A DNA stretch of 64,000 bases from Planctomycetota bacterium (GCA_965223545.1 OZ245006.1:3296001-3360000); one strand, 5' to 3'; counted from the first letter of the stretch, positions 1 to 64,000 are shown. The notes: generated by a model not told the origin, from the sequence alone. A program made the numbers and translations.

Positions 1-313
1 CGATCCCGATCACGGTAGCGTTCGCGGCGTCCCCACTGACCGCGGCCGGCGAACCAGCCGCGGACGGTGCATGGGGATCGCGGCGCCCGGACCAGCGCTC
101 GGCCCGGCGGATCTTCTCGAAGGCCTCCTCGCCGACGTCCTCGCCCGCCGTACCGGCGGCACTGCGCCTGCGCTTGCCGCGTTTGCCACCGCGTTCTGCC
201 TGGCGCCTGCGGATGTGCTCGTCGAGCTCGCGCTGCTCGTCGCGCGAACGGAACTTCTTCGCGTGCCGCAGATAGCGGTCCACGGATCTCGCCTTGTCTC
301 TCGGGTCCGTCAT
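1..313 (-). CDS. 5' part of a gene running off the left edge; basic/charged N-terminus, product uncertain (possibly RsgA-like GTPase N-terminus)
   Basis: Not in the ORF track because it has no stop in the window. ATG at 313 with GGAGG upstream; open frame MTDPRDKARSVDRYLRHAKKFRSRDEQRELDEHIRRRQ...ANATVIGI continues to the edge. Confidence 0.6.
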   Translation of the reverse strand, partial: MTDPRDKARSVDRYLRHAKKFRSRDEQRELDEHIRRRQAERGGKRGKRRRSAAGTAGEDVGEEAFEKIRRAERWSGRRDPHAPSAAGSPAAVSGDAANATVIGI

Positions 314-574
314 CGGGCCCTCCTCCGATCTCGGTTCGTACTCGCTCGATTCAGCTTGCACCGGCTGGCCGGTGCGCAACGCGGCCGTCGCCAACGACGA
401 ACGCGATCGCCCCGCCGCGCGATTCACGGCGGGTGAGCAGAGGGACGGCGGGCAGTAGCGCCGCGAGGCGCTAAAGCCGTCGTCAGCGAGTGGCCACGGC
501 GGCCGAAGATCGAAGGATCGGCGTCATCCGTCCGCGACCGTAGGAGACCGGAGCGCGGACCGCAAGGCCGTCAT

Positions 575-1726
575 CTACGTGTCACGGGCGAGCTGGCGGG
601 CGCGCGCCAACATGCGGCGCGTCGCGGCTTCGCCGATCCCCCAGTCGACGACGCGGGCGTCGGCGCCGACCAGGATCGTGGTCGGCAGATAGCGCACGGC
701 GTAGGCCCGGTGGTTCGCGCTGTCCGCCGCCAGCGCGATCGGGAAGTCGACGTCGTGTTGGGTCAGCACGTCGCGGACCGCAGCGCGCTCCGCGTCGCGC
801 GCGGCGGCGTCCCGGGCATCGCGGGTCACGCCGACGACCTGCAGAGTGGCGGACGCGTTCTCGCGGTGAAACTCGCGCAGCAGTGGCAGCTCATCGATGC
901 AGGGCGGACACGTCCGCGACCAGAAGTTGAGCACCGTGATCCGGCCGGCGAACGGCGACGCGCTGCCCTGCAACAGCTCGACGCCCGTGAGCGGCGGCGC
1001 GGCCTTGCCGTGCAGCGCCGCACCGGCCTGCTCGGTGGCCAGTCGTTCCCGATCGGCACATGCACCCAGTGGGAGGAGCACACACAGCACGGCAGCCGCG
1101 CCGAGCGCCGGTCCCGCGCCCCGCCAGAGCGTCAGCAAGCGGATGGTGAACGCCGCGAAGAACACGCCGAACAGCGGCCCCGGATCGATCAACCCCGCGG
1201 TCCCCGGATTGTCGGGAAAGGTCAGCATGTTGAAGGCGAGTCCGCACACGCCGACGACCATCGCACAGGCGCCCCAAAGCGGACCGAAGCGCGGCGCCCG
1301 CCAGAGCACCGTGCCGAGCAGGAACGTCGCGGTGGCCACGAAGAGGTCGAAGGCGATGTCGACGCCGAGCTGCGAGGCGTCCACCAGCCTCAGCACCGCC
1401 CGCGTCGGCTCCGGGTCCAGGCCGGCAGCGCGCAGGTCGGCGAAGCGGGTGCGCAGGGTGGCCTGCATGGTCGCCATCATCGTCACTGCCGCACCGGCCA
1501 GAACCATGAACAACGACGCCATCTGCAGGCGCACACCGTCACAGCCGCGCTGCAGAAACCGGAACAGCCCCAGCCCGGTCGCCGCCAGCAACGGCCCGAA
1601 CGCGAAGAAGAAACCGTAGTTCACCGCGGGCGAGATCGGGACCTGCGTGGCGACGAGGTAGGACACGCAGGCCAGCACGCCGAGGACGGTGGTGACCCGC
1701 AGCCAGCGGGGATCGAATGGGGTCAT
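575..1726 (-). CDS. Multi-pass membrane domain (DUF4386-like) fused to a TlpA-family thioredoxin-fold disulfide reductase
   Basis: About 6 hydrophobic helices in aa 1-200, then TVLNFWSRTCPPCIDELP (CxxC) and YLPTTILV (cis-Pro motif). Start overlaps the stop of the upstream MerR gene. Confidence 0.8.
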   Translation of the reverse strand: MTPFDPRWLRVTTVLGVLACVSYLVATQVPISPAVNYGFFFAFGPLLAATGLGLFRFLQRGCDGVRLQMASLFMVLAGAAVTMMATMQATLRTRFADLRAAGLDPEPTRAVLRLVDASQLGVDIAFDLFVATATFLLGTVLWRAPRFGPLWGACAMVVGVCGLAFNMLTFPDNPGTAGLIDPGPLFGVFFAAFTIRLLTLWRGAGPALGAAAVLCVLLPLGACADRERLATEQAGAALHGKAAPPLTGVELLQGSASPFAGRITVLNFWSRTCPPCIDELPLLREFHRENASATLQVVGVTRDARDAAARDAERAAVRDVLTQHDVDFPIALAADSANHRAYAVRYLPTTILVGADARVVDWGIGEAATRRMLARARQLARDT

Positions 1727-2460
1727 GGTCGGTCTCTCTCTTGCCCGGCGGCGCGCTCGCGTTGGCGCAGCGCATGGATGTCGTGCTGTCGCGCGCGGTA
1801 GAACAGGTAGCGGTGAAACAAGTTGCCGGCGCGCTGGAGCGCCAAGGTCGCGGCGGCGGCGCCATCGACCGGCAGTCCGCCGACGACGCGGTCGCGCAGC
1901 TGCATCTCCAGCCGGCTCGCCTCGCGCAAATGGGTGGCGATCGGCGCCAAGGCGTCGACCGGAACGTCGTGCTCGGCGAAGAGCGCGGCGATGGTCTGCA
2001 GCAGGCGGAGGTCGAGACCGTCGAACGGCGAAGGACCGGCGTCAGGAGGCGGCAGCAGCACCCCGGCTTCGATCAGTCGGGCCAGGAGCTCGGGAGCGAC
2101 CCCGGCAGCGCGCGCCAGGTCCGGCGCGTCGAACGGACCCTCGTCGACTCCCTCGACGTCGCCGGCGACGGCCCGCTGTAGGAGCACGGCGACCTCCGGC
2201 TCGACGCCGCGCTCCACCCATTCGAGCACCCGGCGCACCTGGGGGAGCGGGAGCGCGGGCCCGCCGTCCTGCGGCTCACGCATCTCCTGCAGGAGGGCCA
2301 GGCGCCGGAGGTGGGCCTCGCCGTACAACGCGGCGTTGGGAGCGGTCTTGGTCGGCGGCGGCAGCAGGCCTTCGCGCAGGTAGAAGTGGATCTTGGTGCG
2401 GGGCACGCCACTCCTGGCGACCAGCTCACGCATACGTAGGGCGTCGACCGCTTGGTCCAT
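1723..2460 (-). CDS. MerR-family transcriptional regulator
   Basis: N-terminal LRMRELVARSGVPRTKIHFYLREGLLPPP HTH; second HTH-like segment LARAAGVAPELLARLIEAGVL. Confidence 0.85.
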   Translation of the reverse strand: MDQAVDALRMRELVARSGVPRTKIHFYLREGLLPPPTKTAPNAALYGEAHLRRLALLQEMREPQDGGPALPLPQVRRVLEWVERGVEPEVAVLLQRAVAGDVEGVDEGPFDAPDLARAAGVAPELLARLIEAGVLLPPPDAGPSPFDGLDLRLLQTIAALFAEHDVPVDALAPIATHLREASRLEMQLRDRVVGGLPVDGAAAATLALQRAGNLFHRYLFYRARQHDIHALRQRERAAGQERDRP

Positions 2461-2591
2461 GAAGTGCAGACTTACGATCTACACTCTGTATTATCACGGA
2501 GCCGGGCAATGTTCCCCGCGGCTGGAGCGGCCCGCCGTCCCCGGCATCTGTTTTCCGTTCAAAGCACCTTTCGTGGGATCATGGACCGACC

Positions 2592-3176
2592 GTGATCAGC
2601 CACGACTCCGCTCCGCGCGGCGCGCCGACCCCGCCGGCCGACCTCGACAACCTGATCGTCGCGGCCATCCGGCGCCTGATGCGCGCGGTCGACCTGCACT
2701 CGCGGCGCCTCTACGAGGCCTGCGGGCTGACCGGGCCGCAGCTTGCAACCCTGCAGGAAGTCGCGCGTTCCGGCCCTCTACCGGCGAGCACCCTGGCGCG
2801 TGCGGTGCATCTGAGCGGCCCCACGATGACCGGCATCCTGACCCGCCTGGAGCGCCGCGGACACATCCTCCGGGCACGCGGCGATACGGATCGACGCACG
2901 GTTCAGGTGTCCATCACGAAGCTCGGGGCGGCCACGCTGGAACGGGCGCCTTCGCTGCTGCAGGATCGGTTTCGACGCAAGCTGTCGCAGCTGGAACACT
3001 GGGAGCAGCTCATGATGTTGGCCAACCTCCAGCGCATCGCGATGATGATGGATGCGGAGCAGCTGGACGCGGCGCCTCACCTGGTGGCCGATGCGGCGGC
3101 GCTGGACCGCGACGGCAGCGACCCGAGCGGGCCGTTGGCGGGCGGCGCGAAGCCGGGCGGCGCGCCTCCTGGCTGA
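2592..3176 (+). CDS. MarR-family regulator of the CosR/EctR (compatible-solute regulator) type
   Basis: IRRLMRAVDLHSRRL...GLTGPQL, winged-helix DRR motif, and C-terminal APSLLQDRF...WEQ...LQRIAMMMDAEQLDAAP, which resemble CosR/EctR as I recall them. Confidence 0.85.
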   Translation: MISHDSAPRGAPTPPADLDNLIVAAIRRLMRAVDLHSRRLYEACGLTGPQLATLQEVARSGPLPASTLARAVHLSGPTMTGILTRLERRGHILRARGDTDRRTVQVSITKLGAATLERAPSLLQDRFRRKLSQLEHWEQLMMLANLQRIAMMMDAEQLDAAPHLVADAAALDRDGSDPSGPLAGGAKPGGAPPG

Positions 3177-3242
3177 CGCGCGGGACGAGGAAAGGAGGCC
3201 GCGGTCAGAAAATCGGTCAGACTCCATCAAGTCTCGCGATAG

Positions 3243-3256
3243 CTTTGCGTGCAAAG
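3243..3256. promoter_or_regulatory. Candidate MarR (CosR/EctR-like) operator
   Basis: Perfect palindrome CTTTGC-GT-GCAAAG, 8 nt upstream of the ATG at 3265. Confidence 0.6.
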
Positions 3257-3264
3257 AATCTCGC

Positions 3265-3597
3265 ATGCCTACCAAGAAGATCGAGGCCTACCTGAAGCCT
3301 TTTCGCTTGGCCGAAGTGCGGACGGCACTGGCAGAGGCTGGCTTCGACGTGATCCGCGTGCACGACGCCGAGGAGCTGCGGCCGACGGAGACCTACACCG
3401 AGACGGTCCAGGGGCAGCGCTACGAGATCGACGCGTCGCCGCGGGTGCTGGTCGTGCTCTTGGTGGAGGATCGCGAGCTGGAGCGCGCCGTCCGACTGAT
3501 CCAGTCCGTCGCGCGCACGGACCACCGCGGCGACGGCCGGATCTTGATCTCCGCGGTCGAGCAGCTGGTGCCGGTGGACCCGGACGAAGCGTCGTGA
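3265..3597 (+). CDS. Divergent P-II family protein
   Basis: MPTKKIEAYLKPFRLAEVRTAL...ARTDHRGDGRILIS matches the GlnB/GlnK layout; several ligand-binding residues are altered. Confidence 0.85.
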   Translation: MPTKKIEAYLKPFRLAEVRTALAEAGFDVIRVHDAEELRPTETYTETVQGQRYEIDASPRVLVVLLVEDRELERAVRLIQSVARTDHRGDGRILISAVEQLVPVDPDEAS

Positions 3598-4067
3598 TGC
3601 GGGCTCATCCGATCGCCGCGGGGCTGCTGCTGGCAGTCGGCCTCGCCGCGCAGGAGCCACGCGAGTTGCCCACGCCGGAATGGGTGCCCCCCCCACCGCT
3701 CGAGGCCGCATCCGCCGACGGTAGCTTCGGCCTCGCATGGCAGCCGATCGAGGCGCCCGCCGGCGGCTCGATCTCCTTCGACCTCGAAGAAACAACGCCG
3801 CAGGGCGAGCGGAACGTGCTGGACGCGGGACCGTTCGCCGGCGCCGCGCTCAGCGGCCGTGAAGACGGCACCTACACCTACCGGGTCCGCGCCCGCGCGG
3901 CCGACGGCGCCACCGGGGACTGGAGCGCGGCGTTTGCGGTTCACGTGCGCCACCACTCCCTGGCGCTCGCCATCGCCCTGTTTGCCATCGGCGCAGTGGT
4001 CTTCGTCGCCACCGCGGTGACCGTGATCGGCGGTGCCCGGCGCGCGTCGGCCGAGGCCAGTCGCTGA
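3597..4067 (+). CDS. Exported fibronectin type III-like protein with C-terminal TM anchor
   Basis: TGATG coupling to the P-II gene; signal peptide MRAHPIAAGLLLAVGLAA; FN3-like DGTYTYRVRA...GDWS; C-terminal hydrophobic helix followed by RR. Confidence 0.75.
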   Translation: MRAHPIAAGLLLAVGLAAQEPRELPTPEWVPPPPLEAASADGSFGLAWQPIEAPAGGSISFDLEETTPQGERNVLDAGPFAGAALSGREDGTYTYRVRARAADGATGDWSAAFAVHVRHHSLALAIALFAIGAVVFVATAVTVIGGARRASAEASR

Positions 4068-4079
4068 CCTGGATCCGCC

Positions 4080-5501
4080 ATGCACCCCACCATCCTCGAC
4101 CCCGGCGTCGCCGGCGCACTGCTCGCCATCTTCAGCGTCGTTTGGGTGTTTCTCGGCTGGTGGTGGGGCCGCAAGGCGTCCGGCCTCGACGACTTCATGC
4201 TGGCCGGTCGCCGGGTGGGCTTGGCGTTGGGCACGGCCACGGCGATGGCCACCTGGGTCACCAGCAACACGACCCTGGTGGCACCACAGCTGGCCTACCA
4301 ACTCGGCATCTGGGGGATGCTCGGCTACTCGCTCGGCTCGATCGGCCTGCTGCTGTTTGCGCCGATGGCGGCGCGCATCCGCGCGCTGATGCCGCGCGGG
4401 TTCACCAGCGGCGACTTCATGCGGCTGCGCTACGGCACGCTGACCTGGCGGGTGTTCCTGGTCGTGTCGCTGGTCTACAGCGCCGGTTGGCTCATCAGCC
4501 TCGGTACCGCTGGCGGGGTGCTGCTCGAGGCCCTCAGCGGGATTCCGTACGAAGTCGGGGCGACCGTCATCCTGACGATCTGCGTGCTTTACACGCTGCT
4601 CGGCGGCCTGCGCGCGGTGATCGGCACGGACTACATCCAGACCGTCGTCATCATCACCGGCCTGGTGGTGATCGGTGCGCTGACGCTGTCGGCCGTCGAC
4701 CTCGAGACCACGCACCGACACCTGGCCGAGGCGCGGCCGCGGCTGCTCGACATGCTGATGCCGGCAGCGGTGATGTTCCTGTTCAACAACCTCCTCTTCG
4801 GCGTCGGCGAGATCTTCCACTCCAACGTCTGGTGGAGCCGCGCGTTCGCCTTCGATCGAGGCGTCGGCTTCCGCGCATATCTGCTGGCAGGCCTGATGTG
4901 GATCCCGATCCCGATCGCCGCCGGCTTCGTCGCGCTTTCGGCCCCGGTTCTCGGCCTGTCGGTACCGCGGGCCGACATGGTCGGCCCCATGGTCGCCGCC
5001 GAAGTCCTCGGTTTCGGCGGTGCCGTGCTGCTGTTCGTCATCGTGTTCTCGGCGATCGCATCCAGCCTGGACTCGCTGCTGGCGGCGACCAGCGATCTGA
5101 TCGTCGAGGATGTCTACCGCAGACATTTGCGCCCGCAGGCAAGCCGCGAGCAGCTGCGACGCGCATCTTCGATCGTCATCCTGCTGCTCGGTGCGGTGAC
5201 TTGGGTCGTCTGCATGCTCGACATCACGACCCTGGCAAAGCTGCTGCACTTCACCGGTGCGCTGGTGGCGAGCACGATCTGGCCGATTGCGGCGGGCCTG
5301 TTCTGGCGGCGCGCCAACCCGACCGCAGCGTGGCTGGCGATGGCCCTGGGTTCGGTCGGCGGGCTGATCGCATACAACGCGATCGGCTTCTACGTCGCCG
5401 CCCTCGTCGGCGCGGCGATCTCGATGGTGATCGTCCTCGCCGGCGCCTGGCTGCGGCCGGCGGAGTTCGATTGGCGCACGCTGCAGGAGGCCGACGCATG
5501 A
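4080..5501 (+). CDS. Sodium:solute symporter (SSS) family transporter, DUR3/PutP-like
   Basis: DDFMLAGRRVG, LYTLLGGLRAVIGTDYIQ and SAIASSLDSLL motifs; about 13 TM helices. Confidence 0.92.
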   Translation: MHPTILDPGVAGALLAIFSVVWVFLGWWWGRKASGLDDFMLAGRRVGLALGTATAMATWVTSNTTLVAPQLAYQLGIWGMLGYSLGSIGLLLFAPMAARIRALMPRGFTSGDFMRLRYGTLTWRVFLVVSLVYSAGWLISLGTAGGVLLEALSGIPYEVGATVILTICVLYTLLGGLRAVIGTDYIQTVVIITGLVVIGALTLSAVDLETTHRHLAEARPRLLDMLMPAAVMFLFNNLLFGVGEIFHSNVWWSRAFAFDRGVGFRAYLLAGLMWIPIPIAAGFVALSAPVLGLSVPRADMVGPMVAAEVLGFGGAVLLFVIVFSAIASSLDSLLAATSDLIVEDVYRRHLRPQASREQLRRASSIVILLLGAVTWVVCMLDITTLAKLLHFTGALVASTIWPIAAGLFWRRANPTAAWLAMALGSVGGLIAYNAIGFYVAALVGAAISMVIVLAGAWLRPAEFDWRTLQEADA

Positions 5502-5620
5502 CACTCCCTCTGGTCGTTCTCGAAGTGCTCGTCTACGCAGCACTCGTGACCAGCGCCGTGACGCCGGTCGCCCTCGTCTGGCTGCTGGTTCGCGACTGGA
5601 GATCGGGCAAGCTGTGGTGA
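5498..5620 (+). CDS. 40-aa single-TM small protein, probable SSS transporter accessory subunit
   Basis: ATGA overlap with the SSS stop; MTLPLVVLEVLVYAALVTSAVTPVALVWLLVRDWRSGKLW; its stop overlaps the start of the next gene. Confidence 0.7.
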   Translation: MTLPLVVLEVLVYAALVTSAVTPVALVWLLVRDWRSGKLW

Positions 5621-6696
5621 AAGCGCTGCAGCTCCTGCCCCGACTGCGCGAACCGGTGCAGGGGCGCACCCGCCACGTCGGCATCGAGCACCCACTCCGC
5701 CTGCTCGAGGCCGTACCGGAGGACCCACAGACCCTGTTGCGGCTCGGCAGCCGACACGTGGTGTCGTCGCTGCAGTTCGATCGCGAGGTCGTTCTGCAGC
5801 TGTGCCGGCTGGCCGCCGCCATCGAGAGCCAGCCCGCCCTCCGCCACTTGCCGCTCACCGGCAAGATCCTGATCACTGCGTTCTACGAGCCGAGCACCAG
5901 GACGCGCCTGTCCTTCGAGAGCGCGTGGCACCGGCTCGGCGGCGACATCTTGTCGATCACCGATCCCGAGACCACCGGGATCGCCAAGGGGGAGAGCCTG
6001 GCCGACGTCGCCGAGATGTTCAGCAACTACGGCGACGCGGTAGTCCTGCGCGACCGCAACGAAGACTCGGTGTTCGAGATGATCGACACGCTGCGCGTGC
6101 CGATCATCAACGCCGGCAACGGGATCGACGAGCATCCCACGCAAGCCCTCGCCGACCTCTACACCGTGTTCAAGTGGCGGCCCGAGCTGACGGGGCCCAA
6201 CGTCACCGAGCGCGTGCGTTTCGGCGTGATCGGCAACCCGCGCAAGATGCGCACCGTGCGCAGCCTGCTGCGCCTCCTGTGCCTCTTCTCCTCCGTGATC
6301 GAAGAGGTCGTCATCGTCAATCCCGAGACCGATCTGTTCGACGATGGCGAGCGCGAGCGACTCGAGGACTCCGGGCTGCGCATCGGCACCGAACGCCGCC
6401 TGGGAGCGGCCCTGCGCGAGCTCGACGTGATCTACATCAACTCGATCGCCTGGATCGGCGATACCTTCGAGCGGCTGACCGGCGATCTGCGGCTGACGGC
6501 GCGCTCCTCGTTCAAGCCCGGCGCGATCGTGCTCCACCCCCTCGCCCGCGGCGAGGAGCTGGCCGTCAGCCTGGATGACACCCCCCACAACTGGTACTTC
6601 AGCCAAGCGCGCGGCGCGACCTTCTTGCGAATGGCATTGCTGACCAGCATGGTCGAGCGCGTGCACCGGGTCGCCGACGTCCGCCCGCCTCGTTGA
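5614..6696 (+). CDS. ATCase/OTCase-superfamily carbamoyltransferase, PyrB-like but non-canonical
   Basis: Carbamoyl-phosphate motifs FYEPSTRTRLSFE, KGESL, HPTQAL and HPLAR are present; the PyrB R-x-Q aspartate-binding motif is replaced by YINSIAW. Confidence 0.88.
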   Translation: MVKALQLLPRLREPVQGRTRHVGIEHPLRLLEAVPEDPQTLLRLGSRHVVSSLQFDREVVLQLCRLAAAIESQPALRHLPLTGKILITAFYEPSTRTRLSFESAWHRLGGDILSITDPETTGIAKGESLADVAEMFSNYGDAVVLRDRNEDSVFEMIDTLRVPIINAGNGIDEHPTQALADLYTVFKWRPELTGPNVTERVRFGVIGNPRKMRTVRSLLRLLCLFSSVIEEVVIVNPETDLFDDGERERLEDSGLRIGTERRLGAALRELDVIYINSIAWIGDTFERLTGDLRLTARSSFKPGAIVLHPLARGEELAVSLDDTPHNWYFSQARGATFLRMALLTSMVERVHRVADVRPPR

Positions 6697-6730
6697 CGCA
6701 CTTGACCCCAACACGACAAGGACACGACCC

Positions 6731-8788
6731 ATGTGCGGAATCGCCGGTGTGCTCCACCGCGACCCCGAGCGCCGCGTAGACCGCGGCACCTTGGCGGCAA
6801 TGGCCGCGATCCAGCAGCACCGCGGACCGGACGGCTGCGGCTGGCACGCCATCGACGACCGCGGTGTGGGGTTCGCACACGCCCGATTGGCGATCATCGA
6901 TCTCAACGACAGCGGGCGCCAGCCGCTCCTCGACGGCGGTGGCCGGTGGATGTTGACGCACAACGGTGAGTTCTACGACTACGCACGCATCCGGGCCGAC
7001 CTGACGACGCGCGGCGCGCGGTTCACCACGAAGAGCGATTCGGAGATCGTGCCCCATCTCGTCGCGCACTACGGACTGGACGGCGCGCTGCCTCATCTGC
7101 GCGGTGAGTTCGCGTTCGCGTTCTACGACCGCGAGACCGACGAGCTGGCGCTGGTGCGCGACCGGTTCGGGATCAAGCCGCTCTACTGGACCATGACCGC
7201 GGACACCGTGGTGTTCGGCTCGGAGATCAAGGTCCTGTTCGCCCATCCCGAAGTGCCGCGCGCGTTTGCCGACGAGGGGCTGTTCCACCAGCTCATGCAG
7301 GCGATCACGCCGGGCAGCACGCCGTATCGCGATGTGCACCAAGTGGCGCCGGGCCACGTCGTCCGCATCCGCCGCCGGGGCGGCGGCTTCGAGGTCCGCG
7401 AGCACGCTTACTGGGACATGCCGTTCCCGGTGTGGAACGAGCGGCGGCCGGACGCCGCCGAGGACGAGGTCGTCGAACAGGTCCGCGCCCGGCTGCTGGA
7501 GGCCGTGCAGCTACGACTGGTGGCGGACGTCCCGGTCGGCTGCTACCTCTCCGGCGGCATCGACTCCTGCTCGATGTTGGGGCTCGCCGCCGCCTGCCGC
7601 CAGGATCCGGTCAAGGCCTTCACTATCGGCTTCGACAACCGAGACTACGACGAAACCGAGATCGCCAAGTCGATGGCGCACTCGGTGGGCGCCGATCAGG
7701 ACGTGCTGCCAGTAGGGGCGGCCGAGTTGTACGACCACTTCGTCGAGACCCACTGGCACACCGAGCGCACGATCTACAACACGCTGGGCGTCGCCAAGCT
7801 GCTGATGAGCCGCCATGTGCGCAACGCCGGCTACAAAGTGGTGATTACCGGCGAGGGCTCGGACGAGCTGTTTGCCGGCTACCCGAGCTTTCGCGCCGAT
7901 TTGTTCCGCCATGGTCTCGAGCACCTGCCGGCCGCCGAGCGCGTCGGCATGGAGCAAGCGCTGCAGGAATCCAACGCGGTCTTCAAAGGCGCGATGCTGC
8001 CGTCGCAGGCCTACGACGACCCCGCGCTCACCGCGCTGTGCGGCTTCACCCCGACCTGTCTGCAGCCCTGGCTCGACGCGTCGCGCCGGGTACTGCCGCT
8101 GATCGCCGGCGACCGCCGCACCGCGCTGGCCGACTACCGCCCGGGCGAAGCGATCGCCAACGCGCTCGACGCGAGCGCCATTCGCGGGCGCCACCCGCTC
8201 GACATTGCCCAGTACGTCTGGGTCAAGACGATGCTCGAAGGGCAGATCCTGACCTGGGGCGGCGATCGCGTCGACATGGCGAACTCGATGGAGGCCCGGC
8301 CGGCGTTCCTCGACCATCATCTCGCCGAGTACGCAGCCGGCATCCCGCCGCACCTCCGCATCCGAGCGCGCACTGAGAAGTACGTGCTGCGCGAAGCGAT
8401 GAAAGGCGTCTTGCCGCGCGAGCTGTACGAGCGCGAGAAGTTCGCGTTCATGGCACCACCGGCGCACACCGACCCGCGCAAACAGGCGGCCCTGCGGGCA
8501 CTGACCGACCGCTACTTGTCGGCGGCGGCGATCGAGCCCGCGGGTCTGCTGGACGCGGACGCGGTGCGCGCGCTGCTCCGGCTGCAGGACAGCGGCGACT
8601 TGCCACGGGCGGAGATGGTCCAGCTCGACGCGGTCGTCAACCACTTGCTCGGTGTGCAAGTGCTGCACGAACAGCTCTTGGCGCACGACATCCCGGCGAC
8701 CGCCGCGCGCTTGGCCGCACCGCTGCTGGCCGACACACCGCCACAACCGTCGCCGGCGGATGGCGGCTTCACCAACCCCTCGCCGTGA
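6731..8788 (+). CDS. Asparagine synthase-like (AsnB-family) glutamine amidotransferase
   Basis: Ntn nucleophile [23 protein letters not shown]-loop [36 protein letters not shown]. Confidence 0.92.
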
Positions 8789-9548
8789 AGCCACCGTCGA
8801 CCGCGAGCGATTGGCCGGTGACGTAGCTCGCGTCCGCACTCAGCAGGAACGCGATCACGCGCGCCACTTCTTCCGGCTGGCCGACCCTGCCCAGCGGGGT
8901 GTGCTCGCGGATTCGCTCGGCGGTCCCCGGCCGCTGCAGGACCGGCTGCACCAGCGGTGTGTCGATGTACCAGGGCGCGACCGCGTTGACGCGGATGCCA
9001 TCGGCGCCCCATTCGCTGGCGAGGCCGCGCGCCATCGCATCGATCGCCGCCTTGGTCGCGGCGTACGGAACACCCGAGCCGACCGAGACCGTGCCGGCAA
9101 CCGAGCCGACCAGGACCACGCTGGCCGCATCCGAGGCCCGCAGCCATGGATGCGCGCGGCGCGTCAGCTCGAAGGCGGAGTCGACGTTGGTGGCGAACAG
9201 GTGCGCAACCTCTTCGCGCGCATAGTCGACCGCCGGGCGGCGGATATTGGTGCCGACGTTGGCCACGATGAGATCGAGCCCGCCCCACCTCTCGCCGACC
9301 GAGGCGAGGATGGCAGTCAGACCGACTTCGGTCGAGGCGTCGGCCGCGACGCCGGTGACCGCCACGAGCCCGCGGCGCCGCCAGTCCGCGACCGCAGTCT
9401 CGACGCCATCGGCACTCCGAGCGACGATCGCGACCTCGGCACCCGCCCCCAGCAACTGCTCGGCGGTGGCACGGCCGATGCCCTGGGTCGCCCCGGTGAT
9501 CAAGGCTCTGCGGCCGGCGAGAGAGGGAAACGCGACGGTGTCGGGCAT
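8769..9548 (-). CDS. SDR-family oxidoreductase (tropinone reductase-like)
   Basis: [18 protein letters not shown], catalytic [18 protein letters not shown]. Confidence 0.9.
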
Positions 9549-9657
9549 GCCATCGTTGTAACCGTCCTGTCCCGCAGCCGACCCCGTTCCGGCGTCGGCT
9601 CGGGATCCGCCCTATGCTGCTCTTCCCTGCCTCACCCCGAAACCACACCAGCTTCTC

Positions 9658-11115
9658 ATGCACCGACCCCTTGCTTCCGCGATGTGGCTACCCGTTTGCG
9701 CATCCACGATCGCCCTGACCGCGTTGGCTGCCTCCGCACAAGTCAGCCGCAACGTTCAGCTCCTCGGCCAATACACTCCGGCCTCCAGCTCCTTCAGCGA
9801 CGTCTGGGGCTACACCGATCCAGCGACCGGCAAAGAGTACTGCCTCATGGGCAGCCTTGCCGGCACGCACATCGTCGACTGTAGCGACCCGACGAGCCCG
9901 ACCGAGGTCGGGCTGATCCCCACCGACGCACCGTTCACGTTCTGGAACGCATGGCGCGACATCAAGACCGTCGGCACCTACGCATACATCGTCTCCGAGG
10001 CACACGGGGGGATGCAGATCGTCGACTTGACCAACCCCGCCGCCGCGACCAAGGTCAAGACCTGGGGATCGTGGAGCGGCGCGCACAACATCGCTGCCGA
10101 CCCCGAGGCGGGCTTGGTCTACGTCTGCGGTACCGGGTCGGGCACCTACGTCGTGGACGTCGCTACCGATCCGGTCAACCCCGCGCAGCTCTTCGTGCTG
10201 GGGTCGCCGTACATCCACGACCTCTCGGTCGCCGATGGCGTCGGCTACTTCATGGACCAGAACGGCAACAACCTCAACGTCTACGACACGTCGTCACCCG
10301 GCAGCCTGCCGCTGCTGGGCTCCGGGCGGATGCCCGGCGCCAGCGTGGCGCACGCCAGCTGGCCGAGCCGCGACGGCACGGTTTGCATCGCCAGCAACGA
10401 AGCCAACGGTGGGCCGATCTCGATCTGGGACATCAGCAACAAGCGCATGCCGATGCTGCTGAAGACGTACACCGCCGGCCCGAGCAGCGCGATCCCCCAC
10501 AACCCGTTCATCAGAGACCGCGTCGCCCACATCTCGTACTACACCGAGGGCTATCGCTCGCTCGACCTCAGCGATCCGACCAACCCGGTCGAAGTCGGCT
10601 ACTACGACACCTCGACCTTCCCGGCCGGCGGCTACAACGGCGCCTGGGGCTGCTACCCGTTCCAGCCGTCGGGGGTGGTCTACATCACTGACATCGAGAA
10701 CGGCCTGTACGTGCTGAAGCCCGCATCGAGCGCGGAGCGCTACGGACCGACGACGACCGGCAGCGCCGGCGCGACCCCACAGATCTACGCGTTTGGCTCC
10801 GCCTATGCCGGCAACGCGAGCTTCAAGCTCGAGGTGGACGGCGCGCCGACCAGCCGCCCCGGGGTGATGGTGCTCGCCGCTGGTCGCGGTAGCACGACCG
10901 TCGGCAGTCTCACCGTCAACGTCGCAATCGGCGCCTCGACGGCCCTGGTGCCGATCGCCAGCGACCCCAACGGCCAGGTTTCGGTGCCCCTGCCGGTGCC
11001 CGCCGGCATCGCGGTGGGCGGCACGCTGAACGTGCAGATGCTTTTCGCGGACAGCACCCAGGCGCTCGATCTGTCGGGCACCCAGGGCCTCGAGTTCGAC
11101 GTCTTCGCCAAGTAG
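9658..11115 (+). CDS. Secreted LVIVD-repeat / choice-of-anchor B-type beta-propeller protein with shared C-terminal domain
   Basis: Signal peptide; SDVWGY, WRDIK, AHNI, YIHD, PHNP, ISYYTEG, GAWGCYPF, DIENGL. The start could instead be the later ATG at 9682. Confidence 0.8.
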   Translation: MHRPLASAMWLPVCASTIALTALAASAQVSRNVQLLGQYTPASSSFSDVWGYTDPATGKEYCLMGSLAGTHIVDCSDPTSPTEVGLIPTDAPFTFWNAWRDIKTVGTYAYIVSEAHGGMQIVDLTNPAAATKVKTWGSWSGAHNIAADPEAGLVYVCGTGSGTYVVDVATDPVNPAQLFVLGSPYIHDLSVADGVGYFMDQNGNNLNVYDTSSPGSLPLLGSGRMPGASVAHASWPSRDGTVCIASNEANGGPISIWDISNKRMPMLLKTYTAGPSSAIPHNPFIRDRVAHISYYTEGYRSLDLSDPTNPVEVGYYDTSTFPAGGYNGAWGCYPFQPSGVVYITDIENGLYVLKPASSAERYGPTTTGSAGATPQIYAFGSAYAGNASFKLEVDGAPTSRPGVMVLAAGRGSTTVGSLTVNVAIGASTALVPIASDPNGQVSVPLPVPAGIAVGGTLNVQMLFADSTQALDLSGTQGLEFDVFAK

Positions 11116-11187
11116 GGTCGCGACCAAGCTCACGGCTCCCGTGACCGGGCGGCGTGAGCGCATTGGGCCTTGGCCCCGGCTCGGACG

Positions 11188-12603
11188 TCAGCCGCTGAAC
11201 ACGTCGAAGCGCATGCCACGGGTCGCGGCAAGGCCGGCGGCGGCGCCCGGGTCCGTGACGACGAACTGGGCGTAGACCACACCCGAGGTGGCGTCGCCCG
11301 GCGGAACCGCAATCGGCACGCGCACGGTGCCCGCCGCGTCGGTCTGCGCCGTCACCGCGATCACCGGCTGGCTGAGGTCGACCGCCAGCTGCACACCGGC
11401 GACCGCGGTGTTGCCGCTGGCCGCGCCCAGCAGGAGCACGACGCTGGCGTTGGCAGGCGCGTTGTCGAGCTCGACCGCAAAGTTGGCATTGCCGGCGAAG
11501 GCCGCGCCAAAGCTGTAGATCTCCGGCGCGCCGGCTGCGCCGTCGGTGGCGATGCCGAACAGATCGGGCGTCGCTTTGCTGTCGAGGATCATCAGGCCGT
11601 TGTTGCGGTCGCTCATGTAGACCACGCCGGATGGCTGGAACGGGTAGCACCCCCAGGAGCCGGAGAAACCACTGGTCGAAGACGTCGTGTCGTAGTGCGC
11701 GACCTCGACCGGCCGGCGCGGATCGCTGATGTCGACCGCACGGTAGCCCTCCGAGTAATAGGCGATGTGGACCACCCGATCGCGGATGAAGGCGTTGTGT
11801 GCCGAGGCCGAGTTGCTGCCGGTCTTGTAGACGGCAACCCTCGTCGGCAAGCGCTTGTTGCTGATGTCCACGATCGCGACGCCGGGGTTGAACGACTCGG
11901 CAGCGACCGAGGCCACGGTGTTGTCCCGGCTCGGCCAAATGTGGTGCGCCGAGGAGAACGACACCGAGCCCAGCACCGTCGTCGCCGGTGCCTGGGTCAC
12001 ATCACGCAGCTCGTAGCGCGAGTTGTTGATCTGTGCGAGATGCGCGATGCCGTCCCTCACGTGCAGGTCGTGCACGTAGGAGCCGCCCATGTTGCCCAAG
12101 TGCACGGGGTTGACCGGATCCGCGAGGCTGATGATCGGTACCCCGACGTCGGTGCCACACGGGTAGAGCATGCCCGCCCCGGTATCGAGGGCGACATTGT
12201 GGGCTCTGCGGAACACGTTGGTGCCCCAGGTCTTCACCAGCACCGGCTTGTCCGGATCCTGCAGGTCGATGATCTGCACGCCGCCGCCACCCTCGGTCAC
12301 CACGTAGGCGTAGTGCTGATAGGTGCGCATGTCGCGCCACCCTGAGTTGGGCCCCGAGAAGAAGCCGCGCTGGATCGGGTTGGTCGGGTCCGAGCAATCC
12401 ACGATGTAGGTGCCCGTGCCGGTGCCGAGGATGGCGTACTCCTTGCCCGCGGGGCTGACGTAGCCCCAGATGTCGTTGTAGGACTGGCCGGAGGGGTCGA
12501 AGCGGCCGACCAGGGAGGAGTTGCGAGGCGGAGCTTGCGCAGACAGGAGCGAGACGAGGGCCGCGGCGGTCACCGCCGCGACACAGCTGTGCCGAAACAT
12601 CAT
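11188..12603 (-). CDS. Secreted LVIVD / choice-of-anchor B-type protein, convergent paralogue of 9658-11115
   Basis: Signal peptide; NDIWGY, WRDMR, AHNV, YVHD, AHNAF, IAYYSEG, GSWGCYPFQPSG. Confidence 0.8.
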   Translation of the reverse strand: MMFRHSCVAAVTAAALVSLLSAQAPPRNSSLVGRFDPSGQSYNDIWGYVSPAGKEYAILGTGTGTYIVDCSDPTNPIQRGFFSGPNSGWRDMRTYQHYAYVVTEGGGGVQIIDLQDPDKPVLVKTWGTNVFRRAHNVALDTGAGMLYPCGTDVGVPIISLADPVNPVHLGNMGGSYVHDLHVRDGIAHLAQINNSRYELRDVTQAPATTVLGSVSFSSAHHIWPSRDNTVASVAAESFNPGVAIVDISNKRLPTRVAVYKTGSNSASAHNAFIRDRVVHIAYYSEGYRAVDISDPRRPVEVAHYDTTSSTSGFSGSWGCYPFQPSGVVYMSDRNNGLMILDSKATPDLFGIATDGAAGAPEIYSFGAAFAGNANFAVELDNAPANASVVLLLGAASGNTAVAGVQLAVDLSQPVIAVTAQTDAAGTVRVPIAVPPGDATSGVVYAQFVVTDPGAAAGLAATRGMRFDVFSG

Positions 12604-12780
12604 GGAAAGCAGACTCTTGCTGGAGGATGGGGGGCCTGAGCAGGCCCGCCGATTCTAACGAGACGGACCAAACCGCACGCAGCGTAGACGGGGTGCGTCC
12701 ACCCCACCCCCGTGTCAATCTCGTACCGTCGGCTCGACCGGCAAAACATCCACGACACATCGGGCAGCAGCCCCTCGGGC

Positions 12781-15024
12781 TTACGCTCCACGCAAAGCGA
12801 ACCAGCGCATGCCGCGCGCTGGCACGGTCACCTCGAGCCGCAGCCGTCCCGCATCGAGCGGCACGACGCGATCGTCGCGGCCATCCGTGACGATGCGCAC
12901 CCGCTCTCGCAAACCGGTGTAGTAGACGTCCACCCACAGCTCCTTGGTGCGCGCGCGATCCAACGGGTTGTAGACAACCAACATCCCCTTGTCCTCGAGT
13001 CGAGGGTTCACGTGCAGCATCCAATCGAGATCGCGGCCGTCGGCGCGCCGCCCGTGCACCAGATCCGATTCGAGGATGTCGCGGTGCCGCTTGAACCAAG
13101 CCACCCATGCGGCCACGAGCTGCCGGGTCCGCTCGGTATCGAACAGCCGCGGGCCGCGATAACACGCCTGCACGCCGAGCCCGAAGTTGCTGGCCAACAT
13201 CTGCTCGTAGTGGTCGCGGTGTGCATCGAGCGGCTCGATCGTGGCCGCCGCCCCTCCGCCGTGGTACTCGCTGAGCGGCACGAACATCCAGCCCATGCTC
13301 GGCGTCTTGGTCCACGAGCCGTCATAGATGTTCTGCCGCGTGTGGATCACCTGCTGCGCGCGGGGCAACGACCAGTTGGTCTCGCGATAGCCCATCCCGC
13401 ACTTGCTGGTGCCGACCAGGTAGTAGTAGTCCGGCGCGTTGATGTAGATGCCGCGCCCACGGCACCAGCGATAGAAGTCGGCGGCGATTCCCCATTGCAC
13501 CCAGCGCGAGTCCTGCTCGCCTTTCTGCAGCGGCGGCCGCGGCGTGACGTCGACATCGCCGGGGTAGGGGCCGTCGTGCTCGAGCAGCGTGAAGCCGGTC
13601 TGCTCGAAGAACGCGTACAGCTTGCGGAAGTACTCCTGGCCCCATGCGCTGGTCAACGCCGGGCAGTTGCCGTGCGTCGGGCGCGTTCCCGCCGGCGTGC
13701 GGATGTCGTTGCCGCCGCCGATCCGCCGCGACGACAGCAGCGAGTAGCCACCGAGCTCGACCCCCGACGCCCGGGCGTGCGCCGCGAGCTCGCTCCACTG
13801 CGCGATGGTCTCGGCGCGATCGTCCTCGATGTCGAAGCCACTGCCGAACGACAGGATCACCATTTCGAACCCGACCGCGGCGGCATCGTCGATCGCCCGG
13901 CGCACCGAGGCCACATCGGAAACCCGCAGATGGTGCATCAGGGGATTCTCGGTCACCCAAGGCGCGACCGTCCGGTACAGCCTGCGGACCGCGAGCCCAC
14001 GGCGTTCGCGCTCGGTGCTATCGAACGCCAGCTCGAACGTCCGGTAGCTGGTGGCGACGCCTCCGGGCGCCACCCTCTGTGCCGGCCCGTAGGTCGGCTC
14101 GACCACGAGAAGGCACGGTTGCTCGCGCCGGTAGTTGACCTGCGTGCGGTACTGCGGGTCCGCGCGCCATTGCACGACATGGCGATTGGCGTTCTCGGCG
14201 ACGAACCCACCGAACGCGTAGTCGGTCTCGACGTGCAAGCAGTCCGGGCGCGGCAGCGGCACGCCGCTTCGGCTCTCGACCCACCCTCCGGACTCGACCA
14301 CCGCGAGCTCCTCGGTCGTCCACCGGTCGACCTGCACCTCGGCATCGCCGTCGTTGTGCACCGTCAGCCACTTGCACATCGCCGGAATCCCGTCGTAGAG
14401 CTCGTAGTGGACGGCGACGCGCACCCCGCGCAACGCCCGGGCGGCAGCGGTCACCGCCTCGCGACCGAGACCGCTCGGCAGCCGCCCCGCACGCTCCAGC
14501 TCGTCCAGGACCTCGGCGTCCTCGAGATCCGGCATCTCATAGTCGAAGCGCACCGCCACCCCGGCGGGCGGCCACTGTCCGCCGGGCGCGTGGTGGCGCG
14601 CACGCGCCCACGCCAGCCGCTCGGTCGGTTCGGAAACCCGGTGGCCGACCAACCGCATCGCCACCGGCGACGCCGTCATCTGCGCCACCCACTCGGGGGC
14701 CAGGTAGGCGTGGTTCGGCTGCCCTTGCAGACCGCCGACTTCGAGCGACACCCCATCGACGACGATCCGCGCCTCCGGCCGCACCGCGCGCAGCATCGAC
14801 TGGCCGGAGGTCAGGTTGTCGAACGCGATGCACGCGCCGTTCGGCGCCAAGCGCCACACCCGCCGGACGAGGCCGTTGCCCAGCGCGAGCTCCCGACCGG
14901 TCGGGTCGAGCTCGGCCCGCGCGGCAAAGCTCGAGGGGTCGATCAGCCAATCCGGGTCGGGTTGAGCGACGCACGGCATGGTGGCCGCCCACAGCGCGAT
15001 CACCGCGAAACTGCAGTCAGGCAT
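12781..15024 (-). CDS. Secreted alpha-galactosidase-like (GH36/clan-D-like) glycoside hydrolase
   Basis: Signal peptide, N-terminal beta-sandwich (LGNGLVRR, YELYDGIP), TIM-barrel-like core (GFEMVILSFGSG, LEHDGPYPG). The family call is tentative. Confidence 0.6.
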   Translation of the reverse strand: MPDCSFAVIALWAATMPCVAQPDPDWLIDPSSFAARAELDPTGRELALGNGLVRRVWRLAPNGACIAFDNLTSGQSMLRAVRPEARIVVDGVSLEVGGLQGQPNHAYLAPEWVAQMTASPVAMRLVGHRVSEPTERLAWARARHHAPGGQWPPAGVAVRFDYEMPDLEDAEVLDELERAGRLPSGLGREAVTAAARALRGVRVAVHYELYDGIPAMCKWLTVHNDGDAEVQVDRWTTEELAVVESGGWVESRSGVPLPRPDCLHVETDYAFGGFVAENANRHVVQWRADPQYRTQVNYRREQPCLLVVEPTYGPAQRVAPGGVATSYRTFELAFDSTERERRGLAVRRLYRTVAPWVTENPLMHHLRVSDVASVRRAIDDAAAVGFEMVILSFGSGFDIEDDRAETIAQWSELAAHARASGVELGGYSLLSSRRIGGGNDIRTPAGTRPTHGNCPALTSAWGQEYFRKLYAFFEQTGFTLLEHDGPYPGDVDVTPRPPLQKGEQDSRWVQWGIAADFYRWCRGRGIYINAPDYYYLVGTSKCGMGYRETNWSLPRAQQVIHTRQNIYDGSWTKTPSMGWMFVPLSEYHGGGAAATIEPLDAHRDHYEQMLASNFGLGVQACYRGPRLFDTERTRQLVAAWVAWFKRHRDILESDLVHGRRADGRDLDWMLHVNPRLEDKGMLVVYNPLDRARTKELWVDVYYTGLRERVRIVTDGRDDRVVPLDAGRLRLEVTVPARGMRWFALRGA

Positions 15025-15033
15025 TCTGCCTTT

Positions 15034-15156
15034 CTAAGGCATCGTCTGCGGAGCGTGCACTACCGCGAGCACGACGAACAGCACATCGCACACCAAGAAC
15101 AAGCCGATGCCGCCGACCACCAGGAGCCACGGGCGCTTGCGAATCGCGTTCATCAT
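15034..15156 (-). CDS. 40-aa single-TM protein at the ccoH/fixH position (mini-CcoH)
   Basis: ATGA overlap with the ccoG stop; MMNAIRKRPWLLVVGGIGLFLVCDVLFVVLAVVHAPQTMP; below the ORF-track length cutoff. Confidence 0.6.
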   Translation of the reverse strand: MMNAIRKRPWLLVVGGIGLFLVCDVLFVVLAVVHAPQTMP

Positions 15157-16538
15157 GGTTGTTGTCTCCGCAGCGGCCCCAGCAGGGTGGTGCTGGAGCT
15201 CTGCTCTTCGTCGCCATCGCGCACGCGGACGCGCACGACCAGACCCGGCCGGAAGTCGACCCGCGCCAACCGAGCAAAGAAGGGAATCTGGCGATCGGCC
15301 AGCGGCCCGAGCTCGACATCGTCGATCGGCAGTAAGATCTCGACTCCCGGCGGCGCTTCGACCTCGATCTGCAACGTGCGGGCACTGGACCGCTTGTTCT
15401 GCAGGTAGACCTCGAGCACGTTCTGCAGCGTCTCACCCTCGACGGTGAACGGCGTCTGCGAAGCGCGCAGGAGCTGCGCCTCGAACGACGTCCTTCGCAC
15501 CGCGGAGAGGCCGAACACCACGATCCCCAGCAGCATCAGCACCGCGTAGAACCAGAATCGCGGACGCACGAAGCGACGCGCCTCGCCGGTGAAACCGGCC
15601 AGCGAGTCGTAGCGTACGAGACCGCGCGGCCTACCGATGTGATCCATCACCGCATCACAGGCGTCGATGCAGTTGGCGCAGCCGACACACTCCAGCTGCG
15701 TGCCGTTGCGGATGTCGATCCCGGTCGGGCACACGTCGACGCACCGCCGGCAGTCGATGCAGTGACCGGCGCCGTCGGCGCCGAGCTTGCCGCGTGGCTC
15801 ACCTCGCGCCTCGTCGTAGCCGACGTTGACGGTGTGCGCGTCGTAGAGCACGCCTTGTAGCCGCCCGTAGGGGCAGACGACGATGCAGAGCTGTTCGCGG
15901 AACCAGGTGAAGTTGACGAACATCACCAAAGTCAACACGACGACGAACACGAATGCGGTGAGGTTGTCGGCCGGCGGACGCACCATCGCACCGAACACCG
16001 CGTCCACCGGCATGAAGTAGCTGAGCAGAGTGTGCGCCAACAGCGACGCCAACACCGCGTAGACCGAGTACTTCAACAGGCGCGACCAGAGCTTGCGGCC
16101 TCGCCACGGTGCCGCATCGAGTGCCCGCCGCTTGCGCGCCGAGCCCTCGATCCACACTTCGATCTTGCGGAACACCCCCTCCAGGAACACCGTGTGCGGA
16201 CAGGCCCACCCGCACCAGACGCGGCCCCAGAGTGCGCTCAGCACGAACAGGCTGAACGCCGCGCCGGTGACCACGAAGAACGCCATCCAGAAGTCCTGCG
16301 GCGTGAACGTGGCGCCGAAGAAGAAGAAGTGCCGCCGCTCGATGTCGATCAGCACGGCCGGGTTGCCGCCGACCTCGATCCACGGCAGCACCAGATAGAC
16401 GACGATCAGCGAGACCCAGACGATGGCCTTGCGCCGCTGGAACCTGCCGGCCACCGCCGCCGGGTGGATCGCGTGGCGCGAGCCGTCCGGGTTGACCGAG
16501 TACAGGCTGTCGAGATCGGGCTGCCGGGTCGTCGTCAC
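15153..16538 (-). CDS. ccoG: cbb3 oxidase accessory protein CcoG (4Fe-4S)
   Basis: GRVWCGWACPHTVF, CIVVCPYGRLQ, CIDCRRCVDVCPTGIDIR, CVGCANCIDAC; GTG start overlaps the ccoP stop. Confidence 0.93.
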   Translation of the reverse strand: MTTTRQPDLDSLYSVNPDGSRHAIHPAAVAGRFQRRKAIVWVSLIVVYLVLPWIEVGGNPAVLIDIERRHFFFFGATFTPQDFWMAFFVVTGAAFSLFVLSALWGRVWCGWACPHTVFLEGVFRKIEVWIEGSARKRRALDAAPWRGRKLWSRLLKYSVYAVLASLLAHTLLSYFMPVDAVFGAMVRPPADNLTAFVFVVVLTLVMFVNFTWFREQLCIVVCPYGRLQGVLYDAHTVNVGYDEARGEPRGKLGADGAGHCIDCRRCVDVCPTGIDIRNGTQLECVGCANCIDACDAVMDHIGRPRGLVRYDSLAGFTGEARRFVRPRFWFYAVLMLLGIVVFGLSAVRRTSFEAQLLRASQTPFTVEGETLQNVLEVYLQNKRSSARTLQIEVEAPPGVEILLPIDDVELGPLADRQIPFFARLARVDFRPGLVVRVRVRDGDEEQSSSTTLLGPLRRQQP

Positions 16539-17101
16539 TGCGGCTCGTAGCGCTCGCCCTGCGGCTCCTTGCCGCCGGCGACGTTCGTGTTGCGAAGCGT
16601 CAGCAGGTAGGCGACGACCTGCTGGCACCGGGTGGGTCCGAGCTGTGGCAGCCAAGCCACCATTCCCTTGTCGATCACGCCTTCGGTGACGGTCCGGTAC
16701 AGATCGGTCGGCGCACCGCCGTGCAGCCAGTACTCATCGGTCAGGTTGGGGCCGACGCTGCCACCGCCGCTCTCCAGGTGGCACGTGACACACATGCCGA
16801 TGAACACCGCACGCCCCTTCTCGACCACGGTCGGCTCGGCAGCCAGCTTCTCCAGCAGCTCGTCGGTGATCTCCACGCCTTCCATCTGTGCCGCCAGCCG
16901 CCGCTCGGCGGCCTCCATCTGCAGCCGGTACTCCTGCTGCGGCAGGGGACCGGTGCCGAGCACGTGGTAATGCATCCAGTAGAACACTGAAAAGATGCAA
17001 GCGCCGTAGAAGGACCAGAGCCACCAGTTGGGCAGCCGGTTGTCGAACTCCTGGATGCCGTCGAACGCGTGGCTGCGCAGCCGCTCGTCGGTGCCGCTCA
17101 C
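16535..17101 (-). CDS. ccoP: cbb3 oxidase subunit III, monohaem type
   Basis: HAFDGIQEFDNRLPNWW N-terminal domain, one CVTCH haem motif, GPNLTDEYWLHGG. Confidence 0.9.
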   Translation of the reverse strand: MSGTDERLRSHAFDGIQEFDNRLPNWWLWSFYGACIFSVFYWMHYHVLGTGPLPQQEYRLQMEAAERRLAAQMEGVEITDELLEKLAAEPTVVEKGRAVFIGMCVTCHLESGGGSVGPNLTDEYWLHGGAPTDLYRTVTEGVIDKGMVAWLPQLGPTRCQQVVAYLLTLRNTNVAGGKEPQGERYEPQ

Positions 17102-17274
17102 GACGACACCTCCTCGCCATCGGCCAGCGGCAGCTGTGCCATGCGCTGGTAGATCGGCCGCCGGCGCGGCCAGAACACGCGCACGATCACGCCGACGAAC
17201 AGCAGCATGAAGAACAACAGACCCCAGATCGGTAGATCGAGGAGGAAGCTGCGAGAGAACAGGGATTCGAACAC
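17098..17274 (-). CDS. ccoQ: cbb3 oxidase small subunit CcoQ
   Basis: 58-aa ORF between ccoNO and ccoP: ...WGLLFFMLLFVGVIVRVFWPRRRPIYQRMAQLPLADGE; one TM helix plus the LPL.D motif. Confidence 0.8.
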   Translation of the reverse strand: MFESLFSRSFLLDLPIWGLLFFMLLFVGVIVRVFWPRRRPIYQRMAQLPLADGEEVSS

Positions 17275-17275
17275 G

Positions 17276-19600
17276 TCAGTTGCCTCCCGCCGCGCCGACC
17301 TCGGTCGCGCGCTCGTTGTTGCCCAGGCGTTGTAGGTAGCCGATCAGGGCGACCAGCTCGCTGTCTTGCTCGGCCGGCAGCCCGAAGGTCGAGAGCTCGG
17401 CGACGATCGCACTGGCCTGCTCGCGAAACTCGGTCTCGGCGGCGTCGATGTCAGCGTCGGTGTAGGGCACGCCGAGCGCGCGCATCGACTTGAGCTTGAA
17501 CGGCGTCAGGCTCAGGTCGACGCGATCGTCCAGCAGCCAGGGATAGGCCGGCATGTTGGAGCCGATCGATACCTCGCGGGGATCGATCATGTGCCGGTAG
17601 TGCCACGCGTGGTTCGACTTGCCGCCGACGCGCGCCAGGTCCGGCCCGGTCCGCTTGCTGCCCCACTGGAACGGATGGTCCCACATCGACTCCTCGATGC
17701 GACTGGGCTCGCCGTAGCGCTGCCACTCGGCGCGGAACGGCCGGATCATCTGCGAGTGACAGGTGTAGCAGCCCTCGCGCACGTAGATGTCCCGACCTTC
17801 GAGCTCGAGCGGTGTGTAGGGCGCGACGGCGTAGTCGCCGGCCGCGGTCATCGGCACCTTCTTCTCGAGCACGATCCCGGGCAACAGCTCGACCAGACCA
17901 CCGGCGAGCACCGCCAGCGCAACCAGCAGCGAGAACGCCAACGGCCGGCGCTCGATCGTGTCGTGCCAGCTGAAGCGGCCTCCCGCGGCCGCCCGCGCGA
18001 GACCCCCAGCGGCCAACACACAGACCAGCGCCAACACGCCCAAGCCCACCGGCGCGGCGGTCGGCGACGCCATCAGAAAGAAGCCGATGAAGCCGACACA
18101 GGTCAAGACGAACGGCGTGCCGAACACCAGCCCGGCCGTGCTCGGACCACCGGTCTCGGGCACCAGCACCGTGACCTCGGCCTTGCCATCGACCTTCGCG
18201 CCCGCGGCGATCGTGCGCCACAGGTTCACGATCATCAGCAGCCAACCGACGATGAACAGACCACCGCCCAAGCTGCGGAACCAGTACGGCAGCTGCACCG
18301 CGGTGGTGATCTTGACCCACTCGGGATACTGCAGCGCGCCGTCGGCAGTCTGCGCACCCTGCATCAAGCCACTGGTCACGCCGGCGACCCACATCGATCC
18401 GACGTAGAACAGGATGCCGAAGATGGCGATCCAGAAGTGCCAGTCGGCCAGCGCCTTGGAGTGCAGCTTGGTGCCGTACAGCCGTGGCACCAGCCAATAG
18501 AACATGCCGGCGGCCATCAGGCCGTTCCAGCCGAGCGCACCCGAGTGCACGTGGCCGATGATCCAATCGGTGTAGTGGCCGAGCGCGTTGACGGCCTTGA
18601 CCGACAGCAGTGGCCCCTCGAACGTCGCCATGCCGTAGAAGGTGACGCCGGCGACGAAGAACTTGAGCACGGGGTCGGTGCGCACCTTGTGCCACGCACC
18701 GCGCAGCGTGAGCAGGCCGTTGAGCATTCCGCCCCACGACGGCGCCCACAGCATCAGGCTGAACAGCATGCCCAGAGACTGCGCCCAGTCGGGCAGCGCG
18801 GTGTAGAGCAGATGGTGCGGCCCCGCCCAGATGTAGAGAAACACCAGCGCCCAGAAGTGGACGATCGACAGGCGATAGCTGTAGACCGGCCGCCCTGCCG
18901 CCTTGGGCAGGAAGTAGTACATGATGCCGAGAATCGGCGTGGTCAAGAAGAACGCGACCGCGTTGTGCCCGTACCACCACTGCGTCAGCGCGTCCTGTGC
19001 GCCGGCGAAGATCCCGTAGCTCTTGGTCCCGGTCAGGGGCAGGGCCAAGTTGTTGACCACGTACAGGATCGCAATGGTCAGAATCGTCGAGATGTAGAAC
19101 CACAGAGCGACGTACAGGTTCTTCTCGTTGCGCTTCTTCAGCGTCCAGAAGAAGTTGACGCCGAACAGCACCCAGACCACCGCGACCGCCAGGTCGAGGA
19201 ACCACTCGAGCTCGGCGTACTCCTTCGACTGGGTGATGCCGAGCGGCAGGGTGATCGCCGCGCCCAGGATGATCAGCTGCCAGCCCCAGAGGTGGATCTT
19301 GGACAGCAGATCGGACGCCATCCGCGCCTTCAGCAATCGCTGGGTCGAGTAGTAGATGCCGGCGAACATCATGTTGCCGACCAGCGCGAAGATGACCGCG
19401 TTGGTGTGCAGCGGCCGGATCCGCCCGAACGTCAACCACGGCAACTCGAAGTTGAACCACGCCGAGCTCAGCTGCAGGGCGGCCAACAGACCGACCAACA
19501 TGCCGATGAGCCCCCACGCGATCGACCAGAAGATGAAGCCGCGCGTGACCCCGTCGTCGTAGACGATCTGGCGGGTCTCGAGTGTGTTTCCGGTGGACAT
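17276..19600 (-). CDS. ccoN: Fused cbb3 oxidase subunits I and II (CcoN-CcoO)
   Basis: GRIRPLHTNAVIF, QWWYGHNAVAF, WAGPHHL, HVHSGALGW, then YVREGCYTCHSQMIRP and WGSKRTGPDLAR in one frame. Confidence 0.96.
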   Translation of the reverse strand: MSTGNTLETRQIVYDDGVTRGFIFWSIAWGLIGMLVGLLAALQLSSAWFNFELPWLTFGRIRPLHTNAVIFALVGNMMFAGIYYSTQRLLKARMASDLLSKIHLWGWQLIILGAAITLPLGITQSKEYAELEWFLDLAVAVVWVLFGVNFFWTLKKRNEKNLYVALWFYISTILTIAILYVVNNLALPLTGTKSYGIFAGAQDALTQWWYGHNAVAFFLTTPILGIMYYFLPKAAGRPVYSYRLSIVHFWALVFLYIWAGPHHLLYTALPDWAQSLGMLFSLMLWAPSWGGMLNGLLTLRGAWHKVRTDPVLKFFVAGVTFYGMATFEGPLLSVKAVNALGHYTDWIIGHVHSGALGWNGLMAAGMFYWLVPRLYGTKLHSKALADWHFWIAIFGILFYVGSMWVAGVTSGLMQGAQTADGALQYPEWVKITTAVQLPYWFRSLGGGLFIVGWLLMIVNLWRTIAAGAKVDGKAEVTVLVPETGGPSTAGLVFGTPFVLTCVGFIGFFLMASPTAAPVGLGVLALVCVLAAGGLARAAAGGRFSWHDTIERRPLAFSLLVALAVLAGGLVELLPGIVLEKKVPMTAAGDYAVAPYTPLELEGRDIYVREGCYTCHSQMIRPFRAEWQRYGEPSRIEESMWDHPFQWGSKRTGPDLARVGGKSNHAWHYRHMIDPREVSIGSNMPAYPWLLDDRVDLSLTPFKLKSMRALGVPYTDADIDAAETEFREQASAIVAELSTFGLPAEQDSELVALIGYLQRLGNNERATEVGAAGGN

Positions 19601-19636
19601 CGGAAACCGAACGCGCCCGTCAGGGATTTCTTTCGA

Positions 19637-19804
19637 TCACTTTCGCGGTTGGCTCGACTGCTCCGGATCGTCGTCCTCGAGGGGCAACAGGGTCAGCCGA
19701 TCGGCGTGCTCGTGATCGCGCTGGCGCACGCTGAAGACGAACAGCAGGACACCGCAAGCGGCCAGAAACAGGCTGCAGAGCACCAAGAGCGGGACGACGT
19801 TCAT
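19637..19804 (-). CDS. ccoS: cbb3 oxidase maturation protein CcoS
   Basis: MNVVPLLVLCSLFLAACGVLLFVFSVRQRDHEHADRLTLLPLEDD; ATGA overlap with the ccoI stop. Confidence 0.8.
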   Translation of the reverse strand: MNVVPLLVLCSLFLAACGVLLFVFSVRQRDHEHADRLTLLPLEDDDPEQSSQPRK

Positions 19805-22218
19805 GTTTCGCTCGACTCTGATGTAGACGGCGACGGCGACGGACCCGCCAGCCGCGCCGCGGTGTGCGCGAGGAGTCCTACCGAGCTGAGCGGCATCAGC
19901 ACGGCGCAAAGCAACGGCGTCATCACGCCGGCGAACGCGAGGCTCAGGGCGAGCACGTTGTAGACCACGGCCAAGCCGAGGTTGGTGGTCACCACGCGGT
20001 GCAGCCGCCTGCTCGCGTCGAGGACCCCGGTGACGGCGTGGGCACCGCCACCGGCGTAGAAGAAGTCGGCCTTGGACGGCAGCACGGGTCGGTCGATCGC
20101 GGGCGTTCCGGCACAGAAGGCGGCCGCGAACGCGGGCGCATCGTTGAGGCCATCGCCGACCATCAGAGTGTCGTCGCGGTCCAGCGACCGCACGCACTCG
20201 GCCTTCTGCTCGGGCGAAAGGCCACCCCGCGCGCGGTCCTCGGGTACGCCCAGCACGCGCGCGACCCGGTCGACCTTGTTCGGCCGATCGCCGCTCAGCA
20301 ACCAGACGTCGACGCCATGCGCACGCAGGGCGGCGATCTCATCGACATAGCCCTCGCGCAGATCCTCATCCACCTGGAAGCAGGCTTCGACGTGGCCGTC
20401 GCAGGCCAGCAACAACAGATCGTCGGCGACGCCGCGCGCGGCGTCGCCGAGGACGAACGCGCGAGACCCCAACCGACACTCCCGCCCGTCGTGACGGGCG
20501 AGCAGACCACCGCCGGGATGGGTTTCGACGACGAGCTCCTCGAGCAGCCGAGCCGGCCCGGATGCCGCCAGCGTGCGCGCCAACGCGCGGCTGACCGGGT
20601 GGCTGCTGGCATTCACCATGGTCCACAACACGTCGCGAAAGGCGCTCGGCACCGGCCGCAGCTCGACCACGGCCACGCCTCCCCAGGTCAGCGTGCCGGT
20701 CTTGTCGAACAGCGCCTTGCGCACGTGGCGCGCCTTGTCCAGCAGCGCCGCGTTGCGCACGAAGATGCCGGCGCACCGCAGCCGCACCACGGCGAGGTCG
20801 AAGGCCAACGGGATCGCCAAGCCGAGTGCGCAAGGACACGTCACGACCAATACCGCGGTGGTGACCGCGACGATGCGCGACGGGTCCAGCCACCACCAGA
20901 GCACTGCCGCCGCGGTCGCCGCCACCAGGACCGCGGCGACGTAGACCTGGTTGAGGCGGGCCCAGAACCGATCACGGCCGCGCACCTCGCCATCGCCGGT
21001 CGCGCCGGGCGTCAACAGCTCCAGCAAGCCCGAGTCTGCCGCGGTGGCCTCGACCACGACGCGCACCGCGTGCCGGTCCGCGCAGAACGCGCCCGCCGGC
21101 AGCGGCGCCCCTTCGACGAAGCACACCGGCTCCGACTCACCGCGGATCCAGTCGAGCGAGAACTCCGCCCGCTCGGTGAGCAATCGGGCGCGCACCGGCA
21201 GCAGATCGCCGGGCGCGAGCTGCAGGACATCGCCGGGCGCAAGCTCGGTGACGGCAACCACCTCGAGCGCACCACCGCGCAGCCGGCGGCCTCGCAAGTG
21301 GTCCGCGCCGTCGTTGGCCAGCAGATAGTCGCGGTTGCGGCGCACTGCCCTGGTCTGCACGTAGCGCCCGGCCAACATGAGCGCGACGAACACGGTGACG
21401 GTATCCAGATAGCCGGTCTCGGCACCGGCGATCACCCCCGCCGCCGAGCTGCCGAAAGCCAGCGCGATGCCCAGCGAGATCGGCAGATCGAGATGCAGCA
21501 CGCGGTGGCGCACCCCGGCGAGCGCTCCGCGGAAGAACACGGGGCCCCCGACCGCGACGGCGACGGCCGCCAACCCCAGCGACAGCCAGCGAAACAGGGG
21601 ATACACGGCACCGTCCGCTGCAGTCATCCCGGTGTAGCCCGCCAGCGCGAACATCATCGCGTTGAGCGCCAGCGCTACACAGATGCCGAGCCGCAGCAGC
21701 AGCCCGTGCTCTTCGCCCGCATCGCTCTTGCTGGCCGGAGCGAACCGGTAGCCGAGGTGCTCGGCGGCATCCAAGTACTCGCCCAGCACCAGACGTTCCG
21801 GATCGTAGGACAGCACGGCGCGGCCCAGCGCCGGGTTGATCTCGATGGCATGCCCGCCGTCACGGTCGCGCCACAAGCGCTGCAGCAGCCACACGCACGC
21901 GCCGCAGTGAATGCCCTGCACATCGAGCGCCAGCCGCACCTGGCCACCGGCGAGGCGACCCGCAACCTCGAGCTCGGTGAGCCATTCCCGTGCGGCCGGG
22001 CGGGGGACCGCGCCCACCGGCTGCCCCCGGCCGCCGCCGAGCTCGTAGAAGCGCTGCAGCCCCTGCCCCGCGAGCATGCGGTGCACCGCAGCGCAACCCG
22101 CGCAGCAGAACCGGGGGTCCCGCATCCCAGCGGGCACCGGCAGGCCACAATGCAGGCACTCGGCTGAAATCCCGCGCGTCGCGGAGGGTTGGTCGTGGAC
22201 GAGCGGCAACGCTCCCAT
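19801..22218 (-). CDS. ccoI: Cu-transporting P1B-type ATPase CcoI/FixI
   Basis: CLHCG...FCCAGC, HCGAC, TCPCALGLA, DKTGTLT, HP, GDGLNDAP. The start position is uncertain. Confidence 0.9.
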   Translation of the reverse strand: MGALPLVHDQPSATRGISAECLHCGLPVPAGMRDPRFCCAGCAAVHRMLAGQGLQRFYELGGGRGQPVGAVPRPAAREWLTELEVAGRLAGGQVRLALDVQGIHCGACVWLLQRLWRDRDGGHAIEINPALGRAVLSYDPERLVLGEYLDAAEHLGYRFAPASKSDAGEEHGLLLRLGICVALALNAMMFALAGYTGMTAADGAVYPLFRWLSLGLAAVAVAVGGPVFFRGALAGVRHRVLHLDLPISLGIALAFGSSAAGVIAGAETGYLDTVTVFVALMLAGRYVQTRAVRRNRDYLLANDGADHLRGRRLRGGALEVVAVTELAPGDVLQLAPGDLLPVRARLLTERAEFSLDWIRGESEPVCFVEGAPLPAGAFCADRHAVRVVVEATAADSGLLELLTPGATGDGEVRGRDRFWARLNQVYVAAVLVAATAAAVLWWWLDPSRIVAVTTAVLVVTCPCALGLAIPLAFDLAVVRLRCAGIFVRNAALLDKARHVRKALFDKTGTLTWGGVAVVELRPVPSAFRDVLWTMVNASSHPVSRALARTLAASGPARLLEELVVETHPGGGLLARHDGRECRLGSRAFVLGDAARGVADDLLLLACDGHVEACFQVDEDLREGYVDEIAALRAHGVDVWLLSGDRPNKVDRVARVLGVPEDRARGGLSPEQKAECVRSLDRDDTLMVGDGLNDAPAFAAAFCAGTPAIDRPVLPSKADFFYAGGGAHAVTGVLDASRRLHRVVTTNLGLAVVYNVLALSLAFAGVMTPLLCAVLMPLSSVGLLAHTAARLAGPSPSPSTSESSET

Positions 22219-22228
22219 GCCCGAGGCA

Positions 22229-22894
22229 ATGCACGGTCTCCTCGATAGTTTCGTCTTCGGTGCCGCAAACAGCCTGCACTGCGCGGGGATGTGCGGGCCG
22301 ATCGCGGCGTGCACTCTCGGCGGCGGCGCACCGCGCACGGCCACGCTCGCCTACCACGGCGGGCGAATCGCCAGCTACACCCTGGCGGGCGCCGCGGCCG
22401 GCGCGGTGGGCGCGACCGTGGGCAGCGACCGGCTCGGCCACCCTTTTGCCTGGGTATCTGGCCTGCTCGGCGTGGTGCTGTTGGCGAGCGCGACGGGCTG
22501 GCCTCGCATCGGCTCCTGGACCCGGATCCCCGCGCTCGGCGGGATCCTCACCGGGGCGTCCCGGTGGGCGATGCAGCGGCCCCCGGTGCTGCGCGGCGGC
22601 GCGCTCGGCGCACTGACCCCGCTGCTGCCCTGCGGTCTGCTCTACGCGCTCTACCCGGCGGCCCTGCTCGCCGGCGACGCCGGCGGAGGCGCGGTGGTGA
22701 TGCTCGGCTTCGCCTGTGGCTCGCTGCCGGCCCTGTGGCTCGCGCAGGCCAACCTCGGCTGGCTGCAGCGGCGCTGGTCGCCGGCGGCCCGCGCGCGCCT
22801 GCACCGGGCGGTGCTATCGGCAGCCGGGGCGGTGCTGCTGTGGCGCGCGGCGATCACGTGGAGCGGCGGAGCTTGCTGCGGCGCGGCGCCGTGA
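22229..22894 (+). CDS. DsbD_2 / TauE-SafE-like membrane protein associated with cbb3 assembly
   Basis: SLHCAGMCGP, YHGGRIASY, LLPCGLLY, MLGFACGSLP. Alternative start at 22217. Confidence 0.85.
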   Translation: MHGLLDSFVFGAANSLHCAGMCGPIAACTLGGGAPRTATLAYHGGRIASYTLAGAAAGAVGATVGSDRLGHPFAWVSGLLGVVLLASATGWPRIGSWTRIPALGGILTGASRWAMQRPPVLRGGALGALTPLLPCGLLYALYPAALLAGDAGGGAVVMLGFACGSLPALWLAQANLGWLQRRWSPAARARLHRAVLSAAGAVLLWRAAITWSGGACCGAAP

Positions 22895-23048
22895 CGCGGA
22901 GTGCGTGTCTGCAAGCGCGCACGCTGTCGCAACAAAACGAGAAACTTCGGGGCCCTCGCGGGCGCTCCCATAGCGCACCCCCGGTGCTCGAAGACGGGGT
23001 TAGCAGCTACACTCGACGGGTCCGCATCGCGACCTCCTGCCCCATCGC

Positions 23049-25349
23049 ATGCAATCCGGCGCCTCCACAGAACAGCTGTTCGTCCGCTTCCGGGAAACGG
23101 GCGATCCCGACGCGTTCCGGTTGGTGTTCGAACGCACCGCCGAGGACCTCGTGCGCGTCGCGCAGCGCTGGACCAACGACCGAACACGCGTCGACGACCT
23201 GGTGCAGGACACCTACCTCACGGCGCTGCACAGCAGCGCTCGCTTCGATCCGAAGCAAGACCTGTCCCGCTGGCTCACCGCGATCCTGCGCAACACCGCG
23301 CGCAACGCGCACCGCTACACCAAGCGCCGCGAGACCGTGGGCGGCGAAGTGCTGCACGGCGTGCCGGCCCCGGCCCGACAGATGCCCACCGCGGAAGTCA
23401 GGGCGATCGTCGAGACCACGCTGCAGCAGCTGCCCGGACGCTACCGCGCCGTCTTGCACCCGTACTTGATCGAGGAGCTCTCCGCCAAGGAGATCGCGGC
23501 GCGGTTGGACTGCTCGCACAGCACGGTGCGCTCGCGCATTTCGCGCGGCTTGCACCGCTTGCGCGGCGCCCTGCCGCGCGGCTTGGCCAGCGTCGTGCTC
23601 GGCAGCATCTTGTTGCCTCGGCTGGTCGCCGAGCGCGGGACGGCACCGGCGGTGCCGCACGCCGCTGAACCCGGCGATCGAGCGGCGGCCGGAAGTCGGA
23701 GCCCGCGCAGGAGACCGACCGGCACCGCCCTCGTCGCCGGCGCCACCGTGCTGCTGTTGGCGTGGGGCGCCGTCCGGTACTGGTCGCCGGCACCCCGAGC
23801 GCCGCGCGAAACGCCCTTGGCCGGTGGCACCAGCGAAGACGAGACGCCGATGACCACAGCGGCTGCGACGCCACGTCGCGTCGAGCGCGCGGCAGCGACC
23901 ACCGACGACGACGCGCGGTGTCGTCTGACGGTGCGCATCGTCTCGCGCGCCACCGGCGCGCCGGTGGCGGGGGCACTCCTCGCCCTCCAACGGCAGTCCC
24001 GCGACACCACGGTGGGCGCGAGCTTGCAGCACTTCTTCTCGGCGATCACGGACGACGCCGGCGAAGCCGCGTTCCGCGTGCGGCCAGGCGCCTGGGGCGT
24101 GCGTTTCGGAGAGGCCAACGGCTCGCCGGTCTACGAGGTCGACCGCAACGCGACGGTCGAGGTCCCGGTCGACCGCGTGGTGACCTTGCGCGGCTCGGTG
24201 ACGACGCTCGAGGGCGCCATCGCCCGCGAGGCCCAGCTGTGGATCGGTGACCCGGAGCTCGGCTTCCAGCCCCCCCAGCTGGCAGCGGTGACGGACAACG
24301 CCGGCCGCTTCGAAGTCCGTCTGCCGGAGGCCTATCGCGCGTGCCTGTGGGCACGCGGCAAGCACCGGGGTTGTTCGGAGGCGGTCCGGCCGCGGCTGGC
24401 ACGGCGGGCGACGTGGGACGTCCGCTTCGTGCTGGCTCCGGCCAGCGGCGCGGTCCGCGGCGCCGTGTTCGACAGGAGCGCGCGGCCCGCTCCGGCGTGG
24501 GTCGGCCTGTATCCGGTCGGCGCGCACCAGCGCTCGACGCCCCCCCGGCTGGCGCGCGCCGAAGCCGGTGAGTTCCATTTCGACGCCCTCCCGGCGGGCG
24601 ATTACCTGCTCGCCGCCCTCGGATCCGACGACACCTCCGGCCAACGACGCGTGCGCATCGAAGCCGACCGCGTCGCCGGCGTGGATCTGCGCCTCGCGCC
24701 GGGCGCGACCGTGTCCGGCCGCATCGTGGATGCCGAAGGCAACCCGGTGCGCGCGCGGATCGCGGGCGGAATCAACTGCCCCAGCGAGCGCCGCGCGCCC
24801 GTCAACTTGCTGTGGCGGCTGGCGACCACCGCCGCGGACGGCAGCTTCACCCTGCCCAACCTGCCGGCCGGCGCGGTGCAAGTCAGCGCTACGGCCGTCG
24901 AGGACGGGGCTCCGCTGGCGCTGCTGCGCACGCATGTGTTCGACGGCAGCAGGATCCGCTGGCGCCCCCGCCCGTGGCGGCTGGGCGGCGAGCTCGATCG
25001 GCCGAGCACGCTGCAGCTGGCGTGGTCTTGGAGCTGGCAGCCCACGGTGCCGGCGACGGCGGAGCCCGACGCCGACCGCCACCGCGTGCAGGTGTTCGGT
25101 CAGCTGGCGGGCAATGGCCAAGCCGAAACCGGACGACTCCAAGTCCGGGTCGAGCCGACCGACACGCTACCCGGGCTGAACACCCACTGGGCCCCCGTGC
25201 GCAGCGGCACGTTCCAGTTCGACAGCCTACGCCGCGGTCGCTACCGGCTGTCCGTCGTGCGCGCGGGGACCGCCCCGCTCGGCGAACTCCATTCGGAGAT
25301 CGTCGAGCTGCGCGACCCGGTGCACGACCTGTCGATCGCGCTGCGCTGA
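23049..25349 (+). CDS. ECF sigma factor fused to a TM helix and carboxypeptidase-regulatory-like (Ig-like) repeats
   Basis: Sigma2 (DDLVQDTYL, WLTAILRN), sigma4 (EIAARLDCSHSTVRSRISRG), TM near aa 230-245, repeats TDDAGEA / TDNAGRF / VSGRIVDAEGNPV / ADGSFTL. Confidence 0.85.
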   Translation: MQSGASTEQLFVRFRETGDPDAFRLVFERTAEDLVRVAQRWTNDRTRVDDLVQDTYLTALHSSARFDPKQDLSRWLTAILRNTARNAHRYTKRRETVGGEVLHGVPAPARQMPTAEVRAIVETTLQQLPGRYRAVLHPYLIEELSAKEIAARLDCSHSTVRSRISRGLHRLRGALPRGLASVVLGSILLPRLVAERGTAPAVPHAAEPGDRAAAGSRSPRRRPTGTALVAGATVLLLAWGAVRYWSPAPRAPRETPLAGGTSEDETPMTTAAATPRRVERAAATTDDDARCRLTVRIVSRATGAPVAGALLALQRQSRDTTVGASLQHFFSAITDDAGEAAFRVRPGAWGVRFGEANGSPVYEVDRNATVEVPVDRVVTLRGSVTTLEGAIAREAQLWIGDPELGFQPPQLAAVTDNAGRFEVRLPEAYRACLWARGKHRGCSEAVRPRLARRATWDVRFVLAPASGAVRGAVFDRSARPAPAWVGLYPVGAHQRSTPPRLARAEAGEFHFDALPAGDYLLAALGSDDTSGQRRVRIEADRVAGVDLRLAPGATVSGRIVDAEGNPVRARIAGGINCPSERRAPVNLLWRLATTAADGSFTLPNLPAGAVQVSATAVEDGAPLALLRTHVFDGSRIRWRPRPWRLGGELDRPSTLQLAWSWSWQPTVPATAEPDADRHRVQVFGQLAGNGQAETGRLQVRVEPTDTLPGLNTHWAPVRSGTFQFDSLRRGRYRLSVVRAGTAPLGELHSEIVELRDPVHDLSIALR

Positions 25350-25361
25350 ATCAGGCGCAGC
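25340..25361. terminator. Possible bidirectional terminator hairpin between convergent genes
   Basis: GCTGCGC...GCGCAGC inverted repeat spanning the ECF stop codon; no U-tract. Confidence 0.3.
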
Positions 25362-25370
25362 TGTCGAGGG

Positions 25371-25814
25371 CTAGTCGGCTGGCTCGGCGCGCACGGTGAG
25401 CACCGGGCACGGTGCCTGACGCACCACTCGCTCGGTGGTGCTGCCGACCATGAAGTGGCGCAGACCCGTGTGGCCGTGCGTGCTCATCACGATCAGGTCG
25501 ATCTTGCGATCCGTCGCCGCGGCGCAGATCTCGTCCGCGGCGTTGCCTTGGAAAACCGCGGTCTCGACCTCGACCCCCTGCGGAAACTGCTGTTTGGCGG
25601 TCGCGAACCGCTCGTCGATGGCGTCCCGGTCCTCTTGTAACCGCGCGTCGATGACCTCCTGTGGCAGGCCGTAGCGCGCGTAGTTGAACGCGGGCTCGGC
25701 GACGTGCGCGAGCACGATCTTGGCGCCGAACTTCGCGGCCAGCGTGCCGGCGGCGCCGGTTGCCGCGGCTGCGCAATCGGAGAAGTCGGTGGGCACGAGA
25801 ATGGTCTGAAACAC
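25371..25814 (-). CDS. Universal stress protein (UspA family)
   Basis: FQTILVPTDFS...DLIVMSTHGHTG...GSTTERVVRQAPCPVLTV; GTG start preceded by AAAGGA. Confidence 0.93.
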   Translation of the reverse strand: MFQTILVPTDFSDCAAAATGAAGTLAAKFGAKIVLAHVAEPAFNYARYGLPQEVIDARLQEDRDAIDERFATAKQQFPQGVEVETAVFQGNAADEICAAATDRKIDLIVMSTHGHTGLRHFMVGSTTERVVRQAPCPVLTVRAEPAD

Positions 25815-25930
25815 GTCTGCCGTCCTTTCTGCACCGCCCGCGCAGGGACGGAATCCCAGCCACTGTACGGGTCTGCGTTCGAACAATCCCGGCGCACGGC
25901 CACGAATTTCTGTAGCCCGCGGTGGGTGCT

Positions 25931-26806
25931 ATGCTCCCCGCCGACTCTCGCATGCGAACGCTCGCCCCCGAAGTCCACGCCCGGCTGCGCTGGGTCACCG
26001 TCGAAGACCCATCGCTGGATCTCGGTCCGTTCCCCGATTTCCTGATGATCGGTCCGCAGCGCACCGGGACGACGTGGCTGCACGACAACCTGGCCAGCCA
26101 CCCGCAGCTGTGGCTGCCGCCGGCCAAGGAGCTGTACTACTTCAGCTCACTCGAGTTTCCGGGCACCTACCCGGCCTGGATGCCGCCGCGGTCGAGCGAC
26201 CTCGACTGGTACCTGGCGCACTTCCGGCCGACGGAGGAGCAACGGCGTGCGCGCGAGCAGCAGTGTCGCGAGCTGTGGGGCGAGCCGTTCGAGGGCACCG
26301 TGCGCGGTGAGGGCACCGCGTCCTACGCCGCCGGCCTGTCCGAGGCGGTGATCGACGACGTGCTCGCCCTCAACCCGGCACTGCGCGTGATCGTCCTGGT
26401 GCGCGACCCCGTGGACCGCGCCTGGTCGCACGCGAAGAAGGACCTGGCGCCCGCGGGCGCGTCGATGGCTGCAGTCGACGAGGACCGCATCGCGGAGTTC
26501 GTGCAGAGCTACTACCAGCTCGCGTGCGGGCGCTACTCGGCGTTCCTCCCGCTCTGGGAGCAGCGACTGCGGCCCGAGCACCTGCTGGTGGCGCCCTTCG
26601 CCGACGTCATCGAGCGCCCGCCGGAGTTGCTGATGCGGGTGATGGAGTTCGTCGGCGTGCGGGCCGAGCGCCGCTACGTGCGCGCCGCGGCACGCGAACA
26701 GATCAACCCGACGGCCAGCGCGGCGATGCCGCCGCGCATTCGCGGGCTGCTCGAGGAGCTGTTCGCGGACGAACGACAGTGGCTGGCCGGCCGCGGCTGG
26801 CTGTAG
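25931..26806 (+). CDS. Sulfotransferase family protein
   Basis: 5'-PSB motif IGPQRTGTTWL, KELYYF, 3'-PB motif RDPVDRAWSH. Confidence 0.88.
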   Translation: MLPADSRMRTLAPEVHARLRWVTVEDPSLDLGPFPDFLMIGPQRTGTTWLHDNLASHPQLWLPPAKELYYFSSLEFPGTYPAWMPPRSSDLDWYLAHFRPTEEQRRAREQQCRELWGEPFEGTVRGEGTASYAAGLSEAVIDDVLALNPALRVIVLVRDPVDRAWSHAKKDLAPAGASMAAVDEDRIAEFVQSYYQLACGRYSAFLPLWEQRLRPEHLLVAPFADVIERPPELLMRVMEFVGVRAERRYVRAAAREQINPTASAAMPPRIRGLLEELFADERQWLAGRGWL

Positions 26807-26809
26807 CCG

Positions 26810-27499
26810 ATGCCGGCAGCCCCACACCCCTGGCTTGGCGGCAACTACGCCCGGCTGCTCGCCTCGCTCTGCTTGGTCGGCGCGCTCTACCCACTGGTGG
26901 GCGAACGCCGCATCGGCCAGATCATCTGGACGGTCGCCTTCTGGTTGGTGCTGTACTTCGGTCAGTCCGCGGTCCTCGCCCATCCGCGGGCACGCGCGGC
27001 ACTCCGCGCCCTGGCGGTGCTGGCACTGGTCTCCGGCATCGCGATGATCAGCATCGCCGCCCCGGTCGAAGTGCTGGCACTCCCGTACGCGGCGGCCAAC
27101 ACCGCGTTTCTCCTGGCGACCACGTGCGTGATCCTCGCCGACGTCGTCGCCGGGCGACAGGTCGACGGCAACCGCATCGTCGGCGCGATCTGCGTGTATC
27201 TGCTGATCGGCATGACGTTCGGCTTCGCCTATCTGCTGCTCCACGCCGCGGGCGAACCGGTGGTCGCCGGGCTGGACCCGGCGCAGGCATCGTTCGCGGC
27301 GAGCTATCTGTACTTCAGCTTCTCGACGCTGACGACGCTCGGCTACGGCGACCTGGCCCCGGAGGGACGATTCGCGCAGCTGCTGGCGCCGACCGAAGCG
27401 GTGATCGGCCAGATCTACTTGACGATCCTGGTCGCGCGCTTGGTCGGCCTGCACATCTCGCAACAGCCGGCCGCGCCGCGCAGGCCCGACGAACCCTGA
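26810..27499 (+). CDS. Potassium channel family membrane protein
   Basis: Selectivity filter YFSFSTLTTLGYGD with flanking TM helices. Confidence 0.88.
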   Translation: MPAAPHPWLGGNYARLLASLCLVGALYPLVGERRIGQIIWTVAFWLVLYFGQSAVLAHPRARAALRALAVLALVSGIAMISIAAPVEVLALPYAAANTAFLLATTCVILADVVAGRQVDGNRIVGAICVYLLIGMTFGFAYLLLHAAGEPVVAGLDPAQASFAASYLYFSFSTLTTLGYGDLAPEGRFAQLLAPTEAVIGQIYLTILVARLVGLHISQQPAAPRRPDEP

Positions 27500-27694
27500 C
27501 GCTCACGAGAGCGTCACCGCCGATCGCGCGCGGCACCTGGTGCCCAGCCCCCGCGGCACGGCCGCACCGCGCCGGGTGCGGCCAGACTTTGACCGCTACG
27601 GCAAAAGCACTTGCGCCGACCAAGGCAATTCCGCTCAGCGCGGCACGCGATTCGTTCTTGCCCCTCTTGCCGGAACCTCCGGCGAGGAGCCCCG

Positions 27695-28333
27695 ATGAGC
27701 ACTGCCACGATCGAGTTCACCGACGCAACGCATCGCACCGACGACGAATTGATGGAAACCATCCAGGCTGGGCATGGCGAGCACAGCCTGGCGGTGCTGC
27801 GCGAGCGGCACGGCGCGCGCGTGCGCAGCCTGGCGCGGCACATCCTGCACGACCGGCACTTGGCCGAGGACGTCTGTGAGGAGACCTTCAGCAAGGTCTA
27901 CCTGAAGTGCGACCTCTACCGGCCGCGCAGCAACTTCATCGCCTGGCTGCTGGAGATCACCCGCAACCAGGCACTGTCGACCTTGCGCTCGCATCGCCTG
28001 CTGCCGCGCACCGCGACCGCGTTGGCGGCCGACTCCGGCGTCGCCTCCGAGGACTTGCTGGACAACATCCGCGGCGGCTACCAGGACCGCCTGGTCGAAG
28101 AACGAGAGCTGATGGCCAAGTTCGACGAAGCGCTGCGCGAGTTGCCCGACGACTACCGGGTCCCGTTCCAGATGTGCGCCCGCGACGGCATGGAGTACCG
28201 ACAGGCCGCCGAGGCGCTCGACATCCCGACCGGCACCGTGGCGATCCGCATCATGCGCGCCCGCAAGCGGTTGTTCCGCGCGCTGAGCCGTCACATGGGC
28301 CGGATCCGGCGGCCGCCGGCCTGCTTCAACTGA
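27695..28333 (+). CDS. Stand-alone ECF sigma factor
   Basis: GAGGAG RBS; LAEDVCEETF, WLLEITRN, AEALDIPTGTVAIRIMRARKRL. Confidence 0.88.
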   Translation: MSTATIEFTDATHRTDDELMETIQAGHGEHSLAVLRERHGARVRSLARHILHDRHLAEDVCEETFSKVYLKCDLYRPRSNFIAWLLEITRNQALSTLRSHRLLPRTATALAADSGVASEDLLDNIRGGYQDRLVEERELMAKFDEALRELPDDYRVPFQMCARDGMEYRQAAEALDIPTGTVAIRIMRARKRLFRALSRHMGRIRRPPACFN

Positions 28334-28355
28334 GCGGGGTCAGCGCGTCGCCGGA

Positions 28356-28962
28356 AGTTCAGCGCGGCCGAGGCCGCAACCGAACACGGAGCATTCGGCG
28401 ACCCGAGCGTCGGTCGCGGGTCCCGCGGTCGCCGGCGGCCGCGCTGAGCCCAGAGGCCAGTGTTGTCTGCGAGCCTCCGGGAGCTGCGTTGTCGAAGTTC
28501 CAACGGCATCGAGCCTTCCGAGAGGTTGTTGCCGCGCGAAGATTTGCGGACCCTGAGGCTCATCGCGGCCGAGGCCGCAACCAAACACGGAGCATTCCGC
28601 GACCCGAGCGTCGGTCGCGGGTCCCGCGGTCGCCGGCGGCCGCGCTGAGCCCAGAGGCCAGTGTTGTCTTCGAGCCTCCGGGAGCTGCGTTGTCGAAGTT
28701 CCAGCGGCATCGAGCCTTCCGAAAGGTTGTCGCCGCGCGAAGACTTGCGGACCCTGAGGCTCAGCGCGGCCACGGCCGCAACCAAACTCGGATGCCGCTT
28801 TTGCCGGAGCGGTTTGGAAGGTCCGACCCATCCGCCGCCGCGCTGAGCACGGAGGCACTGTCTCTCCGAGCCTCCGGCGCGGCGGCGTTGTCGCCATGGC
28901 CGCGGCCTTGCCTCGAAAATGTTGTCGTAGCTCGAAGATTCGAGGCGCCGGAGGCTCAGCGC
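28356..28962. repeat. Tandem array of three ~200-bp palindrome-rich units (REP/BIME- or MITE-like) between convergent genes
   Basis: Units start at 28359, 28560 and 28761 (period 201), with a fourth start at 28956. Units 1 and 2 differ at 8 positions by my count. The motif GGCTCAGCGCGGCCG alternates with its reverse complement. Confidence 0.9.
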
Positions 28963-31559
28963 AGTCTTTCGGTGACGTGCCCGGTCATGCGCACGGAACC
29001 GGAACCAGTCGCGATCACCGCCTGGGCGGAGATGCTCACGCCACGGAGCGCCGCGGCATTGGGAATCGCCAGCGGGATCGCCCGGCGGCCAGACGCCGGG
29101 ATCGCCAGCGGGGGAAGCGAGAGCAAGGGAGGCTGCAGGTAGAGCTGCCCCCAGCTCCCCAGTGGCAACGGCACCGGCGACAACGCAGTGCTCAGCAAGA
29201 CGAGGGCGGTGGCCGGCCCGCCGTAGCCCGGCTCGGAGAACACTTCGAAGTCGTGCACCGCACCGACTCGCGGATAGCGCGGTGCATCGAGCTGCCGGTG
29301 CAGGTTGACGTAGAGCCGGTCTTCGCCGTTGTTGGCCGCGACCAGATCGGCATCCCCATCACCGTCCAGGTCGGCCGCCGCGATGGCGTGGGTCTGGTCG
29401 CCATCGTCGTTGAAGCGCGCTGGCGCCTCGGTGAAGACGCCGCTGCCATCGTTGATCAACAGCCGATTGCGGCCGAGATCGCCGGCGGCAATATCGAGGT
29501 CGCCATCGTCATCGACGTCGGTCAGCAGCACGGTCCGCGTATCGCCGCTGTCGATCGGCAACCGCCCCGCGCTGGCGTCGATGAAGACGCCGGAACCGTC
29601 GTTGAGGTAGAGCTGATCGGCACCGCTGGTGCCCAGCACCAGATCGGTGTCGCCATCGCCATCGACGTCGCCGGCGGCCAACGCGTGGGTGTCGTGCGAT
29701 GCGGCGGGCATCCCGGTCGAGGGCGCAAAGCGGCCGGAGCCGTTGTTGCGGAACAGCCGACTCTGACCGCGGTTGCCGGCGACCACATCGAGGTCGCCGT
29801 CGGCGTCGGCGTCGAACAACGCCAACGCCCGCGTCTCGTCGCCGTCCGGCGGCAGGCCGTCGGGCAACCGGGCGAAGCGGCCGGCACCGTCGTTGGCATA
29901 GACCACGTTGCTGGTCACCGGCGACGTGGTGGCCGTGCCCGCGATGAAGTCCAAATCACCATCGGCGTCCAGGTCGCCGACCGCGAGCGAGGTGGTCCAG
30001 TCGACATCGACCGGCATGTGAGAGGAGGTGACGTCGACGAAGCCCGCCGCGCCATCGTTGAGGAACAGGCGGTTGCGACCGCCGGTGGGGCCGAAGCGAT
30101 TCGGCGTCGGCGGGTGGCCAAAGAGCAGATCCGCATCGCCGTCCCCGTCGACGTCGGCACCGGCGATCGCCGCGGTCGGCTCCCACCTCGACGGTAGAGA
30201 CCGCGCCGACAACAAGAGCCGCCCACCGTCATTGTCGTACAGACGATCCGGACGGGAAGAGTCGCCGATCGCGGCATCGAGGTCACCGTCCCCATCGATG
30301 TCCGCCAACACCACCGTTCGCGAGTCGAACGGCGTCCGCTCCGAGGGCTGCAGCCGCGGCTCGTCCGGCGCGGTGAAGCGCCCAGTGCCGTCGTTGTAGT
30401 AGGCGCGGTTGGGCGCCCCCCCGCCGACCAGCCCGCAGGCGGTGACCGCGTCGACGAAGCCGTTGCCGTCGAGATCAGCGGCGGCGATCGCCGCGGTGTA
30501 GTCGTACTCGACCGGCATGTGGGTCGACGTCACATTGACGAACCCGCCGCTCCCGTCGTTCAAGTAGAGCCCGTCCTGCCCGTTCCGGCTCGGCTCGTTG
30601 CCCCACAGCGCGTCGAGATCGCCATCACCGTCGACGTCGACCAAGGCCACGCCACGCGACGAAGCCGTGTCCACCGGGAACTGTGCGGCGGTCACATCGG
30701 TGAACACCAGCCCCCCGTCGTTGCGGTACAGCCGGTTCTGGTTCAGGCTGCCGATGGCAATGTCGGGGTCGCCATCACCATCGACGTCGCCCACGGCCAC
30801 GCAGAAGCTCGGATCGAACAGGATCGGCAAAGCGGTCGCCGTGGCATCTGTGAACGTCCCCGTGCCGTCGTTGGCGTAGATCCGGTCCTGCGTCGTCCCG
30901 CAGTTCGCCGCCACCAAGTCGAGGTCGCCATCGCCATCGAGATCGGCCGTCGTCAACCCGCAGACCGGGGCACTCTGCACCGGGATCGCTCCCGCGACGA
31001 CGGCGAAGCTGCCGCTGCCGTCGTTGACCAACAGGTCGAGCCCCTGGCCGAGGCCACTACCGATCGCCACGTCGACGTCGCCGTCCCCGTCGTAGTCGCC
31101 GACCGCGAGCGACTCGCCCGACTTCACCAAGGCGGGCATGCGCGCCGCGGTCACGTCGGCAAACACGCCCGCTCCATCGTTCAGATAGAGCCCGGGCGTG
31201 GAGTTGCGCCCCGTCGCCAGCACCAGATCGAGGTCGGCGTCCCCATCGACGTCGACGAGCTTCAGGTCGAACGTATCGAGCCCCGGAGGTCCCGGCAGCT
31301 GTTCGACGGTGGCGTCGATCAACCCTCCGCCACCATCGTTCAACCAGAGCCGGTTCCGGTCGCCGAACGCGTTGGCGACCACGACATCCACATCGCCGTC
31401 GCCGTCGACATCGCCGGTGGTGATGTCGTTGCTGTCGTACACGCCCAGCGGCGGGAAACGCTTGAGCGGCCAATCGCGAAACTGCTGCGCGCCGGCGGCG
31501 CCTGCCAAGAACAGGGCCGCGGGCACGGCCAGCGAGCAACGGGCGGCGAACGACATCAT
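28956..31559 (-). CDS. Secreted FG-GAP/VCBS repeat beta-propeller protein with shared C-terminal domain
   Basis: Signal peptide ending AGA-QQ; about 14 D(V/L)DGDGDxD...NDGxGxF repeats. Confidence 0.9.
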   Translation of the reverse strand: MMSFAARCSLAVPAALFLAGAAGAQQFRDWPLKRFPPLGVYDSNDITTGDVDGDGDVDVVVANAFGDRNRLWLNDGGGGLIDATVEQLPGPPGLDTFDLKLVDVDGDADLDLVLATGRNSTPGLYLNDGAGVFADVTAARMPALVKSGESLAVGDYDGDGDVDVAIGSGLGQGLDLLVNDGSGSFAVVAGAIPVQSAPVCGLTTADLDGDGDLDLVAANCGTTQDRIYANDGTGTFTDATATALPILFDPSFCVAVGDVDGDGDPDIAIGSLNQNRLYRNDGGLVFTDVTAAQFPVDTASSRGVALVDVDGDGDLDALWGNEPSRNGQDGLYLNDGSGGFVNVTSTHMPVEYDYTAAIAAADLDGNGFVDAVTACGLVGGGAPNRAYYNDGTGRFTAPDEPRLQPSERTPFDSRTVVLADIDGDGDLDAAIGDSSRPDRLYDNDGGRLLLSARSLPSRWEPTAAIAGADVDGDGDADLLFGHPPTPNRFGPTGGRNRLFLNDGAAGFVDVTSSHMPVDVDWTTSLAVGDLDADGDLDFIAGTATTSPVTSNVVYANDGAGRFARLPDGLPPDGDETRALALFDADADGDLDVVAGNRGQSRLFRNNGSGRFAPSTGMPAASHDTHALAAGDVDGDGDTDLVLGTSGADQLYLNDGSGVFIDASAGRLPIDSGDTRTVLLTDVDDDGDLDIAAGDLGRNRLLINDGSGVFTEAPARFNDDGDQTHAIAAADLDGDGDADLVAANNGEDRLYVNLHRQLDAPRYPRVGAVHDFEVFSEPGYGGPATALVLLSTALSPVPLPLGSWGQLYLQPPLLSLPPLAIPASGRRAIPLAIPNAAALRGVSISAQAVIATGSGSVRMTGHVTERLR

Positions 31560-31700
31560 CGACCTCGGCGAGTAGGGCCCAGCCATCCTCGGCACCGGGC
31601 GCACACCGCGCCAGTACCTCCGGGACCACTGGTCGGGGCGGCCCCGGCCGCTGCGCGATTTCCGTTTCCCCGCGGCGAAACCGCCACGGCGGGGGGGGCC

Positions 31701-32423
31701 TCACGCCTGCGGCCCGAAGCGCGCGAGCACTGCCAGCGCAGATTTCCGTATCGGTCGCATCAGCGGGTTGGACAGAACCGCCAAGCAGCGTGCCACGAGC
31801 CGCGCCGTATCCGTCGCCAACGCCCGGCTGCGCTCGTGCCCGGGTGAGTCGTCGTGGATCCAGTACAGCACGATGCCCATGCTGTAGGTCCACAACAGCT
31901 CCGGCAGGTGTGGCGCCAGATCGCGCGGCACCTTGAGACGACTGCCGTCGATCACTTGACCGAACAGCGCGCACTCGCGCTCGCGCATCGGCCGCGCGTC
32001 CTCGTGGAACGGGTTGAGCGGGCTCTGCGGATCCGCGGCGATCGCGAACAGGTGGCGCGAAAAGCGATGATAGGGCTCGATCACGTCGAGCTTCTTGTGC
32101 AGCAGCGCCGCCAGCCGTGCGCCGAGATCTCGCTCGCCCGCCAGCTCGGGCGCACTCGCCGCCGCCAGCGCGTCGTACATCTCGGCGTAGAACGCCTGCA
32201 ACAGGTGCGCCTTGGAGGCGAAGTAGTAGTAGGCGTTGCCGACCGAGACCCCCGCGCTGGCAGCCACGGCCCGCATCGTCGTCGCCTCGTAGCCAACGTC
32301 GCGAAACAGCTCCATGGCCGCGTCGACGATGCGGCGCCGGGTGTCTTTCGCCTTGGGCGTCGTCGCCCGGGCTGCCGACGGGTTGCGGTGCGTGGCGCTC
32401 ACCGCGTCTTTGTAGCACGCCAC
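31701..32423 (-). CDS. TetR/AcrR-family regulator
   Basis: TRRRIVDAAMELFRDVGYEATTMRAVAASAGVSVGNAYYYFASK. The start may be the GTG at 32402. Confidence 0.92.
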   Translation of the reverse strand: MACYKDAVSATHRNPSAARATTPKAKDTRRRIVDAAMELFRDVGYEATTMRAVAASAGVSVGNAYYYFASKAHLLQAFYAEMYDALAAASAPELAGERDLGARLAALLHKKLDVIEPYHRFSRHLFAIAADPQSPLNPFHEDARPMRERECALFGQVIDGSRLKVPRDLAPHLPELLWTYSMGIVLYWIHDDSPGHERSRALATDTARLVARCLAVLSNPLMRPIRKSALAVLARFGPQA

Positions 32424-32444
32424 GGCAGGTGACTCGATGGCGCC

Positions 32445-32825
32445 TCAGCTGCGGCCCGCCGCCGCAGCAGCCAGGGACTTGGCCCGGCCGTAGTGGCGGA
32501 AGCGGGTCAGGACGAAGAGGTTGAAGAAGTGCATCGCGCCGAGCACCAGCAGCACCATCCCGACCTTCTGCGACAGCACCTCGAAGACGCCCTTCGTGTT
32601 CATCACCCGATCGGTGACGCGCAGCGCCAGGCAGACGTAGCCCAAGTTGACCAGGTAGAAGCCGACCACGAGCAGGTGGTTGACCGAGCTCGCGAGCTCG
32701 CGGTTGCCCAGACAGACGTCGACCAGGAACACCCGGCCGTTGCGGAAGAGGGTATTGGCCACCCAGACGGTCAGGGTGACGCTCAGCATCAGGTAGATCG
32801 AGTACGCGATCACGGTGTAATCCAC
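32445..32825 (-). CDS. Conserved-type 3-TM membrane protein co-transcribed with TetR
   Basis: GGAGG followed by GTG at 32825; YSIYL...TLFRNGRVFL...SVNHLLVVGFYLVNLGY...KVGMVLLVLGAMHFFN. Confidence 0.8.
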   Translation of the reverse strand: MDYTVIAYSIYLMLSVTLTVWVANTLFRNGRVFLVDVCLGNRELASSVNHLLVVGFYLVNLGYVCLALRVTDRVMNTKGVFEVLSQKVGMVLLVLGAMHFFNLFVLTRFRHYGRAKSLAAAAAGRS

Positions 32826-32849
32826 GGCATCCTCCAGGGTTTGTGCCTT

Positions 32850-32913
32850 TTGAACTTGTTCAACTCTATCGGCCCGGGCGGCGTCGGTCACAGGCAAAAT
32901 TGAACGCGTTCTA
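32850..32913. promoter_or_regulatory. Two candidate TetR operators
   Basis: TTGAAC-TT-GTTCAA at 32850-32863 (perfect) and TTGAAC-GC-GTTCTA at 32900-32913, 50 bp apart, in an AT-rich divergent promoter region. Confidence 0.75.
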
Positions 32914-32982
32914 AAAAAGTTCGCGGCGGCGAGCTGCTGGCTCCCATGCCAGCGCCGGGATCGCGGTAACGTGCGGGCCGCG

Positions 32983-35454
32983 ATGCGCTTGCTCCCCCTG
33001 CTGCTCACCGGCTGCCTCGCTGTTGCGCCGCCGTCACAGGAGTCCCGGCCCGACATCCTCCTGCTGATGCCCGACCAGATGCGGGGCGACTGCTTGTCGG
33101 CGCTCGGCCGGCCGGGCCTGCGGACACCGCAGCTCGACGCGCTGGTCAGGGACGGGACGCTGTTCCGCCGCGCCTACAGCACCGTGCCCTCGTGCATCCC
33201 CGCGCGCTACTCCTTGCTCACCGGTCTGTACCCGCAGACCAGCGGGGTGGTCGGCTTCAAGGGGCGGCGGATCGTGGCACCGACCCTGCCCCGGACGCTG
33301 GCCGACGCAGGCTACGACACCGTGCTGGTCGGCCGCCACATGCACCAATTCCCGGCCAGCGAGCCCTACGGCTACCGCCGGCGCATCCACGCCTCCACCT
33401 ACGTGGCGGACGACGACTACGACCGCGCGCTGCGCACGGCGCACCCCGAGACCGGCGGCATCCGCCCGCTGGTCGAGTCGCTGGGCCTCACCTTCAACCA
33501 CTGGCAGGCGGCGGCGTGGCCCCTGCCGCTCGAATGGCACCCCACGCACTGGATCGCGCGGACCGCGCGGCAGGTGATCGCCGATAGCGAGCTCGAGACG
33601 CCGCTGTTTCTGACGGCGTCGTTCTACGCCCCCCACCCGCCGCTGTTTCCGCCGGAGCGATTGTTCGAACACTACCTCGCGCTGGAGCTGCCGCCGCCGG
33701 TGATCGGCGACTGGGTCGACGTCGACGCGCTCAGCCCCGACGGCGACAAGAACGGCCACCGCATCCGCCTCGAGGGCGACCGGCTGCGGCGCGCGCGCGC
33801 CGGCTACTACGGCTTGATCGAAGACGTCGACGCGCAGATCGGGACCATCGTCGAGGCGTTTCGCGCCCGCAGCGAAGCCGCCGGCCGGCCCTGGGTCGTC
33901 GTCGTCACCTCCGACCACGGCGAGATGCTCGGTGACCACGGCTACTTCCGCAAATGCCAGCCCTACGAGGGGTCCGCCAACATCCCCCTGATCGTCACGG
34001 GCTCCGCCGCGCTGGGGTTCGAGGCCGGGAACGTGTGCAAGCGGCCCACGTGCTTGGAAGACGTGATGCCCACCCTCCTCGACCTCGCCGGCGTCGAGCC
34101 CCTGGCACCCGTCGATGGCGTCAGTCTGGCGCCGGTGCTGCGCGGCGACGTCGCCGACCTACGACCTTGGCTGCACCTCGAGCACGCGACGTGCTACAGC
34201 CGCGAGCAGGCGTTCCACGCCCTGACCGACGGACGCTACAAGTACGTCTGGCGGCCACTCACCGGCAAAGAACAGCTGTTCGACCTCGAGGGCGATCCGG
34301 GCGAACGCCGCGACCTCGCGGCCGACGCGACGCATGCCGACACGCTCGAGGAGTGGCGCCGCAGGCTGGTGGCGCGCCTGGCGCCGCGGCCGGAGGGTTT
34401 CTCGGACGGCTCGTCGCTGATCGCCGGCCGCCCCTACCGGCCATTGATCGCGCCGCGTTCTCGGGCGGCCGCGCAGCCGAGCCGCGACCCCGCTCTCGAG
34501 CACGTGCGCCGGCTCGAGCTCGACGCCGAGCGGCCACGCGCGGTGCGCGCGCTGTGGGCAATGGGCGCCGCGGCGGTCCCCGCTCTGGTAACGCTCCTCG
34601 AGGATCCACGCCCCGAGATGGTCGACCACGCCGCTCTGGTGCTCGGGTCGATCGGCCCGGCCGCCAGCCGAGCCCTCGAACCGCTGCGCGCCTGCGCCGC
34701 GGCCACCGATCGGCCGGCGGCGCACTGGGCCGCGCACCGGGTGGCGACCCAAGGTCGCACTGTGTTCACGGACTACAGCGGCGGGAGCGCCCTCGAACTC
34801 CTGCCCGGTGGCGGCGCTGCGCCGGTCTTGTCGGTCCTCACCTGGATCTACGACATCGAGCCGCTGCCCTCGGGCAATTGGCTGGTCGCCCGCGACTCGT
34901 TCGGTGTGGAGGAATACACCCCCAACGGCGATCTGGTCTGGCGCAACCCCACTCCGAGTTGGGACGCGGACAGGCTCCCCAACGGCAACACGTTGATCGC
35001 CGACGTCCTCGGCGCCCGCGTGATCGAGGTCGACCCGGGCGGCGACATCGTGTGGCAGGTCGAGGGGCTGGCGATGCCGGCAGAAGCCCAACGGCTCCCC
35101 GACGGCAACACGCTGGTCGTTCTGGCGACCGAGGGCAAGGTGGTCGAGGTCGATCCCTCCGGCGCCACGGTGTGGAGCGTCGACGGTCTGCCCACTCCGC
35201 TCGACGACGCCGAGCGCTTGCCCGACGGGACGACACTGATCGGCGGCAATGGCGACGGCCTGGTGTGCGTCGTGGACCGGGACGGCCAACGCCGGTGGGC
35301 CGTAGAGGGACTGCCGCGGCCCAACGACGTCGATCTGCTGCCGGACGGCGGGCTCTTGTGGGCAGGGTACGACGGCATCTTCCAGCGCTCGCCGGATGGC
35401 GTGCAGACGTGTCTGTTCGAGCTGCGGGTGGCTGGGGAGGTGTGCCGCTTCTGA
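32983..35454 (+). CDS. Formylglycine-dependent sulfatase fused to HEAT-like repeats and a beta-propeller
   Basis: Lipobox-like LLTGC; DQMRGD, CIPARYSLLTG (CxPxR), PHPP, SDHGEMLGDH; then helical repeats and (D/E)AxRLPxGNTL repeats. Confidence 0.88.
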   Translation: MRLLPLLLTGCLAVAPPSQESRPDILLLMPDQMRGDCLSALGRPGLRTPQLDALVRDGTLFRRAYSTVPSCIPARYSLLTGLYPQTSGVVGFKGRRIVAPTLPRTLADAGYDTVLVGRHMHQFPASEPYGYRRRIHASTYVADDDYDRALRTAHPETGGIRPLVESLGLTFNHWQAAAWPLPLEWHPTHWIARTARQVIADSELETPLFLTASFYAPHPPLFPPERLFEHYLALELPPPVIGDWVDVDALSPDGDKNGHRIRLEGDRLRRARAGYYGLIEDVDAQIGTIVEAFRARSEAAGRPWVVVVTSDHGEMLGDHGYFRKCQPYEGSANIPLIVTGSAALGFEAGNVCKRPTCLEDVMPTLLDLAGVEPLAPVDGVSLAPVLRGDVADLRPWLHLEHATCYSREQAFHALTDGRYKYVWRPLTGKEQLFDLEGDPGERRDLAADATHADTLEEWRRRLVARLAPRPEGFSDGSSLIAGRPYRPLIAPRSRAAAQPSRDPALEHVRRLELDAERPRAVRALWAMGAAAVPALVTLLEDPRPEMVDHAALVLGSIGPAASRALEPLRACAAATDRPAAHWAAHRVATQGRTVFTDYSGGSALELLPGGGAAPVLSVLTWIYDIEPLPSGNWLVARDSFGVEEYTPNGDLVWRNPTPSWDADRLPNGNTLIADVLGARVIEVDPGGDIVWQVEGLAMPAEAQRLPDGNTLVVLATEGKVVEVDPSGATVWSVDGLPTPLDDAERLPDGTTLIGGNGDGLVCVVDRDGQRRWAVEGLPRPNDVDLLPDGGLLWAGYDGIFQRSPDGVQTCLFELRVAGEVCRF

Positions 35455-35511
35455 TCCGGCGCCCGGAATGATTGAGACGCACGTCCACTGCCGTGCAACT
35501 CAGGGCAAGCC

Positions 35512-38500
35512 ATGAGACCCACCACCGCCGCGATCGCCGCCCTGACCGTCTTGGCCGCTGCGAGCACCCCCGAGCCCTCGACTGCCCAAGCCGCCAACCC
35601 GCGCCTGCTGCTGGATATCAACACGGCGCCCGCGCCCCCCCTGTCGAGCCATCCGGCCGACGCCACGCGGTTGGGGCGGTGGATCTACTTCGTCGCGACC
35701 ACGCCGCAGACCGGCACCGAGCTGTTCCGCACCGACGGGTCGACGGCCGAGCTGGTCGTCGACCTGACGCCCGGTCCGGGCAGCTCGACCATCACCAACT
35801 TGGTCTCCACCGGCGCCGCCCTGTTCTTCGGCCACAGCGACCACCGCGGCGACGAGCTCTGGACCAGCGATGGGTCCGCGGCGGGAACCCGGATCGTCAA
35901 GGACATCCGCGAAGGCGACGGGAGCTCGCAGCCCCGCCTGCTCACGCCATCGAACGGCCGGTTGTTCTTCGTCGCGGTCGACAGCCGCGGTGAGGAGCCG
36001 TGGGTCAGTGACGGCACCGAGGCGGGCACCATGCAGCTGCTGGACATCAATCCGAGCGTGTCGTCGTCGTCCGTCCAGCACATGGAGGCGTTTGCCGGGG
36101 GGGTGGTGTTCGACGCGTTCTCGATCGGCACCGGGATCGAGCCGTACTACTCGGACGGCTCGCCGGCGGGCACCGTCTTGCTCAGCGACATCGTCCCGGG
36201 ATTCGTCAGCGGCTCGCCGAGGGACTTCGCCGTGCTCGGCAATCGCGTGTTCTTCGTCGCCAACCACCCGAGCACCGGCCGCGAGCTGTGGGCGAGCGAC
36301 GGCACTCCGGGCGGAACGTCGCTGTTTGCCGACCTGGTCCCGGGAACGACCTCGAGCGCCGCCCGCGACCTCACCGTCTCGGGCGCGTTGCTGCTCTTCG
36401 GCGCCACCGACCCGGCGACTGGCGAGGAGCTGTGGGTGTCGGACGGCACCCGGACCGGGACGCGACTCGTCACCGACCTCCTCGCCGGCAGCGGCTCCGG
36501 CTACCGGGGGCCGATGGCCTCGATGCAGGACGGTCGCGTCCTGTTCGGGGCGAACGACGGGACGACCGGCGTCGAGCCGTGGGTGTCGGACGGCACCGCC
36601 GCGGGCACGCGGTTGGTCGCCGACACGGTACCGGGCGCGGGCAGCGCGTCACTGCGTGAGCTCACGTCCGCGGTCGGCCGCGTCTTCTTCACGAACTCGA
36701 CCGTTGCGGCTGGCGCCGAGCCATGGGTCGCGGACGGATCGGCGGCGTTCATGCTGCGCGACATCCGACCGGGCCCCCAGGGCTCGGCTCCGCGACTCTG
36801 GGGCATCGATCCGGCATCGGGCAGACTGCTCTTCACTGCCACGGATCCGATCAGTGGGGCGGAGCTTTGGGCCAGCGACGGAACGCCGGCGGGCACGGCC
36901 ATGCTGGTGGACGCGACTCCCCAGATCGGAGCGACGCTGCCGTCCATGCCGCGCGGTTTCACCCACGCGTATGGCACGACGTTCTTCACCGCCGACTCCT
37001 CCACGGGTTCGGACGAGCTGTGGAAGACCGACGGAACGCGCCCCGGCACGACCCGCGTCGGGACGGTCACCCCAACGACGACGCCGATGGCTGTCGCGGG
37101 ATCTCTCCTGTTCTTCAGCAGCGACGAATCATCCATCGGCATCGAACTCTGGATCAGCGACGGCACTGACGCGGGCACGTTCCCCATCGACGTCTACGTC
37201 GGTCGGGCGTCCTCCGCCCCCACCGATCTGACACCCGTCGGAAACCGCATCTTCTTCAGCGCACTCAACAACACCGGGCGAGAGCTATGGCTGTCGGACG
37301 GGACCGTGGCCGGGACTCGACTCGTCAGCGACATCGCCTTCGGTGGACGGAGCTCCTCGCCGAGTCACCTGACAGACATGAGCGGCAGCCTTCTGTTCAC
37401 TGCCGACGACGGCTCGACCGGTCGCGAGCTCTGGGTCAGCGATGGCAGCTCGATCGGCACGCGGCAGCTGGCCGACATCTTTTCGGGCGCGGGGAGCGCG
37501 AACCCCGACGGCCTGACCCCTGCCGGCGACCTGGTGTTCTTCACCGCCAACGACGGTGTCAGCGGCATCGAACTATGGGTCACCGACGGCACGGCCGGGG
37601 GGACACGTCTGGTTGCCGATCTGAACCCGGGGTTCGGCAGCAGCACTCCTCGCGATCTCACCGCGATCGGGAGCACGGTGTTCTTCGTGGCCAACGACGG
37701 CGTCAACGGCCTCGAGCTGTGGCAGTCGGACGGCACCGCCGGTGGCACGCGCCTGGTCGCCGACATCGTACCCGGACTCGCGAGCTCTTCTCCGGCCGAG
37801 CTGACCCGCGTCGGCCACCGGCTCATGTTCACCGCGGTGACCGCGGTCGCCGGCCGCGAGCCCTGGGTCTCGGACGGAACGCCGCTGGGCACCACGATGA
37901 TCGCCGACCTCGCACCGGGCACGGTCAGCTCGCGGCCGACCGACTTGGTCGCCAGCGGCTCGCGCCACGTGTTCTTCATGGCCAACAACGGTGGCGCCGA
38001 GACGCACTTGTGGCGAAGCGACGGCACGGCGCCCGGCACTGTCACCGTCGCCGAGAGCATCGGCTCCGGCGGCTGCCCCACCGACCTCACCTTGGCCAGC
38101 GGTCAGCTGGTGTTCGCCGGCGAGGATCCGCAATTCGGCTGCGAGCCCTTCGCCCTCGATCTCGGCGCGGCCACGCAACCCGTCGGCTTCGCCTGCGGCG
38201 CAGGGCGGCGACCCGAGATGGAGACCACGGACCCGGTGCTGGGCGCGGTGATGCAGATCGACGGGCGCCAAGCTCCCCCGAACGGGGCGGGTTGCGTGCT
38301 CTTCGGCCTGCCGAGCCCTCCGGTCCTCTTCGCCGCCCGACCGGGCAACGCGTGCGCGCTGTTCATGACCCGACCCGAGGTGCTCGCCTCGGTGAGCGCC
38401 ACCGCGGCATCCACCTTCGGCCTGCCGGTGCCAGTGCCCAACGCACCGGCCCTCGCCGGCCTCGATGTGGCCATGCAGGCGGTCTTCGCGCCGACGCCGG

Positions 38501-38553
38501 CACCGGCCGGCGGCGACACGACCAATGCGGTCGTCTTGACCTTGGGGCGGTGA
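35512..38553 (+). CDS. Secreted ELWxxDGT-repeat protein 1 with shared C-terminal domain
   Basis: Signal peptide; about 18 E(L/P)W.SDGT repeats. Confidence 0.92.
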   Translation: MRPTTAAIAALTVLAAASTPEPSTAQAANPRLLLDINTAPAPPLSSHPADATRLGRWIYFVATTPQTGTELFRTDGSTAELVVDLTPGPGSSTITNLVSTGAALFFGHSDHRGDELWTSDGSAAGTRIVKDIREGDGSSQPRLLTPSNGRLFFVAVDSRGEEPWVSDGTEAGTMQLLDINPSVSSSSVQHMEAFAGGVVFDAFSIGTGIEPYYSDGSPAGTVLLSDIVPGFVSGSPRDFAVLGNRVFFVANHPSTGRELWASDGTPGGTSLFADLVPGTTSSAARDLTVSGALLLFGATDPATGEELWVSDGTRTGTRLVTDLLAGSGSGYRGPMASMQDGRVLFGANDGTTGVEPWVSDGTAAGTRLVADTVPGAGSASLRELTSAVGRVFFTNSTVAAGAEPWVADGSAAFMLRDIRPGPQGSAPRLWGIDPASGRLLFTATDPISGAELWASDGTPAGTAMLVDATPQIGATLPSMPRGFTHAYGTTFFTADSSTGSDELWKTDGTRPGTTRVGTVTPTTTPMAVAGSLLFFSSDESSIGIELWISDGTDAGTFPIDVYVGRASSAPTDLTPVGNRIFFSALNNTGRELWLSDGTVAGTRLVSDIAFGGRSSSPSHLTDMSGSLLFTADDGSTGRELWVSDGSSIGTRQLADIFSGAGSANPDGLTPAGDLVFFTANDGVSGIELWVTDGTAGGTRLVADLNPGFGSSTPRDLTAIGSTVFFVANDGVNGLELWQSDGTAGGTRLVADIVPGLASSSPAELTRVGHRLMFTAVTAVAGREPWVSDGTPLGTTMIADLAPGTVSSRPTDLVASGSRHVFFMANNGGAETHLWRSDGTAPGTVTVAESIGSGGCPTDLTLASGQLVFAGEDPQFGCEPFALDLGAATQPVGFACGAGRRPEMETTDPVLGAVMQIDGRQAPPNGAGCVLFGLPSPPVLFAARPGNACALFMTRPEVLASVSATAASTFGLPVPVPNAPALAGLDVAMQAVFAPTPAPAGGDTTNAVVLTLGR

Positions 38554-38656
38554 TCCGCGCGAATCGCGAGGCGCGCGGCGGCGTGCGTTTCGTGGGACAC
38601 ACCCCGGCGCGGCGGCAAACCCCAGGCATCCACCAACGCCTACGGAGCGCCCCGCG

Positions 38657-41600
38657 ATGCCTCGACCGACCCCCTCTGCCCTCCTTGCCGGCTTGGCCGC
38701 CCTGTTGCCAATCGCGCCGCCGTCACTCGCGGCGCAAGGCCCCCGGCTGCTGCTCGACGTCAATCGAACCAGGCAACCAGAAGCAGGTTCCATGCCACGC
38801 GACGCAGCCGTCCTGGGCGCATGGGTCTATTACACCGCGACCACTCCCTCCACCGGACGCGAGCTGTTCCGCACCAATGGAGTCAGGATCGAGTTGGTCG
38901 TCGACCTGCAGCCCGGCACAGCCAGCGCGTCCATCACCGGTCTCGTCTCGACGGGAACGGCATTGTTCTTCGCGCACACCGATGCGGCCGGTACCGAACT
39001 CTGGACATCGGACGGCACGGCCGCCGGGACCCGCATCGTCAAGGACATCGTCGAGGGCAGCACCGGCTCCGACCCCCGGGACCTCACCGTGGCTGCGGGC
39101 AAGGTCTTCTTTTCCGCCGCGGATGCCGCGGGTCGTGAACCGTGGGTCAGCGACGGAACCGAAGGCGGAACGGTGGCGCTCGGCGACCTCAACCCCGGAG
39201 CCGCCGACTCGGTCCCTGCACTGTTTACACCGTTCGCGAACGGGATCGTGTTCAGTGCGCATTCGGCCGTCGAGGGAACCGAGCCCTATGTGTCCGACGG
39301 CACCCCGACCGGCACGACCCGCCTCGGCGACCTCAATCCGGGGATCGCGAGCTCGAACCCTCGACACTTCGCGCCTCTCGGCAGCACTGTGTACTTCGTC
39401 GCCGACCATCCGGCGTCGGGCACCGAGCTCTGGGCATCCGACGGGACCGCCGCTCGCACCGCCCTGTTCCTGGACCTGAACGCCGGCGCCCAGTCGAGCG
39501 ACCCGCGTGACTTGACAGTGTCGGGCACTCGGCTGTTCTTTGCGGCGGACGACGGCTCGTTCGGGTTGGAGCCTTGGGTGTCGGACGGCACCCAAGCCGG
39601 AACGCGCGTTGCCGACGACATCCTGCCGGGCCCGGCGTCGGGCTACCGGGGTCCGATGGGATCTCTTGGCGACGGTCGAGTCGTGTTCGTCGGAGACGAC
39701 GGCATCGTCGGCGGCGAGCCCTGGGTCTCCGACGGCACGGCGCTGGGTACGTTTCTGTTGGTCGATGCTTGGGCCGGCGCTCCCGGCCTGCCGATGGGGA
39801 ACTTCGTCTCTTCGGTCGGGCGGGTGTTCTTCATCGCGCTGTTGCCGACGACTGCCCTCGAACCGTGGGTGTCGGACGGCACCACCAGCGGCACCAAGGT
39901 GTTGCGCGACATCGCGCCGGGCAGCGCGGCGTCGTTGCCAATGCTCCAGCTCGTACACCCGACCACCAACGCGCTGATCTTCTCGGCCAACGACGGCACG
40001 CTCGGTGACGAGCTGTGGCAGAGCGACGGCACCCTCGCCGGCACCGTCGTGCTGGCGAACACTCTGACGGCGCCGGCCGGCGCGACGAGGTCCTCCGACG
40101 CCACCGACTATGCGCACGCGTTCGGCACCACGTACTTCGCGGCGGACAGCGGCAGCGGCGTTCACCAGCTGTGGAAGACCGACGGGGCCTCGGCGGGGAC
40201 CGCCCGCGTCCACACCACGACCGTGACCACCACCGGAACGGCTCCGGTCGTGGTCGCCGGTGCCAACATCTACTTCCGTGCTCGGGACGCGACCAACGGT
40301 GACGAACTGTGGGTCAGCGACGGCACCTCCGGAGGAACGCGCATGCTACGCGACATCCGGCCCGGCCCGAGCTCGTCGAACGCCATCGCCCTGACCCCGG
40401 TCGGCGCTCGACTCTACTTCACTGCGAACGATGGCTCCACTGGCCAAGAGCTGTGGATCACCGACGGCACCACCACCGGCACTACCCGCGTGAAGGACAT
40501 CGACAACGGCCCGACGAGCTCGGCACCGAGCGCGCTGACCCGCCTGCACGGCTTCTTGTTGTGCGCGGCGGACGGTGGCTCCGAGTCCGGCCGCGAGCTC
40601 TGGATCAGCGACGGCACAGCAGGTGGGACGCGACTCTTGGCCGACATCGCTCCCGGGGCGGCCGGCTCGAATCCAGACGCTTTGACCCGCGCCGACGGCC
40701 AGGTCTTCTTCAGCGCGGACGACGGCAGCAGCGGCGTCGAGTTGTGGGTGACGGACGGCACGACGCCGGGCACGCGTCGCGTGGCCGATCTCTTCGCGGG
40801 CCCCGGCAGCAGTCGTCCCAGCGACTTCACGGCGGTCGGAGACTCGGTCTATTTCGTCGCCGATGACGGCACCACCGGCAGGGAGCTTTGGCGGTCGGAT
40901 GGCACTACCGCCGGCACGGCCCGTGTCGCCGACTTGGAGCCCGGCATCTTCAGCGCGGCACCGAGCGAGCTCACGCGGCTCGACGACCGCATCGTGTTCT
41001 CTGCGGTGACCGCGGCGGCCGGCCGCGAACCGTGGATCTCGGACGGCACCACCGCCGGCACCGTGCCGCTCGGCGATCTCGCCGCCGGCAGCGCTGGCTC
41101 GAACCCGGCCGACTTCACCGCATCGGGCACCCGCTTCGTCTTCTTCAGCGCGGACCCCGCCAGCGGTGTGCGCGAGCTCTGGCGAACCGATGGCACGGTC
41201 GCCGGCACCGTGGCACTCACCGCGGGACTCCCCGACGGGAAGTCGCCGACCGACCTCACCCTCGCCAGCGGCCAGCTGCTCTTCACCGCCATGGACTCGC
41301 TGCGCGGCCGCGAGCCGTTCGTGCTCGATCTCACCTCTGCAACGCAGCCCGTCGGTTTCGCCTGCGGCGCAGGCCGCCGCCCCGAGCTGGAGAGTACCGA
41401 CCCGATTCTCGGCGGCATCCTTCAGCTGCGCGGCCGTCAGGCGGCACCCGGCACCGCGGCGTTCGTGCTGCTCGGCCTGCCGAGTCCCCCCGCGGTCTTC
41501 GCCTCGCAGCCCGGCAACACGTGTGCCCTGTTCGTCAGCGTCCCCGCGGTGCTGGCGTCGCTGACGGTCGCGACCGGGTCCACCGAATGGCAGCTGGCCG

Positions 41601-41725
41601 TGCCCGTCCCCAACACTGCCGCTCTCGCCGGCCTCGACGTCGCGGCGCAGACGCTGTTCGCGCCGACAACCAGCCCTGCGGGCGCCGATGCCAGCAACGC
41701 GATCGTCCTGACCTTGGGGTCGTGA
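38657..41725 (+). CDS. Secreted ELWxxDGT-repeat protein 2 with shared C-terminal domain
   Basis: Signal peptide; collinear paralogue of the preceding gene. Confidence 0.92.
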   Translation: MPRPTPSALLAGLAALLPIAPPSLAAQGPRLLLDVNRTRQPEAGSMPRDAAVLGAWVYYTATTPSTGRELFRTNGVRIELVVDLQPGTASASITGLVSTGTALFFAHTDAAGTELWTSDGTAAGTRIVKDIVEGSTGSDPRDLTVAAGKVFFSAADAAGREPWVSDGTEGGTVALGDLNPGAADSVPALFTPFANGIVFSAHSAVEGTEPYVSDGTPTGTTRLGDLNPGIASSNPRHFAPLGSTVYFVADHPASGTELWASDGTAARTALFLDLNAGAQSSDPRDLTVSGTRLFFAADDGSFGLEPWVSDGTQAGTRVADDILPGPASGYRGPMGSLGDGRVVFVGDDGIVGGEPWVSDGTALGTFLLVDAWAGAPGLPMGNFVSSVGRVFFIALLPTTALEPWVSDGTTSGTKVLRDIAPGSAASLPMLQLVHPTTNALIFSANDGTLGDELWQSDGTLAGTVVLANTLTAPAGATRSSDATDYAHAFGTTYFAADSGSGVHQLWKTDGASAGTARVHTTTVTTTGTAPVVVAGANIYFRARDATNGDELWVSDGTSGGTRMLRDIRPGPSSSNAIALTPVGARLYFTANDGSTGQELWITDGTTTGTTRVKDIDNGPTSSAPSALTRLHGFLLCAADGGSESGRELWISDGTAGGTRLLADIAPGAAGSNPDALTRADGQVFFSADDGSSGVELWVTDGTTPGTRRVADLFAGPGSSRPSDFTAVGDSVYFVADDGTTGRELWRSDGTTAGTARVADLEPGIFSAAPSELTRLDDRIVFSAVTAAAGREPWISDGTTAGTVPLGDLAAGSAGSNPADFTASGTRFVFFSADPASGVRELWRTDGTVAGTVALTAGLPDGKSPTDLTLASGQLLFTAMDSLRGREPFVLDLTSATQPVGFACGAGRRPELESTDPILGGILQLRGRQAAPGTAAFVLLGLPSPPAVFASQPGNTCALFVSVPAVLASLTVATGSTEWQLAVPVPNTAALAGLDVAAQTLFAPTTSPAGADASNAIVLTLGS

Positions 41726-44700
41726 TGCAGCGAAGTCACGCGATTCGATCCGTTCTGCACCTCGGCGCCTTGGCAGCGAGCGTGGTCACGAATGACGGGA
41801 CCGCCGCGCAAGCCCCGCAGCTCTTGCTCGACATCAACACAAGCCAGGTCCCCGACCGTGGCTCCCAGCCCCGACACGCGGCCCGGCTGGGGAGCTGGAT
41901 CTACTACATCGCCGCCATCCCGAGGACGGGCCGAGAGCTGTTTCGCACCGATGGCCAAGTCATCGAGCTCGTCGTCGATCTCAATCCGGGCACCCGGGGC
42001 ACGACCGTCACCGAGACCGAGTCGACGGGGTCGGCTCTGTTCCTGGTCGTCAGCGACCGCACCTACGGCAAGGAGCTGTGGGTCTCCGACGGTACTGCCG
42101 CCGGCACGCGCATCGTCAAGGACATCGTCGAGGGTGGCGTAGGCTCGAATCCGAGCCAGCTCACGGCATCGGCGGGGAAGGTGTACTTCACGGCGGCGGA
42201 CGGAGCCGGCGAGGAGCTGTGGGTGAGTGACGGCACCGAGGCCGGCACCGTGCGCCTGGCCGATCTCGAGCCGGGGATGGCATCGTCGACACCGCGCGAC
42301 CTCACGCCGTTTCGCGGCGGCATCGCGTTCCGCGCGACCACGACCAACGACGGCGCTGAGCCGTACTTCTCGGACGGGACGGCGGCTGGCACGGTGCGCT
42401 TGCTCGACGTGTGGCCCGGCCCCATCGACTCCGATCCGCGCGACTTCTCGGTCCTCGGCAACCAGCTGTTCTTCACCGCGGCCAACCCGTTCGTCGGCCG
42501 CGAGATCTGGAGCTCGGACGGGACGCCTGCCGGTACCACCCTGTTTCTGGATCTGTGGCCGGGCACTGCCTGGAGCGCCCCCAACCCCGCCGCGGGGACT
42601 CCGCGCGCCATGGCTGTGTCCGGGCCCCAGCTGTTCTTCGCGGCGCGAGATCCGGCGAGCGGGCTCGAGTTGTGGGTTTCCGACGGCACGCCGGCCGGTA
42701 CACGGCTTGCCGGGGACGCGTGGCCAGGCCCCACGAGCGGCTACAAGGGCGGCATCGCTCCGATGCACGACGGCCGCGTGCTGTTCGCCGCCGACGATGG
42801 AAGCACCGGCACCGAGCCTTGGGTGTCGGATGGAACCCCGGTGGGCACTTTCTTGCTCGGCGACACCGCCGCGAACGGCAACGCCCGGATCGGTCAGCTG
42901 ATGGGTGCCCCGGGACGAGTGTTCTTCACCAACACGACCGCCACCAGTGGAAGCGAGCCGTGGACGTCCGACGGCACGGTCGCCGGCACCCGGTTGCTGC
43001 GCGACATCAACCCGGGCGTTCGCAGCTCGCTGCTCTTCTTCCAGCTCGTCGACCCCACCAGTGGCGCGCTGATCTTCTCGGCCGACGACCCCCGAGTCGG
43101 CGACGAGCTGTGGAAAAGCGATGGCTCACCATCCGGCACCTCCGTCCTGGCCAATACCCGGGCCGCGCCCGCCGGCCTGACGGCGCCGTCCCACCCGACC
43201 AGCTTCGTCCGCCTCTTCGACTGCACGCTTTTCACTGCTGACTCGGGCAGCGGCGTCCACGAGCTGTGGCGGACGGACGGCACTACCGGTGGCACCGCGC
43301 GATTGAAGTCGATCGCCGTCGCAAGCACGAGCACGGCACCCCTGACCGTAGCCGGAACCAACGCCTACTTCCTCGGCAACGATCCGGCAACAGGAACCGA
43401 GCTGTGGGCCAGTGACGGCACCGCCCAGGGCACGCGGCTCGTGCGCGACATCAACCCCGGACCTACCCTCACGATCTTGGCCGAACTCACCGCGATCGGA
43501 GACCGTCTGTTCTTCCTGGCCGACGACGGAGTCCACGGCGGCGAGCTGTGGATGTCCGATGGGACCACTGCCGGCACGGTCCTCGTGAAAGACATCTTGA
43601 GCGGACCGGCGAGCTCCTCTCCGCTCGGGTTGGTCGCTCTGAACGGCGCCGTCCTCTTCTCCGCGACCGGCGGCCCCGAAACCGGCAACGAGCTGTGGAT
43701 CAGCGATGGAACCGCCGCGGGCACACGGCTGGTGACAGACGTGCGCCCCGGCTTCTTCTCGTCCCGTCCGCGGGATCTCACCACCGCGGGTGGAGCCGTC
43801 TTCTTTCGAGCGAACGACGGCATCAGCGGCGAAGAGCTGTGGGTCACTGATGGTACCGCGGCGGGAACACGCCTGGTCACCGACATTGTGCCCGGCTTCT
43901 CCTCCTCGTCACCGCAACACCTCGTGGCCGTCGGGGGCGCCGTGTTCTTCAACGCATGGGAGTCCAGCACCGGCCTAGAGCTTTGGACCTCGGACGGCAC
44001 CGCCGCGGGTACGCGGCTGGTTGCGGACCTCGAACCCGGGGCCGGCAGCTCCAACCCAACCGAGCTCACTCGGCTGGGAGGTCGCATCGTCTTCTCGGCA
44101 AAAACGACCGCCGCCGGCGACGAGCTGTGGGCCTCGGACGGGACCGCTGCCGGCACGACGCTGATCGATCTCGTCAGCGGAGCTCCCAGCTCGGCACCCA
44201 GCGATTTCGTCGCCGCCGGGACTCGCTTCGCGTACTTCGCCGCGACGAAGGGCTACGGCCGAGACTTGTGGCGCACCGACGGAACGGCGGTGGGCACCAC
44301 GAGCCTGACCACGGGCGGCCGCGAACGCACCGAGCCGTCGCGGCTCGGCCAGGCGGGTGGGCAGCTGCTGTTCTCCGCCCTGCATCGCGTCTCGGGCCGT
44401 GAACCGTTCGTTGCACAGCTCGGCGCCACTTCGCAACCGGTCGGCTTCGCCTGCGGCGCCGAGGCACGCCCGGCGCTCACGAGCACCGACCCGGTGCTCG
44501 GCGGAGTCGTCCAACTCCGCGCCGAACAGGCCCCTCCGGCCACCGTCGGTTTCGTGATCGCCGGCCGCTTGCAGCCACCTGCCCTGCTGTCCACGCAACC
44601 CGGCAACCGCTGCGCGCTGTTCGTCGCTGCCCCGACGATCCTGACGACCGCGCCGGTTGCACCCGGCACGACTTCGTGGCAAGCCGCCGTGCCCATCCCC

Positions 44701-44814
44701 AACGCCATTGCTCTCGTCGGAATCGAGGTCGCCGCGCAGAGCATCTTTGCACCGACTGCGGCCCCGCTCGGCGCGGATCTCTCGAACGGCGTCGCCCTTC
44801 ACCTCGGCCGTTGA
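41725..44814 (+). CDS. Secreted ELWxxDGT-repeat protein 3 with shared C-terminal domain
   Basis: Start ATG 41725 (TGATG overlap), MQRSHAIRSVLHLGALAASV...AQAPQLLLDIN; collinear with paralogues 1 and 2. Confidence 0.92.
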   Translation: MQRSHAIRSVLHLGALAASVVTNDGTAAQAPQLLLDINTSQVPDRGSQPRHAARLGSWIYYIAAIPRTGRELFRTDGQVIELVVDLNPGTRGTTVTETESTGSALFLVVSDRTYGKELWVSDGTAAGTRIVKDIVEGGVGSNPSQLTASAGKVYFTAADGAGEELWVSDGTEAGTVRLADLEPGMASSTPRDLTPFRGGIAFRATTTNDGAEPYFSDGTAAGTVRLLDVWPGPIDSDPRDFSVLGNQLFFTAANPFVGREIWSSDGTPAGTTLFLDLWPGTAWSAPNPAAGTPRAMAVSGPQLFFAARDPASGLELWVSDGTPAGTRLAGDAWPGPTSGYKGGIAPMHDGRVLFAADDGSTGTEPWVSDGTPVGTFLLGDTAANGNARIGQLMGAPGRVFFTNTTATSGSEPWTSDGTVAGTRLLRDINPGVRSSLLFFQLVDPTSGALIFSADDPRVGDELWKSDGSPSGTSVLANTRAAPAGLTAPSHPTSFVRLFDCTLFTADSGSGVHELWRTDGTTGGTARLKSIAVASTSTAPLTVAGTNAYFLGNDPATGTELWASDGTAQGTRLVRDINPGPTLTILAELTAIGDRLFFLADDGVHGGELWMSDGTTAGTVLVKDILSGPASSSPLGLVALNGAVLFSATGGPETGNELWISDGTAAGTRLVTDVRPGFFSSRPRDLTTAGGAVFFRANDGISGEELWVTDGTAAGTRLVTDIVPGFSSSSPQHLVAVGGAVFFNAWESSTGLELWTSDGTAAGTRLVADLEPGAGSSNPTELTRLGGRIVFSAKTTAAGDELWASDGTAAGTTLIDLVSGAPSSAPSDFVAAGTRFAYFAATKGYGRDLWRTDGTAVGTTSLTTGGRERTEPSRLGQAGGQLLFSALHRVSGREPFVAQLGATSQPVGFACGAEARPALTSTDPVLGGVVQLRAEQAPPATVGFVIAGRLQPPALLSTQPGNRCALFVAAPTILTTAPVAPGTTSWQAAVPIPNAIALVGIEVAAQSIFAPTAAPLGADLSNGVALHLGR

Positions 44815-44893
44815 CTCGAGAGGGATCGTGTCCCGCCGGGATTCTCGAGTTCGCGTGTGGCGAGCTGTTCGGGTCCGTCGACGACCCGGACAG

Positions 44894-47800
44894 CTACCGC
44901 GCCAGCCGCAGATGGAGCACAGTCGTGCTCGGCGTGACCGGTGCAGCCGCGTGCTCATCTGCCCCGCCGCGCAGACGGACCTCGACCGCTGCCTCGGGCA
45001 ACAGAACGGTTTCCTCTTCGTCGGCAGACGCCGGGGCCGAGACCGTGTCGCGCAACAGCTCGACCCCATCGGCGTCGACGGCGGTCAACAACAGCATGCC
45101 GCGTGGGCTGCCGTCGGGAGTCGCGATGTGCACGGTGCAGCGCCGCGCATCGCGCAGCGCGACCACACACTCGGCATGACCGTTGCTCTGCACGTCGAAC
45201 GTCGCGACGCCTGCCGCCGGGCGGGCGCCACCGACCCGTGCGCATGCGGTGTAGCGCCCCGGCGGTAGCTCGTCCCAGACCAGCGGTTCGTCGGCGAAGC
45301 GACGGCTGTCGACCAGGTCTGTCTCGACGAACAAGTTGAGCACACCCCGGCTGGCGCGCTCGCCGGCGCCGGTCACGCGCAGCGTGGCGCTGCCGGGCGG
45401 GGTCACCACGAGCTCGCCCACGTCGACGGTCTCGTGTGCCCGCATCTCGTGGACGCCGAGGTCGGCGAGGCTCCGCATCGAGCCCGAGCGGGTCACCGAG
45501 ATCCGCACACGGCATGGCTTCCACGGGCCGAGCTCGAAGGAGCCGTCCGCGGCCGGGGCCGTCAGCAGCCCCGGCGTGCCGTCCAGGGGTCGGATCATCA
45601 AGGCGAGGTCGCCAGCGGGGCGGCGGTCCTCGTACACAACGCGGCCGCGCAACCGTGCCGTCGGGGCCATGTCGGGTCGCGCCCGCAGCTCGATGTCGGA
45701 CTCCGGCGCCACGTCAGCCCTACGGATCTCGATATTTCCCCCCGAGGCGGCGCGGATCTGCGCCGTCACCTGATAGCGACCAGCTGCGTCGAGCGGCCCC
45801 AACGCAAAGCGACCATCCTCCCCCGCGGTCGTCGTCGCAGACGCGATGCTCGCGGCGGCGGCGTAGCACGTGACGTAGGCGCCGGCCGCCGGCTTTCCAT
45901 TCTCGGTCCAGACAATGCCGGTGATTGCGGGGCGGCGCGAGAGGGTCGGGTTCCACTCGGTGGTCTCACCACCGTTCAGCGTCAGGGTGGCCTTGGCGAT
46001 GCCGAGGGTCTCGTGCCAAGCGACGACCTCGACCTGACCGATCGGTAGGTGCTCCAACGAGAAGCCTCCGTCCGTGCGAGTAGAACACCGCGCACCCGCG
46101 AGCTTGGCGGTGTCGCCGTGGTAGACGAGCGCCCCTTCGACCGCGGCGCCGCGATCGTCGCGAACCACGCCGGTGACCGTCGCGGCGGCCGACAGCACCA
46201 CGTCGAGGCGAGCCTCGCCCGCGGGCGGGATCTCGACCTTGCCACGCCACGGCGCGTGGTGCGGCGCGCGGATCTGCACATCCTGCGAGCCGGTCGGCAA
46301 CGGGGACAGCGTCGCGAGGCCGTCGGCACCGGTGACTCGGCGCAGCGCCGGAGGCGTCGCGACGTCCATCGAATCGACGAAATGCGGCACCTCCTCCCCG
46401 ACGACGACCAGCGCGCCCTCGAGGGGCCTCCCCGCGGCGCCCATGACTCGCACCATCGCCGCACCGCCGGCCGCTGCCAGCCGCACCACGACCTCGACGG
46501 GATCCGGTCCGGGATTGGGGCCGAAGCGGGGGTAGACGGTTCCCGAGGGACCGTAGCCCTGGCGGAACGCGGCGACGCACTGCGACGGCGCCATGCGCGT
46601 CGCGAACCGACCATCTGCGTCGGCGCGCAGGGTCACCGCGCCGTACTGACCATGTCCCCGGAGGTGACCGCGCGCCGTGCGTCCATAGCGCACCTCGGAC
46701 GAGATCCAAACCGCGGCATCGGCGACCGGCGCGCCGTGTGGTCCAACCACGCGCCCGTTGACCGCATACCCGCGCAACGCGAGCTCCACCTCCGCCGCGC
46801 GGCCCGCGTCGATGCGCGCGGCTTCGTGCTCGCCAGTGCCGGCGTGCACGATCACCGCACCCGGCGCCAGCTCGTCGAACGCACAGCGGCCGGCGGCGTC
46901 GGTCTGCGCGCGCAACGGGGCGAGCTCCTGCTGCCCGTTGTCGGGGTAGACGACGTCGATGATCTGGTGCGCGGCGGGCTGGCCGTCGCTCGCCCAGTGC
47001 GCGACCACGGTGAGCGTGCCCGCATCTGCGCCTTCATCCGTCGGTGCGCGCCGCGCGAGCTCCGCCCGCGTCGCCATCGCGCTCGGTCCCTGCGCGGCGG
47101 ATTCGCCGGTCATCGTCGCCGCTGGTGGATCGGCGACCGGCGGCGCCGGCGGCACTCCCAGCGGAGTCCCGCCACTGAACCAAAGGCCCAACGCCACCAA
47201 CGCGGCGCCGAGGCCACTGCAAACTGCGAGTTTGGACTTCATCGCACTGGCTCCGATCAGGGTCATCGCGGTTCCGCCGAGCGCCACCGGTGCGCCGGCC
47301 CCGGCGATCTCGGCGCCGCGCCGCAGCACCGCCGCGCGCGCGGTGCGCAAGCCGGCCTGTGGCAGCGGCACCGCGACGGCGGCGGCGACGAAGCCGCGCG
47401 GCAACTGGCGCCGCAGCAGCTCCAGACCGCGCACGATCTGGGTGCGCACGGTGCCGGCCGGGCGCATCAATGCGCTGCCGATCTCCGCCGCGGTGAGGCC
47501 GTGCTCCAGGTGCAGCTCGACGACCGGCCGGTAGACCGCGGGCAGCGCCGCCACCGCGCGGCCGAACGCCTCGCGAAACTCGGCGTGCTCGGCGGCGCGG
47601 CGCGGATCGCCGGTATCGGCCGGAGCCGGCGCCGCCGCGGCGCGCGCCGCCCGCCGGCGTTCGTTGCGCGCGAGGTTGGCGACGATCCCGCACAGCCACG
47701 GCAGCACACGCCGCTCGGCGGCAAACTGCGCACGCCGCTCCATGGCGACGAGGAACGCGCTCTGCACCAAATCGCGCGCGCGGTCGGGGTCGCCGACGAG

Positions 47801-47926
47801 GTGGGTCGCAATGCGCAGCAGCTCCGGAGCCGTCGCGTCGAACACCGCCCCGAGCGCCCGTACGTCACCGCGCTCGACGAATCGCACGAAGTCGCGGTCG
47901 GCTCGGGACAGGCGCATGGCGTCCAT
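44894..47926 (-). CDS. ECF sigma factor fused to a TM helix and multiple carboxypeptidase-regulatory-like domains
   Basis: ARDLVQSAFL, PWLCGIVAN, EIGSALMRPAGTVRTQIVRG; TM after MKSK; repeats VNGRVVGPHGAPV / VTGVVRDDRGAAV / ITGIVWTENGKPA. Confidence 0.87.
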   Translation of the reverse strand: MDAMRLSRADRDFVRFVERGDVRALGAVFDATAPELLRIATHLVGDPDRARDLVQSAFLVAMERRAQFAAERRVLPWLCGIVANLARNERRRAARAAAAPAPADTGDPRRAAEHAEFREAFGRAVAALPAVYRPVVELHLEHGLTAAEIGSALMRPAGTVRTQIVRGLELLRRQLPRGFVAAAVAVPLPQAGLRTARAAVLRRGAEIAGAGAPVALGGTAMTLIGASAMKSKLAVCSGLGAALVALGLWFSGGTPLGVPPAPPVADPPAATMTGESAAQGPSAMATRAELARRAPTDEGADAGTLTVVAHWASDGQPAAHQIIDVVYPDNGQQELAPLRAQTDAAGRCAFDELAPGAVIVHAGTGEHEAARIDAGRAAEVELALRGYAVNGRVVGPHGAPVADAAVWISSEVRYGRTARGHLRGHGQYGAVTLRADADGRFATRMAPSQCVAAFRQGYGPSGTVYPRFGPNPGPDPVEVVVRLAAAGGAAMVRVMGAAGRPLEGALVVVGEEVPHFVDSMDVATPPALRRVTGADGLATLSPLPTGSQDVQIRAPHHAPWRGKVEIPPAGEARLDVVLSAAATVTGVVRDDRGAAVEGALVYHGDTAKLAGARCSTRTDGGFSLEHLPIGQVEVVAWHETLGIAKATLTLNGGETTEWNPTLSRRPAITGIVWTENGKPAAGAYVTCYAAAASIASATTTAGEDGRFALGPLDAAGRYQVTAQIRAASGGNIEIRRADVAPESDIELRARPDMAPTARLRGRVVYEDRRPAGDLALMIRPLDGTPGLLTAPAADGSFELGPWKPCRVRISVTRSGSMRSLADLGVHEMRAHETVDVGELVVTPPGSATLRVTGAGERASRGVLNLFVETDLVDSRRFADEPLVWDELPPGRYTACARVGGARPAAGVATFDVQSNGHAECVVALRDARRCTVHIATPDGSPRGMLLLTAVDADGVELLRDTVSAPASADEEETVLLPEAAVEVRLRGGADEHAAAPVTPSTTVLHLRLAR

Positions 47927-48081
47927 CCTTGTCGGTGGCGCGCCGCGTGCGACATCAAATCCTCACGGCCCATGGTCCAGCGGCCTCCCGACTGGACGCC
48001 GTGTGGCGCTTGTGTTGAGATGGGGCGGGAGAGAGCCGCGAGCCTGGGCGTCGACAAAGACCCCCGACAGAGAGGCAGAAC

Positions 48082-50115
48082 ATGAACAGCGCATTCTCGA
48101 GAGCGCGATCGGCAATCCTCACCGCGGCGGTGACCCCGCTGATTTCGGTTTCCGCGCAGCCCACGAGTTGGGTCTTGCGCGACGACGCCCCCGGGCCCGG
48201 CGCGCGCGCCTACGACTCCGCGCGCGCACGCGTGGTCGCTCTCCAGGGCGGTGTGTTGTGGGAGTGGGACGGCGAGTTCTGGGCCCGCCGCTCGGTCGCG
48301 CCAGGCCGCTTCGGCTTGGCGGCGCCGGCGCTCGCCTACCACGCCGGCTCGGCAGTCACGCTGATGGTCGGCGACGACGTTCGCAGCTGGGACGGACTCG
48401 CCTGGCAGGTGTACGGCACGCCGGGCCCCGGTGCGCGCGACGAGGCCGCGATGGTCTACGACGCCTCGCGGGATCGCGTCGTGTTGTTCGGCGGTACCAG
48501 CGGCGACGCGCGGACATGGACTTGGGACGGCACGCGCTGGACCGCGCACGCGGACGGCCAGGCACCGAGCCCGCGCCGCGGCCACGCCATGGCCTACGAC
48601 AGCGCACGCGATCGCGTGGTGCTCGCCGGCGGCTTCGACTACGCCGGCAACCTCTTGTCCGACACCTGGGAGTGGGACGGCGGCCAATGGAGGCAGCGCG
48701 CGGTCACCGGCCTCGCGCCGTTGGCGCACGCGGCGATCGCCTACGACCCGGTGCGGCGGCGGACGGTGCTGCGCGACCCGAACGTCGGGACGTGGGAGTG
48801 GGACGGCACCGGCTGGGCCCAGCTCGGCACGCTCGGACCACACCCTGGGTCGCGCTCGGGCAACGCGGCGGTGTGGTTTCCGCCGCGGCAGTCGGTCGTC
48901 TTGCTGCGCGCGGACGAGGCGTGGCACTGGGATGGCGTGCAGTGGCAGCAGCCGGACCCGACCGCGCGCCCGCTCGGCTTGAGCTACGGCTTCTACGACG
49001 CCGACCGGCAGCAGGTGGTGGCACCCGTCCTGCGCGAGACTTGGCTGTGGGACGGCGCACGTTGGCGGCGCCAGGGCCCATCGCCCGTGGCGCCCCTCAA
49101 CCCCGGGATCGCCTACGACCCCCTGCGCCGGCAGGGGCTGGCGTTCGGCGGCGACAACGGGGGGCAGCCGACGGCGGACACGTTCGCCTGGGACGGGACG
49201 CAGTGGACGCTGCTGAGCCCGGCGCAGTCACCGCCGGCGACTCGGTTCGCGGCCCTGGCTTGGGACTCGGTCCGCGGCCAAGTGATCGCTCTCGTGCCAG
49301 AACCAGGACAGACCGTCGGCCGACAACAGTGGCGGTTCGACGGGTCGACCTGGAGCCAGGATCTGGGGGCGATGCCCCCGCCGCACGTGTTCCAAAGGGA
49401 GCTGATCAGCGACACCGTGCGCGGCCGCATCGTGCACACGGGGTTCGACGGCACCTGGGAATGGGACGGCACCACCTGGCAGCAGATCGACGCCACTGCG
49501 CAGTCGGTCTCTGCGCAGATCGCCTTCGACGCCGTGCGCGGCCGCACGCTGGCCATGCAGCGCGGGGGCGTCCACGAGTGGGATGGCGCGGTCTGGACGC
49601 CACCGTCGGGCGGCAGCTTCACGCCGTTCATCGACAACCTGTTCGTCTTCGATGCGGCACTGCAGCACGCAATCGGCTACGACGACTTCAGCGACCGGAC
49701 CTGGGCCTACGGCGCTCTTTCGCCGGCCGCGGTGTCGACCTATGGCGCGCCGTGCGCCGGCAGCGCGCGGCCCACGCGGATCGCGGCTTGGGGCCTGCCC
49801 TCGCTCGGCAGTGATGCGTTCGCCCTCGACGTGCTCGCGTCGGGTGGACCGCAGCCCGCCGCCCTCTTCCTCGCCCTCGCCGCCGGCCAGCGTGCACTCC
49901 CCAACGGCTGCAGTCTGCTCCTCGACCCGGCCCGCTTGCTCTTGCACGTGCCGGCGACGACCAACGCGGCCGGGTTCTGGACCACGCGCATCGAGATCCC
50001 GCCCGCCCCGATCCTGGCGGGCTTTCAGGTGTTCGGTCAGGCGGCGGTGCTCGACCCGAGCTTTGCCGGGGGACTGCAGACGACGCCGGGGGTGGACGTC
50101 CGCATCGGGCACTGA
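48082..50115 (+). CDS. Secreted kelch-like W(E)WDG-repeat beta-propeller protein with shared C-terminal domain
   Basis: Signal peptide; about 12 (A/M)YD..R.RVVLFGG...TWEWDG..W repeats. Confidence 0.85.
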   Translation: MNSAFSRARSAILTAAVTPLISVSAQPTSWVLRDDAPGPGARAYDSARARVVALQGGVLWEWDGEFWARRSVAPGRFGLAAPALAYHAGSAVTLMVGDDVRSWDGLAWQVYGTPGPGARDEAAMVYDASRDRVVLFGGTSGDARTWTWDGTRWTAHADGQAPSPRRGHAMAYDSARDRVVLAGGFDYAGNLLSDTWEWDGGQWRQRAVTGLAPLAHAAIAYDPVRRRTVLRDPNVGTWEWDGTGWAQLGTLGPHPGSRSGNAAVWFPPRQSVVLLRADEAWHWDGVQWQQPDPTARPLGLSYGFYDADRQQVVAPVLRETWLWDGARWRRQGPSPVAPLNPGIAYDPLRRQGLAFGGDNGGQPTADTFAWDGTQWTLLSPAQSPPATRFAALAWDSVRGQVIALVPEPGQTVGRQQWRFDGSTWSQDLGAMPPPHVFQRELISDTVRGRIVHTGFDGTWEWDGTTWQQIDATAQSVSAQIAFDAVRGRTLAMQRGGVHEWDGAVWTPPSGGSFTPFIDNLFVFDAALQHAIGYDDFSDRTWAYGALSPAAVSTYGAPCAGSARPTRIAAWGLPSLGSDAFALDVLASGGPQPAALFLALAAGQRALPNGCSLLLDPARLLLHVPATTNAAGFWTTRIEIPPAPILAGFQVFGQAAVLDPSFAGGLQTTPGVDVRIGH

Positions 50116-50133
50116 CTGGACCCCGACGCTCCG

Positions 50134-51366
50134 TCAGAGCGTCCGTCCCGGCGGCAGCAGCGCCCCCGCAACCAGCAGCCCGCCGACCAGCGCAGTGGCA
50201 ACGATCGCGACCTCGAACACCGCTTGCGCCCCCGCCACCGCGTCGCGGGCCAAGAACAGATCCAAGGCGCGGTAGCCGACCGAGCCGGGGACCAGCATCA
50301 AGATCCCCGGCAGCAACGGTACCGACGCCGGCCGGTCGCGCCACCGCGCGAAGCCGTGCGCGACGAGGCCGACGCCGAGCGCACCAGCGAACGCGGCGAG
50401 CTCGACGCCCTGCGCCGCGGCGCCGAGCCTCGCCGCGACGACGCCGGCGGCGGTCGCCAGCATCACCCATGGCACCTCGCGCCAACGGGCTTGGAACAAT
50501 ACGGCGAAGGCGAGCGGGGAGAGCGCGTACGCGACCCACGCACACCACTCGGGCAGCGGCACGGCCGCAGCGACCGACGCCGGGGCACCCAATGCGGTGG
50601 CCGCCCCGCGGCCGAGCGCGACGCCGAGGCCGATCATCAAGAAGACGATGCCGGCATCGGCGAGGCGCGCGGCACCCGAGACCAGGTGCCGCGTCGCCAG
50701 GTCGATCAGGCTGAGCGTCAGCGCCAGGCCGGGCAACAGCACGATGAGAGCGGCGAGGGTGACCAGGTCGTGCGACATGGGGCCGGCCACCGCCGACCAC
50801 GCCGCCGCGGCGCCGGCGGCGGCGGCGGCGGTGACCAGCTCGGTCAGCACCGACGCCTCACGGCGGCGGGACAGCAACGGCACCAGGGCGGCCGTCAGGA
50901 GGCCGATGCCGGCCGCCGCCTGCAGCTCGGGGAGACCACCCCCGAACAAGACGGCCGCACCGGCGGAGACCACCGCGAACGCCAACGCCTGCAGCCAGGC
51001 CGGGTGCCGCCGCCGCCCCGCGGCGATGCGCTCGAGGTGCAGCGACGCGGCATCCAGGCCGATGTGCCCATCCTCGAGCTGCTCGAGCAGCTCGTCGACT
51101 TCGACCACCGCGCCCAGATCGGCTTCACCCGGCGCGACGCGGAGTAGACGCACTCGCTGCGCTTGGCCACCGAACGCGACGAACAGCGACGTCGGCGTGA
51201 CCAGCACCTGGGCTTCGAGGTCGAGGAACGTCGCGACGCGGGCGAGCAGGGCTTCGAGCCGGTGGGCCGGCGTGCCGAAGCGGTGCAGCAGCTGGGCCAC
51301 GCGCACCAAGAACGCTTCGCCGGGCGACGGCGCGAGCTGGGCAGAGAAGGCGAGTGAGGCAGTCAT
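50134..51366 (-). CDS. Threonine/serine exporter family (ThrE-like) protein
   Basis: LHRFGTPAHRLE, TPTSLFV, LFGGG, LLPGLALT...LVSGAARL, LVPGSVGYR. Confidence 0.88.
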   Translation of the reverse strand: MTASLAFSAQLAPSPGEAFLVRVAQLLHRFGTPAHRLEALLARVATFLDLEAQVLVTPTSLFVAFGGQAQRVRLLRVAPGEADLGAVVEVDELLEQLEDGHIGLDAASLHLERIAAGRRRHPAWLQALAFAVVSAGAAVLFGGGLPELQAAAGIGLLTAALVPLLSRRREASVLTELVTAAAAAGAAAAWSAVAGPMSHDLVTLAALIVLLPGLALTLSLIDLATRHLVSGAARLADAGIVFLMIGLGVALGRGAATALGAPASVAAAVPLPEWCAWVAYALSPLAFAVLFQARWREVPWVMLATAAGVVAARLGAAAQGVELAAFAGALGVGLVAHGFARWRDRPASVPLLPGILMLVPGSVGYRALDLFLARDAVAGAQAVFEVAIVATALVGGLLVAGALLPPGRTL

Positions 51367-51430
51367 CCGAACTATCGGTCGTCAAATTGGAGCAATCTCT
51401 TGTGTATGTTCTGCCTGCTGGAGATTCCTC

Positions 51431-51443
51431 CGAATAGTATTCG
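51431..51443. promoter_or_regulatory. Candidate Lrp/AsnC operator
   Basis: Palindrome CGAATA-G-TATTCG in the AT-rich gap between the divergent thrE-like and lrp-like genes. Confidence 0.5.
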
Positions 51444-51496
51444 TTCAACACTCCCCAGCAGCTGCCTGCGCCGAACACGATTCTGCCTCCGCCACC

Positions 51497-51988
51497 GTGA
51501 CCGACCCGCCGCCTTCTCTCGACGCGATCGACCGCCAGCTGCTCGGTCTCCTGCAGCGAGACGGTCGACTGACCAACAAGGAGCTCGCGGCGCGCGTCGG
51601 CCTCGCCCCGTCGTCGTGCTTGGCCCGCGTGCAGCGGCTCGTCGACCGCGGCGTGATCCGCGGCCACACGGCCCTGGTCGATCCCGAGGCCGTCGGCCTG
51701 CGCATCCAGGCCCTGGTGTTCGTCCAGCTGCAGTCGCACCGCGCCGGCGCGACCGAATCGCTGCGCGACCATCTGCTCCGGTTCGACGAAGTCCTCCAGC
51801 TGTATCACATCGGCGGGGCGCAAGACCTCGTCGTGCACATCGCCGTCCGCGATACCGATCACCTGCGCGCCGTGGTCATGGACCGCATCGCCGTGCACGA
51901 GCAGATCCGACACATCGAGACCAACATCGTCTTCGAGCACCACCGCGCGCCGGTACCCGCAACGACCGCTCACCGCACGTCGCCCTAG
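51497..51988 (+). CDS. Lrp/AsnC-family regulator
   Basis: LDAIDRQLLGLLQRDGRLTNKELAARVGLAPSSCLARVQRL; GTG start. Confidence 0.92.
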   Translation: MTDPPPSLDAIDRQLLGLLQRDGRLTNKELAARVGLAPSSCLARVQRLVDRGVIRGHTALVDPEAVGLRIQALVFVQLQSHRAGATESLRDHLLRFDEVLQLYHIGGAQDLVVHIAVRDTDHLRAVVMDRIAVHEQIRHIETNIVFEHHRAPVPATTAHRTSP

Positions 51989-52146
51989 TCCCCGGTCTTG
52001 CCTGCGGTGCGGCGCCTTGCGACGACCACTTGCCGCCCCGCCGCCGCCGTCAGCCCGTCACCCAGGAAAACGTGCAACTCGTGCTATGATCCGCACGTTG
52101 TAGACGAGAAGTGCGAGGCCGTCCCGACGCCCCGCACAGGACGCCC

Positions 52147-52611
52147 ATGGACCCGCGCCACCAACTCATGCAGATCGGTGAGTTCGCCAAGCTGGCGGGC
52201 ACCAATCTGCGCACGCTGCGCTACTACGAGGAGCTCGCCCTGCTGCAGCCCGCCGACCGCAGCGAGGGGGGCTTCCGGCTCTATCGGCGCAGCCAGCTCG
52301 ACCGGCTCGAGGCCATCAAACGGCTGCAGAGCCTCGGCCTCAGCCTGAAGGAGATCGCCGACGCGCTCGGGCCGGCGCAGCCGTGTGCCTCGGTGCTCGG
52401 CCAGTTGCGGCCCGCGCTGGAGCGGCAGATCGCGCTGACCAGCGACAAGATCGAGCGCTTGCAGGCAGAGCTGGGCCAACTGACCACGGCACGGCAGCGC
52501 CTGATCGACGTCTGCCAGCACTGCGACGAGCACCCGTCGCTCGAGCGTTGCGACCCCTGCCCGCACGACCAGGTGCCGCTGCCGCCCGTGCTGCGCGCGC
52601 TGCTGTCGTAG
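52147..52611 (+). CDS. MerR-family regulator with C-terminal Cys cluster
   Basis: MQIGEFAKLAGTNLRTLRYYEELALL...RSEGGFRLY; C-terminal CQHC-x8-CDPC. Confidence 0.88.
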   Translation: MDPRHQLMQIGEFAKLAGTNLRTLRYYEELALLQPADRSEGGFRLYRRSQLDRLEAIKRLQSLGLSLKEIADALGPAQPCASVLGQLRPALERQIALTSDKIERLQAELGQLTTARQRLIDVCQHCDEHPSLERCDPCPHDQVPLPPVLRALLS

Positions 52612-52701
52612 CCCGCCGCCCGGAGACGCACCGGGCCACGTGGCGGTGCAAACTTGCGGCGCGCGGTGCGCACCGACACACTCGCGCCCTGGAGTGACCC
52701 C

Positions 52702-54786
<2,085 letters not shown>

Positions 54787-54894
54787 ACTGGCCTCCTGTG
54801 CAAATCGGTTTCCCCGGGGCGCCCGCACCCGGTACGGTACAGCCTCGAGTCACGCGCTCGATCGAACGCCAGCGGTCAGCTGAGAGGTAGCAAC

Positions 54895-55305
54895 GTGTCC
54901 GACAGCCTGCACTCCGACACCATCACCGAGGGGGTCCGCGTCCAAGCCGCCGCCCAGTTCTTGCCCAGCGACTCCGACCCTTCGGCGAACAACTTCTGCT
55001 ACGCGTACCGCATCACGATCTACAACGAGGGTGACCGCCGCGCGCGCCTGCTGACCCGCCATTGGATCATCCGCGACGCCAACGGCAACCGACAGGACGT
55101 CAAGGGCCCCGGCGTCGTCGGCGAGTACCCCGACCTCGCCCCCAACGAGAGCTTCAGCTACGTCAGCGGCTGCCCGCTGCAGACGGAGTGGGGCACGATG
55201 GAGGGCAGCTACACGATGGAACGCGAGGACGGCGATCGGTTCGCGGTGCAGATCGGGCGGTTCTTCTTGGTGCCGACCGCGCCGCCGATCGAGGTGCCGC
55301 GCTGA
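54895..55305 (+). CDS. apaG: ApaG protein
   Basis: YAYRITIYN...LLTRHWII...GPGVVGEYP...YVSGCPL...GTMEGSY; GAGG RBS with GTG start. Confidence 0.95.
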   Translation: MSDSLHSDTITEGVRVQAAAQFLPSDSDPSANNFCYAYRITIYNEGDRRARLLTRHWIIRDANGNRQDVKGPGVVGEYPDLAPNESFSYVSGCPLQTEWGTMEGSYTMEREDGDRFAVQIGRFFLVPTAPPIEVPR

Positions 55306-55317
55306 GGTCGCTGTGCA

Positions 55318-56931
55318 TTACTTCGGCGACACGACCGACTCGTTGCCGTCGACGATGATGCGCACGCGGTAGTCGCCTTCCACCCACCGCGACTCCTTCT
55401 CCAAGTCGGCGATTAGGCGGCCGGGCTCCGAGAAGCGTCTCTCCACCTCGCACCAAACCGGTTGTCCGGCGTGGGTCAGTCGCTGCTCCAAGAACCACCG
55501 GCCCTGTCGTGACTGGCTGGCAGCCAAGAGCTGGTCGACGCGCTCGCGCTGCTCGCCGGCGACGCGGAGCGGCACGGCGGCGGGGCGAGACAACGGTGCC
55601 GGGCGCTGGCCGGCGGTCCACTGCGTCAGCGCGTTCTCCTGCACCCAGTCGATGACGATCGCACTCGATGCGCGACCGAGTCCGCGGACGATCAACCCAC
55701 CCGCGAAATTCCAACACCGCAGGCCGGGGCTCGTGACGTCGTTCGAGATCCGGACGAGCACCGGCCGACCGTCGCCCCCGACGCTCCACTGCTTCGCCAC
55801 CACGGAGTTACCGTCGAAACCGCGCAGACAGACGGACTCGCGATCCTCGACAATGCGCACGACGGCGGCGCCTTGCGCACCAGCGGCGCGCTCCACGGGG
55901 CTCGCGAAGCTCCACCCATCGCCGATCCCGAACAGCTCGACGCCGGACTGCTGCCGGCCCAACGGAAACACGGCCTGCTCGGCGCCGGCCTTCACGTCCC
56001 GTTGGCGCCACCGGCCTCCGCTCGAATCAGCGGATCGCCAGCAGACGACGCCGTCGCCGGGCACGCGGTGCGAGAACACGACTGTGGCCATCCAGGCCGG
56101 GCTCGGCGTCGCGAACCGCAGCGCACACGGCGGTGACGCGAACTGGCTCTGGCCGCGGTCCTGGTCGTCGGTCACGTGGAATGCATACGGTGCATCGACG
56201 ACCAGACCATCGATCACGCCTTCGCGGCCCGTGAACTCCACCTGCCGATCGCGCACCACGACCCAACCGCCGAGCTGCGGGCGCGCGCGGAGGTGCCGCC
56301 CCCAGCGCCAGCGACCGGTCGCAGGATCCTGCGGCACGGCGACACCAGCGACGACTTGCCCGGGAGACGGTGGTGCGTCCAGCGCACAGGTGGCACTCGT
56401 CAGCCGGCGCAGGACGATGCGAACGTCCTTCAGCGGCGGCTCGATACACACGAGCACACGCTCGAAACCCTCCGCCGTCGCCGACGCCCACAGGTTGCGC
56501 TCGCCCATCGAGCGCGCTCCGCGGTCGAGATCGAGAACGCCCTCGGCGCGCTCGGTGGCGGCGTCGGCGTCGCGCAGTAGCTGCCGCTTGCGGGCGGTGG
56601 CTTCGCTCGGCGCCACGCTCGTGTCGAAGAGCGACAACCGCGCATTCGGAATGGTCGTCCCATCTTCGTCGACGGCGTAGACCATCGGCGGACGCGCGGG
56701 CGAGAGCCGATCCTCGGCCGCATCCACAGCGTCGAGGCCACCGGCCTCGATGGCCGGCACGCGCGCCGCCTCAGCAGCCGCCCCCACGGCAGCGAGGCCA
56801 CCGGTCGCGGTCGCGACGGCGGTAACCGGCGGCATCGAGACCGGCGCTCCATCGGAGGAGTCACCGGTCGCGAGCCACAGCGATGCGGCCGTGACAACCA
56901 ACAGGATCAACGCGGTCGGGATGGCACGCAT
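55318..56931 (-). CDS. Hypothetical membrane-anchored/secreted protein
   Basis: N-terminal hydrophobic helix, Ala/Pro-rich linker, then beta-rich segments (AVDEDGTTIPNARL, ATAEGF). Confidence 0.65.
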   Translation of the reverse strand: MRAIPTALILLVVTAASLWLATGDSSDGAPVSMPPVTAVATATGGLAAVGAAAEAARVPAIEAGGLDAVDAAEDRLSPARPPMVYAVDEDGTTIPNARLSLFDTSVAPSEATARKRQLLRDADAATERAEGVLDLDRGARSMGERNLWASATAEGFERVLVCIEPPLKDVRIVLRRLTSATCALDAPPSPGQVVAGVAVPQDPATGRWRWGRHLRARPQLGGWVVVRDRQVEFTGREGVIDGLVVDAPYAFHVTDDQDRGQSQFASPPCALRFATPSPAWMATVVFSHRVPGDGVVCWRSADSSGGRWRQRDVKAGAEQAVFPLGRQQSGVELFGIGDGWSFASPVERAAGAQGAAVVRIVEDRESVCLRGFDGNSVVAKQWSVGGDGRPVLVRISNDVTSPGLRCWNFAGGLIVRGLGRASSAIVIDWVQENALTQWTAGQRPAPLSRPAAVPLRVAGEQRERVDQLLAASQSRQGRWFLEQRLTHAGQPVWCEVERRFSEPGRLIADLEKESRWVEGDYRVRIIVDGNESVVSPK

Positions 56932-56949
56932 GGTCTGCGACTCGCTTCG

Positions 56950-57303
56950 TCAGCTCCAGCTGCTCCCTGAGAGGTCCGGCTTGGCCTTGGGGTAGCTGAC
57001 GCGCACCTCGATGACGGTGCCCTTGGGGGGCGCGCCGTCGAAAGTGATCTCGAGCGTCTTCTTGCCGGTGCCCGGCATGTGCCATTCGTACTCGCTCTCA
57101 CTGAGCTCGCGGCCGTTGACGAACACGCCTTCGCACGCGGTGATCTTGTTGTTGAACTCCATCTTGACCATCGACTTGTCGCCGGGCGCGGTGACCGACA
57201 CGTTGGTCTCGCCGCCACCTGGCGATGCCGCCGCGGGCTGAGCCATGGCGCAAGGCGCCAACAAAACGAATGCGAGGATCATCAGAAGCGCGGTACGGAG
57301 CAT
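56950..57303 (-). CDS. Small secreted beta-rich hypothetical protein (117 aa)
   Basis: AAGGGA upstream of ATG 57303; signal peptide MLRTALLMILAFVLLAPCAMA-Q; Lys-rich mature part. Confidence 0.75.
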   Translation of the reverse strand: MLRTALLMILAFVLLAPCAMAQPAAASPGGGETNVSVTAPGDKSMVKMEFNNKITACEGVFVNGRELSESEYEWHMPGTGKKTLEITFDGAPPKGTVIEVRVSYPKAKPDLSGSSWS

Positions 57304-57482
57304 GGGATTCCCCTTCTCTCTGTTGCAAAAAGACTCGGATCTGGCGGGCGGCCGGTGACCGTTCACCGAGCAACGCCCGCGCTGAACATGGGCGTGGTCG
57401 CGGGATCGAACCGGAGGGTCCGAGGAGCTTTCCTTGCATCCGTAGCTCTCCGGCGGGCGAACCCGTCGGAGAGTCACAGTCC

Positions 57483-58388
57483 ATGACGAAACCCACCAAA
57501 ACGCTGCCCGCCGGCGGCAGCCTCGCGCTGGCGGCACTGGTCAGCTCGCTGGCCTCGTGCTCGACCACCTATCCGCGGCGCGACCCGACGGGCGATCTGT
57601 TCCCTTCGGTTCGGGGTAACGCGCTCGATGGAACCGAAGTCGCGCTACCGGAAGCCGGCTCCGGAGCCCCGCTGCTGTTGCTCGTCGGCTACGAGCAAGA
57701 CGCGCAGTTCGACATCGATCGCTGGTTGCTGGGCCTGTCACAAGCCGGCGTGCAGGTGCGCACCTACGAGGTCCCGGCCATTGCCGGGATGGTGCCGCGC
57801 ATGATCTCGGGCGCGATCGACGGTGGCATGCGGCGCGGAATCCCCGCTGAGGACTGGGGCGCGGTGGTCACGCTCTACGACGATGCCGCTCCCGTGGCAG
57901 CGCTCACCGGCAGCGAGGACGGGCTCACCGGTCGTGTGCTTCTCCTCGACGGGGACGGCCGCGTCACCTTCTTCCACGACCGGGGGTATTCCGTCGGTTC
58001 TCTCGAGCGGCTGCAGGCCGCGTTGGCGAAGTTGGAACCGGCTGGGGCGGCAGCTGCGATTTCCGTGCTCGAGGCGCCGCAAGCCGGTGTTCTGGTCGGC
58101 AACTGGAAGGCCGATCTGCGCCCGACACCGGACGCAGAACCCTACTTCGCTCCTTTCGTGGTGACTTCGGCCACCGAGAATGCACTCACCGGCAGCTTCT
58201 ACGGCTCGCCGATCCGCGAAGGCCGCGTCAACGTGCTCTGGGGGAAGCCGTACTTCGCGTTCGTCACCGACGATGGCTCGGGAAGCTATCACACCGCGGG
58301 CTACTGGGAAGCGGGCACGCTGCACGGCACGACGCATTCGCTGGGGCGCGATTTCGTGTCGGTGTGGACCGCGGAGCTCGAGCAGTAG
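57483..58388 (+). CDS. Two-domain lipoprotein (thioredoxin-like fold without CxxC plus a beta-rich domain)
   Basis: Lipobox LASC; FPSVRGNALDGTEVALP...VLLLDGDGRV; second domain WKADLRPTP...FAFVTDDGSG...WTAE. Confidence 0.7.
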   Translation: MTKPTKTLPAGGSLALAALVSSLASCSTTYPRRDPTGDLFPSVRGNALDGTEVALPEAGSGAPLLLLVGYEQDAQFDIDRWLLGLSQAGVQVRTYEVPAIAGMVPRMISGAIDGGMRRGIPAEDWGAVVTLYDDAAPVAALTGSEDGLTGRVLLLDGDGRVTFFHDRGYSVGSLERLQAALAKLEPAGAAAAISVLEAPQAGVLVGNWKADLRPTPDAEPYFAPFVVTSATENALTGSFYGSPIREGRVNVLWGKPYFAFVTDDGSGSYHTAGYWEAGTLHGTTHSLGRDFVSVWTAELEQ

Positions 58389-58446
58389 CTGCCACCGGCG
58401 GCCCGGGCGCACTTGCCCGCCACCCTCGATCTGCTCTCATGGGGTG

Positions 58447-59124
58447 ATGTCGGATGCCGAACCGACAACCTGCTGGCAGCTCGTGCACCGGGCCGCGGCC
58501 GGGCACGAACGCGATCGCGCCGCGTTCGCTGCACGCTACTTGCCGCTGGTGCGCTGCTACTTCGAGCAGCGCTGGCGCAACTGGCCGATCGCGCAGGAGA
58601 CACCGGACGCGGTGCAGGACGTCTTCGTCGAGTGCTGCTGTGCCGACGGCCCACTGGCTCGCGCGGATCCGACGCGGGGTCGCTTCCGCGCCCTGCTGGT
58701 CGGCGTCACTGCCAACGTCGCGCGACGCTACGAAGAACGCGCTGCCCGGCGAAAGGAGCGGGCGCCCGACGAGACCGCCTTCCTGCAAAACCAACCCGCG
58801 CGAGAGGCCCGGCTATCGCAGCTCTTCGACCGCCAGTGGGCGGAGGAGATCATGGCCCAAACGGCGGCCCTGATGCGCCGCCGTGCGTGCGCACCCGACG
58901 CCGTGGAGCGCTTCGAGATCCTGCGGCTGCGCTTCCAGGAGGGAGTCCCGATCCGCGAGATCGCTGCCCGATGGGATCGCCCCGCGCGCGCAGTGCACGA
59001 CGCCTACGCCAAGGCTCGCCGGGAGTTCTACGCCTGCCTCCGCGAGATCGTCGCGATCAACGGCACCGCTTCCGGCCCCCACCTCGATGAGGAGTGCCGC
59101 CAGCTGTTGGCACTCCTCGGCTGA
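58447..59124 (+). CDS. ECF sigma factor of the Ser/Thr kinase-associated type
   Basis: TTCWQLV, RYLPLV, DAVQDVF, GRFRALL, FDRQWA, IREIAARW; directly upstream of a kinase. Confidence 0.85.
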   Translation: MSDAEPTTCWQLVHRAAAGHERDRAAFAARYLPLVRCYFEQRWRNWPIAQETPDAVQDVFVECCCADGPLARADPTRGRFRALLVGVTANVARRYEERAARRKERAPDETAFLQNQPAREARLSQLFDRQWAEEIMAQTAALMRRRACAPDAVERFEILRLRFQEGVPIREIAARWDRPARAVHDAYAKARREFYACLREIVAINGTASGPHLDEECRQLLALLG

Positions 59125-59153
59125 ACCGCGATCCGCCAGCGATTTCCCGTCGG

Positions 59154-59175
59154 GAAGCGCCGGTTCGGCGGAAGA
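59154..59175 (+). promoter_or_regulatory. Candidate ECF promoter/regulatory motif, copy 1
   Basis: GAAGCGCCGGTTCGGCGGAAGA ends 36 nt before the kinase ATG and resembles 62774-62794. Confidence 0.45.
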
Positions 59176-59211
59176 CCGGACCGGTAGTTAACCTCGGGGT
59201 TGACCCGAGCC

Positions 59212-62200
59212 ATGAACGAGCCTCTCGACAACAGCATCCCGCCACAGCTCGACCGGGGTCTCGCGGCGGCGTTTCGTTCGCGCGCGGCCGACCGCGGTAC
59301 CGACCCGTCCGTGATCGATCGGCTGCAAGCGCGCAGCAGCGTTCGCCTGGGGGTCGACCTGCCGTCGCCACCGAGCCCGGGGCTTCATTCCCGGGGCCCG
59401 GTCGATGGCGAAGCCAACCCGAGCACCACCCGCTACGAGATCTCGGCGGAGCTGGCGCGCGGGGGAGTCGGCATCGTCTATCGCGGACGCGATCGCGACC
59501 TCGGGCGCGACGTCGCGATCAAGGTGCTGCACCCGGACCACGCAGACCGCGACGACGTGCTGGAACGGTTCGTCGAAGAGGCCCAGATCGGCGGGCAACT
59601 GCAGCACCCTGGAATCGTCCCGGTGTACGAGCTCGGGCTGCAACACGATCAGCATCCGTTCTTCGCGATGAAGCTGGTCGAAGGCGAGACGCTGGCCGTG
59701 CTGCTGCGCAAGCGCACCGATCCCGACAGCTCACGGCACCGACTCCTCCTCGTCTTCGAGCAGGTCTGCCAAACCCTGGCCTACGCGCACGCGCGCGGCG
59801 TGGTGCATCGCGATCTGAAACCCGCCAACGTGATGGTCGGCTCGTTCGGCGAAGTCCAAGTCGTCGACTGGGGCCTCGCGAAAGTGCTGGCCCGCGGCGG
59901 CGAAGCCGGCCCGCCACGCAAGCCGCCGGCAGCACCGAACGCGGTGGCCACCGCCCGCTCGGCCTCGGGCACGGAGTCGATGGCGGGCGCGGTCCTCGGA
60001 ACGCCGGCCTACATGGCGCCGGAGCAGGCGCGCGGCGACGTCGAGGCGATGGACCAACGCAGCGATGTCTTTGCACTCGGTGCGTTGCTGTGCGAGATCC
60101 TCACCGGCGCTCCGCCGTACGAAGGCAGCCGAACCGACATTCTGCGACAGGCCATCGCGTGCGCGAACGAGCCGGCGCTGGCCCGCCTCGAGACAGCCGG
60201 GGTCGACACCGCGCTGGTCTCGCTGGTCGCCGACTGCCTGGCGGCCACGCCAGCATCACGGCCCAGCACCGCCGGGGCGGTCGCGGCGCGCCTCGGGGCG
60301 TATCTCGCGAGCGTCGAGCAGCGCGCGCGCGCATCAGAGATCCGGTCCGCGCAGCACGCACTCCGCGTCCGAGTGGTCACGGTGGCGGCAGCGGCAGTCG
60401 TAACCGTCGTGTCGATCGGAGCGGCGGGGGCGATCTGGTGGCGAGATCGGGTCGTCCGACAACAACGAGCCGCCGCCCACGACGTCGCGGTCGCTCTCGA
60501 CGAGGCGCGCACGCGGCATGGCATGGCGCAGGCGCTGCTGGCCGCCGACCGGGCGAGCGCCGAGGGCCTCGGTCGCTACGCGGAGGCCATCGCCGCCACC
60601 GAGCGGGCACTGGCACTCGCCCAAGCGGGTGACGCCGCTCTCCGACTGGAAGTCGACGCGATGCGCACGGTGCTGAAAGATCAACGCAGGTCCGCCGAGA
60701 ACACCGCCCGCGGCGTGCGCCGAGACCGCGCGCTGACGGCTGCGCTCGAGGAGGCGCGGATCGCGCCGGACGACGACGTCGGCGACCCGGCGTTCCGGCA
60801 GCGGGAGGCGAGCCGCCGGGATGCCGGCTACGCGGCGGTGTTCCGGGCGCACGGCGTCGACGTCGATGCGATGGAGCCAGAGGCCGCCGCCCAGGCCCTG
60901 CGCGGCAGCGCCGACGTCGAGGTCGCGGCGGCGCTCGACGACTGGGGGATCCAGCGCCGGCTGCTCGACCAATGGCGGACACCGTCCGCGGCGGGCACGG
61001 CCCGGCATCTGTTCGCCGTGGCACGAGTCCTCGACGGGGGCGAGCCCTGGCGACGGCGACTGCATGACGAGCTGGCACGCGAACAGCCGCGGCTTGCGAC
61101 CTTGCGCGCACTGCGGGACGAGATCGAGAGCCGCGACGCACCCGCCACGAGCTACCTGTTGCTCGCCGACGCGCTGTGGTCGGCCGGCGCTAACCAGCGA
61201 GCGATGACCCTGCTCGATGCCGGGCAGCGCCGCTATCCGGCCAGCTTCCCGCTGACGTTCTGGCTCGGTTTCCGCCACGAACAGGTCGGCCAGCACGAGG
61301 TGGCGCTGCGCCACTACGCCACCGCCCGAGCACTCCAACCGGAGAACCGGGAGGTGTGGCATCGCATCGGCAACGTCCTCGACGCACAGGGGCAGTTCGT
61401 CGAGGCAGTGAACGCGTTCGAGCACCTCGTCGAACGCGAGCCCGACAACCCGCACTGGATCTGGCATCGGGGCAAGCTGTGCGAGAAACAGGGGAAGCCG
61501 GCCGAGGCCGCGGCGGCGTACCGGCTGGCGCTAGACCGGGATCCGGACAACGCCCTGGTGCACGGCGCGCTGGGGAGACTTCGGTTCGAGCAAGGGCAAC
61601 TCGACGAGGCACGGACGCACTACGAGCGCGCCATCGCCCTCGATGCGGGCAACGCCGCCACTACTCACTACAACCTCGGCGTCCTCAACGCGCGGCAGGG
61701 CCAGCTCGACGAGGCGTTGCGCTGCTACCGGCGGGCCCTCGAGATCGACCCCGACTACGTGCGGGCGCACGAGAACCGCGGCGTTGCGCTGGCGAGTCAG
61801 GGCAAGCTCGACGAGGCCCTCGCGGCCCAACGCAAGGCGCTGCTGCTCGATCCCCAGCGAGCGGCGGCGCACTTCAATCTCGGCCTGCTGCTCACTCGAC
61901 TGGGGCGACGCGACGAAGCGATCCCGAGCTTCAGACGCGCGATCGAGATCGAGCCGGACCGCGCGCTGTTCCACTACCAGCTCGGCAACGCACTGCTCAG
62001 CGCCCGTTTCTATCGCGAAGCGAGCGCGGCGTTCCGGGCGGCGACTCGTCTCGATGCCGAGTATCCCGAAGCGCACTGCAACCTCGGTCATGCCCTCGGT
62101 GGGCTGCTGACCGACACGACGGCGGCCGCGGACCGGCGGGCGCTCTACGACGAAGCGATCGAGAGCCTACGACGCGGCCATGAGCTCGGCACGGCACGCG

Positions 62201-62751
62201 CGGGGTGGCGATACCCATCGGGGGAATGGCTTCGTCGCATGCAGGAGAGCGCTGCCGAGGAGCGCCGCTTGTTGCAGCTGGCGGCGGGCGTCGTCACGAG
62301 TCACGAGGCCCGCGACTGGGCGCGCGCGGCGCATGTCCTGAGCGATCACGGTGCGCCACTGGCGGCGGTGCGCGCCTACGAGCGCGCTGCCGCGCTCGAT
62401 CCCGAGCTCGCTGGCGATGTCGACGGCGATCATCGGTACGCCGCGGCCCGCGCAGCCGTGAGCGCGGCGACCGATTTGCTGGCGGCCGCGCGCACCGACG
62501 CCGAAGAACGTGCGCGGCTCCACGCACGCGCGCACGCTTGGTTGCGCGCCGATCTCCAACACTGGCAACGAGCAGCCGAACAGGGATCCGGCGAGGCGGC
62601 CCGCGGTGCACTCGAGTATTGGCTCGCCGACGATGCGTTCGATCGCGTTCGCGAAGCCGCGGCGCTCGACACCCTTCCCACCGAGACGGGGGAAGCATGG
62701 CGGCGGTTCTGGGCGGAGGTGAGCAAGACTCTCGATGGCATGGACGCATGA
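59212..62751 (+). CDS. Hanks-type Ser/Thr protein kinase with TM-like segment and TPR repeats
   Basis: LARGGVGIVY, VAIK, HRDLKPAN, DWGLAK, GTPAYMAPEQ, DVFALG; hydrophobic segment near aa 385-405; many TPRs (HYNLGVL, HFNLGLL). Confidence 0.93.
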   Translation: MNEPLDNSIPPQLDRGLAAAFRSRAADRGTDPSVIDRLQARSSVRLGVDLPSPPSPGLHSRGPVDGEANPSTTRYEISAELARGGVGIVYRGRDRDLGRDVAIKVLHPDHADRDDVLERFVEEAQIGGQLQHPGIVPVYELGLQHDQHPFFAMKLVEGETLAVLLRKRTDPDSSRHRLLLVFEQVCQTLAYAHARGVVHRDLKPANVMVGSFGEVQVVDWGLAKVLARGGEAGPPRKPPAAPNAVATARSASGTESMAGAVLGTPAYMAPEQARGDVEAMDQRSDVFALGALLCEILTGAPPYEGSRTDILRQAIACANEPALARLETAGVDTALVSLVADCLAATPASRPSTAGAVAARLGAYLASVEQRARASEIRSAQHALRVRVVTVAAAAVVTVVSIGAAGAIWWRDRVVRQQRAAAHDVAVALDEARTRHGMAQALLAADRASAEGLGRYAEAIAATERALALAQAGDAALRLEVDAMRTVLKDQRRSAENTARGVRRDRALTAALEEARIAPDDDVGDPAFRQREASRRDAGYAAVFRAHGVDVDAMEPEAAAQALRGSADVEVAAALDDWGIQRRLLDQWRTPSAAGTARHLFAVARVLDGGEPWRRRLHDELAREQPRLATLRALRDEIESRDAPATSYLLLADALWSAGANQRAMTLLDAGQRRYPASFPLTFWLGFRHEQVGQHEVALRHYATARALQPENREVWHRIGNVLDAQGQFVEAVNAFEHLVEREPDNPHWIWHRGKLCEKQGKPAEAAAAYRLALDRDPDNALVHGALGRLRFEQGQLDEARTHYERAIALDAGNAATTHYNLGVLNARQGQLDEALRCYRRALEIDPDYVRAHENRGVALASQGKLDEALAAQRKALLLDPQRAAAHFNLGLLLTRLGRRDEAIPSFRRAIEIEPDRALFHYQLGNALLSARFYREASAAFRAATRLDAEYPEAHCNLGHALGGLLTDTTAAADRRALYDEAIESLRRGHELGTARAGWRYPSGEWLRRMQESAAEERRLLQLAAGVVTSHEARDWARAAHVLSDHGAPLAAVRAYERAAALDPELAGDVDGDHRYAAARAAVSAATDLLAAARTDAEERARLHARAHAWLRADLQHWQRAAEQGSGEAARGALEYWLADDAFDRVREAAALDTLPTETGEAWRRFWAEVSKTLDGMDA

Positions 62752-62773
62752 CGCGCGAGAGTTTTCTTCCTCA

Positions 62774-62794
62774 GAACCGCTGTTCGCCGGAAGA
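62774..62794 (+). promoter_or_regulatory. Candidate ECF promoter/regulatory motif, copy 2
   Basis: GAACCGCTGTTCGCCGGAAGA ends 37 nt before ATG 62832. Confidence 0.45.
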
Positions 62795-62831
62795 GCACTC
62801 AGCGCCAAGCACCTTGGCGCCACGGTGAACC

Positions 62832-64000
62832 ATGAAACGTCCTGCTTCTTCCGTGCCACCGCACACGTGCGGCCGCCTCTTCGCCGCGCTCCCCGCCTTG
62901 GCCCTCGGCTTGCCGCTCGCCTTGCCAGCGCAGAAGGCCCCCGATCTGCGGATCGATACTGCGCCGCGGACGGGACTCTACGGCGCCCTCACGCCATGGC
63001 CCGCGATCGCAGCTTCGGGTGCATCGGTGTACGTCGTGTGGGCCGATGGCCGCCACGACTTCAGCGCGAGCGCCGACCCGAGAGACATCTTCTTCAACGG
63101 GTCGAACGACGCGGGTAACAGCTGGCGCGCTGCCAATGTGCGCCTGAACACCGATGTGCCCGGCAGCGCTGCGCGCGCCAACCCGGTCTTGGCGGCGGAC
63201 GGTGCCGCGGTGTACGTGGCGTGGGGGGATGACCGCCACGGCGCGCGGAGCATCTACTTCAACCGCTCCCTCGACGGCGGCGCGACTTGGCTCGCAAAGG
63301 ACGTGCGGCTCGACGCTGCCGCCGGCAGCTCGGGATCGAGCGGCGTCCAACTCGCCGCAGCCGGCAACACCGTGTTCGTGACGTGGTCGGACCGCCGCAA
63401 TGGCCAACCGGACGTCTTCTTCAACCGATCGACCGATGGCGGCACGACCTGGTTGGCGCAGGACGTGCGGCTCGATACCGACGCGCCCGGCGCCAGCGGA
63501 TCGGGAGCGCCGAGCTTGGCGGTGTCCGGCGCGTCGGTGTACGTAATCTGGCGCGACCAACGAAGCGGTGGCGATGACGTGTACTTCAATGCATCGCATG
63601 ACGGTGGCCTCCAGTGGAGGGCGAGCGATGCTCGTATCAGCGCGCTTCCGGCGGGTGCCAACGTGCAAACGGGACCACGCATCGCGGCCGTGGGGCAGAG
63701 CGTGTACGCGGTTTGGACCGACTACCGCTCCGGCCTGTCGGACGTCTACTTGAACCGCTCGCTGGACGGAGGAGTGACGTGGCTCGCCACTGAGTCCCGC
63801 TTGGATACCGATCCGCTCGGCTCGGCCGGCTCGATCGAGCCACAGATCGCGGCCTCCGGTGCCTCGGTCTACGTGACCTGGGAGGATTGGCGCCGTGGCG
63901 TGACCTCTGCCGATGTCCGCTTCAACCGATCGTTGGACGCGGGAAGCACGTGGCTTGCGCAAGACGTACGGCTGGACGCCGGAGTCCGGTGGTCGAAGTT
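62832..64000 (+). CDS. Secreted BNR/Asp-box (sialidase-like) repeat protein, truncated by the right edge
   Basis: Not in the ORF track because it has no stop in the window. MKRPASS...LALGLPLALPA-Q signal, then repeats of VYV.W.D.R...D(I/V).FNRS.DGG.TWLA.DVRLD. Confidence 0.85.
   Translation, partial: MKRPASSVPPHTCGRLFAALPALALGLPLALPAQKAPDLRIDTAPRTGLYGALTPWPAIAASGASVYVVWADGRHDFSASADPRDIFFNGSNDAGNSWRAANVRLNTDVPGSAARANPVLAADGAAVYVAWGDDRHGARSIYFNRSLDGGATWLAKDVRLDAAAGSSGSSGVQLAAAGNTVFVTWSDRRNGQPDVFFNRSTDGGTTWLAQDVRLDTDAPGASGSGAPSLAVSGASVYVIWRDQRSGGDDVYFNASHDGGLQWRASDARISALPAGANVQTGPRIAAVGQSVYAVWTDYRSGLSDVYLNRSLDGGVTWLATESRLDTDPLGSAGSIEPQIAASGASVYVTWEDWRRGVTSADVRFNRSLDAGSTWLAQDVRLDAGVRWSK

Follow-up and report, generated by a model that had tools for sequence, protein, structure and literature searches.

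A conserved gene cassette with an aspartate carbamoyltransferase-like and an AsnB-like enzyme in a planctomycete: a candidate operon for an N-carbamoyl amino-acid amide compatible solute

Gene layout of the locus

The window, that is, the whole stretch of DNA analysed here, comprises 64,000 nucleotides of the genome of a Planctomycetota bacterium (GCA_965223545.1) and starts at position 3296001 of contig C1. Seven genes, all on the plus strand, occupy positions 2592 to 8788. The first (2592..3176) encodes a MarR-family regulator of 194 amino acids (aa) (PF01047, 46.8 bits). It is followed, after a gap of 88 nt that contains a short palindrome assigned to neither strand (3243..3256; 6-bp arms, 2-nt spacer), by the gene for a P-II-like signal protein of 110 aa (3265..3597). 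This gene overlaps by 1 nt with that of FN3-TM, a 156-aa protein with an exported FN3-like domain and a C-terminal membrane anchor (3597..4067), and 12 nt further on lies the gene for a transporter of the sodium:solute symporter family (SSS; 473 aa, 4080..5501). The SSS gene overlaps by 4 nt with an open reading frame (ORF) for a single-helix membrane peptide of 40 aa (5498..5620), which in turn overlaps by 7 nt with the gene for an aspartate carbamoyltransferase (ATCase)-like carbamoyltransferase (CT) of the "pseudo-ATCase" family (360 aa, 5614..6696; PF02729 and PF00185). After 34 nt, an AsnB-like glutamine-dependent amidotransferase of 685 aa closes the series (6731..8788; PF00733 and GATase_7).

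The coordinates thus bear out the first-pass annotation, which had described six co-oriented genes behind a MarR gene, and the six are indeed tightly packed. The same annotation had placed no pyrimidine or car genes nearby, and we likewise found no pyr or car gene within positions 1 to 15 kb of the window. The true pyrB of the genome is located 2.9 Mb from the CT gene (C1:390139-391119), and carB is found at C1:4942686.

Two enzymes related to PyrB and AsnB

Alignment of CT with E. coli PyrB and with the genome's own PyrB showed that the carbamoyl-phosphate motifs are retained, together with K84, R105, H134, Q137 and R167. The carbamoyl-phosphate site is intact, the columns of the STRT motif, R105, H134 and Q137 being invariant both within the family and in the alignment with PyrB. 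In the same PyrB alignment, the residues for the aspartate side chain are replaced, R229 by S277 and Q231 by A279; further changes turn K232 into W280 and HPLP into HPLA. This pattern of kept and replaced residues is invariant or near-invariant across 15 family members; the family as such shows 57-76% identity across phyla. The best PDB matches of CT by sequence profile were ATCases (199 bits). Against the aspartate carbamoyltransferase model TIGR00670, however, CT scored 190.4 bits, below the curated cut-off of 236.95, whereas the true PyrB of the same genome scored 287.8 bits and keeps the aspartate-binding motif. With this score, the loss of R229 and Q231 and a true pyrB elsewhere in the genome, we rejected the identification of CT as PyrB. 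The loss of these two residues, rather than any positive determinant, is what would point to glutamine as the substrate.

The AsnB-like protein conserves the Cys2 nucleophile and the PP-loop SGGxDS (here SGGIDS) and, compared with E. coli AsnB, contains about 100 inserted residues. It scored 414.8 bits against TIGR01536, the glutamine-hydrolysing asparagine synthase superfamily (cut-off 267.1), and only 251.2 bits, in three stretches, against the AsnB equivalog NF006949 (cut-off 499). A second AsnB-family gene is present elsewhere in the genome. An assignment as AsnO, the amidotransferase for N-acetylglutaminylglutamine amide (NAGGN), was also rejected: the protein reached 281 bits against TIGR03104, whose cut-off is 570.1, and its partner Ngg is absent from the genome, the best match to TIGR03103 scoring 27.4 bits against a cut-off of 569.

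Partner genes, synteny and distribution

The SSS protein scored 106.9 bits against PF00474 (gathering cut-off, 22.8), and none of the PanF, PutP and ActP equivalogs was reached (83 bits for PanF and 76 bits for PutP, both far under their cut-offs). By these comparisons it appears to belong to a subfamily without earlier description. An ORF of the 40-aa peptide type was found in 66 of the 70 loci whose SSS and CT genes lie on one strand, with a conserved C-terminal motif, [RK]D[WFY]....LW. Complex prediction for the SSS protein and the peptide gave a score of 0.83; the best of three controls scored 0.00. Of 157 solved complexes, 116 attain this mark of 0.83, as do 2 of 215 mismatched pairs. Three runs shared at least 95% of contacts, with a partner pLDDT of at least 84. 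These predictions support binding of the peptide to the SSS protein, of which it would be a small subunit. FN3-TM had no Pfam or NCBIfam match, and its AlphaFold model (pLDDT 87) comprises a signal helix, six strands and a C-terminal helix (residues 122-155). Its best PDB matches in Foldseek were FN3 domains, with E values of about 1e-4 (8e-5 and weaker) and TM-scores to the target of 0.6-0.7.

We then compared the 80 best related loci. The AsnB-like gene is adjacent to the CT gene in 75 of them (49-67% identity) and the SSS gene is present in 71 (51-70% identity), an arrangement that is far beyond chance. FN3-TM homologues occur in 37/80 loci, and the same number has a MarR homologue, in either orientation, within 8 kb of the CT gene. 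No NCBIfam equivalog scored above its cut-off for the MarR protein, and the named entries among the 120 MarR relatives listed read "MarR family" only, none carrying the name EctR or CosR. A relative, G072, has no MarR gene beside the cassette. In three Ectothiorhodospira loci, a sucrose synthase gene flanks the MarR gene on its other side. Of the first-pass label "CosR/EctR-type", the matches support the MarR-family part, and the protein is a likely local regulator of the cassette. The P-II-like protein is above the cut-off of PF00543 (34.8 bits versus 25) and below that of the GlnB/K equivalog (55.7 bits versus 202). It was found by tblastn in 8 of the 80 loci, in six of which (Leptospirales and Acidobacteriota) it lies 5' of the transporter genes, and the G072 protein is 65% identical. 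The palindrome, seen by eye 9 nt upstream of the P-II-like start, was not reported by a repeat search at a minimum length of 10 and was not seen upstream of the P-II-like gene in G072; it is a possible operator or hairpin.

Two hydrolases often accompany the cassette: a member of the M20 N-carbamoyl-amino-acid amidohydrolase family in 41/80 loci and an isochorismatase-type amidase in 29/80, with no further family widely shared among the neighbours of these loci. The M20 protein scored 378 bits against the hydantoinase/carbamoylase amidases (TIGR01879) and 392 bits, below the cut-off of 520, against the N-carbamyl-L-glutamate amidohydrolase ErtE. For the isochorismatase protein, the best named matches were biuret amidohydrolase and RutB, both ureide/amide hydrolases. 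Judged by these matches, the pair would suit the degradation of an N-carbamoyl amino-acid amide. Neither is encoded at the locus in the window; the nearest M20 homologue in the genome is 32% identical (C1:2477913-2479235). The minimal conserved gene set lacks both. Carbamate kinase was found neither among the conserved neighbours of the related loci nor above cut-off in the genome (best, 21.6 bits versus 358).

The cluster occurs in hundreds of species. Among the matches listed, those CT relatives that have a name are called "aspartate carbamoyltransferase", with a few exceptions whose names are generic or "hypothetical". The named carriers of the CT family are overwhelmingly marine, saline or soda-lake taxa, among them Ectothiorhodospira magna, E. 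haloalkaliphila, E. mobilis, Thioalkalivibrio, Thiohalophilus, Idiomarina, Pseudidiomarina, Kangiella and Kordiimonas. The family is present in 49/55 genomes of the family of E. mobilis and in only 2/121 genomes of the window's own order. The neighbourhood search that the first-pass annotation had proposed for Ectothiorhodospira and other halotolerant genomes was thus positive: the CT and AsnB-like pair, mostly with SSS, was recovered in all three named Ectothiorhodospira species and in many saline or marine genomes. N-carbamoyl-glutamine amide (CGA) is known from E. marismortui, the nearest relative of E. mobilis (average nucleotide identity, 93%), according to the available text of two papers (PMC8877833, PMC1224877); the original description is cited in the literature as Galinski and Oren 1991. 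Our literature search found no pathway assigned to CGA, in agreement with the first-pass annotation, which knew of no genetically defined one. For Thioalkalivibrio, glycine betaine and sucrose are the only solutes reported in the available text of the sources (PMC3368412, PMC9062515). In salt-shift arrays of Rhodopirellula baltica, the family member RB13301 appears in neither of the two supplementary files. The only entries there with nearby locus numbers are two small ORFs, RB13294 and RB13300, with log2 ratios of 1.25 and 1.42, barely above the threshold of 1.2 used in that paper.

Proposed function and comparison with known systems

Our preferred reading, held with modest confidence, is that the P-II-like, FN3-TM, SSS, 40-aa peptide, CT and AsnB-like genes form an operon for making and recapturing a compatible solute that is an uncharged N-carbamoyl amino-acid amide, CGA or a close analogue. 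The substrates, product, transport direction and regulation that we infer would be as follows. With carbamoyl phosphate from the genome's CPSase as donor, CT would carbamoylate L-glutamine at its alpha-amino group, in a pocket that retains the ATCase arginine for the alpha-carboxylate and has turned neutral where ATCase accommodates the second carboxylate. The AsnB-like enzyme would adenylate the free alpha-carboxylate and amidate it with ammonia from glutamine hydrolysis, by the chemistry of AsnO in NAGGN synthesis. Leaked or external solute could be taken up again by the SSS protein with its 40-aa subunit and FN3 anchor. The P-II-like protein may couple transport or synthesis to the cell's state of nitrogen and energy supply, because the product would hold four nitrogens, and the MarR protein would provide transcriptional control. 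In many other carriers, the isochorismatase-type amidase and the M20 amidohydrolase may degrade the solute. The sucrose synthase gene beside MarR in Ectothiorhodospira counts in favour of this reading. Against it stand the spread of the cluster over hundreds of species, among them Thioalkalivibrio with its other reported solutes, the absence of RB13301 from the R. baltica salt-shift files and the catabolic activity of the one pseudo-ATCase tested. As for the first-pass annotation's interpretation, the recurrence of the pair in Ectothiorhodospira, the loss of the aspartate side-chain residues from CT and the frequent presence of ureide/amide hydrolases speak for it. Its label "uncharacterised" holds for the function, which had not been assigned, and not for the CT family and its synteny, which were published in 2013 under the name "pseudo-ATCase" (PMC4016543).

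A product or role other than a CGA-like osmolyte, with the same N-carbamoylation and carboxyl amidation, is rather unlikely: the cassette would make a carbamoyl amide derived from a different neutral amino acid, or else a metabolite for nitrogen storage or buffering. The substrate pocket of CT is defined solely by losses, a P-II-like nitrogen-signal protein lies within the cassette, the M20 partner is of the generic N-carbamoyl-L-amino-acid hydrolase type and the literature, as far as available, holds no CGA reports from most carriers, all of which would suit such a product. However, we know of no other natural N-carbamoyl amino-acid amide, and the saline or marine bias of the carriers, together with the origin of CGA in a genus group almost all of whose members have the cluster, argues for the osmolyte.

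A catabolic or salvage route is improbable. Here, SSS would import a ureido compound and CT would release carbamoyl phosphate by phosphorolysis, as the Rubrobacter pseudo-ATCase does on allantoate. The only pseudo-ATCase characterised in the available text of PMC4016543, Rxyl_2847, is indeed degradative, no partner except AsnB is more constant than the symporter, and hydrolases stand alongside the cluster in up to 41/80 loci. Yet no carbamate kinase scores above cut-off in the genome or is found among the conserved neighbours, and an ATP-yielding catabolic use would therefore have no partner; the ATP-consuming amidotransferase has no place in a degradation, and the minimal gene set dispenses with both hydrolases. 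Moreover, the motifs of the Rubrobacter group differ according to Table 1 of that paper, whereas Kangiella, assigned there to the marine group (PMC4016543, available text), has HPLA and AIA like the window's family, AIA being seen in a Kangiella sp. That the genes are no more than additional pyrB and asnB copies that serve to make pyrimidines and asparagine, in line with the public names of the CT relatives and the score of the AsnB-like protein above the broad TIGR01536 cut-off, can be practically dismissed in view of the lost R229 and Q231, the sub-cut-off CT score, the true pyrB and second AsnB-family gene elsewhere, the lack of adjacent pyr genes and the fixed synteny with a symporter across phyla.

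Under the preferred osmolyte reading, the cassette is a directly testable two-gene candidate for CGA. More tentatively, CGA might be a widespread bacterial osmolyte made by an ATCase-derived glutamine N-carbamoyltransferase and an AsnB-type alpha-carboxyl amidase, served by a dedicated Na+ symporter of three parts (SSS, 40-aa subunit and FN3 anchor), with P-II-like gating in some lineages. If the osmolyte reading is right, a compound hitherto regarded as peculiar to a single species would turn out to be common among bacteria of the sea and of soda lakes, and the second "aspartate carbamoyltransferase" and "asparagine synthase" of hundreds of genomes would be misannotated. The carbamoyltransferases would then gain a new specificity and the symporters a new subfamily, one that has a small subunit.

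The closest described system is the marine pseudo-ATCase block of Barba, Dutoit, Legrain and Labedan (PMC4016543), reported from the planctomycete R. baltica, Nitrosococcus oceani, Synechococcus WH8102 and Kangiella koreensis; in the available text, its function is unassigned and osmolytes are not mentioned. Its motifs are STRT, HPTQ and HPLA, with [AS]I[AS] replacing RxQ, and the window's CT has STRT, HPTQ, HPLA and SIA. The block's neighbours are shared as well: it is flanked on one side by a Na+ symporter and on the other by what is called an "asparaginase" but is in fact a gene of the AsnB type (PMC4016543, available text). Unlike the window's cluster, the block has a HyuC-like carbamoylase adjacent "in nearly all cases", and the available description includes no 40-aa peptide, FN3-TM, P-II-like gene, MarR gene or isochorismatase partner (PMC4016543). 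The rows of Table 1 in that text and its subgroup numbers disagree, the marine motif standing in row 1 and the text numbering the marine group as Subgroup 3. Rxyl_2847 of Rubrobacter xylanophilus, a ureidoglycine carbamoyltransferase and, in the same text, the only pseudo-ATCase with tested activity, resembles CT in not using aspartate; in contrast, it belongs to another subgroup, acts catabolically on allantoate and lies among carbamate kinase, allantoinase and purine degradation genes (PMC4016543). PyrB shares with CT the fold and the carbamoyl-phosphate site, whereas CT scores below the family cut-off, lacks the residues for the aspartate beta-carboxylate, has a conserved N-terminal extension of about 45 residues and has no PyrI or PyrC neighbours. 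In the NAGGN system, asnO-ngg (NCBIfam TIGR03104 and TIGR03103), an uncharged osmolyte arises when an enzyme of the AsnB family converts the alpha-carboxylate of an N-blocked glutamine into an amide. The same kind of amidation is proposed for this locus; however, the cap in NAGGN is an acetyl-dipeptide made by Ngg, whereas here an ATCase-like enzyme would attach a carbamoyl group as the cap. Ectoine systems combine ectABC and EctR/CosR with uptake and degradation genes. Their logic of synthesis genes, a MarR-type regulator, a dedicated recapture importer and optional degradation genes is similar to that proposed here, whereas their enzymes and transporter type are unrelated.

Locus layout and the two enzymes

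The window corresponds to G000:C1:3296001-3360000 in a genome of 8.1 Mb with roughly 70% GC, and the names that its nearest protein relatives bear in public records indicate Planctomycetota. Gene calls and family searches identified, all on the plus strand, the MarR gene (2592-3176), a P-II-like gene (3265-3597), a sodium:solute symporter (SSS; 4080-5501), an ATCase-like carbamoyltransferase (CT; 5614-6696) and an AsnB-like amidotransferase (6731-8788). Between the P-II-like gene and SSS lies FN3-TM (3597-4067, +), encoding a signal peptide, an FN3-like domain and a transmembrane anchor, and between SSS and CT lies the gene for a 40-aa membrane peptide (5498-5620, +). The junctions linking the P-II-like gene through to CT are overlaps of 1 to 7 nt or a spacing of 12 nt, and 34 nt separate CT from the AsnB-like gene, whose stop is overlapped by a convergent SDR gene. 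The first-pass annotation had described six co-oriented, mostly translationally coupled genes following a MarR gene, and the gene calls, the family searches and the FN3-TM model with its PDB matches bore out this description throughout, including the FN3 call.

Upstream, two genes that overlap by 4 nt are divergent from MarR: a MerR-family regulator gene (1723-2460, -) and a gene (575-1726, -) for a membrane protein that carries a TlpA/ResA-like thioredoxin domain at its C-terminus. Just downstream of the cluster are two convergent paralogues encoding LVIVD-repeat proteins with signal peptides (485 aa, 9658-11115, +; 471 aa, 11188-12603, -), which are not kept beside the cassette in G072, the second cassette-carrying genome of the window's order. 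They are followed by an ORF of 747 aa (12781-15024, -) that has a signal-like N-terminus and matches no Pfam family.

Judged from sequence, the CT and AsnB-like pair is not the housekeeping pyrB and asnB. With 190.4 bits, CT falls short of the TIGR00670 cut-off of 236.95; the true pyrB, elsewhere in the genome (C1:390139-391119), scored 287.8 bits, and carB is found at C1:4942686. Alignment with the PyrB proteins of E. coli and of the window's genome indicated that CT retains the carbamoyl-phosphate residues (STRT, R105, H134 and Q137) as well as K84 and R167. In the same alignment, with E. coli PyrB as reference, R229 is replaced by S277, Q231 by A279, K232 by W280 and HPLP by HPLA, ATCase residues with roles in aspartate binding according to the ATCase literature. 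Both kept and changed positions were invariant or near-invariant across 15 family members spanning several phyla (60-74% identity), which also share a conserved N-terminal extension of ~45 residues. The AsnB-like protein retains Cys2 and the SGGxDS loop, carries an insertion of ~100 residues and falls below the equivalog cut-offs of both AsnB and the NAGGN-amidotransferase; another AsnB-family gene is located at C1:653237-654907. The true pyrB (L001:778-2130, minus strand; near 390 kb of G000:C1) itself has internal insertions of ~20 and ~11 residues relative to E. coli PyrB, and its frame stays open for ~112 codons beyond the ATCase domain.

Conserved neighbours and distribution

Among the species-representative genomes scanned, 569 stretches encode a CT relative; the best 80 of these loci were retained, and neighbours were counted by tblastn at a coverage of at least 40%. 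AsnB-like genes were present in 75 of the 80 loci and SSS in 71, followed by an M20 hydantoinase/carbamoylase-family amidase (41/80), FN3-TM and MarR (37/80 each), an isochorismatase-family hydrolase (29/80) and the P-II-like gene (8/80), the misses being partly technical since some loci are truncated by contig ends. In a dedicated scan, 66 of 70 loci had the small peptide ORF, whose C-terminal [RK]D[WFY]....LW is conserved, and no further widely shared gene families were detected among the neighbours of the best 80 loci. The M20 protein matched TIGR01879 at 378 bits; its score with the N-carbamyl-L-glutamate amidohydrolase ErtE model, 392 bits, is below the cut-off of 520 for ErtE, and the best named matches of the isochorismatase protein were biuret amidohydrolase and RutB. 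Taken with the neighbour content, these matches suggest that many carriers combine in one operon carbamoyl-adding and carboxyl-amidating enzymes, an amide/ureide hydrolase, an N-decarbamoylase and an importer. By homology, the window's genome holds only the synthesis and transport half of this cluster: the closest M20 homologue lies at a distance of 0.8 Mb and has 32% identity, and tblastn found no isochorismatase homologue in the genome.

Named carriers among the best 80 of 569 loci were Ectothiorhodospira magna, E. haloalkaliphila and E. mobilis, Thiorhodospira sibirica with CT alone, many Thioalkalivibrio, Thiohalophilus, Idiomarina, Pseudidiomarina, Aliidiomarina, Kangiella, Pleionea, Kordiimonas and Emcibacter, all genera of marine, saline or soda-lake habitats; carrier MAGs in this set were labelled Leptospiraceae, Acidobacteriota, Myxococcota and cyanobacterium. 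In T. sibirica (L011), CT lies between patatin-like lipase and lipid A acyltransferase genes, with neither an AsnB-like gene nor SSS within 8 kb. When homologues were sought with the E. mobilis protein as query, the names returned included E. lacustris, E. magna and Thiorhodospira but not E. marismortui.

The CT family was found in 49 of the 55 genomes of E. mobilis's family, the six without it being smaller ones (1.6-2.4 Mb), and in 2 of 121 genomes of the window's order. G072 carries P-II-like, FN3-TM, SSS, peptide, CT and AsnB-like genes at 49-76% identity, with flanks wholly different from those in the window and without MarR, indicating that the six-gene cassette is the unit. It was probably acquired horizontally; base composition gave no island signal (GC 0.66-0.73 across the region). 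At 1.6 kb downstream of its AsnB-like gene, G072 has an M20-family gene (L099:14667-15944) whose product shares 29% identity with the Ectothiorhodospira carbamoylase.

Transport module and control regions

SSS (alignment A4) and the 40-aa peptide (A5) scored 0.83 in complex prediction, against 0.00 for the best of 3 controls. In calibration, the 0.83 mark took in 116 of 157 solved complexes and 2 of 215 mismatched pairs, which is a rough guide here as custom alignments were used. Predicted contacts agreed by at least 95% between runs, with a partner pLDDT of at least 84. The modelling thus supports a predicted binding of the peptide to SSS. The FN3-TM model had a pLDDT of 87, with FN3 domains as best PDB matches (E about 1e-4), and a protein-atlas comparison returned only unnamed clusters at a score of at least 0.9.

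Members of the MarR subfamily abound in Planctomycetota (1756 proteins at E <= 1e-10), whereas few genomes of the window's order have the cassette; the tie between MarR and the cassette is therefore positional only here. In three Ectothiorhodospira loci (L009:2919-5627, L015 and L018), a divergent sucrose synthase gene lies beside the cluster's MarR, so that two osmolyte-type functions flank one regulator. Neither MarR nor the P-II-like gene is preceded by an inverted repeat of at least 10 bases, and no operator-like sequence upstream of the cassette was shared between the window and G072. Within window 2300-9700, no sigma-70-like promoter was found, and the single terminator-like site is within chance expectation. 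A search of the genome for ectoine synthase gave no match, as did its controls.

A candidate route to N-carbamoyl-glutamine amide

We propose that CT would carbamoylate a neutral amino acid at its alpha-amino group, glutamine being the best candidate because R167, which contacts the alpha-carboxylate, is kept and the distal-carboxylate pocket is neutralised. The AsnB-like enzyme would subsequently amidate the alpha-carboxylate, as AsnO does in NAGGN synthesis, to yield N-carbamoyl-glutamine amide (CGA). The symporter complex may recapture the solute, and the P-II-like and MarR proteins may tune the system to nitrogen status and, presumably, osmolarity.

CGA was reported from E. marismortui (PMC1224877), whose ANI with E. 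mobilis is 93% (PMC8877833). It is described as a minor solute of one organism only (PMC3857566), and Imhoff's genome survey names it as a possible solute, giving no genes in the available part of the text (PMC7824335). Literature searches with the compound names, and with carbamoyltransferase plus asparagine synthetase/synthase plus compatible solute/osmolyte, found no gene assignment.

The cluster is far more widely spread than the reports of CGA, which counts against CGA as the product. For Thioalkalivibrio, the available text of two papers reports betaine and sucrose only (PMC3368412, PMC9062515); the main text of a T. versutus D301 salt transcriptome study and a Thioalkalivibrio cold-adaptation paper do not mention the cluster. 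In Rhodopirellula baltica salt-shift arrays, the CT-family member RB13301 was missing from the regulated-gene files, and the only entries with nearby locus numbers were two small ORFs just above threshold. That the product is a different carbamoyl amino-acid amide, or that it serves as a nitrogen store, would be a rather unlikely but serious alternative. A catabolic route, of the type of the tested pseudo-ATCase from Rubrobacter, a ureidoglycine carbamoyltransferase (PMC4016543), is improbable, since no carbamate kinase was found among the conserved neighbours or in the genome and an ATP-using amidotransferase is constantly present. That the pair would be plain pyrB and asnB paralogues is scarcely credible. 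Glutathione-amide synthesis was also considered for the AsnB-like protein and rejected: carriers extend far beyond purple sulfur bacteria, and E. mobilis has the cluster, yet glutathione reductase was not found there according to the available text of PMC8877833.

CGA remains our preferred candidate product, and parts of the system were known before. Barba et al. (2013) named CT's family 'pseudo-ATCase', with motifs HPLA and AIA/AIS/SIA, and described its marine members as syntenic with genes for a Na+ symporter, an 'asparaginase' and a HyuC-like protein, proposing no function in the available text (PMC4016543). As the Kangiella sp. CT has HPLA and AIA, the Table 1 row 'pseudo-ATCase 1' would be the marine group, called 'Subgroup 3' in the text and group 3 in Figure 5. 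On the available text, family and synteny are therefore already published and function is not. New here are the cassette variant with a P-II-like gene, the conserved putative subunit of 40 aa and its predicted interface with SSS, the modelled FN3 fold of the anchor, the lack of a degradative half in the window's genome and the patchy occurrence of the cassette within its order. The Rubrobacter ureidoglycine carbamoyltransferase belongs to a different pseudo-ATCase subgroup from the marine group (PMC4016543).
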